In this document: positions 1 to 47,185 of the stretch, in pieces
Layout: each line of letters starts with the position of its first letter
Numbering within the stretch: the first letter of the stretch is position 1
Origin: Bdellovibrionota bacterium
GTDB taxonomy: Bacteria; Bdellovibrionota_C; UBA2361; OMII01
Assembly: GCA_044356215.1 (NCBI GenBank)
Contig: JBIKWQ010000018.1
Span: 1-47,185 of the forward strand
Direction of reading: 5' to 3'
DNA: 47,185 nucleotides
The notes under the pieces: model-generated
The model's input: the letters and a program-made list of their open reading frames with translations, nothing else
The model's database searches: none
What the model was told of the DNA's origin: nothing
Program-made: the position numbers and the translations under genes

Positions 1-105
1 ACAGAGGACGCAGAGGACACAGAGAAAACCCCATAATTGCCCATAAAATGGCCGTTCTCTGTGTCCTCTGCGTCCTCTGTGGTGATAAAGAACTGCGACG
101 CCCTA
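1..105 (+). mobile_element. Partial copy (right part) of the 163-bp MITE family A
   Basis: Identical to 33902-34006. Ends in TIR ACTGCGACGCCCTA (92-105). Left part is cut off by the window edge. Confidence 0.85.
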
Positions 106-231
106 CCGATTTATTAGATTTTCGAGTCGGATTTGAGGAAATTCGTGTCTTATTGACTGAGCTAACGACGAACAGTGCAAGCTGGTCGTTTTTATCCTAA
201 TATAGCAACGTTAAGGACACGGTAGACCAAT

Positions 232-645
232 ATGAAGCCACCGCCGCATGTAGTATCGATTATGACCCCACTGCCTCACACTATTGAGGCGTCAAGCTCC
301 ATACACCAAGCGAAAGCGGTTATGGATGCCGAGGGTATCCGTCACCTACCCGTGACCTCTGAGGGACGTTTAGTTGGAATGTTGTCAGAGCGGGATCTAA
401 AACTTGCTTTCGCCATCGCCGCTACATCAGAGTCTGAAGGATTAAACGTAGGAGACGTCTGCAACCTTGAGGCCTATGTTGTTGAGTATAATACCCCGCT
501 AGACCAGGTTCTCATCTATTTAGCTGAACAGCGCATGGGCTCCGCTCTTATCACCAGGAACGGAAAGCTAGTAGGAATTATAACTAACAGTGATATCTAC
601 CGAAGTTATAGTGAGCACTTGAAGATAGCGTTTCCGGACGCTTAA
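232..645 (+). CDS. CBS-domain pair protein
   Basis: Two CBS motifs (IRHLPV...LVGMLSERD; MGSALI...LVGIITNSD). Confidence 0.9.
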   Translation: MKPPPHVVSIMTPLPHTIEASSSIHQAKAVMDAEGIRHLPVTSEGRLVGMLSERDLKLAFAIAATSESEGLNVGDVCNLEAYVVEYNTPLDQVLIYLAEQRMGSALITRNGKLVGIITNSDIYRSYSEHLKIAFPDA

Positions 646-646
646 C

Positions 647-877
647 CTATTGCGTGACCAAAGCGTAGATCCTCTGGTTCCCATCTCCGCTTACGCAGAT
701 TAGCCCCTCGGATCGCATATCCTCAAGGACCTGAAGAATTGCTGTCTCGTCACCCTCAACGATCGGCCGCTCTTCCTCATCGTGTACAACGATTAGGTTG
801 TTGAAATACAGGCCATCCTCGGCCTCGGGATGGCTTAGCGCCGCTACTATCTGATCTCTGATGAGGCTCTGATTCAT
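647..877 (-). CDS. Small hypothetical protein, possibly winged-helix-like
   Basis: 76-aa ATG ORF with AAGG/GGT RBS-like sequence. Fills the gap convergently to the CBS gene. Confidence 0.6.
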   Translation of the reverse strand: MNQSLIRDQIVAALSHPEAEDGLYFNNLIVVHDEEERPIVEGDETAILQVLEDMRSEGLICVSGDGNQRIYALVTQ

Positions 878-1044
878 ATGGTGACCTTCTTAATTACGGA
901 CCCCTTCATGTTACCTCAATAACAGCTTGTCCACACCAGGAAAATGAGGTCGTTTCACATCTGACCTCTTTCCATGCAAAATCCCGTCTTTTCAAGGACG
1001 TTATCCTATGGTCAGATTTATCTGAATATACGACATGTCCTAAT

Positions 1045-1686
1045 ATGGAAAACCTATCAAGTAAATCCTCAAACCCTGACTGGATAGCGCTCATTTCTCA
1101 ACTAGTAACCGATTCGGGCATACTTAACGAGGATGTTGAGTCTCATATTCGACTAGCTTTCTCGAAGGTAGATCGCCGTCTTTTTTTAGATTCTCAGTGG
1201 AGCTCTCGCGCTCATCAAGACGTCGACCTACCTCTAATTGGCGATCAGTGGTTGACCAGGCCTTCGATTCTCATACGCATGGCCTCACTAATAAACCTAG
1301 AGAAACGGATGAAGATTCTCGTCGCTGGCTCAGGAAGCGGTTATCTTTGCGCGGCACTCAGCTTGGCGGGCGCTCAAGTTTTTGGAGTTGAGCAGATCGC
1401 GGCCTTGGCTCAGAGCTCACGGAAGTCGCTCGATGCTAATGGATACCATGGAGTTATTATTCACCGTGGCAACGCGAATAAGGGCTGGCAGGAAGTCGCG
1501 CCATTTGACGCGATCATCGTTACCTATCCGGTAAGTGATGATTTAGGGCTGCCATTGTCGCAGCTCAGCCTGAATGGGACACTCGTTGTTCCGGTAGCGT
1601 CCGATGAGTCTACCCGTTTAACTGTATGGAAACGAACAAACGATTCTTACAAACGTACCGTGTTTGAGGAGGTGGAATCTCGGTGA
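1045..1686 (+). CDS. pcm: Protein-L-isoaspartate O-methyltransferase (divergent)
   Basis: AFSKVDRRLF, GSGSGY SAM motif, GWQEVAPFDAIIV, GTLVVPV. Lies upstream of an nlpD-like gene. Confidence 0.85.
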   Translation: MENLSSKSSNPDWIALISQLVTDSGILNEDVESHIRLAFSKVDRRLFLDSQWSSRAHQDVDLPLIGDQWLTRPSILIRMASLINLEKRMKILVAGSGSGYLCAALSLAGAQVFGVEQIAALAQSSRKSLDANGYHGVIIHRGNANKGWQEVAPFDAIIVTYPVSDDLGLPLSQLSLNGTLVVPVASDESTRLTVWKRTNDSYKRTVFEEVESR

Positions 1687-2420
1687 TTATGTTTAGGCGC
1701 GCAAACCAGCTCTGCTTAATAACCGCTGCGCTGTCTCTCCTTAGTGGATGTGCCACATTTAAGAACACCATAAACGGTAAGAGAGATCGTTACTATTCGG
1801 TTAAAAGTGGGGATACTCTCGAGATCATTGGCTCCAAGTATGGCGTAGACCCAAGCGACATACAGTCGTACAACGGAATTAAAGTTCCAACTGGACTTCG
1901 GGTTGGCCAGAAGATAGTTATCCCGTCCGTTGGTCCCCTTGATAAAGAGCCGGCCAAAGAGGCTGGTGCAGAGCCTCCAGATGGAGCAAGAGCTCAGCTT
2001 CGAATGGTCAGTCTCTCCCCCGTTAGAGGATATATCGGCCAGCTTGAGATGCCCATCGAAGACGCTCGTTACAGCTCCAAGTTTGGCTGGCGCTGGCGCA
2101 AGTTCCATGAGGGAATGGATCTCTCCGCGCCTGAAGGGACCCCTATTTTAGCGGCTCACGATGGAGTTGTTGTTCTGGCTAGCGAATCGTGGGGCCGTTA
2201 CGGAAAAGTGCTAGTGATTAAGGGAGAAGGACTGATGACCGTTTACGGTCACAACTCGGTTAACCAAGTGAAACAAGGGGCCAGGGTGCGTCGAGGCCAG
2301 CAGGTCGCCAAGGTGGGCTCAACCGGGAATGCCAGCGGCCCTCACCTGCACTTTGAGACCCGGATATTAGACGAAGAGGGGCGCTTCGCCGCTATAAACC
2401 CGACAGTCTTCTATCCATAG
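1683..2420 (+). CDS. LysM + M23 peptidase lipoprotein (NlpD/MepM-like)
   Basis: Lipobox LSGC, LysM (YSVKSGDTL), M23 motifs HEGMD and HLHFE intact. Confidence 0.9.
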   Translation: MIMFRRANQLCLITAALSLLSGCATFKNTINGKRDRYYSVKSGDTLEIIGSKYGVDPSDIQSYNGIKVPTGLRVGQKIVIPSVGPLDKEPAKEAGAEPPDGARAQLRMVSLSPVRGYIGQLEMPIEDARYSSKFGWRWRKFHEGMDLSAPEGTPILAAHDGVVVLASESWGRYGKVLVIKGEGLMTVYGHNSVNQVKQGARVRRGQQVAKVGSTGNASGPHLHFETRILDEEGRFAAINPTVFYP

Positions 2421-2421
2421 G

Positions 2422-2450
2422 TTGGCGCGCGACGCGAATTTTGCTAGCCT
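2422..2450 (+). promoter_or_regulatory. Putative sigma70 promoter of tRNA-Arg
   Basis: TTGGCG-N17-TAGCCT with TG extended -10, 11 nt before the tRNA. Confidence 0.5.
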
Positions 2451-2461
2451 AGATGGGTAAC

Positions 2462-2538
2462 GCGCTCGTAGCTCAGTTGGATAGAGCACAAGTTTCCTAA
2501 ACTTGGGGTCGCAGGTTCGATCCCTGCCGGGCGCACCA
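2462..2538 (+). tRNA. tRNA-Arg (anticodon CCT)
   Basis: Cloverleaf: GCGCTCG acceptor, D-arm GCTCAGTTGGATAGAGC, anticodon stem CAAGT-TTCCTAA-ACTTG, GGTTCGATCCC T-loop, encoded CCA. Confidence 0.97.
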
Positions 2539-2832
2539 CGTGAGCACGGCAGGGATCGAACCTGCGATGGTCTTATTACAAGGCGAGCTAGCGAGCGTTG
2601 TGCCGACTGTGCCCCCGTCGCCAGACGGGGAATAGCACGGGCGGAACAGGTAATATCGAGAGTTCGATCCCTGCCGGGCGCACCACGTGAGCACGGCAGG
2701 GATCGAACATGCGATGGTCTTATTACAAGGCGAGCTAGCGAGCCTTGTGCCGACTGTGCCACCGTCGACAGACGGGGAATAGCACGGGCGGAACAGGTAA
2801 TATCGGGAGTTCGATCCTCTCCGGGCGCACCA
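2515..2832 (+). repeat. tRNA-linked tandem repeat, 147-bp period
   Basis: tRNA 3' end GTTCGATCCCTGCCGGGCGCACCA occurs at 2515 and 2662, with a variant at 2809. Units 2539-2685 and 2686-2832 are nearly identical. Confidence 0.95.
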
Positions 2833-2848
2833 CGTTCTACGCACCGAG

Positions 2849-3919
2849 ATGATTAATCACTACAAGACACTCGGTCTCTCAAATGCGGCGTCAGCCTCAG
2901 AGATTCGGCGGGCCTACCGCGTTCTGGCTAGAAGATACCACCCTGACGTGAATCCCAACGGAGATAGCTCAGAGATATTTAAAACTATAGCCAGCGCCTA
3001 TGCGGTCTTATCCGATCCTGAAAAGAAGCAGCAGTATGACCTCGAATTAAAGCAAACTCAGGAGTCTTTTGAGGAGTCATTTGAACGAGCACGCGAGGCG
3101 CTAAAACGCAACCAACGCGGAGATGCTTACCGCAAGCACTCCGAGTATCAGTCGGAACCTTCAAAGTCTACCGGAGCCTCGGATGCTAAAGGATACAGTA
3201 CTCAATCTTCAGGCGTTCGTGTAAAGTCCGACATATCCGCCGTCTCTGATTTTTTAAGTAAGAACACTGTAAAGCGGATCAAGAGTATTCAAGATTCCGC
3301 GGTTAAAAGTCTCAAGGGATCAATTAGCCGATTTTCATCTTACTTTCCTAAGCGACTTGCCGCGGCGAGATCTAGAAAGGGCTCTGAATTCGCCCTAGTC
3401 GAGCTATCGATCTCTATCCAGGAGGCGATCCAAGGGGCTCGCAGAACGGTGAACCTAGCTGAGCCTGGGGAAAGACCGCGGAAGGTTTCGGTAAACATAC
3501 CCGCTGGAGTGCGGACCGGAAGTTTAGTGAGACTTAGAGGTAAAGAGAGTGGTAGCGAGATAGTCCTTGTTATTAACGTGGAGAATCACCCTTGGCTCAG
3601 CCTGGCTGAACGTGGATTAACAATGGAGATACCTCTCACTTTTGCCGAGGCGGTCGATGGATGCAAGGTTCAAGTTCCAGCATTTGGAGATCCACTCTTG
3701 GTAACCGTGGAACCGAGAACACAGAGCGGCAAAGAGGTCAGACTCAAAGGACAAGGGATATCCCTTCGCGACGGCACCCGTGGTGACTTGTTTATAAGGT
3801 TTATCGTTAAGGTTCCAGATCAAGAGCTCGCTCCAGAGCTCAAAAGCTTAAGTGAATTACTTGGAGAGGCATATTCACGCGGTGTCAGAGAGCACCTCCC
3901 GAAACGAATACCGGAGTGA
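2849..3919 (+). CDS. DnaJ-class chaperone (CbpA-like: J-domain + C-terminal domain, no zinc finger)
   Basis: YHPDVN J-domain, C-terminal RLKGQG...RGDLFI. Confidence 0.9.
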   Translation: MINHYKTLGLSNAASASEIRRAYRVLARRYHPDVNPNGDSSEIFKTIASAYAVLSDPEKKQQYDLELKQTQESFEESFERAREALKRNQRGDAYRKHSEYQSEPSKSTGASDAKGYSTQSSGVRVKSDISAVSDFLSKNTVKRIKSIQDSAVKSLKGSISRFSSYFPKRLAAARSRKGSEFALVELSISIQEAIQGARRTVNLAEPGERPRKVSVNIPAGVRTGSLVRLRGKESGSEIVLVINVENHPWLSLAERGLTMEIPLTFAEAVDGCKVQVPAFGDPLLVTVEPRTQSGKEVRLKGQGISLRDGTRGDLFIRFIVKVPDQELAPELKSLSELLGEAYSRGVREHLPKRIPE

Positions 3920-4689
3920 TTTTCATGAGCGCCCGCCTAGCCACTCTTAGTTTTATCGCGAAGAGCATCGTCATTCAGGCGTTAGGTGTGGCGGCATGCG
4001 TAATAACCTGGTCCATCTTTCCTAATCTAGCATTAGCGATCGGAGTTGCGTGCCTAGCCGCCTATTTGGGATCTATGGTTACCGAATTGCCCACGGCGTG
4101 GAGGATGATCAACGTGGCCTTGCCGATCACGTCAGCTATGACGTTAGCCCTTAGCATTCCTGGATACCTATATTCAATTCCGCTAATTCTAATTCTGGCG
4201 ATCTATTTACCGGCTATTCTCAACCGGGTGCCTTACTATCCGACCCAGAAACCCGCCTATGCCCTGATCTTAGCTGAGTTACCAACGGATCGACCATTTG
4301 AGTTCGTAGACCTGGGCTGCGGCTTCGGCGACTTGCTGTTTTTTTTAGCTAAGCATAGGCCAAACGGACGATTCGTCGGTGTTGAGCTCGGCCCCCTGCC
4401 TTGCTTGGTAGCTCGCATCAAAGCTTTCTTTAAAGGGGTGTCGAATGTCAGCATTACTCTGAGAGATATGTGGCGTTATGACCTTCGCGAGAGTGATTTT
4501 GTTTATACATTTCTCTCGCCAGCGGCGATGGAGGATGTATGGGCGAAGGTATCCAGGGATATGCGAAGCGGAAGCACCTTTATAACTAATTCTTTTCCTG
4601 TGCCGGCGCCAGCTAACGAAGAGATCTCAGTGCGCGATGAGCGAGGATCTAAGTTATACCTGCATCGAATGTCGGAAGCCCGCGGTTAA
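3916..4689 (+). CDS. Membrane-anchored class I SAM-dependent methyltransferase
   Basis: N-terminal hydrophobic helices, VPYYPT, VDLGCGFG motif I, VYTFLSP. Confidence 0.8.
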   Translation: MIFMSARLATLSFIAKSIVIQALGVAACVITWSIFPNLALAIGVACLAAYLGSMVTELPTAWRMINVALPITSAMTLALSIPGYLYSIPLILILAIYLPAILNRVPYYPTQKPAYALILAELPTDRPFEFVDLGCGFGDLLFFLAKHRPNGRFVGVELGPLPCLVARIKAFFKGVSNVSITLRDMWRYDLRESDFVYTFLSPAAMEDVWAKVSRDMRSGSTFITNSFPVPAPANEEISVRDERGSKLYLHRMSEARG

Positions 4690-5606
4690 GCCGCCTTCTT
4701 TACAGCGCCCTCACCAATCTTGCGCCCTTCCCACCAAACAACGATCGGCGATACGATGAACATGGTGGAATACGCGCCAAGCACGATACCAGCGACCAAG
4801 TATAAGCTTAGGTCCTTGATCTCGCCTGTGCCAACTATGTACAAAGCTAGCGCCGAGAAGAGGGTCAGCGCATGGGTAATGACAGTTCTCGAAAGGGTGA
4901 AGTTGAGCGCCTCATTAACAACATCCTTCATCGTGTATGAACGTTTTTTTCTCCGCTCCTCGCGCACCCGGTCGAATATAACTACCGTGTCGTTGACAGA
5001 ATAACCAACAATGGTAAGGGCTCCTGCTAAAGTGGCCATCCCTATAACGTGTCCGGATATTAAATAGATACCCGTGGCTATCGTAACGTCGTGTATCAGG
5101 GCGACAACCGTTCCAAGCCCAACAGCAAACTCAAACCTGAGCGCGATGTAGAGCAACATTCCTACCGTAGCCAATACTACAGCCAGAAGAGCGCTCTTTC
5201 GAAGCTCGGCTCCAACGGTTGGTCCCACATAGTCTGTTTTCTCTACTCGAGCGGCATCACCAAAAGCACCCTTGAGAGCTGTCTCCACTTTGGTACGAAT
5301 ACTAGCTACATCACCAACTTCGTTGAGTCTAATAGAATACTCGTTCTTAGCTCCTTGAAACCTTTGAACACGAGTCTCTCCGAGCCCCTGCCCCTCAAGC
5401 CCCTTGCGAATGCCGTCACTATCCTGCTCTCCATTAAACGAGACAAGAAACTCATGCCCGCCACTGAAGTCAGTTCCGTACTTTGAGTCCCCTCTTTGCA
5501 GAAATATATAAACCGACGAGGCAAACATGATCAGAGAAAGCAGCGCGCAAATAAGCCGCTTACTCATAAAATCGATCTTTACATCACTCTTTATTAGCTC
5601 TTTCAT
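4686..5606 (-). CDS. secF: Protein translocase subunit SecF
   Basis: GTDFSGG, VGPTVG, GYSVNDTVVIFDRVRE. Confidence 0.97.
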   Translation of the reverse strand: MKELIKSDVKIDFMSKRLICALLSLIMFASSVYIFLQRGDSKYGTDFSGGHEFLVSFNGEQDSDGIRKGLEGQGLGETRVQRFQGAKNEYSIRLNEVGDVASIRTKVETALKGAFGDAARVEKTDYVGPTVGAELRKSALLAVVLATVGMLLYIALRFEFAVGLGTVVALIHDVTIATGIYLISGHVIGMATLAGALTIVGYSVNDTVVIFDRVREERRKKRSYTMKDVVNEALNFTLSRTVITHALTLFSALALYIVGTGEIKDLSLYLVAGIVLGAYSTMFIVSPIVVWWEGRKIGEGAVKKAA

Positions 5607-5619
5607 GACCGCGTTTCCC

Positions 5620-7155
5620 TTAAATTGATAGCCCCTTCTTGCCGCGCAGCTCGAAGTAGTCGAAGCACAATCTCGCCACGAAAACGGCGCAGAACAGAGT
5701 CGTCGCTATACCTACAGAAAGGGTAACCGCGAAGCCACGAATTGGACCGGTGCCGAAATAATATAGGATACCGCCTGCCAGTAGCGTCGTTATGTTTGAG
5801 TCGAGAATCGCTCCGAAGGCCTTATCGAATCCTGTGTGAACAGCGAGATCTCTGGACACACCGTTTCGAATCTCATCTCTAATACGCTCGAAGATAATAA
5901 CATTTGAATCCACTGCCATACCGATAGTAAGAGCCAAACCAGCCAGGCCTGGTAATGTCAACGTGGCGCCAAAAAGGGATAAGCAGGCGATCATTAAAAA
6001 CGCGTTGAGCAGCAGAGTGAATACAGCGACAAGCCCTGACTTCGCGTAGTAACTAACCATGAATAACGCGATACCAACGAATCCTATCGCCATCGCAACA
6101 AGACCCTTCTTAACCGATTCAAATCCGAGTGTCGGTCCCACTGTGCGTTCCTCTAAAACCTCCAGTGGCGCCGGTAGAGCTCCCGCCTTAAGAACAATCT
6201 TTAGACGTCGCGCCTCCTCTGTTGTGAAACTCCCCGAAATACTCGCCTGGCCTCCTGTAATCGCCGAACGAATTACAGGGGCGGAGTAAACCACTCCATC
6301 CAAAACTATCGCTAACTGTCTACCTACGTTCTCTGAGGTGATCCGAGAAAAATCATCAGCTCCGGCGGATGTCATTCTAAGTGACACCTCGACCTGTCCG
6401 TTCTGGTCGAAGTCAACTCTAGCATCATCGACTGCATCGCCCGTCATTAGTGCGGGATCTTCAACTGTATAAGGCTGGCCCTGCTGGTCCTTCAAAGTAA
6501 TCGATCCGGCGTCACTATCACTACCACGAGGTACTAGCCTGAACTCAAGTTTCGCTACTGAGCCAACCACTTTTTTAACCGAGTTAACATCAGAAACACC
6601 GGGCATCTGTAGAATAATCCGATTCTCCCCCGAGCGCTGAATCAACGGCTCTGATACTCCAAACTGGTCCACTCTGTTTCTTAGTGTCTCGATAGCCTGA
6701 TCTACGGCGTCCTTCTCGATCTTTTGACTAGTCAGATCAGAGATCGACCAGACAAGGGTCGGCCTTCCAGAATCGTTGCTCACCGATGAAAATGATAAAT
6801 CTGGATTGAATTCCGCGATAACAGCCTTAGCTTGCTCAACCGAAGTATCACTCAAAAGAGATATCTGTACTGTATTATCGGCGCCGATATTTCCCGATGC
6901 GACCGCTATCTTCTTTTCACGCAATTTGGCCCGCGCCGATGACAACATACTCTGAAGTCGACTCTTCACCGCTTCGCCTGCCTGCACTCCGTATACCAGA
7001 TGGACACCACCACTAATATCGAGCCCGAGCGCGAGTGGTCTGGTAGGCCAATCCTTGGGGAACTTATCACCGAAGATAGACGGGAGGAGACACGCGATAG
7101 CCGCTACAACGGCAATCCCCAACACCAAAACTCTTTGAAAAGTATCTTTTATCAT
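5620..7155 (-). CDS. secD: Protein translocase subunit SecD
   Basis: LGLDISGG, RVDQFGVSEP, GMAVDSNVIIFERIRDE. Confidence 0.97.
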   Translation of the reverse strand: MIKDTFQRVLVLGIAVVAAIACLLPSIFGDKFPKDWPTRPLALGLDISGGVHLVYGVQAGEAVKSRLQSMLSSARAKLREKKIAVASGNIGADNTVQISLLSDTSVEQAKAVIAEFNPDLSFSSVSNDSGRPTLVWSISDLTSQKIEKDAVDQAIETLRNRVDQFGVSEPLIQRSGENRIILQMPGVSDVNSVKKVVGSVAKLEFRLVPRGSDSDAGSITLKDQQGQPYTVEDPALMTGDAVDDARVDFDQNGQVEVSLRMTSAGADDFSRITSENVGRQLAIVLDGVVYSAPVIRSAITGGQASISGSFTTEEARRLKIVLKAGALPAPLEVLEERTVGPTLGFESVKKGLVAMAIGFVGIALFMVSYYAKSGLVAVFTLLLNAFLMIACLSLFGATLTLPGLAGLALTIGMAVDSNVIIFERIRDEIRNGVSRDLAVHTGFDKAFGAILDSNITTLLAGGILYYFGTGPIRGFAVTLSVGIATTLFCAVFVARLCFDYFELRGKKGLSI

Positions 7156-7193
7156 ATCGACTCCGTGTCGTTATCGAAAACGTCGCTCCGAGC

Positions 7194-7598
7194 TCACGCC
7201 TTCTGTGGCTCGACCTCAAATCTGGCTATATGGGACCTAAGAAATTTCACCTTAACATTCTGAGCGATCTCGATCGTCACATGCTCGCTCTCTACCCCAG
7301 CAACCTTACCGACAATTCCACTAGTGGTTATTACAGAATCACCCTTCTTAAGCGCCTCCATAAGCTCCCTGTGCTTCTTGTTCTTGGTCTCCTGCGGTTT
7401 TATCACCATGAAATAGAATATCAGGTAGCAGACAGCCAACATGGGCAGCATCTGCATCAATGCTCCGAATATAGATGGTTGCTCAGCTCCCGCCATCGGG
7501 GTCGAAGTCGCCTGCTGAGCTGACACTTCACCAAATGTCACAGCAGTCGCGATAACCGCCAGCAAACAGGAACTCACACTTAAACAAAAATATCTCAT
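7194..7598 (-). CDS. yajC: Preprotein translocase subunit YajC
   Basis: FYFMVIKPQ...LKKGDSVITTSGIVG, upstream of secD. Confidence 0.95.
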   Translation of the reverse strand: MRYFCLSVSSCLLAVIATAVTFGEVSAQQATSTPMAGAEQPSIFGALMQMLPMLAVCYLIFYFMVIKPQETKNKKHRELMEALKKGDSVITTSGIVGKVAGVESEHVTIEIAQNVKVKFLRSHIARFEVEPQKA

Positions 7599-7707
7599 CG
7601 CACCTACTCACTAGATTTTTAAATTGCTGCTCTCGCGCTTCGTTAACCACCCAAGACCGGCCGATTTTTACCACGGCTCGAGGAAAAAAGGCACCCCTTA
7701 AAAACGC

Positions 7708-9024
7708 CTAACGCTTAAGAAACCCCTGAAGCAACGGCGTCGGATTAACCGGGATCGTAGCCTTTCTGTCAGGCCCTACGCTGACGAACTCCACCCGACA
7801 CTCGACAAGCTTTTCGATAGCCTTAACGTAATCCTGCGCCGCTTTCGGTAACTCCACCCAGGAAGTAACACCAGATAGGTCCTCGCTCCATCCTGGAAAC
7901 TCAACGTACTCAAGTTCTAAGCCCTTATATTCATCCGTCAACGCCGGAAGATCATCTAGCACTTCGGTCCCACGTCGGTAACCTACACAGACCTTGAGTG
8001 TCTTTTGCCCAGAGAGCACATCGAGCTTAGTAATGATTAAAGAGTCAATGCCACTAATTCGGACTGCCCTCCGCATCGCGACAGCGTCAAACCACCCGCA
8101 TCTTCTGGCTCTCCCTGTGACGGTACCAAACTCGTGTCCCTTCTCGCGCAGCTCATCACCTATTCCGCCGTGTATCTCACTAGGGAATGGGCCTTCACCA
8201 ACCCGAGTAGTATACGCCTTCGCCAGACCTACCACTGAATCAATCATTCGTGGACCTATTCCAACCCCTACGGATGCGCCACCGGCGATGGTGTTTGAAG
8301 ATGTAACATAGGGATATGTTCCATGTACGGTATCGAGAAGGACGCCTTGAGCGCCCTCAAAGATCACATTCTTCCCGCTCTTAAGAGCGTGGTGGACGGC
8401 CACGCTACCGTTGCCGATATAAGGCGACAGGAGCTTCGCGTGAGCCTCTAAATCGCTCCAAATTTGATCAAAGTCTACTTGAGTTTCGCTCTCTAGAACG
8501 AATCTCAAGAGCTTGTTCTTATCGATTACATGATTCTTGATCCGCTCCCTAACCGCAGCCAGGTTAAGTAGATCTGCGCAGCGGATTCCGGTCCGTTGGC
8601 TACGATCCTCATAGCACGGTCCAATCCCCTTTCCGGTAGTTCCGATCTTGTTAACTCCAAGCCTAGCTTCTCTAGCTCGGTCCAGCGCTATGTGATACTC
8701 CAGAACGAGGTGCGCATCGCGATCAATCATAAACCGACCAGGAGAAACATCCCCGCCAGCGGCGCGCAAACGATCGATCTCAGCGATTAAAGAGCTAGGA
8801 TTTATAACAACCCCGGCGCCCAACAGGCACTTCACTCCCGGTCGAAGCATTCCGCTCGGCAAGAGGCTCAGGGCTGTTTTCTTGCCATCTATTACGATCG
8901 TATGGCCAGCGTTACTTCCACCTTGAAAACGAACTACCCAGTCGGCTCTCTCGGTAAGCACATCGACGAACTTCCCCTTGCCCTCATCTCCCCACTGAGC
9001 CCCAACGATTACTATTCCTGGCAC
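7708..9024 (-). CDS. purA: Adenylosuccinate synthetase
   Basis: GAQWGDEGKGK, GTYPYVTSS, EFGTVTGRARRCGW. Confidence 0.98.
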   Translation of the reverse strand: MPGIVIVGAQWGDEGKGKFVDVLTERADWVVRFQGGSNAGHTIVIDGKKTALSLLPSGMLRPGVKCLLGAGVVINPSSLIAEIDRLRAAGGDVSPGRFMIDRDAHLVLEYHIALDRAREARLGVNKIGTTGKGIGPCYEDRSQRTGIRCADLLNLAAVRERIKNHVIDKNKLLRFVLESETQVDFDQIWSDLEAHAKLLSPYIGNGSVAVHHALKSGKNVIFEGAQGVLLDTVHGTYPYVTSSNTIAGGASVGVGIGPRMIDSVVGLAKAYTTRVGEGPFPSEIHGGIGDELREKGHEFGTVTGRARRCGWFDAVAMRRAVRISGIDSLIITKLDVLSGQKTLKVCVGYRRGTEVLDDLPALTDEYKGLELEYVEFPGWSEDLSGVTSWVELPKAAQDYVKAIEKLVECRVEFVSVGPDRKATIPVNPTPLLQGFLKR

Positions 9025-9033
9025 ACGACCTCC

Positions 9034-9936
9034 CTACACCACACCGACATTAAGACAGAAACCCAAAGTACCGTCCTCATTAACCTTGAGAATTCCAAGA
9101 GCCCCCTCTTGAGCGCTGGCGGAGTATAACACGTGTTGAGCTGTGCCTTCTACCTGTTTCCACACTCGACTCGCCTCTCTAAGGGCGCTTAGCTGCCCGT
9201 TTAATAACCCAGCGGTGGTGCTCCTATCAAATTCTACTCTTGGGATCTCTGGAACCAGTTCGGCCCAATCTAGTACAACATCCCAGGAGACGCCGTCCAG
9301 CGGCACACTTCGCGATACTGAGAAATGACCCGAAACCTCGCGTCTAATGCTCTTCACCGCGCCTCCGCAACCTAACGCGTTACCTAGATCCCTAGCCAGT
9401 GAACGTACATAAGTACCCGGACTAACCTCGACTCGATAAAAAAAAGTATTAATACCGGTAGTCGGCTGAATATCGAATTCCCTAACCACAACACGCCTAG
9501 CGCTTAACTCGAAATCTTTCCCTTCGCGATGAAGTTTGTACGCTCTTTTGCCGTCTAACTTCTTGGCGCTCACCTTTGGTGGGACTTGCATCAACTCACC
9601 CACAAAGTGACTAGAGGCTTCCTTAACACGCGAGAAATCCGGCACATCGTCACTGCGTGACAACACTTCCCCTGAAAGATCATCAGTCGATGTGGTAACC
9701 CCCAATTGGAACTCCCCCGAGTAGACCTTAAAACCGTCAGCCGCGTAAGAGGCCACTCGTGTCGCGCCATTAATCAAGATTATTAAGAGGCCGGTAGCGT
9801 CCGGGTCCAATGTTCCCGCATGCCCGACCCGATTAGCACCAAGGGCTCGTTTAACGCGCGCGACAACCCCCGCTGAGGACATCCCCGCTGGCTTATCTAC
9901 GAGCAAGATCCCGTTTTTTCTGGCGCTCATGCTCAA
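9034..9936 (-). CDS. truB: tRNA pseudouridine(55) synthase
   Basis: VGHAGTLDPDATG, GTYVRSLARDLG. Start may be the ATG at 9930. Confidence 0.97.
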   Translation of the reverse strand: MSMSARKNGILLVDKPAGMSSAGVVARVKRALGANRVGHAGTLDPDATGLLIILINGATRVASYAADGFKVYSGEFQLGVTTSTDDLSGEVLSRSDDVPDFSRVKEASSHFVGELMQVPPKVSAKKLDGKRAYKLHREGKDFELSARRVVVREFDIQPTTGINTFFYRVEVSPGTYVRSLARDLGNALGCGGAVKSIRREVSGHFSVSRSVPLDGVSWDVVLDWAELVPEIPRVEFDRSTTAGLLNGQLSALREASRVWKQVEGTAQHVLYSASAQEGALGILKVNEDGTLGFCLNVGVV

Positions 9937-9956
9937 TACCTGTGAATTCTGCTTGT

Positions 9957-10946
9957 TTAATCGAGGGCCTTGGCGATAGCCGCGCGAAGTTTCTCTTGTA
10001 GCCCGTCTAAGCTATCTCTCCACCTAAAAGCAGCGGCGGCCTTGTGACCACCACCGCCAAATAGCTGCGCTATTCCAGAAACGTCAACTATCCCACGCCT
10101 AGATCTGAGACTAACTCTCCAGAGATCGACGTCTTGTTTGTAGAGCGCCGAAACCCGCACATTCTCAATATCTCGCGCTCTTTCGGCTAATGAGTCAGCG
10201 TCTAAGATATCAGCTCCATACTTTTTCAGCATGTCCTGAGTAACAACTACCTCGGCGAAACCATTTGGATATACAGTCACATTACAAAGAGCCTCTGACT
10301 GTAATCGTAGCGCCACCAGAGACTGTGTCGCAAAAAGCTCTTGAGTGAGAACGTCCGGTTTCGCTCCACGCTCCACCAACTCCGCCGCTACTTTGAAGGT
10401 AGTCGCTGTCGTGCTTGGGTATCTAAAGGAACCGGTATCTCCAATTATCCCAGCAAGCAAACAAGCGGCAGCGTTTGTTGTTATCAAATCAGATCGATTG
10501 AAATGTTTCTCACAGCTCTTGAGGAGACCAAAAATCAACTCTGAGGTCGAGCTAGCTCCCTCGACAACTAGGTTTATATTCCCGAACATAGTGTTCGACG
10601 CATGGTGGTCTATATTTACTACTTTTGGCGCGTTTCTAAGAGCGCCCACCATGGAGTCGCCAACTCGATCCGCAGCTCCGCAGTCTACTACAATCACCAG
10701 AGAGTCGCTCTTAAGCGCACCCCACGACCCAGCGACAACCTGATCCGCTCCGGGTATGGCCTTATATCTGGCTACGAAACCGTGCTCATTATAAACTTGA
10801 ACACTTTTTCCTAGCTCCCTTAGCCCCCAAGCCAAACCACACGCTGAGCCGTAGGCGTCGGCGTCTGGGTTTGTGTGAGTAACAACAGCTATCTGACCGC
10901 TAGCCTGAACCGCTTCTATGATATCAGAGGTCGTGCTTCCACTCAT
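9957..10946 (-). CDS. nrnA: DHH/DHHA1 phosphoesterase (NrnA-like nanoRNase/pAp phosphatase)
   Basis: HTNPDADAYGS, IDHH, DTGSF, GGGGHKAAA. Typical position after rbfA. Confidence 0.9.
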   Translation of the reverse strand: MSGSTTSDIIEAVQASGQIAVVTHTNPDADAYGSACGLAWGLRELGKSVQVYNEHGFVARYKAIPGADQVVAGSWGALKSDSLVIVVDCGAADRVGDSMVGALRNAPKVVNIDHHASNTMFGNINLVVEGASSTSELIFGLLKSCEKHFNRSDLITTNAAACLLAGIIGDTGSFRYPSTTATTFKVAAELVERGAKPDVLTQELFATQSLVALRLQSEALCNVTVYPNGFAEVVVTQDMLKKYGADILDADSLAERARDIENVRVSALYKQDVDLWRVSLRSRRGIVDVSGIAQLFGGGGHKAAAAFRWRDSLDGLQEKLRAAIAKALD

Positions 10947-10968
10947 TTGTTACTCCACGAAGTCAGGA

Positions 10969-11343
10969 TTAACTGTCCGCGCTGCCACTTGTCTTGATTC
11001 GCTCCATGAGACGCTCAACGTGCTCGGCGGTGTCTAGGGTGTCGTCATAATAGAAACGCACGGCTGGAACAAAGCGCACCCCGAGCTGCTTGGCCAAAAC
11101 ACGCTTAAAGTGCCCCTGCGCTGATTCGAGAGCTTCATTAACTTCAGCTATCCTTTCCTGTCGATCCGTCCCGGATGGGAAAGATACCACCCAGTAAACC
11201 TTGGCGTTACGAAGGTCCGGAGAAACCATTACCGAAGTAATGGTAACTAGGCTAAAACGAGGATCGGCAGTATGAATCAGGTGCTCGGCAACCACCTCTT
11301 TAATGCGCTCCGCGATCTGATAAACTCTGCGATTTCCGGCCAT
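10969..11343 (-). CDS. rbfA: Ribosome-binding factor A
   Basis: DPRFSLVTIT...SPDLRNAKVY, RFVPAVRFYYD. Confidence 0.96.
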   Translation of the reverse strand: MAGNRRVYQIAERIKEVVAEHLIHTADPRFSLVTITSVMVSPDLRNAKVYWVVSFPSGTDRQERIAEVNEALESAQGHFKRVLAKQLGVRFVPAVRFYYDDTLDTAEHVERLMERIKTSGSADS

Positions 11344-11363
11344 TTCGTTCGTTCCTAAAAAGG

Positions 11364-13994
11364 CTACTCCAATGTTGGAGCGACCTCTTTAATCTCATAC
11401 ACCTCGATGACGTCACCGATCTTGACGTCGTTAAAGCCCTCAAGTCCGATACCGCACTCAAAGCCGGCTTGAACTTCTTTAACATCATCCTTAAACCGTC
11501 GCAGACTCGACATCTTCCCTTCGTGAATTACGCGACTGTCGCGGAGAAGGCGGGCATTTGCGTTACGACGTATAGTTCCTCCGGTGACGTAACAACCAGC
11601 TATTGTTCCTATCTTAGGAATAGTGAACGTATCACGAACCTCCACGCGACCAAGGCTGGACTCTTCCTTGAGCGGTTCAAGAAGACCAACCATGGCGTTC
11701 TTCACGTCATCAAGGAGTTCATAAATTACGCGGTAGAACCGCACCTGCACTCCAAGCTGCTCCGCGTCCGCCATAGCACGAGGCTCACCACGAACTCCGA
11801 ATCCGACTATGATTGCGCGAGAAGCGATAGCCAACTGCACATCACTCTCGTTAACTCCACCCACTGCTGAGTGAAGAACACGTACCTTAACCTTCTCGCC
11901 AGACAACTTCTCAATTGAGTGTTTAACGGCTTCCACAGACCCCTGCACATCCGCCTTGAGAATGACATTGAGCTCCTCTGCGGCCTGGTTATTCGCTCTC
12001 TTGGCGAACTCCTCAAGGCTTATTGGACCCGCTGCCAAAGCGCGCTGCTTGTCAGCGAAGCGCTCCGACCTGTTTGTGGCAACTTCACGCGCATCGGCCT
12101 CTGACTCCATCACTAAGAAGTCATCTCCTGAATCCGGAGTTCCTGTCAAACCAGTTATCTCCACCGGCGCCGACGGACCAGCTTCGCTGATTTTGTCTCC
12201 CTTGTAGTCTGTCATCGTACGAACGCGTCCGTATTCATGACCACTAACGAAGATATCTCCGACCCTCAGCGTTCCAGCCTGAACGAGAACTGTTGCAACC
12301 ACTCCTCGGCCGCGATCCTGACGGCTCTCGATGATGGTTCCCTTTGCGCGACGATCTGGGTTGGCTGTCAACTCCTCAACCTCCGCCAGAACAAGTACAC
12401 CATCCAGAAGCTCATCTATGCCTGTCCCTTTGAGGGCAGATATCGGGAAGAACATAGTATCGCCACCCCAATCCTCCGGCTGTAGCCCGAACTCGGCTAG
12501 CTGTGTCTTGATGCGATCCGGATTGGCGTCGTGTTTGTCCATCTTATTGATAGCCACAACAATAGGTACCTTCGCAGCCTGAGCGTGACTAATTGCTTCC
12601 CTAGTTTGCGGCATGACGCCGTCATCAGCAGCAACAACTAAAATTACAATATCTGTAACCTGGGCTCCACGGGCACGCATCTGCGTGAAAGCCGCGTGGC
12701 CCGGGGTATCGATAAAGGTAATCGCCTTACCGCCTTTCGTGGTAACGCTGTAAGCGCCGATGTGCTGGGTGATTCCCCCCGCTTCCTTAGCGGCTACTGA
12801 AGCGCTACGTATTCTATCCAAAAGCGAGGTTTTTCCATGGTCAACGTGACCCATCACGGTCACAACTGGCGGCCGGGTGATTAACACAGCGCCCTCGTCA
12901 GCGGCTACATCCTGAATTAGATCCTGCTCGTTAAACTCGGTGTGCTTAACCTCGTAACCTAGATCGTCAGCGACGATCTGCGCCGTATCTTTGTCGATCG
13001 CGTGATTGATTGTCGCCATAACTCCGAGGCCCAGAAGTTTCGCGATAACCTCTCCAGCCTTAAGGCTCATCTGCTTAGCTAGGTCACCTACTGTAATAGA
13101 GTCACCGAGCTCGATTACCTTCTTAGCTACCTTAGGCTTATCAGCATCAGCTAACTGGTCAACATCATCCTTATGCTTGCTCTTCTGCTTCTTTCGTCCA
13201 ACCCTTCCATCATAATCAAGGAGGTCAACAGAGCTGATTTCGCGCTTACGCCCTTTTTTAAAACCACCCTTCTTATTTGCGCCCTCCTCCTCGTCATCAA
13301 AAGATACTGGGCGAGTCTCTTCCTTCGTTGCTCCTTTGACCGGCTTCTTAGCATCTACTGGCTTTACTATAGCTCTGCGGGCCGGGAGCTCGATCTTTCC
13401 AAGAATCTTAGGTCCGATGGTGGCCTTTTCCTCTACGGGCGAAGGCTGTGGTGGCACAGACTCTTTGGCGGTCGCCATCTTCTCTGGTTGAGGTTGCTCA
13501 CTCTGACTGGCTTCCACCAGTTCAGGCTGAGCAGACGGCTCTAGCTCATCAGCTACTTCAGCGGTTGCGGCGACTTCGCGCGCGGCGCCCCCCTCACTAG
13601 GTTGAAAAAGTTCATCCGCCGCGGCTATCGCGCTCGCGATCGGATTCGCTTCAATGGAAACCGTTGCCTGCGGAGCCGGAGTGGCCGAAACCGGCTCTGG
13701 AACATCAACAGCTCTCCTACGTCTGATAACATCACCGGAGCGCTTCTCGACGACAGTATATGTGGCGCCAGTTGTGCGATCGACCTTGGTCGTTACAACC
13801 TCGGTGTTCTCGCTTTTTGGAGTGCCGACCGCCTGTCGAAGGATCGCCCTACGAACAGCGTCAGCCTCATCGGCGTCAACCGAGTGCGAATGAGAGCTTT
13901 TGCCGGGAATACCGAGCTCCTGAATCTTCGAGAGGACAACCTTATTTTCTACGCCAAGTTCCTTGGCCAATTCGTAAATACGTATCTTTGACAT
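11364..13994 (-). CDS. infB: Translation initiation factor IF-2
   Basis: [42 protein letters not shown]. Confidence 0.99.
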
Positions 13995-13999
13995 GCGCT

Positions 14000-14275
14000 T
14001 TATTTCTCAACACTTTCTAGCATCAACCGCGCTAGGTCACTTACCTGCGCGGCTTTTAGGGTGCCGGAAGTGAGTCGTAGCGACCTCTCCCAGCGAGCTG
14101 ACTGACTGAACTTTGATAGGCACTCAAGTTTTTGGTGAACGTAAGCACCCCTACCCGGAGCGCTCAAATCTCTGTCCCAAAACAGCATGCCGCCAACAAA
14201 GGTCAACCTCGCTAGCTCATCCTTTCCTCCTTTAGAGCGACACACACAACAAGTACGCTCGCTCTTCTTTTTCAT
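14000..14275 (-). CDS. ylxR: YlxR/DUF448 family protein
   Basis: RTCCVCR...PGRGAYV between nusA and infB. Confidence 0.9.
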   Translation of the reverse strand: MKKKSERTCCVCRSKGGKDELARLTFVGGMLFWDRDLSAPGRGAYVHQKLECLSKFSQSARWERSLRLTSGTLKAAQVSDLARLMLESVEK

Positions 14276-14307
14276 CTCCTTATGGTCCTCGCGCCGTCAA
14301 ACACTCC

Positions 14308-15801
14308 TTACCGAAGCGATTCAACACTCGCGGCGGCTCCACTCTTCAAAAAACTTTCTGCCGCGGCTCGGATCTGCTCAACATCGCTCTCCTCTACGCC
14401 ACTCACCCCTCGCAGAGTTTCATCATCAGCCTCAATCACACTCTGAATCGTCTTGTATCCAGCCGAAACTAAGATCTCTCTAAGATCGGCGGGGATAGGC
14501 AAGCGATCGATATCAGTGACTTCCTCAGATGGACCACCGAAGGTATCAGCCTCATCGCCGAGCTGCTCCGCGAACTCCCTGGCCTTAGCCGAGATATCGG
14601 CAGCCTGCTCGTTCGAAAGTCCCTCAATCTCAGAGAGCTCATCCACAGAAGCATCAGACACCTCGCGAATGGTACGATAGCCGTGCTGAAATAGTAACTC
14701 CGCGTGCATGAAGTCGATCCCAGGTATCGCTCCCAGAGCGGCGCGCGCCCTCTTAGCTTCCTCCTCCGCAACCGATACACTTCTTACATCGATACGCCAT
14801 CCCGAGAGCTTGCTGGCGAGCTTAACGTTCTGACCACCACGGCCAATCGCTAAGGAGAGATGGTCATCTGGCACGATCACCTCCATAGAGTGCTGTTCCT
14901 CATCTACAACTACTCGGCTAACCTCAGCTGGCGCTAATGCGCGGGCTACGAAGCTAGGCTCGTCCGCTGTCCAAGTGATAATATCTATGCGCTCTCCTCG
15001 CAGCTCCTGCACTACCGCCTGAACGCGTGAGCCCTTAATACCAACGCACGCTCCAACTGGATCGATCATGCTATCGTTCGAGTAAACCGCTATCTTAGCT
15101 CGGAAGCCTGGCTCACGCGCCACTGCTTTTAGCTCAATAACCTTCTCAGCGATCTCAGGAACCTCAAGCTCAAAGAGCTTGCGGAGGAAATCCGGGTGGC
15201 TACGCGTTAGTACGATCTGCGGTCCACGCGCTGAACGATCCACATCTAGAACCATTCCACGAAGGCGATCGCCAGGGCGATACTTTTCGCGCATGATCTG
15301 CTCGCGCTTAGGCAGTATGGCCTCTGTCCTGCCGAGGTTCACTATGATGTTACCGCGCTCAACTCGAAGCACGATCCCACTCATTAATTCGCCCTTGGAA
15401 TCCTTGTACTCCTCAAAGATCACTCCGCGCTCGGCGTCTCGAACCTTCTGCATGATAACCTGCTTAGCGGTCTGCGCGGCGATTCGACCCAACACGTCAG
15501 TATCGAGCTTCTTACCGATCTCCTCACCTTCCATTACCTCAGGGTCGCTGCGACGGGCGTCATTTAGCGAGATCTGGGTGTCAGGGTCGTCAACTCGATC
15601 AACAACAACCTTAAACTGAACAACCTCAATCTCTCCCGTCTCCGGATTGAACTTCGTCTCTAAGTTCCAGTTATGACCGTAATGTTTACGCGCGGCTGAC
15701 AACATCGCCGACTCGATCGCCTCGATAAGCACCTGCTTATCGATACCTTTATCGCGTCCCATCTGACTGAGGATGGCATTTAAATCGAATTTTGATGACA
15801 T
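14308..15801 (-). CDS. nusA: Transcription factor NusA with C-terminal acidic repeats
   Basis: GRIAAQTAKQ, DPVGACVG, AIGRGGQNVKLA. Confidence 0.98.
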   Translation of the reverse strand: MSSKFDLNAILSQMGRDKGIDKQVLIEAIESAMLSAARKHYGHNWNLETKFNPETGEIEVVQFKVVVDRVDDPDTQISLNDARRSDPEVMEGEEIGKKLDTDVLGRIAAQTAKQVIMQKVRDAERGVIFEEYKDSKGELMSGIVLRVERGNIIVNLGRTEAILPKREQIMREKYRPGDRLRGMVLDVDRSARGPQIVLTRSHPDFLRKLFELEVPEIAEKVIELKAVAREPGFRAKIAVYSNDSMIDPVGACVGIKGSRVQAVVQELRGERIDIITWTADEPSFVARALAPAEVSRVVVDEEQHSMEVIVPDDHLSLAIGRGGQNVKLASKLSGWRIDVRSVSVAEEEAKRARAALGAIPGIDFMHAELLFQHGYRTIREVSDASVDELSEIEGLSNEQAADISAKAREFAEQLGDEADTFGGPSEEVTDIDRLPIPADLREILVSAGYKTIQSVIEADDETLRGVSGVEESDVEQIRAAAESFLKSGAAASVESLR

Positions 15802-15823
15802 ATATCTACCTCACCTTCACACG

Positions 15824-16366
15824 CTAAAATTTAAAATCAACCCGCGCCTCTTTTAGGTTTCTTAATGGGATCTGAAAACTTTCCTTGCCGCTCTCAGCCT
15901 CAACCCTAACCGAGTCACTCGAAGCGTCGCGTATATAGCCGTTTACGACTACAGTCGCCCCACTTTCATCATTCTTGAACTTAACCTTAACTCGCTCACC
16001 AACCGCACCTTTAAAGTGCTCTGGCAATCTAAGTTTTCGGTTTATACCTGGGCTAGACACCTCTAATGTGCAGTTCCCTGGTATAAGTTCACTTTGCTCA
16101 TCCAGATCAAGGATACGCTTGCTTACACGCACGCAGTCCTCAAAAGAGATTCCGCCCCTCGCGCCATCTTCGGCGTTTCCCGCCGACTCCCGTTCGCCTT
16201 CGCGTTCCTGCGGATTAGAGCCATCAGCTACCGGCCGCGTAATGAAAACTTTAAGAGCTCCACCCCTTCTGGTGTCCGACGGAAGTTCCAGATCAAAAAG
16301 AACAACGCCCTCCTCGAGAGCTACCTGCTCGACCGTCTTCCAAAGAGATGTCCCCTCTAGCCCCAT
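15824..16366 (-). CDS. rimP: Ribosome maturation factor RimP
   Basis: LEVSSPGINRKL, first gene of the nusA-infB operon. Confidence 0.93.
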   Translation of the reverse strand: MGLEGTSLWKTVEQVALEEGVVLFDLELPSDTRRGGALKVFITRPVADGSNPQEREGERESAGNAEDGARGGISFEDCVRVSKRILDLDEQSELIPGNCTLEVSSPGINRKLRLPEHFKGAVGERVKVKFKNDESGATVVVNGYIRDASSDSVRVEAESGKESFQIPLRNLKEARVDFKF

Positions 16367-16548
16367 GCCTCAACCATTCACTACCTGCGACCAGGCACAG
16401 CCGCTATGCGCTACCTGCCCGACCTAACCCACGACAAACCTCATGCGCCGCCACAACTGACGTGACCCTGATAAATCAATTTTGATTCAGGATAACGAAC
16501 CAGAATCGGGAAGATTCTGGGGCGGCAAGAATTTGCCGGAACCACAAG

Positions 16549-16577
16549 AAGTTAGCATACGACCGATAATTGAGCAA
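16549..16577 (-). promoter_or_regulatory. Putative sigma70 promoter of the rimP operon
   Basis: TTGCTC-N17-TAACTT with TG extended -10. Confidence 0.4.
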
Positions 16578-16633
16578 CTAATAGATCGACCGATAAATCA
16601 AGAATAAACTAGGTAATTACAAAGAGTTATTGC

Positions 16634-17236
16634 CTACTTAAACTTCAGAAACGAAAAAGCTCGCCGGTCATGATAATCAGCTTCAAAGTCAGGACACCCG
16701 GCAGATGTCACATACCTAGGCACATCCTGCTGGCACAAACAGAGGGTCACTTGAGCCCGAATTCCGCGTGAGATCTCGGTACCTAGCTGAGCGAGCGGGA
16801 GAGATATCGCTCCAGTCCAACTATCCGATCTCCGCTCAACCCAAACTTCAGCGTCGGGTGGAACCGATCTTGCGTCTCGCTTCCTGTAGGCTAAAAAGTT
16901 CATATACCACCACGCTCCGTCCGGCGTGATATGTATCTCGAAATACCTATCGTCCGCCCCCATTACAAAGAGCTCCGCTGTCTGGCCGCGAGTTTCGGGC
17001 TCCGCTAAGTCATTCACGAAACGCCCTTTTAGATCCGGCTTACTCACGGGCGGCTCAAACGGAACCTCCGCAACGAATGTCAGATACTTTGAATCTTTAC
17101 CGATGGCGAAGCGATACGGATTAGAGAGCTTCTGGCCCTGCCAGTCAACGGCGACCTCGTCGCGTAGAAGCATGAGAACCTCCCGCCAATCGCGGCCGTC
17201 TTTTAGCGTATGACAAATAAGATTTTTGGCTGCCAC
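16634..17236 (-). CDS. Hypothetical protein (possible DOMON/CBM9-like beta-sandwich)
   Basis: 200-aa ORF 7 bp downstream of the radical SAM gene. AELF...YFEIHITPDGAW...ADYH pattern. Confidence 0.6.
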   Translation of the reverse strand: MAAKNLICHTLKDGRDWREVLMLLRDEVAVDWQGQKLSNPYRFAIGKDSKYLTFVAEVPFEPPVSKPDLKGRFVNDLAEPETRGQTAELFVMGADDRYFEIHITPDGAWWYMNFLAYRKRDARSVPPDAEVWVERRSDSWTGAISLPLAQLGTEISRGIRAQVTLCLCQQDVPRYVTSAGCPDFEADYHDRRAFSFLKFK

Positions 17237-17243
17237 TTAAAAC

Positions 17244-18764
17244 CTAACCCACAATCCTTTCCTGACGCTTGGCGCCCCTTATTCTAGTCCGTTGCCCGAT
17301 GGATCCGCCAGCCGCGAAGATCTTAAGCTCGTTGGGCAAATCGTTGCGGCCTCCACGTTGATAGTCCTCAGCCAGTATTGGACCAACACGCTCACGATCT
17401 AAGCCCCTTACCTCAACTAAGAATCTAAATAAAAGAGAGGTTAATGCCTTTAGCTCTATGGCGGACCTCCTACCTACCTCTCTAAATAGCCAATCACTCC
17501 ACCGCATGAATCCCGAAAAGGGGGTTTCTGGGGGTTCCCACAACAGTTTCTTACTCTTGAAGAAATTGCCGCTATTACTCACCAGATCCCAGTATTTAGC
17601 GAACCTCTCCATCCTTCTAAGATCAAAGAAAGATATATCTTTAGTCGATAAAATCTCATAGGGCGGGTCATCACTAAACCTGAGATCAAAATTCTCAATA
17701 TGCCTAGCTATCGGGGTTCCACGCAGCTTCTTCAGAATCCCTACTTGGATTTCTTGGGGATCAAGGTTAACGAGTCGATCAAAGCCAGCGGCGAAACTAT
17801 TTAAGTCCTCGCCCGGAAGTCCAGCAATTAGATCCACATGAAGATGCGCTGACGTATCTTGTCTCAGAAAAGATATATTCTCGATCAGCTTGTCGATATC
17901 TTGACGCCTGCTGATCAGGGCGCCTACCTCAGGATTTAAACTTTGAACACCGATCTCAAGCTGGAGAGACCCCGGCGGGAACGCCGCTACGGTCTCCCGA
18001 AGCTGCTTAGGGAATCTATCTGGCACCATCTCGAAATGCACAAACACCCCCGGCTCGTATCGATCTAAGAAGAACTTAAGAATGTCGTTAGCGATTCTGA
18101 CATTCAAGTTAAAGGTGCGATCAACGAATTTGAACGTTCTAGCTCCTCGAGCGAAGAGAGCTTCAAGCTCAGCAAGGACAGCCATGTGATCGAACTGTCT
18201 GACCGGGATATCTATTGATGAAAGGCAGAACTCACAAGTAAAAGGACAACCCCTTGAAACCTCCACGTAGATTACTCGTGAAGCGATGTCGGTATCTGTG
18301 TAAAGCGAATAAGGGAGCTTTAATGTTTTTAGATCCGGAAGACCCCCGTGTATTATCTTATCCTTGGGGGCCTGGCCCGTGAGAATCTCCCTACAGAGAG
18401 AGGCGAACGCCAGATCGGCCTCTCCTGTAATCAGATAATCGGCTCGCTTTACTAAAGGATCGCGTTCATATTCGTAACTGACTTCAGGACCACCAAGGAT
18501 AACTGAGATATCTGGTCTCAGTTTCTTTATAATCTCCACAACCTCTGTAGTGCGTTGTCGATTCCAGATATAGACCCCGAACCCTATAATTATTGGGTTT
18601 GTTATCAACAGGGCTTCAGCTATCTCTTTAGCGCTCTGAGCGTTCTCGAATTCACGGATAACGGCGCGACACTGAAGCTCACCAAGCTCGGCAAATAGGT
18701 ACCGCAGCCCAAGAGAGGCGTGGATGTAGCGGGCGTTTATAGTGGCGAGTAATATCTCTGTCAT
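17244..18764 (-). CDS. B12-binding domain radical SAM protein
   Basis: SLGLRYL, GVYIWN, GGPEVS, RGCPFTCEFC (CxxxCxxC). Confidence 0.92.
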   Translation of the reverse strand: MTEILLATINARYIHASLGLRYLFAELGELQCRAVIREFENAQSAKEIAEALLITNPIIIGFGVYIWNRQRTTEVVEIIKKLRPDISVILGGPEVSYEYERDPLVKRADYLITGEADLAFASLCREILTGQAPKDKIIHGGLPDLKTLKLPYSLYTDTDIASRVIYVEVSRGCPFTCEFCLSSIDIPVRQFDHMAVLAELEALFARGARTFKFVDRTFNLNVRIANDILKFFLDRYEPGVFVHFEMVPDRFPKQLRETVAAFPPGSLQLEIGVQSLNPEVGALISRRQDIDKLIENISFLRQDTSAHLHVDLIAGLPGEDLNSFAAGFDRLVNLDPQEIQVGILKKLRGTPIARHIENFDLRFSDDPPYEILSTKDISFFDLRRMERFAKYWDLVSNSGNFFKSKKLLWEPPETPFSGFMRWSDWLFREVGRRSAIELKALTSLLFRFLVEVRGLDRERVGPILAEDYQRGGRNDLPNELKIFAAGGSIGQRTRIRGAKRQERIVG

Positions 18765-18889
18765 GTTGTGGACTCATGCTACCCGTGACTGCCAGATCAC
18801 TCAAGCGATGTAACTACTCACCCCAAAAAGCCACCCGACTCATAACACCCGTCATTCCAAACGCTTAATTATCGGTAATAATAGACCCT

Positions 18890-19315
18890 ATGAAACAGGA
18901 ATGGATCGTAGTCGCGAGTCGGGAAGAGGTAAAGATATTCAAACGCCAAGGGGCCGAAGGCATCGAACTTATTAGAGACATCGGAAACCCTTTAGGCACG
19001 GCTCGTGAGCAAGATTTTGTGACAGATAAACCGGGAAGAGCGACAGACAACAGAATGCGAGCCAGACACGCGTATTCAACAGAACAGAGCTACCGTGAGA
19101 GAGCCATGATTGAGTTCTATCGCGACATAGTAGCCATATTAGATAAGTCTCTTCTGGAGTGCGAATTCGAAACCCTAACATTAATCGCGGAACCCCGTCT
19201 TTTAGGTATAATCAGGGATCTCTTGCCGGCTAGGATCAAGCGAGTGATCAAAAGGGAGATTAGAAAAGACCTCTCTTACGCCGAACCACCTGAGATCGCC
19301 GACCGTCTTATTTAA
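18890..19315 (+). CDS. Host-attachment family (bacterial aeRF1-like) protein
   Basis: WIVVAS...DKPGR...LIAEPRLLG...EIRKDL pattern. Confidence 0.85.
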   Translation: MKQEWIVVASREEVKIFKRQGAEGIELIRDIGNPLGTAREQDFVTDKPGRATDNRMRARHAYSTEQSYRERAMIEFYRDIVAILDKSLLECEFETLTLIAEPRLLGIIRDLLPARIKRVIKREIRKDLSYAEPPEIADRLI

Positions 19316-19322
19316 TAACGTC

Positions 19323-19398
19323 GTGACTATTCAGCAAATGCTGACGCAAAAATTTAGCGCCTATCAGGGGCGACCTTACGACGCTATGCGGGGTGGAA
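19323..19398. mobile_element. Degenerate MITE relic with an IS66-like end
   Basis: Left end GTGACTATTCAGC. Flanked by the direct repeat ATAACGTC (19315-22 / 19399-406). Patchy similarity to the reverse complement of 37648-37739. Confidence 0.5.
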
Positions 19399-19405
19399 AT
19401 AACGT

Positions 19406-19570
19406 CTACGCCAAATGCGGATCGAAATGTAAGACCTCTGGCCTATATACAGAGCTCACAGTGAAGCGAACTATTCGCGCTAATATAACCCCGGCCACTA
19501 TCAACAGAAGCGCGGCTACCCAATAAGAGGCGCCCGACGAATTGCTATCATTTGGCGATAGTCCACCCAT
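19406..19570 (-). CDS. Unlisted 54-aa single-pass membrane protein
   Basis: ATG 6 nt after the acyl-CoA DH stop, GAGGGG RBS. Translation: MGGLSPNDSNSSGASYWVAALLLIVAGVILARIVRFTVSSVYRPEVLHFDPHLA. Confidence 0.55.
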   Translation of the reverse strand: MGGLSPNDSNSSGASYWVAALLLIVAGVILARIVRFTVSSVYRPEVLHFDPHLA

Positions 19571-19575
19571 AAGCG

Positions 19576-20721
19576 CTATCCCCTCGGAAGACCAAGTAGC
19601 CTCTCAGATATTATTGACCGCTGTATCTCTGAAGTTCCAGCGGCTATCGTCCTTCCTCGCGAATAAAGATAACGGTGTGCCGCCGCGCCCACCTCTGTAT
19701 CTGACTCTCCTAAAGCCGCCTTGGAACCGCTCAAGGAGAGCGCGAAACTGCACAGACGCTGAAACGACTCGCTCCACAGGAGCTTATCCAGTGAACCCTC
19801 AGGCCCCGGCTGAGACCTATCCGAGTACTCCATGAGGTGCTTGTAGGCAAGCGCGCGAGTGGCGCAAGCATCCGCGATACAGTGAGCTAGCTCAATCCTT
19901 TGAGACCCCGACAAAAATGGGACACTCTCTCTAATTAAAGCCCGCAGAGCTACCTCAGATTGAAGCTGGCGAGAGAATGTCAGCACAACCCGTTCAAACA
20001 TGAGTGTTGAAATAGCGATCTTCCACCCCTGCCCCTCCTGTCCAACTAGATTCTCTTTGGGCACGAAGACTTTATCAAAAAACACCTCATTAAACTCGCT
20101 GTCACCACTAATCTGAGTGAGCGGCCTTACAGTGACTCCAGGCGAGTTAAGCGGAACCAAGAGATATGACAACCCGTCGTGCTTTTTCGCCCCTTGAGAT
20201 GTCCTACACAAAACAAAACACCACTCAGCACAGTGCGCGAAACTGGTCCATATCTTTTGGCCCGTTAAATTGTATCCGCCTTCTACCGGAACGGCGGCGG
20301 TTTTCACCGCTGCTAAATCGCTTCCTGCTCCTGGCTCAGAAAATCCTTGGCACCAGATCTCATCTCCAGAGAGAATCTTACTTAAAAATCGACTTTTCTG
20401 CTCGGGAGTGCCGTAATTAATTAGCACGGGACCCACCATTGTAATTCCAAAAAGTCCAAGTATTTGAGGAGCAGCCACCCTCACTAATTCCTCCTGAACG
20501 ATCGCCTCCTCAACAAGAGACAAACCGCGACCTCCGTATTCGCTCGGCCAATGAGAACCAAGCCAATTGGACTCTGATAGAGTCCGCTGCCATCTCCTTC
20601 CGACTTTTTCAAACTCAGCTAACGAAGTTCCCCCCAAAGCCGGCGGAGGATTGAGAGTCAGCCATGCTCGGAACTTTAACCTGAAATCCTCACTCTTTGC
20701 CGATAACGAAAGTTTGAGCAC
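19576..20721 (-). CDS. Acyl-CoA dehydrogenase family protein
   Basis: WCQGFSEPGAGSDLA, GQKIWTS, FNEVFF, TIAAGTSEIQR. Start moved to the GTG at 20721 to avoid overlap with zwf. Confidence 0.93.
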   Translation of the reverse strand: MLKLSLSAKSEDFRLKFRAWLTLNPPPALGGTSLAEFEKVGRRWQRTLSESNWLGSHWPSEYGGRGLSLVEEAIVQEELVRVAAPQILGLFGITMVGPVLINYGTPEQKSRFLSKILSGDEIWCQGFSEPGAGSDLAAVKTAAVPVEGGYNLTGQKIWTSFAHCAEWCFVLCRTSQGAKKHDGLSYLLVPLNSPGVTVRPLTQISGDSEFNEVFFDKVFVPKENLVGQEGQGWKIAISTLMFERVVLTFSRQLQSEVALRALIRESVPFLSGSQRIELAHCIADACATRALAYKHLMEYSDRSQPGPEGSLDKLLWSESFQRLCSFALSLSGSKAALGESDTEVGAAAHRYLYSRGRTIAAGTSEIQRSIISERLLGLPRG

Positions 20722-20734
20722 ACGTACACCGTAT

Positions 20735-22258
20735 TTATATATCGCTCCACTTATGTCCCGACGCCTGCAATAACTCATCCGCCGCAGCAGGCCCCCAAGT
20801 TCCGGCTTCATAAGTGTATACTGGCGGAGGATTTGGCCCCTCCCAGACCTCGAATATAGGAGCAAGCAACTCCCACGACTCTTCGATCTCATCATTACGG
20901 GTGAAAAGAGTCGGATCTCCCTTCATAACATCCAATAACAATCGTTCGTATGCCTCCGGCGATGCTACGCCAAAAGAACTGTCATATGTAAAGTCCATCT
21001 CTACAGGCCTCACCCTGAACCGGGGACCAGGCTGTTTAGAGCTTATTCTGAGGGACATGCCCTCCTTGGGTTGGACCTGGATTGACAAAACGTTGTGCTC
21101 CAGGTCCCCCCTCTGCCTGCCTTTAAACAGTGAGTCCGGAGCTTTATTGAAGAAAACCTTAATCTCCGTGACTCGTTTAGCTAAACGCTTACCAGCTCTA
21201 ATGTAGATCGGCACTCCGCTCCATCGCCAGTTGTCAATCTCTAGTCTTAAAGCTACGTAGGTATCGGTTTTTGAGTCTACAGCCACCCCTTTTTCCTGCA
21301 GATAGCCTGGAACTTTCTCTCCCTTGATTGATCCCGCCGCGTACTGAGCTCTCACCGTATTCTTCCGAACATCCGCGGGTTCCATACGCTTGATAGATCT
21401 TAAAACCTTGGCTTTCTCATCGCGAATACCATTAGCGTCGCTTAGGGAGATAGGAGGCTCTATGCAGAGTAGCGATAGCATCTGTAATACGTGATTCTGA
21501 ACGATATCTCTAACTATGCCGTTCTGGTCGAAATAGGCCGCTCTGTTGCCAATGCCGATATCCTCACAGACGGATATCTGAATGTGGTCAATATACTTGC
21601 GATTCCACAAGGGCTCAAAAATACCATTTGCGAACCTAAACACTAATATATTTTGAACAGTCTCTTTCCCGAGATAATGATCTATGCGGTAAATTTGCTC
21701 CTCAGCCAAACTTTTTCTCAGAACCGCATTGAGCTCTCGCGCCGAATGAGTGTCGTGACCGAACGGCTTTTCTACTACTACAGAGGTGCGTCTTGAGTAT
21801 GCCCTAACGTCCTCAACTAATCCGATCTCGCGGAGGTTCGATGCAATAGGTCCGAAGAACTGAGGAGCCATGGCCAGGTAGTACACATAATTAAACACCT
21901 CTTGCCTAGTGGCACAAAGCATTTCCATTCGTTTCTTCAGACTGTCGAAATCGGACAAAACCGCTCCATCGCATGGCTGGTAATAAAGATTGGCGGAGAA
22001 CTTATCCCAAACTGCGGCGCTGATCGGCCTTCTCGAGTAGTTGCAGATTCCCTCGTAAACCCTTTTGCGGAACTCATCATCACTGAGCTTAGACCTCGAT
22101 GAACCGATCACTATGAAATTATCCGGAAGAAAATCATCTTCCGCTAAATTACAAAGCGCCGGGATTAATTTCCGCGATGTGAGGTCTCCACTGGCACCAA
22201 ATATCACCAATACCGTAGCTGGCGGTTTAGTCATCTTAGTGTCATCGTAACTTGCCAT
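20735..22258 (-). CDS. zwf: Glucose-6-phosphate 1-dehydrogenase
   Basis: GASGDL, EKPFG, RIDHYLGKE. Confidence 0.98.
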   Translation of the reverse strand: MASYDDTKMTKPPATVLVIFGASGDLTSRKLIPALCNLAEDDFLPDNFIVIGSSRSKLSDDEFRKRVYEGICNYSRRPISAAVWDKFSANLYYQPCDGAVLSDFDSLKKRMEMLCATRQEVFNYVYYLAMAPQFFGPIASNLREIGLVEDVRAYSRRTSVVVEKPFGHDTHSARELNAVLRKSLAEEQIYRIDHYLGKETVQNILVFRFANGIFEPLWNRKYIDHIQISVCEDIGIGNRAAYFDQNGIVRDIVQNHVLQMLSLLCIEPPISLSDANGIRDEKAKVLRSIKRMEPADVRKNTVRAQYAAGSIKGEKVPGYLQEKGVAVDSKTDTYVALRLEIDNWRWSGVPIYIRAGKRLAKRVTEIKVFFNKAPDSLFKGRQRGDLEHNVLSIQVQPKEGMSLRISSKQPGPRFRVRPVEMDFTYDSSFGVASPEAYERLLLDVMKGDPTLFTRNDEIEESWELLAPIFEVWEGPNPPPVYTYEAGTWGPAAADELLQASGHKWSDI

Positions 22259-22302
22259 GACGTTATCCGAATATTATCTTGACCACTATTTTAGGGGCCA
22301 CC

Positions 22303-23433
22303 TTAAGCTACCTTACTCATCTTTACTTCGATTGAACTAAGCAGGTCACGATACGAGTCCGCGAAACTATTTACTCCGACCACTTGAAGCTCTTCTAACA
22401 GAGATGACATGCATATTCCCTGAGATTCAATCCAAGCCAACAGCTCTTTTGATTCGGCGAGGCCTTGATGTAGTCTCGGCGAAATATCACCGCCTTGTAG
22501 CAAAGCGTTAACCGTCGCCGGCGGCATAGTATTGACTGTATCTCGCCCGGCGAGCTCCTCTACATACATTACGGCCTTGAAGACTGGATTTTTGGTACCT
22601 GTACTTGCCCAAAGCGGGCGCTGCGCGCGCGCCCCAGATCCCCGAAGTCTATTGAAACGCTCGGATGTGAAGATGTTCTCAAAGGCTTCGTAGGCTAACT
22701 TTGAATTGGCCACTGCAACCTTCCCAAAAAAACGGGTTCGCTCCTCTTCTTTCGCTTTTTTCGCGGCGACTTGAGAATCAAACTTTTTCTCTACAAGAGC
22801 ATCTACCCGAGAAACAAAGAAACTGGCCACTGAGGCGATACCATCCACCCTCAGCCCCTTAGCCGCTCGTTCCTCGAGCGCCCCCAGGTATGCGTCAGCG
22901 ATTTTGACGTAAACCTCGCGCGAGAATATAAGCGTAACATTAACATTTATTCCCTCTGCCAGAACTGCCCGTATAGCCGGCACGCACTCAGGAGTGGCCG
23001 GAATCTTTATCATCACATTTGGACGATTAAGTCTTTGCCATAGTCTCTTAGCCGCCTCGACAGTCCCCGTCGCATCCCTCGCCAAGAACGGAGACACCTC
23101 GATACTGGCAAACCCATCACCACCCGAAGTGGCGTCGTAGACCGGCCTGAGCAGATCAGCCGCTGCCGCCACATCTTGCAGCATAAGCTCCTCGCAAAGC
23201 GCTTCAGCACCTAATCCTCTTAAATCCGATCTGCCCATCTCAGCATCGTAGTTGCTGGTATCGGCAATGGCCTGCTTGAAGATTGTTGGATTGCTAGTTA
23301 AACCTGAGACGCCTTGGGCAATTAAGGACTTAAGCTCCCCAGACTTAAGTACATCACGAGATAGGTTATCGTACCACACGGACTGGCCCAGCAGATTCAG
23401 CGCTTCTATTTGTTTATTTTTGGTGTTTGGCAT
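22303..23433 (-). CDS. tal: Transaldolase (long type)
   Basis: GQSVWYD, GLTSNPTIF, MIKIPAT, ASFFVSRVD, LWASTGTK. Confidence 0.97.
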   Translation of the reverse strand: MPNTKNKQIEALNLLGQSVWYDNLSRDVLKSGELKSLIAQGVSGLTSNPTIFKQAIADTSNYDAEMGRSDLRGLGAEALCEELMLQDVAAAADLLRPVYDATSGGDGFASIEVSPFLARDATGTVEAAKRLWQRLNRPNVMIKIPATPECVPAIRAVLAEGINVNVTLIFSREVYVKIADAYLGALEERAAKGLRVDGIASVASFFVSRVDALVEKKFDSQVAAKKAKEEERTRFFGKVAVANSKLAYEAFENIFTSERFNRLRGSGARAQRPLWASTGTKNPVFKAVMYVEELAGRDTVNTMPPATVNALLQGGDISPRLHQGLAESKELLAWIESQGICMSSLLEELQVVGVNSFADSYRDLLSSIEVKMSKVA

Positions 23434-23679
23434 ATTTGAACCTCTACTCTTCGTCTATCAAAACATATCGCCGGGCAATATAACCAATTTTAATAGCCGA
23501 CGAAACAAATCATTTCTAATTAGACATCTAAAGTTAACTTCCGTTTGAAGTAGTCTGCTGAACCGTAAGACGGGTAGTCGTCTACCGCTACATACTAAAT
23601 GGCGCGCCTACAATTGCCGCAAACGACTGGTCGCGAACTATTGCAGCAGTCTGGTAGCCCCATTCGCCTTCTGAGCGCG

Positions 23680-24465
23680 CTAGTCGGCTATAATTCTCGG
23701 AATATCCATAGCTCCTGGATAAGACAGCGCTTTACGCTTCCTATTTTTGTAAAAGCTATAAGTCGTCATAAGCACGTTCACTGCGTACGGGATACCGTTA
23801 ACGTGGCAGATCTCGTCTCCATAATAAGTCGGGATCGGGCGCTCAACTATACGCATATCCCTCTCCGCCATAGCGAGGATGATCTGAGTATCAAAGTGCC
23901 AAGTGTTAGTGAAAGACTCGAATGGAATCTTTCTAAGGGCATGGGTCGAGTATAATCGATAGCCAGAGTGATATTCAGTAAGGTTTAACCCTGAGAGATA
24001 GTTTTGACACCTTGTCAGGACTCTATTTCCAAAGAACTTATACAGTGGCATGCCGCCCTTAAGGGCATCGATTGGCTTTGACATGCGCGAACCAAAAACC
24101 ATATCAGCCTCGCCCTTCACTAGGGGCTCTAAAAGAATCGGCAATGCTTCCGGGGCATACTGACCATCTCCATGAACCATAGCTACAATATCGAGTCCGC
24201 GGTCGATAGCATACTGGTAGCCAACCTTCTGATTACCACCGTACCCCTGATTACGCTCATTCCTGTGTATGGTCAGCTTATCGATACCGTGTTGTGCCTT
24301 GTAACCAAGAGCGGCGTAGTAACCATTGTCTGAGCTACAATCGTCGATCACAAAGATCTCCTCAACGTCGTCGTATACCTCTTTAGGAATACGCGAAATT
24401 GTCTTGTTCAGGTGGTTAACCGCGTTGTAAGCGATGATAAAAATACCGATCCTTGGCTTACTCAT
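23680..24465 (-). CDS. GT2 glycosyltransferase (DPM synthase-like)
   Basis: IDDCSSD, NQGYGGNQK, HGDGQY, EYHSGYR. Confidence 0.93.
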   Translation of the reverse strand: MSKPRIGIFIIAYNAVNHLNKTISRIPKEVYDDVEEIFVIDDCSSDNGYYAALGYKAQHGIDKLTIHRNERNQGYGGNQKVGYQYAIDRGLDIVAMVHGDGQYAPEALPILLEPLVKGEADMVFGSRMSKPIDALKGGMPLYKFFGNRVLTRCQNYLSGLNLTEYHSGYRLYSTHALRKIPFESFTNTWHFDTQIILAMAERDMRIVERPIPTYYGDEICHVNGIPYAVNVLMTTYSFYKNRKRKALSYPGAMDIPRIIAD

Positions 24466-25919
24466 TTTACCAACGTCCCCACTAAATCATACCCCGATAC
24501 ATCAGTTACCATGACACGACCAAGGTGACCAGCGGCGATCTCTCCGAGTCCCTCAACCACATCATTTATCAAAACATTACCGTCAACTTCCGGAGCCTGG
24601 AAACGGCTTCTAGCAGAGAGAAGAAGCTCAGTCTCTTCATGTTGACCGTCTACCAGAACATCAAGCTCTTGGCCTATATACTCCTGGTTTCGCTTCACAC
24701 GAATCTTCTGTTGAGCCAGCATTATACGGTCGCGGCGGGCGCGTTTCTCTTTCTCCGAGATTTGATCACTCATTGAGTAAGCATCCGTACCCTGCTCAGG
24801 CGAATAGGTAAACACTCCAACGCTTTCGAAATGCCCATCTCCAACCAGAGCCTCCAGATCGCGCACATCTTCCTCGGTTTCACCTGGGAATCCAACAATG
24901 AAAGTAGTCCTAAGTTTAATCTGCGGCGCCTGGGTTTTCACGTATTCAACAAAGCGCCTCGAGCCAAAGCGACCCACTGGCCGCTTCATGGTCTTTAGCA
25001 CCCGCTCACTGGCGTGCTGAAGCGGAACATCCAAGTAGTCACAGACTGAAGGCAGCTCCACGATCGCCTTAAGAAGCTCATCGTCAACACCAACTGGATA
25101 AGCATAAAGCAACCGCACCCACGAAGCCGCTTTGGTCGCATCTATCGATCGTAGTAGATCAACAAGGCGTCCTTTGCCCGTGTCTGTGCCAAAAGCCGTC
25201 AGGTCTTGGGCGACCAAGTTAAACTCACGTACCCCTTGCGCGCTGAGCGCCTGAACCTCTTTGGTGATCGACTCAACTGATCGGCTTCTCATTGCACCGC
25301 GAATCTGTGGAATGATACAGAAAGCGCAAGGGCGGTTACACCCCTCAGAAACCTTAACGTATGCCATGTGGCTCCTAGACGCCAAATGCCGCGGCATAGT
25401 CTCGTCATAAATAAAATAGGGCCGAGCCCCTTCATGAAGGATATCACGCAAATTATCATCAGCCCCCAATGCGGCTTGACCTACACTGAGTAGACCATCG
25501 AGCGCTATAAAAGAATCGACCTCAGGGAGTGCTTTACGGATATCGCCTTTGTACCGTTCAACCATACAGCCCGCCACCAGCAGGCGCCTAAGACTTCCTG
25601 ACTTCTTTAGTTCCGACAACTCAAGGACACAGTCCACGCTCTCCTTCACGGCGCTCTCAAGAAATCCACACGTATTCACAACAGCGACATCGGCGTGAGA
25701 TAGATCGCTGACGATCTCAAAACCGGTATTACGCAGAACCCCGATCATCACCTCGGAATCGACCTGGTTCTTGGCGCATCCGAGCGTAACGATAGCGGCA
25801 CGGCCAGCGAATGCTCGTCCACCCTCAACATTCTGCGGCTCAGAGATATTAACGGCTACAGAGGAGCAGCTTCCAGCAGATGAGCTGTCAGGTTGAATAA
25901 TCGATAGAGGAGACTTCAT
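24462..25919 (-). CDS. rimO: Ribosomal protein S12 methylthiotransferase
   Basis: LGCAKNQVDSE, EGCNRPCAFC, LLYAYP, APEVDG. Confidence 0.96.
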   Translation of the reverse strand: MKSPLSIIQPDSSSAGSCSSVAVNISEPQNVEGGRAFAGRAAIVTLGCAKNQVDSEVMIGVLRNTGFEIVSDLSHADVAVVNTCGFLESAVKESVDCVLELSELKKSGSLRRLLVAGCMVERYKGDIRKALPEVDSFIALDGLLSVGQAALGADDNLRDILHEGARPYFIYDETMPRHLASRSHMAYVKVSEGCNRPCAFCIIPQIRGAMRSRSVESITKEVQALSAQGVREFNLVAQDLTAFGTDTGKGRLVDLLRSIDATKAASWVRLLYAYPVGVDDELLKAIVELPSVCDYLDVPLQHASERVLKTMKRPVGRFGSRRFVEYVKTQAPQIKLRTTFIVGFPGETEEDVRDLEALVGDGHFESVGVFTYSPEQGTDAYSMSDQISEKEKRARRDRIMLAQQKIRVKRNQEYIGQELDVLVDGQHEETELLLSARSRFQAPEVDGNVLINDVVEGLGEIAAGHLGRVMVTDVSGYDLVGTLVK

Positions 25920-25922
25920 AAG

Positions 25923-26681
25923 TTAAGACCCGGGTGTTTTACGTCTATCTAGTATATCTACACCTTTTGGGTACTCTAAAACAAATCTGCCCGAATCAAC
26001 CGAAGACTTATTAACCTGCTGATTTTCAAATAAAATAGCAGTAACATTCCCGCCAACCGAGTTAATTTTAGCGCCTTTTGGGAGGTTTTTATCCCTATCA
26101 ACCAATAAAACGAACCCTTCAAGCGCCTCTTCTCTCCCGGTCTTATCCATTGGGACTAGGCTCAAAATAGGGCCCTCTTTTCCATTACAAGCTGAAACCA
26201 GCTCAAAATCCTGGGTTAGATTACCCAATCCCATCAGGAACGAAACCGGCAGCGCCGACATCAGGACCTTCCCGACCGAGTCGATCATCACTTGCCCTTT
26301 GTCGGGCTGATACATCCACAATTCCTCGTCGCGAATAACGACCTCCTGGGCACGTGGGGCCTTATAACTCCACCTCATTTTACCAGGCTTCGCGAAAACC
26401 ATCGCCCCGGAGCTCTCCTCACCTTCATCAAGAGCAGCGACATACGACTCCTGAACGAAGCCTCCCTGAAGAGACTCGATCTTCGAGTACCCCTCCTGTA
26501 CCTTCGCTAATATCGCGTTTCCCTGCTCCCTTGAGAGCTGCTCTGAAGCTTGAGAGCACTTGAAAGCTCTTGAGGCCTGGCCTGTGCCAAAGGACCCCGC
26601 TGTTTGAGCCACCGCGTAGAAGTTTAAGCTAAAAACTAACGCGAGTGATAACGCTTGAATTCTAAGTATGTTATAATTCAT
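25923..26681 (-). CDS. lolA: Outer-membrane lipoprotein carrier LolA
   Basis: Signal peptide from the ATG at 26681, KPGKMRWSY, WMYQP. lolA-rimO linkage. Confidence 0.85.
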   Translation of the reverse strand: MNYNILRIQALSLALVFSLNFYAVAQTAGSFGTGQASRAFKCSQASEQLSREQGNAILAKVQEGYSKIESLQGGFVQESYVAALDEGEESSGAMVFAKPGKMRWSYKAPRAQEVVIRDEELWMYQPDKGQVMIDSVGKVLMSALPVSFLMGLGNLTQDFELVSACNGKEGPILSLVPMDKTGREEALEGFVLLVDRDKNLPKGAKINSVGGNVTAILFENQQVNKSSVDSGRFVLEYPKGVDILDRRKTPGS

Positions 26682-26745
26682 GACGTTGGAAAGTCTCTCA
26701 CACTGGAGAACTCGACACAACGACCTAGGCTAATCTTTCCAGACC

Positions 26746-27942
26746 ATGACCAACTCCTACTCAGAAGCTAATTGCGAATATTTCACCACAAAAGCTTGTG
26801 GTTCCTGCTCTTTGCTCGCTGTCACACAGGAAGCGCGTTTTAACCATAAATTGAGCAAACTGCGGGAGACATTCGCGACAGCCCGAATAACACCGACACA
26901 TTTTCATCCCCCCGTAGTCACCCACTCGCCCTGGGAGACGAGACACAAAGTAAAGATGAGCGTGACAGGGACGGCAGACACCCCAATAATCGGAGTCACC
27001 CGGCCCGATATGACTTCAAGTGATATAAAACGATGCCGATTATCTAGCGCCCCTATAGCGTCTTTGCTTGCGTTCATGAGTGGATTTATAACGCGTCACG
27101 ACCTCCACCCATACGACATAAGGGCGCGGCACGGCGAACTTAAGTTTCTGATCGTTATGACTACTGCCAACAACGACCAGGGGATCCTGCGCTTTGTTCT
27201 AAAAAGCTCCGAAGTGGTTCCTCGGATCAGAAAGGCGCTCCCCGAATTACTGATCGCATTCCCGTGGCTAAAGGTGATAAGCTGCAATATACAGCCGATT
27301 CCAGCGGCGATTCTAGAAGGCCCGGAGGAGATCGTACTCACCGATTGCGCCGCGATCCGGGATGATGTCGCGGGTGTTCCGCTCTATTTTGCGCCGCAGT
27401 CCTTCATGCAAGTTACCCCTTCAATTGCCAAGCGGCTTTACCGCGCTGCCGCGGATGTCGTTATTGAGAGCCGCGCTCAAGACGTACTCGATCTCTTCTG
27501 CGGGGTCGGCGGCTTCTCACTATCATGCGCTCATGTATGCGGATCAATCACAGGGATAGAGATATCCAAACAAGCGATCGAATGTGCTACCAAGAGCGCC
27601 GCTGAGATGGGGCTTAAAAACACACGTTTTATATCCGCTGACGTTGATAAGTTTCTCTCCGATCGTAGCACCTTAAGTCCCGACCTGGTAATCACTAATC
27701 CTCCACGTCGAGGACTATCCGATAATATCGTAGGGTATTTACTCCAAGCGGCCCCGAAGAAAATAGTTTACTCAAGCTGCAATCCTGAAACTTTCTGCCG
27801 CGACGTAGCGATGCTAGCCGAGCGCTACACCCTAGATTCAGCCACCCCATTTGACATGTTCCCGCTTACACACCACTGGGAGATTCTTGGTGTACTAGGG
27901 AAGGCCGGCAAAACCCATCCCTACTGCGAAAGCGGATCTTGA
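26746..27942 (+). CDS. rlmC: 23S rRNA uracil-C5 methyltransferase (RlmC/RumB-like)
   Basis: C...CGSC Fe-S motif, PQSFMQ, DLFCGVGGF, NPPRRG, YSSCNP, DMFPLTHHWE. Confidence 0.85.
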   Translation: MTNSYSEANCEYFTTKACGSCSLLAVTQEARFNHKLSKLRETFATARITPTHFHPPVVTHSPWETRHKVKMSVTGTADTPIIGVTRPDMTSSDIKRCRLSSAPIASLLAFMSGFITRHDLHPYDIRARHGELKFLIVMTTANNDQGILRFVLKSSEVVPRIRKALPELLIAFPWLKVISCNIQPIPAAILEGPEEIVLTDCAAIRDDVAGVPLYFAPQSFMQVTPSIAKRLYRAAADVVIESRAQDVLDLFCGVGGFSLSCAHVCGSITGIEISKQAIECATKSAAEMGLKNTRFISADVDKFLSDRSTLSPDLVITNPPRRGLSDNIVGYLLQAAPKKIVYSSCNPETFCRDVAMLAERYTLDSATPFDMFPLTHHWEILGVLGKAGKTHPYCESGS

Positions 27943-28149
27943 GCTGCTCTTCGAGTTTTCGAGATGGGAAAAAATCCTCAATGTATCACAGTGGATACAC
28001 TTCCGACCTTCGCTAAAGCTACGGCCGGCGAGATAATGTAGGACCAGACGTAGCCTTGGCGTAGTCTGGTGCGGTTTTTTCCCATCTCGAGAATCGAATA
28101 TCAACTCAACCTCCACTTTCTCGCTACGGGTAGGTTTTGCCGGCCTTCC
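27899..28149. mobile_element. 251-bp MITE with IS5-like ends and CTAG duplication
   Basis: Perfect 17-bp TIR GGAAGGCCGGCAAAACC (27899-915 / 28133-149). CTAG on both sides. The imperfect inverted repeat extends at least 75 bp inward. Confidence 0.85.
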
Positions 28150-28875
28150 CTAGGGAAGCGAGGCGCCTAAGAGCTCTTTGACGGGAAAAGAAATAGATAT
28201 GTCGCTCTCATCAGCTTCACAGTGACGCGCCTCCCCCTTCATTTGAGCTATCAACGCGGCGAGCACCTGTTTATCCCTTTCGCTAGGCTGAGACACACGC
28301 GAACTTTTAACCCCGCCTATCTCAATCAATGACAGGGTCACCCTGTCGGAAATTACCTTGAGCTTCAGCTCCAACGAATTTCCCGTCTCAACAGATCGAT
28401 GCCTTAGCTGGTCCGAAAGAATTTCATTAAGCAGCAGCCCTAGCCTAGTAGCTACCAAGCTAGGTACGAGAACCGGGGCAAGGTCAAAATCAAGTCTAGG
28501 CTGTTCATGAGTTCGCCTGGCACCCGATACTAACTGTGTAGCGACATCTTTAAGATACTCATCGAGTTGTACAGAATCATACCCTCCGGACTCGGATAGC
28601 TTATCATAAACCAGCGCCATGCTATGGATCCGCTCCTCCATCCTCCGGAATATCTGCTGCGCATTGCCCTCGCTCAGCCCTCGTCCTTGTATCCGGAGGA
28701 GGCTACAAACTATCTGCAGATTGTTCTTTATTCGATGATGAAGCTCCTGGAGGAAATCATTTCCCGCGGCAATCTGAGCTCGTGGCTCAGCCTCTTTGAT
28801 CGAATACCCCAATCCGGTTCCACCGGTCTCGGTCGCCTCCGCGGAGCTTAAAGGTACCTGTAAGTCTCTCTTCAT
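28150..28875 (-). CDS. HisKA_2-type histidine kinase core with degenerate ATPase domain
   Basis: ELHHRIKNNLQIVCSLL H-box, RIHSMALVY. No recognisable N or G boxes. Confidence 0.8.
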   Translation of the reverse strand: MKRDLQVPLSSAEATETGGTGLGYSIKEAEPRAQIAAGNDFLQELHHRIKNNLQIVCSLLRIQGRGLSEGNAQQIFRRMEERIHSMALVYDKLSESGGYDSVQLDEYLKDVATQLVSGARRTHEQPRLDFDLAPVLVPSLVATRLGLLLNEILSDQLRHRSVETGNSLELKLKVISDRVTLSLIEIGGVKSSRVSQPSERDKQVLAALIAQMKGEARHCEADESDISISFPVKELLGASLP

Positions 28876-29050
28876 GCGCCAAATCTACAACCGCTGAGTC
28901 CATTACGAAATACCCATGGGACTTACAGGTAACGGGACCCTGCTGTGCATCATATCTGTCGAGATTTTTTGCACAAAAAAGTCGAGACTAGCGTGTAAAA
29001 GCTATGATAGACTGGACGCTGATTTGTACTTTATAAAGGAGGGATCCCCA

Positions 29051-29521
29051 ATGAGACTTGCTTCACGTCTAGGTATTTTTACGTTGTTTTTGGCCAACCT
29101 ATGCGCCCTCCCGGCTAACGACGCAGCCGCTCAGAGCACCCCAGAGGTCGGGGTCAAGGCTCGATGTGTCGCGAATTCTACGCGTGCGCTCACAGGCATC
29201 CTTAAGGAGAAAGTAACAGCACTGTACACTCAGGCGGGACATACGAAGGTAGTGGTTGTGGTCTCGATACGAGCTCAACGTGGTGCTCTAACGAGCGTTA
29301 AGTTCGCCAATTTAGTTGGAGTCACTGGCGTCGCTTTTAAAACTGACGCTGCCAGCGGAGCGCAGCTTACCACCAACGCCACACCTATCGCCGCATCTTG
29401 CGCAGTAGAAGGAACTGCTTCAATAAAGGTCACCTATCTCCCTAGCGGCTCAGTTGCGGGAACTCCGAGAAAGACTGTCACCACAACCCAGACGGTCTCA
29501 CTTGATGGCTCGTTTCTGTAA
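29051..29521 (+). CDS. Secreted hypothetical protein
   Basis: AAGGAGG RBS before ATG 29051, signal peptide ending AAA-Q, Thr/Val-rich, two Cys in the mature part. Confidence 0.75.
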   Translation: MRLASRLGIFTLFLANLCALPANDAAAQSTPEVGVKARCVANSTRALTGILKEKVTALYTQAGHTKVVVVVSIRAQRGALTSVKFANLVGVTGVAFKTDAASGAQLTTNATPIAASCAVEGTASIKVTYLPSGSVAGTPRKTVTTTQTVSLDGSFL

Positions 29522-29530
29522 GTCCCTCGT

Positions 29531-30004
29531 TTAATGTGGGCGGGGTAACTCCCCGTCCACATTAACTCTAGCTCCGGTGGCAATTCCAATACGGGCGCAA
29601 GTGCCTCCGGCCACCTCCAAAACATACTGGCTTAGAGCCTCAACCCCCCGCGGCTCCTCCGTCAGCGGGGGAGCGTTCTCCACAACACCAACAACCCGCC
29701 AATCCTTAGATATAAAGATCATATCGAGTGGAATAAGGGTGTTCTTCATCCAGAAAGAAAGATGCCGCTCTTCCGGAAAAAGAAAAAGCATGCCGGCCTT
29801 TGCTCCAAGCTCGCGCCTGAACATAAGCCCTTTCGACCGCTCCTGATTGTTCGAAGCCAACTCTACCGAGAAAGTCTCAAGCGTTTTATCCGAGTTAGAT
29901 AAGGTTAAGTCAACTGTTGGGACTCCGGACGCGCTCTTACAAGCTACTAGCGCGAATGTCGCTAGTCCAAGAAAGAAACGCTTAATCGCTCGATATGGGA
30001 CCAT
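29531..30004 (-). CDS. DUF192 family lipoprotein
   Basis: GLMFR, GMLFLF, FWMKNTLIPLDMIF, YVLEV, lipobox LVAC. Confidence 0.93.
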   Translation of the reverse strand: MVPYRAIKRFFLGLATFALVACKSASGVPTVDLTLSNSDKTLETFSVELASNNQERSKGLMFRRELGAKAGMLFLFPEERHLSFWMKNTLIPLDMIFISKDWRVVGVVENAPPLTEEPRGVEALSQYVLEVAGGTCARIGIATGARVNVDGELPRPH

Positions 30005-30006
30005 CC

Positions 30007-30987
30007 CTACCTATTCTTAAGCGCTTCGGTTAGTTGAGGAGCTACCTCAAAAAGATCAGCCACTAACCCATAATCGGCGACCTCAAATATCGGGGCGTCG
30101 GGGTCCTTATTTACAGCTACAATGACCTTAGAGTCCTTCATCCCAGCCAGATGCTGAATGGCGCCCGAGATCCCTAGAGCGATATACAGATTCGGCGCCA
30201 CTACTTTGCCCGTCTGTCCAACTTGCCAGTCATTTGGAGCATATCCCGAATCAACAGCGGCTCTAGAAGCGCCAACCGCCGCTTTCAGCACGTCAGCTAG
30301 GGGAAAGACGACCTTTTCGAAGTTCTCCGCTGAGCCAAGCGCTCTCCCGCCACTAACTACTACCTCTGCTTCAGAGAGTTGTGGTCTATCGGCCTTCGAA
30401 TGCTCATAGCCAACAACCTCACCAAACCTTGGCTGCTCGCGTAGCTCTGGATCCCCAGCCAGGGCCAGCTCAGCAACATCCCCCTTACTCCCCGACTTAG
30501 CGGCCGCCGCAAAAGCAGTTCCACGAACGGAAACGATCCTTGTCGACGTAAGTAGCTCAACGTCAGCCAATATATTTCCAGCATACATCGGCCTCTTTAA
30601 ACTTCCATCGTCGTTAACACCGATGATATCTGACGCCTGTGCTCCGTCTACCAACGCCGCTACCCGCGGAAGCAGATCCTTGCCGGTGCTACTGGCCAGG
30701 CCAACTAGCGTTGACGCTCCTAGTTCCTTCATAGCCAGAGCAAGACCGCGAGCATAAGGCTCGGCGCGATAACTCTCAAATAAAGAGCTCTCTGAATAGA
30801 GCACCTTCGACAACCCGAATTCAGAGATCTCCTGTGCCGCCGATGCCGCTCCCTGGCCGAGGGCTACTCCGACTATATCTCCCATGCCCCAAGCTGCTTT
30901 GAGCTGCTGACTCGCCGCCAGGGCGACTAGAGACCCCTTCAATATCTTGCCGTTATCGTGTTGAACAAAAAGTAGTACGCTAGACAT
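30007..30987 (-). CDS. etfA: Electron transfer flavoprotein alpha subunit
   Basis: VVSGGR, GASRAAVD, QVGQTGK, GISGAIQH. Confidence 0.97.
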   Translation of the reverse strand: MSSVLLFVQHDNGKILKGSLVALAASQQLKAAWGMGDIVGVALGQGAASAAQEISEFGLSKVLYSESSLFESYRAEPYARGLALAMKELGASTLVGLASSTGKDLLPRVAALVDGAQASDIIGVNDDGSLKRPMYAGNILADVELLTSTRIVSVRGTAFAAAAKSGSKGDVAELALAGDPELREQPRFGEVVGYEHSKADRPQLSEAEVVVSGGRALGSAENFEKVVFPLADVLKAAVGASRAAVDSGYAPNDWQVGQTGKVVAPNLYIALGISGAIQHLAGMKDSKVIVAVNKDPDAPIFEVADYGLVADLFEVAPQLTEALKNR

Positions 30988-31005
30988 TAGTTTTTCCCAA
31001 AAAAT

Positions 31006-31755
31006 TTAAAGAACCTTGGCCTCATTTTGAAGCGCCGAAAGAAGCTCCGCCACATCAGCGACTTTCCTTCCCGACTTCCTGCCAGCTGGAATGGAAAGCG
31101 ACTTAACGCGAGTCTTCACCTCGGACGAAACACCTAACGATTCAATTGAGACCTCCTCGAACGGCTTCTTCTTCGCCTTCATCAAATTAGGTAATGCCGC
31201 GTATCTCGGCTCGTTAAGCCTCAGATCGGTCGATACTACACACGGCATAGGAACTTTTAGGGTCTCTAGTCCACCGTCGACTTCGCGGGTAACGGTGGCG
31301 CATCCATTCTCTACTAACACCTTCGAAGCAAAACACGCCTGCGGGAGATTCAAGCGCCCCGCCAGTAGCTGCGCGGTTTGACTAGCGTCAGAATCGATCG
31401 CCTGCTTACCAAGAAGGATCATCTGGTAATCCCCCTTCTTGAAAACTTCAGCTATTACCCGCGACGCGAGGTCGGAATCCACCGGACCATCGTGCTTTAC
31501 AAGTATCGCTGAATCGGCCCCCATGGCTAGAGCGTACTCTAAGCGGTTACGTGTATCGGCCGGACCAACACTCACTAGCACTATCTCCGTGGCGATCCCT
31601 TTCTCCTTTAAACGGATAGCCTCCTCTACCGCTATCTCGTCGAACGTGTTGATGATCCACTTAATGCCTTCTGTCTGAATATTGGACCCGTCAGGAAGCA
31701 ACTTAAGCTTAATCTGCCAATCTGGAACTCTTTTTATTGGAACAAGTATCTTCAT
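31006..31755 (-). CDS. etfB: Electron transfer flavoprotein beta subunit
   Basis: KRVPD, FDEIAVEEA, GKQAIDSD, LNEPRY. Confidence 0.97.
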   Translation of the reverse strand: MKILVPIKRVPDWQIKLKLLPDGSNIQTEGIKWIINTFDEIAVEEAIRLKEKGIATEIVLVSVGPADTRNRLEYALAMGADSAILVKHDGPVDSDLASRVIAEVFKKGDYQMILLGKQAIDSDASQTAQLLAGRLNLPQACFASKVLVENGCATVTREVDGGLETLKVPMPCVVSTDLRLNEPRYAALPNLMKAKKKPFEEVSIESLGVSSEVKTRVKSLSIPAGRKSGRKVADVAELLSALQNEAKVL

Positions 31756-31801
31756 AGCTAAACTTTACCGTAACTTTTAGTATCTGTGCCAGAGTGATAA
31801 T

Positions 31802-31832
31802 AAAAAAGGCGCCCGCTCTCGCGGACGCCCTT
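31802..31832 (-). terminator. Intrinsic terminator after rpsA
   Basis: GGGCGTCCGC-GAGA-GCGGGCGCC hairpin followed by T6 on the minus strand. A second 13-bp perfect hairpin lies at 31840-31870. Confidence 0.8.
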
Positions 31833-31889
31833 CAATTTTTGAGCTCGAGGCAAATCCTGCCTCGAGCTCATCACGGTTAAACCCAGGAA

Positions 31890-33632
31890 TTACTCCTTGT
31901 CAGTACCGCGCATCTGCTCACGGATAAGATCTCCGAAGGTAACACGAGCACCCTCTTCCTCACCCATGTACGATGAGTCGTAGTCCTTACGAGCGCGCTC
32001 CTTAACTGAACGAGCACTTAAGCTAATACGACGCTCCTGAGTATCAACATTAGTTACCTCAGCCTCGATCTCGCTGCCTACAGAATATACCTGCGCAACG
32101 TCTTGACCTTGCTCAAGTCCGAGCTGCGAGTTGTGAATTAGACCCTCAACTCCTTCCTCGATCTCAACAAACACTCCGAACTCGGTGATCGCTGTTACGC
32201 GACCCTTCTTCTTAGTGCCAACTGGGTGACGTTGAGCGATCCAAATCCATGGATCCTCCGTCAACTGCTTGATACCAAGACTTAGACGCTCATTTGAGGC
32301 ATCGATATCGAGAACAACGGCCTCGACCTCATCGCCCTTCTTGAACATCTCCTGAATCTCTTTAGGATCCTTAACACGCTTGGTCCATGAGAAATCAGAG
32401 ATGTGAACGAGACCATCGATCCCATCCTCAACTCCCACGAAGATACCAAACTCAGTGATTGAGCGAACCTTGCCCTTAACACGAGATCCAACTGGGTGCA
32501 GACGCTGTAAGTCTTCCCACGGATTCTGCATAAGCTGCTTGAGACCAAGACTGATCCTCTGCTGCTCGCTGTCGATTCCGAGAATGACGGCCTCGACGGT
32601 ATCTCCCTCGTTCACGATCTTCGATGGATGACGAACCTTCTTAGTCCAGCTCATCTCTGATACGTGAATGAGCCCCTCGACTCCCTCTTCTAGCTCAACG
32701 AAAGCTCCGTAGTCAGTAACCGACTTAACACGCCCCTTGATGCGCCCACCGATTGGGAAACGCTCATGAGCAGTTAGCCATGGATCCTGAGTGAGCTGCT
32801 TCATACCCAAGCTCACTCTCTCCTTGTCCTGATCATACTTAAGAACTACTACTGGAACTGTCTGTCCAACTGAGAGCTTCTCTGATGGGTGATTGACGCG
32901 CCCCCACGAGATATCAGTAATGTGCAGTAGTCCATCAATACCGCCGAGGTCAATAAACGCTCCGTAGTCGGTAACGTTTTTAACCACACCCTCCATAACG
33001 ACTCCCTCTTGGAGCACTTTGAGGGTAGCTGTCCTTAACTCGTCACGCTCACTCAAGAGAACAGCGCGCCTAGAAAGAACGATATTGCCCTTGTCTCGGG
33101 TAATCTTGAGAACCTTGTAATCGAACTCCTGTCCGAGAAACTTATCGAGGTTACGGTGAGGCCGAATGTCGATCTGAGATCCAGGAAGAAATGCTGGAAT
33201 TCCGATATCAACCTGAAGGCCGCCCTTAACTTTCTGAGTAACCTTACCGGAGATTCTTGTACCAGCCTTGTATGCGGACTCAACGCTCTCCCAAACACGC
33301 TTCTGGTCAGCTTTCTCCTTTGATAGGAGTACCTGTCCCATGTCGTTCTCTAGTGCAACGATTAAAACATCAACCGCGTCGCCAACTTTTACGGCGATCT
33401 TTCCTTCAGCGTTTATAAACTGCTCTGTTGGAACAACACCCTCGGACTTAAATCCGATATCAACTGAAACCATCTCTCGACCAACACCGGTAACAACTCC
33501 CGGAACGATCTTGCCTGGTCGAATATTATCTACACGATCACGAAATAGCGCCTCGAACTCACTAGCGAACGATCCCTCGTCGCTATCACCTTTAAATCCA
33601 CCGAACGAGCCCGCTGAAAATGAACTAGCCAT
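31890..33632 (-). CDS. rpsA: 30S ribosomal protein S1
   Basis: Six S1 repeats (DIGFKSEG, AFLPGSQ, YGAFIDLGGIDGLLH...). Confidence 0.98.
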   Translation of the reverse strand: MASSFSAGSFGGFKGDSDEGSFASEFEALFRDRVDNIRPGKIVPGVVTGVGREMVSVDIGFKSEGVVPTEQFINAEGKIAVKVGDAVDVLIVALENDMGQVLLSKEKADQKRVWESVESAYKAGTRISGKVTQKVKGGLQVDIGIPAFLPGSQIDIRPHRNLDKFLGQEFDYKVLKITRDKGNIVLSRRAVLLSERDELRTATLKVLQEGVVMEGVVKNVTDYGAFIDLGGIDGLLHITDISWGRVNHPSEKLSVGQTVPVVVLKYDQDKERVSLGMKQLTQDPWLTAHERFPIGGRIKGRVKSVTDYGAFVELEEGVEGLIHVSEMSWTKKVRHPSKIVNEGDTVEAVILGIDSEQQRISLGLKQLMQNPWEDLQRLHPVGSRVKGKVRSITEFGIFVGVEDGIDGLVHISDFSWTKRVKDPKEIQEMFKKGDEVEAVVLDIDASNERLSLGIKQLTEDPWIWIAQRHPVGTKKKGRVTAITEFGVFVEIEEGVEGLIHNSQLGLEQGQDVAQVYSVGSEIEAEVTNVDTQERRISLSARSVKERARKDYDSSYMGEEEGARVTFGDLIREQMRGTDKE

Positions 33633-33797
33633 GCTAATACTAACTGCCTATCTGGTTCTATTGTTAATAAAAGATCTATTGCTCGCGACACCTGACCCTC
33701 TGAACCAAAAAAAGGGGTAGTATCGCCAAGCTGACCTCGCCACCCGCTGCGTGAATACAGGGAGAAATTCCTGAACGCCCAAAGCAAGCGACCCTCA

Positions 33798-33826
33798 ATA
33801 GTATTCCGTAAGCACTTCCCGGTCAA
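33798..33826 (-). promoter_or_regulatory. Putative sigma70 promoter of rpsA
   Basis: TTGACC-N17-TACTAT. Confidence 0.65.
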
Positions 33827-33843
33827 CAAGTACCCTGATTTAC

Positions 33844-34006
33844 TAGGGCGTCGCAGTGTTTTTGGTAAGCTGCTGAGACAATTAGTAAAATATTTTTTAC
33901 CACAGAGGACGCAGAGGACACAGAGAAAACCCCATAATTGCCCATAAAATGGCCGTTCTCTGTGTCCTCTGCGTCCTCTGTGGTGATAAAGAACTGCGAC
34001 GCCCTA
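33844..34006. mobile_element. 163-bp MITE (family A) with 14-bp TIR, 9-bp TSD and internal 29-bp hairpin
   Basis: TIR TAGGGCGTCGCAGT / ACTGCGACGCCCTA. TSD CTGATTTAC at 33835-43 and 34007-15. Perfect inverted repeat 33899-927 / 33956-984. Confidence 0.92.
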
Positions 34007-34065
34007 CTGATTTACTACAAAAAGCGAAGCTTTGGCCAACCGGATTTAGAAGCTCCAAGAGCTAA

Positions 34066-34704
34066 CTATTGAAATAACTCAGCAATCTCAGAGGGGCTCG
34101 GGGTTCCAGCACTCAGAGGAGAGTTGGGCCTACCCTCCCAAGCTGAGAAAAAATAGGTTAAAAGGACCCCGTAATAGTCCCGTTCACCCGGGCTGAGATC
34201 CCCTACGCCCATCAGATGACTCTCAAAACTCTTAACGGCGTCGAATACAGGCCCAGGTCCCGGACCGAACTCCTGAAGCCCCTCACTCAATCGACTAACT
34301 ACATCAACAAGATCGGTTCTCGGATAACGCCGTGGCTGAGCTGCTGTCTTCTTGGGCTGCGTCTTAGAGCTGCACGACTGGGCTATCTGCCGTAACAAAG
34401 CGCGACATGATGAGCACCCCTGCTCCTCTTCAACCGCCGCTTTACACACACGATAGACTCGGTCTCTCCTCATATCCGCGTCAAGCAACCGACACATCTC
34501 TTGAAAGAGAAGATTATACCTAGCCAGTGAATATAGCTGCGGCGCCTTATTTACCTCCGCTATAGGGGTCGATTTCCTCTTTGGGCGTTTCTTTTCTGTC
34601 GAGATCGCATCGTGCCGCGGCGTGAATGAGACATCTTGAGAGTCGGCGCGATCTAACGTGAGAATAGACAACAAAAAGAGTGTAACTAGAGAGAATGATC
34701 TCAT
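34066..34704 (-). CDS. Secreted Cys-containing hypothetical protein
   Basis: ATG 34704 gives the signal peptide MRSFSLVTLFLLSIL...ADS. The longer ORF start overlaps the pnp terminator. Confidence 0.65.
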   Translation of the reverse strand: MRSFSLVTLFLLSILTLDRADSQDVSFTPRHDAISTEKKRPKRKSTPIAEVNKAPQLYSLARYNLLFQEMCRLLDADMRRDRVYRVCKAAVEEEQGCSSCRALLRQIAQSCSSKTQPKKTAAQPRRYPRTDLVDVVSRLSEGLQEFGPGPGPVFDAVKSFESHLMGVGDLSPGERDYYGVLLTYFFSAWEGRPNSPLSAGTPSPSEIAELFQ

Positions 34705-34795
34705 CGACCAAAGGGAGCGCGATAAAATAGGTTTACCGACGGACAACCGCCTCTGCAACAAAACAAGGATGTACGCGTAGGCTGTGTCTCTCATG

Positions 34796-34852
34796 AAAAA
34801 AGTCCGAAGCAAGGGGCTAGCAATATATAGCGCTCGCCACCAGCTTCGGACT
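34796..34852 (-). terminator. Intrinsic terminator after pnp
   Basis: AGTCCGAAGC...GCTTCGGACT stem followed by a T-run on the minus strand. Confidence 0.75.
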
Positions 34853-34873
34853 ATTAGAAATCCCTTTCAGGAG

Positions 34874-36973
34874 TTACGCAATCTGATCTTTAATGTCAGC
34901 TTGAGCTTCCTTCATTGAGAGTCGGATCTTACCCTGACGGTCGATCTCTAGGACCTTGACCATCACCTCATCGCCCTCGCTAAGAACATCGTCCACACGA
35001 CGGATCTTCTCCTCAGCGATCTGCGAAATGTGAACCAAACCGTCTGTTCCTGGGAGGATCTCAACGAAGGCACCGAAATCCGCGAGTCTCTTAACGATTC
35101 CCTTGTAGATCTTACCAACCACAGCCTCTTGAGTAAGACTCTCGATGATAGCGATGGCGTTCTTTACCTTCTGTCCGTCATTGCTGGCGATACTTACAGT
35201 ACCGTCATCAGTGACCTCCATCTTCACACCGCAGGACTCTGTAATCGAGCGGATTGTTTTACCACCTGGTCCGATTACATCGCGGATACGATCAGGATTG
35301 ATCTTAATCTGTACGATACGCGGAGCATAACGACTGAGATCCTTGCGAGACGAATTAATCGCCTTACCCATCTCCTCAAGGATATGCAACCGGCCCTCTC
35401 TGGCCTGCAGCATCGCCTTGTCCATGATGTCGCGGCTCAGTCCCTTGATCTTGATATCCATCTGGAGGGCTGTGATACCCTTAGTGGTACCGCAAACCTT
35501 GAAATCCATATCACCAAGGTGATCCTCGTCTCCAAGGATATCAGTCAGAACAACGTACTTGCTGTCACGCTTGATCAGACCCATCGCCACGCCAGCGACA
35601 GGCGCCTTAACTGGCACACCTGCATCCATCAGAGCCAAGCTCGAACCGCACACAGTCGCCATCGAGCTCGAACCGTTGCTCTCAGTAATTTCTGAAACGA
35701 TACGAATCACGTACGGGAACTGCTTTATGTCTGGGACTACTGCGCGAATGGCACGCTCAGCCAACGCTCCATGACCGATCTCACGGCGTCCGGGTCCACG
35801 CATCGGCTTGGTCTCACCGACTGAGAACGGAGGAAAGTTGTAGTGCAACATGAAGGTCTTCGAAGCGTCGCCCATGAGACTATCAATCCTCTGAGCCTCT
35901 GCCTCTGTTCCCAACGTCGCTACCACTATCGCCTGTGTCTCTCCACGTGTGAAGAGCGAAGAACCGTGTGTGCGCGGAAGGAGGCCAACCTCTATGGCTA
36001 TCGGACGTACGGTCTTTGTATCACGCCCATCAAGTCTCATTCCCTCGTCTATAGCCAGGTCACGCACTACGTTGTAGTGAGTATCCTCAAAAGCCTTGCC
36101 GGCTAACTTGGCCGCTGCTGCCGCATTAGCGTCACCCTCTTTTACAAACTCTGCTACCAGTGCCTGCTTGGATCCACCTACAGCGTCACGACGAGCCAAC
36201 TTCTCGCGGAGCTTAACGGCTTCTTTTAACTTAGGAGTAACGAAAGCCACCATCTTAGCGTAGAGAGCCTCGTCGTACCCCTTCGCTGGAGTCTCCATCT
36301 TAGGCTTACCGATCTGCTTCTGGAGATCCAGCTGCATATCGTTGATTACCTGACACTGTTCATGAGCGAAGAAAAGGGCTTCCAGGACCTCAGTCTCTGG
36401 CACCTCCTGAGCGCCTCCCTCTACCATCACTATGGCATCGCGCGAACCCGCGACGATAAAGTTGAGGTCCGAATTCGGCACCTCGCTCTGCTTTGGATTA
36501 ATCACGAGCTTGCCGTTGATACGACCAACGCGCACCCCTGATACCGGCCCCTCAAATGGAAGATCGGAAACCGTTAGCGCAGCTGAAGCTCCGCACATCG
36601 CCAAAACATCTGTATCGTTCTCTTCATCGGCTGAGAGAACGGTCGCGATAACCTGAACCTCTCGGTGAAAATTATCTGGGAAAAGCGGACGGCATGGACG
36701 GTCGATTAACCGTGAAACCAAGGTCTCCTTTTCGCTAAGCTTACCTTCTCGCCTAAAGAAACCCCCTGGGATTTTGCCAGCGGCATATGTCTTCTCGAAG
36801 TAATCAACAGTCAGCGGGAAAAAATCAACGTCCTTCTCTGGTCCGTAACACACAGTTACGAGAACCATAGACTCACCGTACGTTACAAGCGCTGAACCAG
36901 CAGCTTGTTTAGCGATTTTGCCACACTCAATTTTTAGCTTCCTTCCGTGAAACTCTCTCTCTACCGTATACAT
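34874..36973 (-). CDS. pnp: Polyribonucleotide nucleotidyltransferase
   Basis: FFPLTVDY, RREIGHG, ESNGSSSMA, GDMDFKV, KH and S1 domains. Confidence 0.99.
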   Translation of the reverse strand: MYTVEREFHGRKLKIECGKIAKQAAGSALVTYGESMVLVTVCYGPEKDVDFFPLTVDYFEKTYAAGKIPGGFFRREGKLSEKETLVSRLIDRPCRPLFPDNFHREVQVIATVLSADEENDTDVLAMCGASAALTVSDLPFEGPVSGVRVGRINGKLVINPKQSEVPNSDLNFIVAGSRDAIVMVEGGAQEVPETEVLEALFFAHEQCQVINDMQLDLQKQIGKPKMETPAKGYDEALYAKMVAFVTPKLKEAVKLREKLARRDAVGGSKQALVAEFVKEGDANAAAAAKLAGKAFEDTHYNVVRDLAIDEGMRLDGRDTKTVRPIAIEVGLLPRTHGSSLFTRGETQAIVVATLGTEAEAQRIDSLMGDASKTFMLHYNFPPFSVGETKPMRGPGRREIGHGALAERAIRAVVPDIKQFPYVIRIVSEITESNGSSSMATVCGSSLALMDAGVPVKAPVAGVAMGLIKRDSKYVVLTDILGDEDHLGDMDFKVCGTTKGITALQMDIKIKGLSRDIMDKAMLQAREGRLHILEEMGKAINSSRKDLSRYAPRIVQIKINPDRIRDVIGPGGKTIRSITESCGVKMEVTDDGTVSIASNDGQKVKNAIAIIESLTQEAVVGKIYKGIVKRLADFGAFVEILPGTDGLVHISQIAEEKIRRVDDVLSEGDEVMVKVLEIDRQGKIRLSMKEAQADIKDQIA

Positions 36974-37143
36974 TTGTAATTCCTATCTCTTCATCTGATT
37001 AAACGGACTCCGAGCGGTAGATAAAACCTCCCGGCGACCAAACTGACCGGCCGTTAGCTACATAAAAAAGCGCCATTGGTGAGGTTTCAAACGACACACA
37101 CAAACCAAGCCGCGTCAGGCTAACGCCGGTATCGTAACGCGAA

Positions 37144-37497
37144 CTATTTGCGGAGGCCAAGAGCCGTAATTGTGTTGCGGTAACGCGAAATATCTTCGCG
37201 CTTTAGGTACTGCAACATCTGCTTACGGCGCGAGATGATATCCATCATTCCCTTCCGAGAGTGATTATCCTTCGGAAACTTAGCGAAATGCCTTGTAAGA
37301 AACTCAAGACGACGGGTTAACAGAGCTATCTGAACCTCTGGTGAGCCACAATCCTGAGAATTTCTTTGAAACTGCTTAACTACCTCACCTGGCTCTTTGT
37401 CTGACAAACGAAGAGAACCAACCGCTACATCTTCAGCGGTATAACCACCAGTTGTCCGCCTTGATTGAGCGGCTGTGTTTTCACCTGAGGATTCCAT
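37144..37497 (-). CDS. rpsO: 30S ribosomal protein S15 with N-terminal extension
   Basis: DCGSPEVQIALLT, KDNHSRKG, LGLRK. AGGAG RBS before ATG 37497. Confidence 0.95.
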   Translation of the reverse strand: MESSGENTAAQSRRTTGGYTAEDVAVGSLRLSDKEPGEVVKQFQRNSQDCGSPEVQIALLTRRLEFLTRHFAKFPKDNHSRKGMMDIISRRKQMLQYLKREDISRYRNTITALGLRK

Positions 37498-37597
37498 CCT
37501 AAGCTCCTAAATTAACAACAAATTAAGACAGATGTCGGCCTTATCGCCGCGCTTCTCTGCCCTTAATAATCATGCTTTCGCAAATACTTACCGCTGC

Positions 37598-37626
37598 AGG
37601 CTAACAGTCTGGCAGAAAAAAGTCAA
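37598..37626 (-). promoter_or_regulatory. Putative sigma70 promoter of rpsO-pnp
   Basis: TTGACT-N17-TAGCCT with TG extended -10. Confidence 0.6.
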
Positions 37627-37647
37627 AGCGGTCTTGAAACATAATCC

Positions 37648-37739
37648 GTGACTACTCACCGGATTCCTTGGACCGTTACAGTCATAGCATCGCTAAATCG
37701 GCTATAACGTTATTGCGGCAGACTAGGTTGAGTCGCTAC
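37648..37739. mobile_element. 92-bp degenerate MITE with IS66-like ends
   Basis: Ends GTGACTACTCACC / GTTGAGTCGCTAC. Flanks CATAATCC / CATAACCC (7/8 TSD). Core shared with 42493-42696. Confidence 0.7.
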
Positions 37740-37760
37740 CATAACCCAATCCTAACGAAT

Positions 37761-38585
37761 TTACTGACTACCGTCCTTGTGGTGAGCGGCTATCCCTCGC
37801 TCGGTATTCTCGATAAATGAGACGAAATCAATTCCCCTAGCGTTGTCCTTAACCAAAGCTTTAGCTATTGAAACACGATCCTTAAAGACCCTGTCCTGCG
37901 CTTCAGTACCCTGCGGGTTGAAAACAATCCGATAGACCTCGCGCAGCACAGCGAGATCGTCTCTAGTACCCCCGTTTCGCTCGAGACCAACGCGGTTCAA
38001 GCCCTGAACGGTAGCGCGGTCACCTTGAGCCATGCAATATGGCGGAATATCTTGGGCCACCATAGCACCAGCCCCGATCATGCACACGCTGCCGAGCCTG
38101 ACAAATTGATGGATCCCACTAAGGCCACCGATGATAACACCATCAGCTACAGTTACATGACCGGCCAACGCAGCGCTATTTGCTATAACACAACGATTCC
38201 CAACATGAGAATCGTGACCAACGTGTGTATTAGCCATGAATAGATTCTGATTGCCGATAGAGGTGAGCATACCTCCTCCTTGCGTACCTGGCTGTAGCGT
38301 TACGCACTCACGGATGATATTTCTATCGCCTATTTTCAGTTCGCTCGCCTCTCCGCGATACTTAAGATCCTGAGGCGCTGCCCCTACCGAAGCGAACTGA
38401 TAGATCGTATTTTCATCACCGATAATCGTATGACCCTCGATCACCACATGAGGACCCACAACGTTATTACGCCCTAGCCTAACGTTAGGCCCGATAATCG
38501 AATAAGGGCCTACCTTGGAGCCCTCTCCTATTATCGCTTCTGGAGCGACTATAGCCGTTGGATGGATAAGTGAGCTATCAGACAT
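37761..38585 (-). CDS. lpxA: UDP-N-acetylglucosamine acyltransferase
   Basis: IHPTAIV hexapeptide repeats, PQDLKY, HVGHD, LAGHV, IHQFVR. Confidence 0.97.
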   Translation of the reverse strand: MSDSSLIHPTAIVAPEAIIGEGSKVGPYSIIGPNVRLGRNNVVGPHVVIEGHTIIGDENTIYQFASVGAAPQDLKYRGEASELKIGDRNIIRECVTLQPGTQGGGMLTSIGNQNLFMANTHVGHDSHVGNRCVIANSAALAGHVTVADGVIIGGLSGIHQFVRLGSVCMIGAGAMVAQDIPPYCMAQGDRATVQGLNRVGLERNGGTRDDLAVLREVYRIVFNPQGTEAQDRVFKDRVSIAKALVKDNARGIDFVSFIENTERGIAAHHKDGSQ

Positions 38586-38597
38586 CTTAGTAAATAA

Positions 38598-39068
38598 CTA
38601 CGCTGCTGCGGCTGTTATAGTTCCGGTAGCGACGATGTTGCCATCAACCACGACATCACCTTCCATGACCCAGATCGGATTGCGCTTTCTAACACTGCGC
38701 ATGGTTATAGTGAGAGTGTCCCCAGGAAGGACCATCTTCTTCCACTTAAAACCATCAGCGCCTACCAGATAGAGATTCTTAGTCTTTAGCAGAACTGGCT
38801 CTGAATAACGGGCGAAAACCGCCGCTGCCTGAGCCATGGCCTCGCAGATAAGAACTCCCGGCATAACCGGCTTCTCAGGAAAATGCCCCTCAAAGAAGTG
38901 TTCATTTATCGTCACGTTTTTCTGGGCCACGATATAGGAATCAGGCACGAGATCAAGGATCTTGTCGATTAATAAAAACGGATATCTATGCGGCAGCCAT
39001 TTCTGGATCTCCATTATATCCATAGTCACTTTCTGTTCCTGCTGTTGCTCAGCCTTAGATTCCCCCAT
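38598..39068 (-). CDS. fabZ: 3-hydroxyacyl-ACP dehydratase
   Basis: LPHRYPFLLID, GHFPEKPVMPGVL.EAMAQ. Confidence 0.97.
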   Translation of the reverse strand: MGESKAEQQQEQKVTMDIMEIQKWLPHRYPFLLIDKILDLVPDSYIVAQKNVTINEHFFEGHFPEKPVMPGVLICEAMAQAAAVFARYSEPVLLKTKNLYLVGADGFKWKKMVLPGDTLTITMRSVRKRNPIWVMEGDVVVDGNIVATGTITAAAA

Positions 39069-39077
39069 TTCGTACTC

Positions 39078-39602
39078 CTATAGATCTAACTTTCTTTTAT
39101 CTAATATCTTTATTACGTCCTGAGTGATGTCAATTCGCGGTGCAGCATACAGAACTGCTTGTCGATCTTTCTCAAATACAAACGCGTATTCCTTGTCATC
39201 TGCTATCTCGCCAACAACTTTGTCGATCTCGTCCACTACTTTTTTTATCTCTTTATCATTAGCCTTGGCTAACTGCTCCTGCAGATCTCCGAACGTTCTC
39301 TGCGCCTCTCTCTGCTTCTTCTCAAGTGCCTCGCGCCGCTCCTCAAGGGCGCTACCTGATAGAACCGATGACTGCTTCTGCAGGTCCGCTTTTCCCTTCT
39401 CTAGATCAGATTGAAGATTCGCCATCCGAGCTTTCGCCTTCTGGATCTGCGCCTCTACATTACTCTTAGCGGCTTTGCCTATTATTGATTCATTAACCAC
39501 CTTTTGCACATCAACAATAGCGACATCCTGCGCATAGGCAACCGGACACACGGGCGCTATGAACGCCAAGGCAAAAACAACAAATAAGTCTAGTCTCTTC
39601 AT
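39078..39602 (-). CDS. skp: OmpH/Skp periplasmic chaperone
   Basis: Signal peptide, AIVDVQKV, coiled coil, DITQDVI. Confidence 0.9.
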   Translation of the reverse strand: MKRLDLFVVFALAFIAPVCPVAYAQDVAIVDVQKVVNESIIGKAAKSNVEAQIQKAKARMANLQSDLEKGKADLQKQSSVLSGSALEERREALEKKQREAQRTFGDLQEQLAKANDKEIKKVVDEIDKVVGEIADDKEYAFVFEKDRQAVLYAAPRIDITQDVIKILDKRKLDL

Positions 39603-39696
39603 GCGGGTCCCCGCTCCTCAATAAACCAGGGTAGCGCCTCAATCTACCTGCTCTGAAGCTCACTGTCGAGAGTTAGCTCTGATAAAGCCAGAGAGG

Positions 39697-41742
39697 TCAG
39701 TGCAAGTAGCCATCTGGGGCCGTCACCTCAGGCTTTGAACCCTTGTCTGGACGCTTTCTTTTCTTCCCATTCATTCCGAGGGCATTCTTTAACTCGTCGA
39801 GAGCCTGCCGCTTAAGCCCTGGGGAGAAGCCGGCGTACTCAGGGTCGGTGGCTTCGATCGATTCATTTTCTGGAACTTGGTCTAATTCCTTTTCGGCGCC
39901 TCGGAGCCAACTAGCGGCCAACTCCCTCCATTTAATCTTATCTTCGTCAGTAAACCTACTCTGACCAATAATCACAGCACAAACGGCCATATAATAGAGC
40001 AGCTTCCAACGAATAGCTGAATTAGATCCCGCGGAGAAAAACTGGAGCGAACGTTGAAAATTTAACACCGCCTCCTCTAGCAAGCTCGAATTGCCAGACT
40101 TGCCGATCGCCAGCATAGAAAGACCTGTGAAAGCGTCATTCATCGCCACTTCGTAATGAGCCTGCAGAGACTCAAAGATCCCTCTGGCATCTGACAGATG
40201 CTTGAGGGCACGGACGTGCTCCTCTTGGACAACACTCACGTGAGCTCTTAAAGCCTTAAGCCGTGCCTGAAGTCTCCTGGCCTCCGGATCTCCACTAAAA
40301 ACTCGCAAATCATCTTCAGCCGCGACGATTATTCGCTCGACCTTCTTACCTGTAGAGGCGCGAAGCGCTCCACCACCTCCCACATCACTCATTAACTCTG
40401 CCTGCGCTAAAAGAACTCTCCTCTCGGCCGATAACATAAGCGCATGCCTTTGATCATCTAACTCTACCGCCTCCCCCCATAGCTTCGCGGCAAATTTCCA
40501 CGCTCCCTCTCTCGCTCGGCACAACGCGATGATATGCGCCGCTTGCGCCTGGAACCCTGGCAATCGGTTCTCTCTGAAGAAACGCCTACACCTCTCAGCC
40601 ACCTCTCGCGCCCTCTCGAAGTCTCCGAGCATCTGACAAGCAGCGGCGAGATTAAGCCCAGCTGAGCCAAGAGCCAAATCCGAACCGAGCTGATTTGAGA
40701 CATTACGGGCCCACTCGCGAGCGAGTTTAAAATCTCCCCCACTCATCTCACACTGAAACATCCCCATACCAGCTAGCAAGGACCCATGAAGAAATCCACT
40801 TTCATTCGCCGCCGCTACGCACCTACTCCATAGGCGCCGTGACACTACATTGTGACCACGATCGAGAGCCTCAGAAGCCAGTATGAAAGACGCCTCGAAC
40901 GCACCGGACAGAAACTCATTCTCTATGAATACATCCAACGCTCCGGCTAGACGCTCCCGATCAAAGTCAGCGCGACCACGACAAAGCGCCAACTCAACCA
41001 AGGCCCGAGCTACCCCACCAAGAGCTTGCGCCTCTTGTCTCAAAGACTCTTCAGTGATCTTCTTGGTCTTGTCATCTCCGATGGCTCTCTCCGCTTGGAA
41101 TAGTGCTCTATTCAAATCGAACGCACTCTGTTTGGACAGATCATTTAGGCCATTATCCTCAGCAAAGTCCCGTAGAATCAGACGCGCTGCTAGTGGATCA
41201 GGTGTAGGCGCGTAAAGATAAGTTTTAGCTAGCTCAACCGACACCTGACAAGCGAGATCGCGATCCTTCGATCTCCCGAGATTAGCCAACTCGATTCCGA
41301 GGACCTGCCTCGCTCTTATAATCGCCCCTTGAGGCAGACTTCCGACTCCGACGCAGAGGGCCAGCGCTCGCGAGAGGATCAGGGCTATTCTAACACGATC
41401 GGCTTGAGAGTGACCGGAGCTATTGATCTCAATGTAAAGTTTCTCGAGCCCCGCTAGTGCTTCGCGTTGATCCCCCTCAGACATTAGTTGGCACAGAATT
41501 TTATAAGCAGCGAAAAGGCGCTCTCTACCATCACCCGCTACCATCGCGGCCACACGCTCTGCTAGAGCACGAGCTAACTTAAAGTGTCCGCCATCAATTA
41601 GCACTTCCAACATTTCGACGATGTTCCAAGCGTTCCCTTGATCTTCGTCGTTCTTGACTGCGCCCACTACGCTAACTAGCGAATCGCGTGTCAGCTTCGT
41701 TGAGGGTTTCTGTTTAGGTTTACTATCCGACCGCTCTTCCAT
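39697..41742 (-). CDS. Large alpha-helical (TPR-like) hypothetical protein
   Basis: 681-aa Ala/Leu-rich ORF with TPR-like helices, translationally coupled (TAATG) to the upstream gene. Confidence 0.7.
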   Translation of the reverse strand: MEERSDSKPKQKPSTKLTRDSLVSVVGAVKNDEDQGNAWNIVEMLEVLIDGGHFKLARALAERVAAMVAGDGRERLFAAYKILCQLMSEGDQREALAGLEKLYIEINSSGHSQADRVRIALILSRALALCVGVGSLPQGAIIRARQVLGIELANLGRSKDRDLACQVSVELAKTYLYAPTPDPLAARLILRDFAEDNGLNDLSKQSAFDLNRALFQAERAIGDDKTKKITEESLRQEAQALGGVARALVELALCRGRADFDRERLAGALDVFIENEFLSGAFEASFILASEALDRGHNVVSRRLWSRCVAAANESGFLHGSLLAGMGMFQCEMSGGDFKLAREWARNVSNQLGSDLALGSAGLNLAAACQMLGDFERAREVAERCRRFFRENRLPGFQAQAAHIIALCRAREGAWKFAAKLWGEAVELDDQRHALMLSAERRVLLAQAELMSDVGGGGALRASTGKKVERIIVAAEDDLRVFSGDPEARRLQARLKALRAHVSVVQEEHVRALKHLSDARGIFESLQAHYEVAMNDAFTGLSMLAIGKSGNSSLLEEAVLNFQRSLQFFSAGSNSAIRWKLLYYMAVCAVIIGQSRFTDEDKIKWRELAASWLRGAEKELDQVPENESIEATDPEYAGFSPGLKRQALDELKNALGMNGKKRKRPDKGSKPEVTAPDGYLH

Positions 41743-42419
41743 TAAACCGCCTCTTTAAGATTCTTCTGGGGACACTTCGCTGGTGTATCGTGAAACGCGA
41801 GTACGATGTCCGCCAATTTACCCGCCTCAGAATCAGTGCTAGTCGCGCCCGAGATATCGACATACCAAGCTGTTGGCGCGACACCACCTAGATCCCGAAG
41901 CTCCCTGTTAACAAAACTAGATGCCCGGCTAGTGCTGACGAGTAACATCGGGCAGCGCAGCCGGTGAGCATAAGCTCGTATATTGAAGCTCTTCGATCCG
42001 AGTCGTAGTGGTAATCCAAACGGTAGCCGCGACTCGACGGCGTCAAGCATTCTCTCAAACCGCGTCGGATGCGCCCTGAGAGAGGCGTCAACGATGACCA
42101 ACGTTCTCGCGAGCTTCGCGTTATCGAGGGCGAGATTCTGAACGAGTGCCGCCCCAGCTGCCAGGCCAACAAATGCTCCCTGCTTAATCTTAAGCTCCGC
42201 TAAGAGACTCGCTAACTCATCAGACAAAGGGCGCCAAGAATCCCCCGTAATCTGATCAGACTGAATTACCACCGTCCGAGCGCGACCAGCTATCGCGGCA
42301 GCTATGGCCGCAGCAAGCTCCCCGTAGTTCGGATCGTCAAAGACGACCGCAAAACTCCGGCCTGTCCCCGTATCCGAAAGCAACCTCATCTGTCGTCTAT
42401 CTGCTATGCCCGCGTTCAT
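41742..42419 (-). CDS. Alpha/beta-hydrolase-fold protein, apparently lacking the nucleophile
   Basis: LLAELKIKQGAFVGLAAGAALVQNLA...LVIVD, RLRCPMLLV. Confidence 0.7.
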   Translation of the reverse strand: MNAGIADRRQMRLLSDTGTGRSFAVVFDDPNYGELAAAIAAAIAGRARTVVIQSDQITGDSWRPLSDELASLLAELKIKQGAFVGLAAGAALVQNLALDNAKLARTLVIVDASLRAHPTRFERMLDAVESRLPFGLPLRLGSKSFNIRAYAHRLRCPMLLVSTSRASSFVNRELRDLGGVAPTAWYVDISGATSTDSEAGKLADIVLAFHDTPAKCPQKNLKEAV

Positions 42420-42492
42420 ACGTGATAACTAATCCACTTCACAAGGTACAGAAAGGGAAGATCTTAGTCTATGCCCCCCACCAAACTATTTT

Positions 42493-42696
42493 GCAAGCAC
42501 CTACCAGATTTTTTTGGATCGTTGCTGTCATAGCATCGCTAAATCGGCTATTTTAGTATTTTTTCTTTCTTGTCACCCCCCTAGCCGGGGGTGCCTTTTT
42601 CAGGTGAGTAGTTATTATTTCCAACCCGCCTTGCTGCGCAAAGCCGTCCCTCAGTAGAGTCTAACGTTATTGCGACACGATATGCTTAGTAGTTAC
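42493..42696. mobile_element. Degenerate or nested MITE of the IS66-like-ended family
   Basis: Shares GTCATAGCATCGCTAAATCGGCTAT and TAACGTTATTGCG with 37648-37739. TIR-like GGTGAGTAGTTA (42603) and GCTTAGTAGTTAC (42684-96). Confidence 0.6.
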
Positions 42697-43011
42697 AAAA
42701 AAAAATTAGGCCAAGCCAGCACGGGACCATTCGAGGTTCCTGTAAGTTCTTCTGACGAAAGAGAAGATGGCATATCTCCCAATGAAGTAGAGCGCGAATT
42801 AGTACGTGAGCTGGACTGCGCGAACTACACTACGTGTCTCAAATTAGCCGCCGCGCTAAATTGGGAGAGCTTCACCTGCGAGGGGTGTAACGGCGAGATT
42901 AACCAGAGCCTAACTTGGCGCGCCGGACAGAGCGCTGTTCGGGACAAAGTAGTAAAATTTCTGTGTGGCGGAGGTATGGTAAAAGTCCTGCGAGGAAAGG
43001 AAAAATCGTAA
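42670..43011 (+). CDS. Small Cys-rich hypothetical protein
   Basis: CANYTTC...WESFTCEGC motif. Start uncertain (TTG 42670 or ATG 42682). Confidence 0.65.
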   Translation: MRHDMLSSYKKKLGQASTGPFEVPVSSSDEREDGISPNEVERELVRELDCANYTTCLKLAAALNWESFTCEGCNGEINQSLTWRAGQSAVRDKVVKFLCGGGMVKVLRGKEKS

Positions 43012-43013
43012 GA

Positions 43014-44105
43014 CTAGTAACGCAAATCAAAGTAGATATCAAATATCGCCCCACCCTCTTGTCCAGTACGATAGTCTTTCGAAAGGCCAAAGTTAGGAAG
43101 CACTTCAAGCTGGAGTCTCGCGGAATGGTTCTCCGTAGTGTGGTCCAAAATATATTCGGCTGCAATATGAAGAGTTCCATCCATGCCTCGAACGATAAGC
43201 AATCCTCCCTGAGATGACAGGGTGCTAACTTTCTCTCTAGCAGACTGGGAGAGGTGAACGAGTTTTGCTGGGTCTAAAACATTCCCCTGATATAAAAGCT
43301 TTTGGTCCTTGAAACTAGCTCCGAAGAAGCTTTCAAAGCTCTGCAACGTTCCCAATTTCAAACTCACCTTCTGCCCCCTATCGCCGAACGGGATTTCAGA
43401 TACACTCACCTGCTGGTTAACACTATTGCCCAACTGATAGGTATCAAGGGTCAACGGTCTACTAGCATTAACGAATGACTCATTATTAGAACTAAGTGAA
43501 TGTGGGTAAATAGAAGCTCCTCCGTCAACGATCGCATCCACCGCGCCTAGCGCTCTCGTGACCTTAAAATCGGCAGCTGGAAAGATGCTTGTTTTAAATT
43601 CAGGTACTAGGCTGTACTTCCCTTGCACAGCCTGAAAAGTGACCTTATCCGTTCTCCATCGTTGATCACTCAAGAGCTCAATGAATGAGCTAAGAAGCGG
43701 GTTAGCGTGACTTATACTAAACGCATCAGTTCCCGCGGCAAAGCTAGTTAATGTCCGATCTGTCACTACAGTCCCATTAATAGTTCGACCCGTATTGTCA
43801 TAAGTAATTGCCGCGTGCTTAACCATACCTTGTAATCCATCTAGCGGTCCGATGTAGGTTGAGGTTCCTTTTGGAAATTGATTAGTAAAAATATTTTTAC
43901 TTGATACGCCACCACTTATTGCGCCTGCAATTGATCTCCTAAAATTTTTTTCGCTCATTTCAATTGACACTGATGTCAGAGCATTACTTCCATCCAGACG
44001 GCTAGATGACCCTACTTCACATACTACAGAATCGACGACAATCCGGTCTGTTTCACGCTCCTGAGTCTGTCCTGTTCTTTGTCCGTTAACCTCTTGCCCA
44101 GCCAT
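43014..44105 (-). CDS. Hypothetical beta-rich protein
   Basis: ORF of about 363 aa from ATG 44105 (GAGG RBS). Visibly AT-richer than the core genes. Ends AIFDIYFDLRY. Confidence 0.65.
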   Translation of the reverse strand: MAGQEVNGQRTGQTQERETDRIVVDSVVCEVGSSSRLDGSNALTSVSIEMSEKNFRRSIAGAISGGVSSKNIFTNQFPKGTSTYIGPLDGLQGMVKHAAITYDNTGRTINGTVVTDRTLTSFAAGTDAFSISHANPLLSSFIELLSDQRWRTDKVTFQAVQGKYSLVPEFKTSIFPAADFKVTRALGAVDAIVDGGASIYPHSLSSNNESFVNASRPLTLDTYQLGNSVNQQVSVSEIPFGDRGQKVSLKLGTLQSFESFFGASFKDQKLLYQGNVLDPAKLVHLSQSAREKVSTLSSQGGLLIVRGMDGTLHIAAEYILDHTTENHSARLQLEVLPNFGLSKDYRTGQEGGAIFDIYFDLRY

Positions 44106-44342
44106 AAAACCTCTGTAATACACCCGTTTACCTAGTTCGATGAACAACCGCACGTCCCAGCGATCTGAATCAACTGACGTCTCTATGCGTTATGCGAAAG
44201 ATTTCTTCGATGTGACTTATAACTCTACCGAGTGTCGAATCTCGGAATCAACTAGACTCTCCTCGCATCAGATTTGACTGACTTTGGGTGTTATATCCAT
44301 TTGAATTCTAGGCAGATACGGGTCTTGAGGTGAATCGTTCCT

Positions 44343-45479
44343 TTACAGCACTCTCACCACTCCATCCACCCCAAACTCCACTGCTCGCACATCAAGAGAG
44401 CGAGTTATTCCGTCGGGGTCTATAGTTATCACACCCGACAGGCCCTGATACCCCTTTACAGATAGGAGCCTTTCACGAAGACGGTCTGTCGATATGACAG
44501 CTGCACCTGACTCATTCCTACTCAACCCGCCAGACTCCGCCATGAAGCGTGCGACCAATGTCATCGCGTCATATGATGAGATAGTAGACGTCTCAAATCT
44601 CCAGACTCGACCCACTCGTGATTTAAATTCAACTTCAAATTTTTTTAGCGCGTCATTACGAGGCGCGATAAAAGCCAATCCGAACATTCCCTTGATTGAA
44701 TCTCCGGCCAACTCGCGAAAGCCCGGGCTGGTCGCCGTGTTAACTCCATAAAATTGGGCGCGACTACCGATGTCTCGTAGGTTTCGTGCGGCCAATCCTA
44801 AAGTGTCGTACCCTAAGAGAGCGACAGAACGGACGCCACGGGACTTGACCTTTGTGGCGAAATCGCGGAAGTCAGCGGTTTGTCCGTTGTAGGTTTCGGT
44901 AATCAGCGGCCTCTTATCATGAAGCGCCAGTTCAGCTAGCAAAGCCTTGGCAAGTATCCCCATGAACGGATCCCCATCAAAATACAGCAACGCCAACGGC
45001 AGATCGTTTTTCAAGAGTATAAGTTCGGCCAACTTTCGCCCCATCGACTCAGTGGTCTTAGCGATACAGAATGTGTTTCCCGGTAACTTAGCGGTCTCCT
45101 CATCAGCGTCTAAGGTATCGATCAGGATCACTCCATCACGCTCCGCCTTGGGAGCGACTGCCGCCAAGCCCCCGTAGGTCAAAACAAATATTACACGCGC
45201 GCCTCGGTTGCGAGTCAGATGATTATAGGCCGCCACGGTTTTAGCTGTTATGTACTGATCATCTTCTACCGCCAAGACGAGCTTCTCTCCGGCGATCCCT
45301 CCAGTTGCATTGACCTGATCAATCGCCATTTGAATAGCTGGAACCGAATCAATCCCAAGCACGGCGGCGTTCCCAGTCAAGGGGCCGATCCAGCCTATTG
45401 TAATATCAGCATGGGCTGAGCGCACGCATGCTAGGAGAAACCAAACGGCGACTAGTAGACAACTTCGAATGGGGCTCAT
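44343..45479 (-). CDS. Periplasmic binding protein, Leu/Ile/Val (LivJ/K-like) family, orphan
   Basis: Signal peptide, IGWIGPLTG, INATGGIAG...EDD, DFR, YDAM, YQGLSG. GGAG RBS before ATG 45479. Confidence 0.9.
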   Translation of the reverse strand: MSPIRSCLLVAVWFLLACVRSAHADITIGWIGPLTGNAAVLGIDSVPAIQMAIDQVNATGGIAGEKLVLAVEDDQYITAKTVAAYNHLTRNRGARVIFVLTYGGLAAVAPKAERDGVILIDTLDADEETAKLPGNTFCIAKTTESMGRKLAELILLKNDLPLALLYFDGDPFMGILAKALLAELALHDKRPLITETYNGQTADFRDFATKVKSRGVRSVALLGYDTLGLAARNLRDIGSRAQFYGVNTATSPGFRELAGDSIKGMFGLAFIAPRNDALKKFEVEFKSRVGRVWRFETSTISSYDAMTLVARFMAESGGLSRNESGAAVISTDRLRERLLSVKGYQGLSGVITIDPDGITRSLDVRAVEFGVDGVVRVL

Positions 45480-45523
45480 CTGTTGCTCCAAATTAGTAGG
45501 GCATGATTGTTAGCGTCGGTTTG

Positions 45524-45575
45524 ATTTTACCTTAAGCAATATCTACTTGTCAAATTGTTGATTACGCCGTACACT
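45524..45575. promoter_or_regulatory. Overlapping divergent sigma70 promoters
   Basis: Plus strand: TTGTCA(45547)-N17-TACACT. Minus strand: TTGACA(45553)-N18-TAAAAT. The -35 boxes overlap. Confidence 0.65.
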
Positions 45576-45603
45576 TTTTCTGGACGCTTAGTTTATCCAC
45601 CTC

Positions 45604-46524
45604 ATGCCTCAACGCAAACTAACCAAATTTCCAGACGTATTAAAACGCCACAGGATCGCTGCTGGATATCAGAGCCTCTCTCAAGTAGTGCTCGCCGCGG
45701 AACGTTTAACTAAAGGGGCAAAGGGTCCAAAAGTTGCGCTTTCAAAAACTAAGCTAAATCAATATGAGAACGGGTTAGTCGACACCCTAAAACCTGACAC
45801 CCTCAGGCTCCTAGCTAAATTATACAACATCCCCTTTCAACGGCTGGCGGCTGCTTGGTTTAGTGAGCGTTACGGAATTGACGAGTCGAGTTCAGGGGAG
45901 ATGTCACTATCGCTACCAGAAACAGGCACATTGGAACTCACGGGCGGTAATCAGTGCATTTCGATTATCGGACTAGATTGCTTTAAGCGGAAACAATCCG
46001 AGCTCGCAAAGGGGTCCTACGTAATAATCGCGACGCGACGATTCCTTGATGACACCCCGGTATTTTTTGAGATGGTCGCACGAAATATTTCGCGGGGAGT
46101 GCGCTACCTTTACCTCTGTCCGGAGAGCCATCGAGACCTCTACCGAAATTTAGTTAGCAAGCTAGAGAGCTCTCTCGGAATACGCGGCAAACAGATCGAT
46201 ACAAAGCAGACGTTCTTTTTTAGTAGGCACGATTTTGAATCTCCGATAAATCAGGTGGTGTATGTCGAACCCATGGGAGGACTTACCGGATATATAGGAC
46301 TAACCGACGACGAACTACCTTTGGCATATCAGATCACAACCGAGAGACTCGCGATGAGGATTTTCACTTCGTTATTATCTGCCATAAGAGCTAGTCATGA
46401 TCCTGATTTTATCAAGGAACTCCGCCGGCATGAGGCTGACGTGAGTGAACATTTAAAGGCCAATCAGAGCACTGAGATAATTCGCGAGACGCTGAAAGCG
46501 GCGGGATTAACTCAGCCGAAATGA
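45604..46524 (+). CDS. XRE-family HTH regulator with uncharacterised C-terminal domain
   Basis: LKRHRIAAG...SKTKLNQYENG...TLRLLAKLYNI HTH; C-terminal RNISRGVRYLYLCP. Confidence 0.8.
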   Translation: MPQRKLTKFPDVLKRHRIAAGYQSLSQVVLAAERLTKGAKGPKVALSKTKLNQYENGLVDTLKPDTLRLLAKLYNIPFQRLAAAWFSERYGIDESSSGEMSLSLPETGTLELTGGNQCISIIGLDCFKRKQSELAKGSYVIIATRRFLDDTPVFFEMVARNISRGVRYLYLCPESHRDLYRNLVSKLESSLGIRGKQIDTKQTFFFSRHDFESPINQVVYVEPMGGLTGYIGLTDDELPLAYQITTERLAMRIFTSLLSAIRASHDPDFIKELRRHEADVSEHLKANQSTEIIRETLKAAGLTQPK

Positions 46525-46580
46525 CGACTTCTCTATAGCGTTAGCTAGCTCACTAAGTTGTCGTGGAGCATAGAACTGGC

Positions 46581-46829
46581 AGAACTCCTGCAGCCCGGCT
46601 ACTAGTCAGACCTCCTTAAGCCGGGCTACTAGTTCACCCTCAGTAGCCGGGCTACTAGTTTTTTTCTTCTCCCGGTCGCACCTTCTTTTCACCCTCAGTA
46701 GCCGGGCTACTAGTTTTTTCACCCTCAGTAGCCGGGCTACTAGTTTTTTTCTTCTCCCGGTCGCACCTTCTTTTTCACCCTCAGTAGCCGGGCTACTAGT
46801 TTTTTTCTTCTCCCGGTCGCACCTTCTTT
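46581..46829 (+). repeat. Modular REP-like repeat array upstream of the Y1 transposase
   Basis: A = CACCCTCAGTAGCCGGGCTACTAG at 46635, 46690, 46720, 46776. B = CTTCTCCCGGTCGCACCTTC at 46666, 46751, 46807. T2-T7 linkers. Two degenerate A copies at 46581-46633. Confidence 0.93.
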
Positions 46830-46911
46830 CCAGCAGCGAGCAACTCTCGCCCGCCTGGGAGCGATATAACTAGCGTCTTTAAAATAAATACAGATCCAAG
46901 GAGGATCTCTG

Positions 46912-47185
46912 ATGATAAAATACCATCAAAAAGGCAGTGTGCTATTTATTACCTTCTCTGTTGAGGAAGGGTTGCTTTTTCAAGCCAACCCGCTTTGTAC
47001 GGCCATCATACAGAGCTGCCTCGTGGCGGCATCGAAGCTCTATCCGATCAAAATCTCGCACATGACCGCCGAGGCCACACACTTTCACTCCATGATTACT
47101 GTTTTAGACCCAGATCATGTGCAGGCATTCATTAGGCACTTTAAAACCGAGTCGGCTCATGCGATTAACGCAATACTGGGAAGAA
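46912..47185 (+). CDS. HUH/Y1 (IS200-like, RAYT-type) tyrosine transposase, truncated at the window end
   Basis: AAGGAGG RBS. Open to the edge: MIKYHQKGSVLFITFSVEEGLLF...SCLVAASKLYPIKISHMTAEATHFHSMITV...FIRHFKTESAHAINAILGR, with HUH motif HFH and an N-terminal FIT strand. Confidence 0.8.
   Translation, partial: MIKYHQKGSVLFITFSVEEGLLFQANPLCTAIIQSCLVAASKLYPIKISHMTAEATHFHSMITVLDPDHVQAFIRHFKTESAHAINAILGR

Follow-up and report, generated by a model that had tools for sequence, protein, structure and literature searches.

The repeat array at the right-hand end of the window (by which we mean the whole stretch analysed here, 47,185 nucleotides from a Bdellovibrionota bacterium) is the left tip of a multi-copy element, present as head-to-tail copies that the element's own enzyme has likely made. 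The element is about 1.3 kb long and consists of a gene for a 321-aa RAYT-like HUH enzyme lying between inverted end motifs. The family is an undescribed variant of the TIRtron/class-2 TnpA-Y1 elements, and not a system that shuffles two modules. As to how the array arose, we lean, with a confidence a little better than even, towards enzyme-seeded re-copying of the tip: a single-strand cut at a fixed point outside the motif, with the end rejoined to variable points in the interior. For the way in which RAYT-type enzymes may amplify and spread repeats, the family offers a natural record: in dozens of its ends the putative outer cut point is constant while the inner joins vary, and this predicts where the enzyme cuts. 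The window array itself is one ordinary example of a family trait.

The array and the element it belongs to

The sequence-only reading of this DNA described an array of two modules, A and B, directly upstream of a transposase-like gene, and as a description of the letters it holds. Over 46580-46829 the order from 5' to 3' is a' a' A B A A B A B; with the joins written in, it is a' (46580-46606), a' (46607-46633), T, A, T7, B, T4, A, T6, A, T7, B, T5, A, T7, B, T3. The four A units (24 nt, starting at 46635, 46690, 46720 and 46776) are exact copies, as are the three B units (20 nt, starting at 46666, 46751 and 46807), and all A and B units share one orientation. The hairpin in A, AGTAGC-CGG-GCTACT, folds as stated (6 bp, -3.8 kcal/mol with DNA parameters); B is nearly unfolded at -0.4. 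The gene does begin at 46912, with AGGAGG at 46899-46904, 7 nt before its ATG, and it encodes the two motifs that had been noticed (F12-I13-T14 and H57-F58-H59). As we now parse them, the features are these:

45604..46524 (+), host neighbour, an HTH regulator of 306 aa, outside the element; the G014 orthologue has an unrelated downstream gene
46580..46633 (+), two older-type left-end units (a', a'), outermost, closer to the end unit of the C37 copy and retained in a shorter allele
46634..46689 (+), AB left-tip copy: A 46635-46658, B 46666-46685, and T-runs
46690..46719 (+), short A-only left-tip copy: A 46690-46713
46720..46775 (+), AB left-tip copy: A 46720-46743, B 46751-46770
46776..46829 (+), innermost left end: end motif plus linker B (46807-46826), aligning with the left ends of the C37, C60, C101 and C9 copies
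46830..46911 (+), leader common to the other copies by alignment; contains the AGGAGG
46912..47185 (+), first 91 codons of a 321-aa class-2 Y1/HUH transposase-like gene, truncated by the contig end

Could the array be an artefact of assembly at a contig end? The break falls inside a repeated gene, at the same base as in the C101 copy, and no single contig among those of eight public runs spans the whole array. We nevertheless find an artefact hardly credible, since separate studies have yielded contigs with the same junctions (a'-a'-A, B-A, A-A and A-B-leader), and since other members of the family commonly have arrays, among them those in a genome of five contigs (G037) with megabase contigs. 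The array is real and its exact unit count provisional, because the junctions are seen in separate runs and none of the contigs crosses the whole. Within its own genome such repetition is uncommon: only 10 of the 131 contigs have a 24-mer that occurs four times inside a 250-nt span.

What did not survive is the idea that B is an independent module shuffled in with A. In this genome B is found nowhere but in the window array and always behind an A, and in alignments with other copies of the element it corresponds to their linker, the stretch that separates the last motif from the leader. Since B is the linker just inside the left end, the array consists of A and AB copies of one tip, every one of which begins at one and the same outer point. 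The C60 left end has the same pattern with more unit lengths, some units being clipped inside the motif. The a' units agree with the C37 end unit at 23-24 of 27 positions, as against 18-19 of 27 for A, and so are likely older end copies. The proposed degeneration away from the gene is no rule of the family; it is the outer units that are degenerate in 16 of 51 arrays and the inner ones in 19, with 16 ties. A CRISPR- or integron-like array was considered and rejected; there are no unique spacers or cassettes.

The genome holds five starts and four ends of the gene. Complete copies lie on contigs C37 and C9. Further starts are on C80 (the window), C60 and C101 and further ends on C12 and C126; these are unpaired, and a full-length relative, P0001 (321 aa), fits all three starts. 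The right end of the window copy presumably lies beyond the end of the contig. The core of A stands upstream of all five gene starts, in one to six copies each, and its reverse complement about 150 nt past the stop codon at all four gene ends. A mirror downstream of the gene, which had been suggested as something to look for, is therefore present. The remark that there are no inverted pairs is right inside the array and wrong at the scale of the element, where the motif is half of an inverted pair in the complete C37 and C9 copies. No tnpB lies between the gene and the right end in these two.

The same layout is found across the family. Our end analyses cover the own-genome copies and 79 of 80 related loci (L066 is excluded because its gene start lies beyond the contig), with only those ends long enough for the search window; the loci are kin, so that the counts are non-independent, and nearly all the assemblies are fragmented metagenome bins. 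Read from inner to outer, the consensus is GTAGCCCSGSTACAG, then purines, then an A-run. It is present in inverted orientation at 70 of 78 left and 67 of 75 right ends, against a background of 11 in 284 flank windows. At the innermost end of the window copy the 13-mer lies at 46784-46796, the family consensus reading on the - strand. Left and right ends of the same element agree at 15.2 of 22 positions, against 14.5 when compared with other elements, kin being non-independent here too.

The perfect hairpin of A, taken at first for a defining feature, is not conserved: the fourth stem pair is G-G in 29 of 38 right ends, and two common motif variants fold at 0 to -1.5 kcal/mol. GTAG pairs with the far end of the same motif, and no GC-rich stem is conserved on the 3' side of a GTAG foot. 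In the own genome the 13-mer has a double foot, but it is short and this is not conserved across the family. Since the window's hairpin is not preserved in its perfect form across the family, the motif behaves more like a terminal inverted repeat than like a REP stem. Right ends also carry a conserved block of about 35 nt following the stop codon, within it a stem of 4-5 pairs that is almost invariant and varies at one pair only, and beyond it a spacer of about 95 nt. Since the spacer keeps its length and not its sequence, which is lost even between copies 95% identical in protein, block and spacer suggest two binding sites at a set distance. Rfam gave no match in three loci, and a structured RNA in the block is no more than a possibility.

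Some smaller observations belong here. The A hairpins with their T-runs (window 46642-46797) form four sites on the + strand that resemble intrinsic terminators, where shuffles give 0.7 in all, and the array could in this way block read-through from the HTH gene into the transposase. No sigma-70 consensus promoter was found in the leader region. Elsewhere in the window, a 379-aa ORF at 43014-44153 (-) has no Pfam match.

The transposase-like protein

The window ORF runs open off the contig end after 91 codons, and the fragment matches Pfam Y1_Tnp weakly (E 0.006, 17.1 bits, cut-off 23). P0001 is 100% identical to it over the 91 aa, and full-length proteins score 22-33 bits with the same model. 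The catalytic tyrosine motif lies beyond the contig end for the window copy and was read from P0001 and the C37, C9 and C60 copies. It is Y118-T-Y-C-N122-P123 (Y-x3-NP), with 59-61 aa between HuH and Y, and none of H57, H59, Y118, N122 and P123 varies among the 18 relatives aligned. For the predicted structure, whose mean pLDDT is 78, the best fold match is 4ER8, TnpA_REP (Foldseek E 1.2e-5); the structural alignment gives Z 13.5 and an rmsd of 3.3 over 152 residues, the next match being at Z 7.6. With the tyrosine motif in the full-length relative and TnpA_REP as the best fold, the call of a RAYT-like Y1/HUH enzyme made from the first 91 codons is borne out.

The NCBIfam RAYT model NF047646 gives 41.7-56.7 bits in four of four proteins, under its cut-off of 80, and the IS200/IS605 model NF033573 gives 17-26 bits, under its cut-off of 55. 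The C-terminal tail of about 190 aa has no Pfam match, and a C-terminal HTH (Bac_DnaA_C, HTH_23, HTH_28) had no Pfam match in four of four proteins at E up to 1. An Atlas search with the C-terminal part returned unnamed Myxococcota clusters at 0.90 or less, which we treat as a lead only.

Between own-genome copies pN is 0-0.03 and pS 0.08-0.41 in 15 of 16 pairs, and the sixteenth pair, with an overlap of only 25 codons, has no changes. As the differences are mostly at silent sites, the copies are not very recent and have been kept intact; the pattern indicates strong purifying selection on the gene. The window copy looks mosaic. Its leader is all but identical to that of C60, part of its coding region shares silent variants with C9, and its last third is identical to that of C101, which suggests recombination between copies or mixing in the assembly. 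Two distant paralogues of the same long Y1 family, 23-26% identical (G000:C101:23040-23951 and C107:1550-2476), have short upstream repeats without the end motif of the window element.

Distribution and movement of the element

Relatives are present in 38 of 41 related genomes (the own genome included), with up to 19 matches in one relative, and in 97 of the 124 genomes of the phylum Bdellovibrionota that were searched. Most related loci come from Bdellovibrionota or deltaproteobacterial bins, and the runs that hold the window stretch are mostly lake or freshwater metagenomes. A metagenome scan with the leader pattern gave one locus, the C101 site. Among 76 candidate stretches in viral contigs no relative was confirmed, and none was confirmed in plasmids.

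Several lines of evidence speak of movement. The five starts and four ends in the own genome sit at unrelated sites, and the element is found downstream of orthologues of two host neighbours at 0 of 26 and 0 of 27 loci, some of which have a short flank. Pairs of elements at unlike sites lose their match at the same point, +175/176 after the stop, 9 nt beyond the right motif (L006/L007, 97.5% identical; L055/L059, 95.6%; L052/L056; L008/L082). In two genomes, G001 and G005, the elements are 95-96% identical while nearby host DNA is 77.6% identical. These two also share an 8.8-kb gene block beyond the left array (L290 = G001:C20:1536-10318; L291 = G005:C50), 98.3% identical, which on its other side stops where the right end of the element lies. 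Between the two genomes the element, at 95%, is less similar than the block, and its array copies number 8 against 4. Contig C20 of G001 has two identical elements in direct orientation, one at each end. From this we infer that element and block were transferred horizontally together, mis-binning being possible. G001 and G018 hold internally deleted copies, end pairs without a gene, and end pairs around other genes (L146, L148, L145). Near-identical copies across species, gene-less derivatives and the shared block together suggest a mobility unlike that of domesticated RAYTs.

It is possible, if tentative, to go further: the RAYT-type HUH enzyme may be a true transposase that moves its own gene, gene-less miniatures and versions with passenger genes. 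Besides copying its tips anew, it may take neighbouring operons of about 9 kb from one species to another, starting at one end as IS91/ISCR elements do. With a true transposase of RAYT type acting on inverted ends, this would be a family of insertion sequences not described before, and one that shows in living form what the mobile ancestor of REPtrons was like, and if the unit carries cargo between species it would be a major route of gene flow in a phylum where relatives occur in 97 of the 124 genomes searched.

Against recent mobility is the divergence of the own copies at silent sites. Some copies are old and are shared with their flanks between species (L033/L046, L072/L075). We found no target-site duplication; the longest shared flank word is 3.77 against 3.64 +/- 0.12 for shuffled pairs (57 elements, a coarse measure made without empty sites). 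Nor was a clean empty site or an excised circle found in run contigs or at the loci of relatives. The contigs of eight runs hold no empty allele, though such contigs can show that an allele is present but not that it is absent. Around the C9 copy, gene order varies within the genus. For L006, L007 and L055 the right flank occurs without the element in relatives, but the left flank does not continue there.

At L007 (3636-3903) the right end adjoins the middle of a gene fragment 87% identical to a gene of G043, with an unrelated left flank; the other copy of that gene in the L007 genome is only 71% identical to the G043 gene. The fragment may reflect a rearrangement, a captured fragment or misassembly. 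The exact motif matches 16, 140, 18, 14 and 5 times in five genomes, 16 times in the own genome and 140 times in G001. Of the 16, 12 are at element ends and four on C35 (L160: 455-640, 2886, 3067, 4841), where copies of the end motif, including a tandem array, stand in one orientation without a transposase gene, between an ORF of unknown nature, a hydrolase of the beta-lactamase fold and an Ldh_2 gene. In G001 a 39-kb region (C27:1-39000, L144-L145) has end motifs in many of its intergenic gaps, with right-end and left-end pairs around other genes (a DUF4397 gene, for instance) as well as short pairs without a gene; it looks like an island built around the end motifs.

Copying of the tips, and what the family resembles

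Arrays comparable to that of the window, on whose presence in homologues the sequence-only reading depended, are widespread: 52 of 70 left ends and 25 of 67 right ends carry at least two motif copies. A stricter match leaves 68 ends with repeats. At 45 of these, 7-12 nt are shared outward of the motif and at three, 13-18 nt; at the other 20 only 0-6 nt are shared, which counts against a fixed cut. Outward sharing of at least 20 nt occurs at 0 of the 68 ends, whereas inward sharing of at least 20 nt occurs at nine and reaches 156 nt. Clipped extra pieces lie outside the last motif at 21 of 137 ends, against none in control windows, and a few duplications end within the motif (e.g. L062, L082). 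The two ends of the element behave as mirror images, with a shared outer boundary and variable inner boundaries. Junctions lie in T/A runs across the family, in keeping with the original suggestion of T-tracts. At 24 clean junctions the microhomology is at most 1 nt in 14 and 2-5 nt in 10, nearly all of it A/T; being short and A/T-rich, it does not separate cutting from slippage.

The array also varies between populations, as had been proposed. A contig from run X14 joins 46632 to 46774 at the window locus, leaving a' a' A B, the T-run after 46713 varies in length in contigs of runs X3, X4 and X7, and the C101 locus has one extra outer unit of 13 nt in L115. The five-contig genome G037 has six copies of a distant subfamily (L119-L124; 27% identity) with a different end motif. 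Its right ends are re-copied too, by up to 414 nt and into the gene, and at its left ends two spacer types recur in different orders. Some of the left-end units there carry sequence absent from the element interior, so the outer boundary is not always fixed.

The mechanism we favour would run as follows. The enzyme would bind the end motif and make its cut 7-12 nt beyond that motif, within the T/A run of the tip, forming a phosphotyrosine at Y118. An interior 3'-OH would then receive the tip, whether through strand transfer or through copying that is primed anew, as the BIME model has it; depending on where the join falls, the copies would be short (A) or long (AB, or reaching up to 156 nt inward). 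With two copies in place, slippage at the T-runs would likely add or remove whole units, and this would explain the identical recent copies in the window. The same cut would define the moving unit, so that gene and ends would be mobile, though slowly, and the arrays would be by-products with no function of their own. That the joins are made by the enzyme is an interpretation drawn mainly from the polarity of the duplications and its match with the element boundary.

The polarity of the duplications is also what tells most against the same element with passive arrays, in which replication slippage or unequal recombination between T-runs does everything and no enzyme cuts. Slippage alone should copy host DNA as well, yet no end out of 68 shares at least 20 nt outward where nine do so inward, and the outer edge coincides with the boundary of the element. 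Five of the 24 junctions lack microhomology, and the G037 subfamily behaves alike with a different end motif. We think passive arrays unlikely, but the idea deserves a hearing. All joins in the window lie in T-runs of variable length, and that length differs between runs; microhomology is present at 19 of 24 junctions (35 of its 41 bases are A); and the shorter X14 allele is what one slip between identical units would be expected to leave.

More improbable is a domesticated RAYT with a REP/BIME-type repeat, a stationary gene that spreads the repeat and whose array is a BIME-like cluster. It would account for the class-2 signature and TnpA_REP fold, the strong purifying selection, the loci inherited with their flanks and the motif clusters away from the gene (on C35 and among the 140 exact matches in G001), and rayt 3' ends taken into BIMEs are described in the accessible text of Nunvar 2010 (PMC2817692). 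It does not sit well with many near-identical gene copies at unrelated sites, with 16 exact motif matches in the own genome of which 12 are at element ends and the other four on C35, with units that are head-to-tail and not inverted doublets, with the lack of a conserved stem behind the GTAG foot, or with NF047646 scores under the cut-off. The two-module array as first conceived, a functional array built by an enzyme that reorders independent A and B modules and appends them in a fixed direction, seems to us very improbable. Order does vary between loci (C80, C60, C101) and between populations, and the spacer types of G037 recur in different orders at different copies. However, B belongs to the element as its linker and is always accompanied by A, decay has no general polarity, there are no unique spacers, 18 of 70 left ends are single-copy, and unit sequence and number differ at every locus.

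The family belongs to the class-2 TnpA-Y1 elements, and it operates in the way of a TIRtron whose core is of TnpA_REP type. Their signature, in the accessible text of Quentin et al. 2018 (PMC6006769), is Y-x3-NP with 58-67 aa between HuH and Y; our family has HuH and Y-x3-NP 59-61 aa apart and a TnpA_REP-like fold. The TIRtrons (TIRYTs) of Di Nocera et al. 2013 (PMC3733652), as that paper's accessible text presents them, likewise have a gene for a RAYT-like tyrosine transposase with a terminal inverted repeat on either side, at a set distance, and their repeats are moderately abundant, occur as dimers and clusters, and are partly self-complementary in some cases. TIRtrons probably correspond to subclass 2.1 of Quentin et al., to judge from the accessible text of the latter. 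There are clear differences. The GGGGWSAS motif given there for the majority of described TIRs is absent from our consensus on either strand, and the 20 subclass-2.1 TIRYTs are reported to have an HTH or DnaA_C tail where our proteins have about 190 aa without a Pfam match. Our family has many copies per genome, and polar tandem re-copying of both ends is not described for TIRtrons in the accessible text of PMC3733652, although tandem REP clusters that include flanking DNA were already published there. We found no account of the element family in the literature, with figures, ISfinder and subscription papers outside that scope. A term search of the text supplements of PMC3733652 gave no match; GTAGCCC has six matches in the supplements of PMC6006769, and the two inspected are long hairpins of subclass 2.6.

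The E. coli TnpA_REP/REPtron (4ER8; PMC3333891, PMC2817692, in their accessible text) shares the fold, the HUH and Y-x3-NP motifs, and inverted GTAG-bearing motifs that flank the gene. BIMEs resemble the window array in their tandem amplification beside the gene, and a model of cutting, 3'-OH extension and rejoining from the accessible text of PMC3333891 fits the arrays. Our protein is twice as long as TnpA_REP, multi-copy and apparently mobile, whereas the accessible text of PMC8266576, PMC3333891 and PMC2817692 reports no evidence for movement of tnpA_REP. Of all RAYTs it is those of Group 1 that duplicate at the highest rate, according to the accessible text of PMC5581495. The unit here is a single head-to-tail copy of one end and not an inverted doublet, with few dispersed copies in the own genome. 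A RAYT/REPtron has a single non-mobile gene per repeat, abundant dispersed repeats, and a GTAG foot 5' of a conserved GC-rich stem; the own genome has five gene starts, and its family has no such stem.

Two further subclasses in the accessible text of PMC6006769 invite comparison. Subclass 2.3 is like our family in its length of about 325 aa, its long C-terminal tail and its several moderately diverged copies per genome, but it has a 55-aa insertion, a HuH-Y distance of about 110 and no identified flanking repeats there, where our family has 59-61 aa and the motif at both ends. Subclass 2.4 combines long double-foot REPs (GTAG...CTAC) with proteins of roughly 194 aa, against a short motif and 321 aa here. 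Finally, IS200/IS605 elements (TnpA of IS608, ISDra2) have a Y1 HUH fold, several copies per genome and no target-site duplication, as in our family, and differ in having Y-x3-Q where our family has Y-x3-NP, ends that are inverted copies of one motif, and no tnpB between gene and right end in its complete copies.
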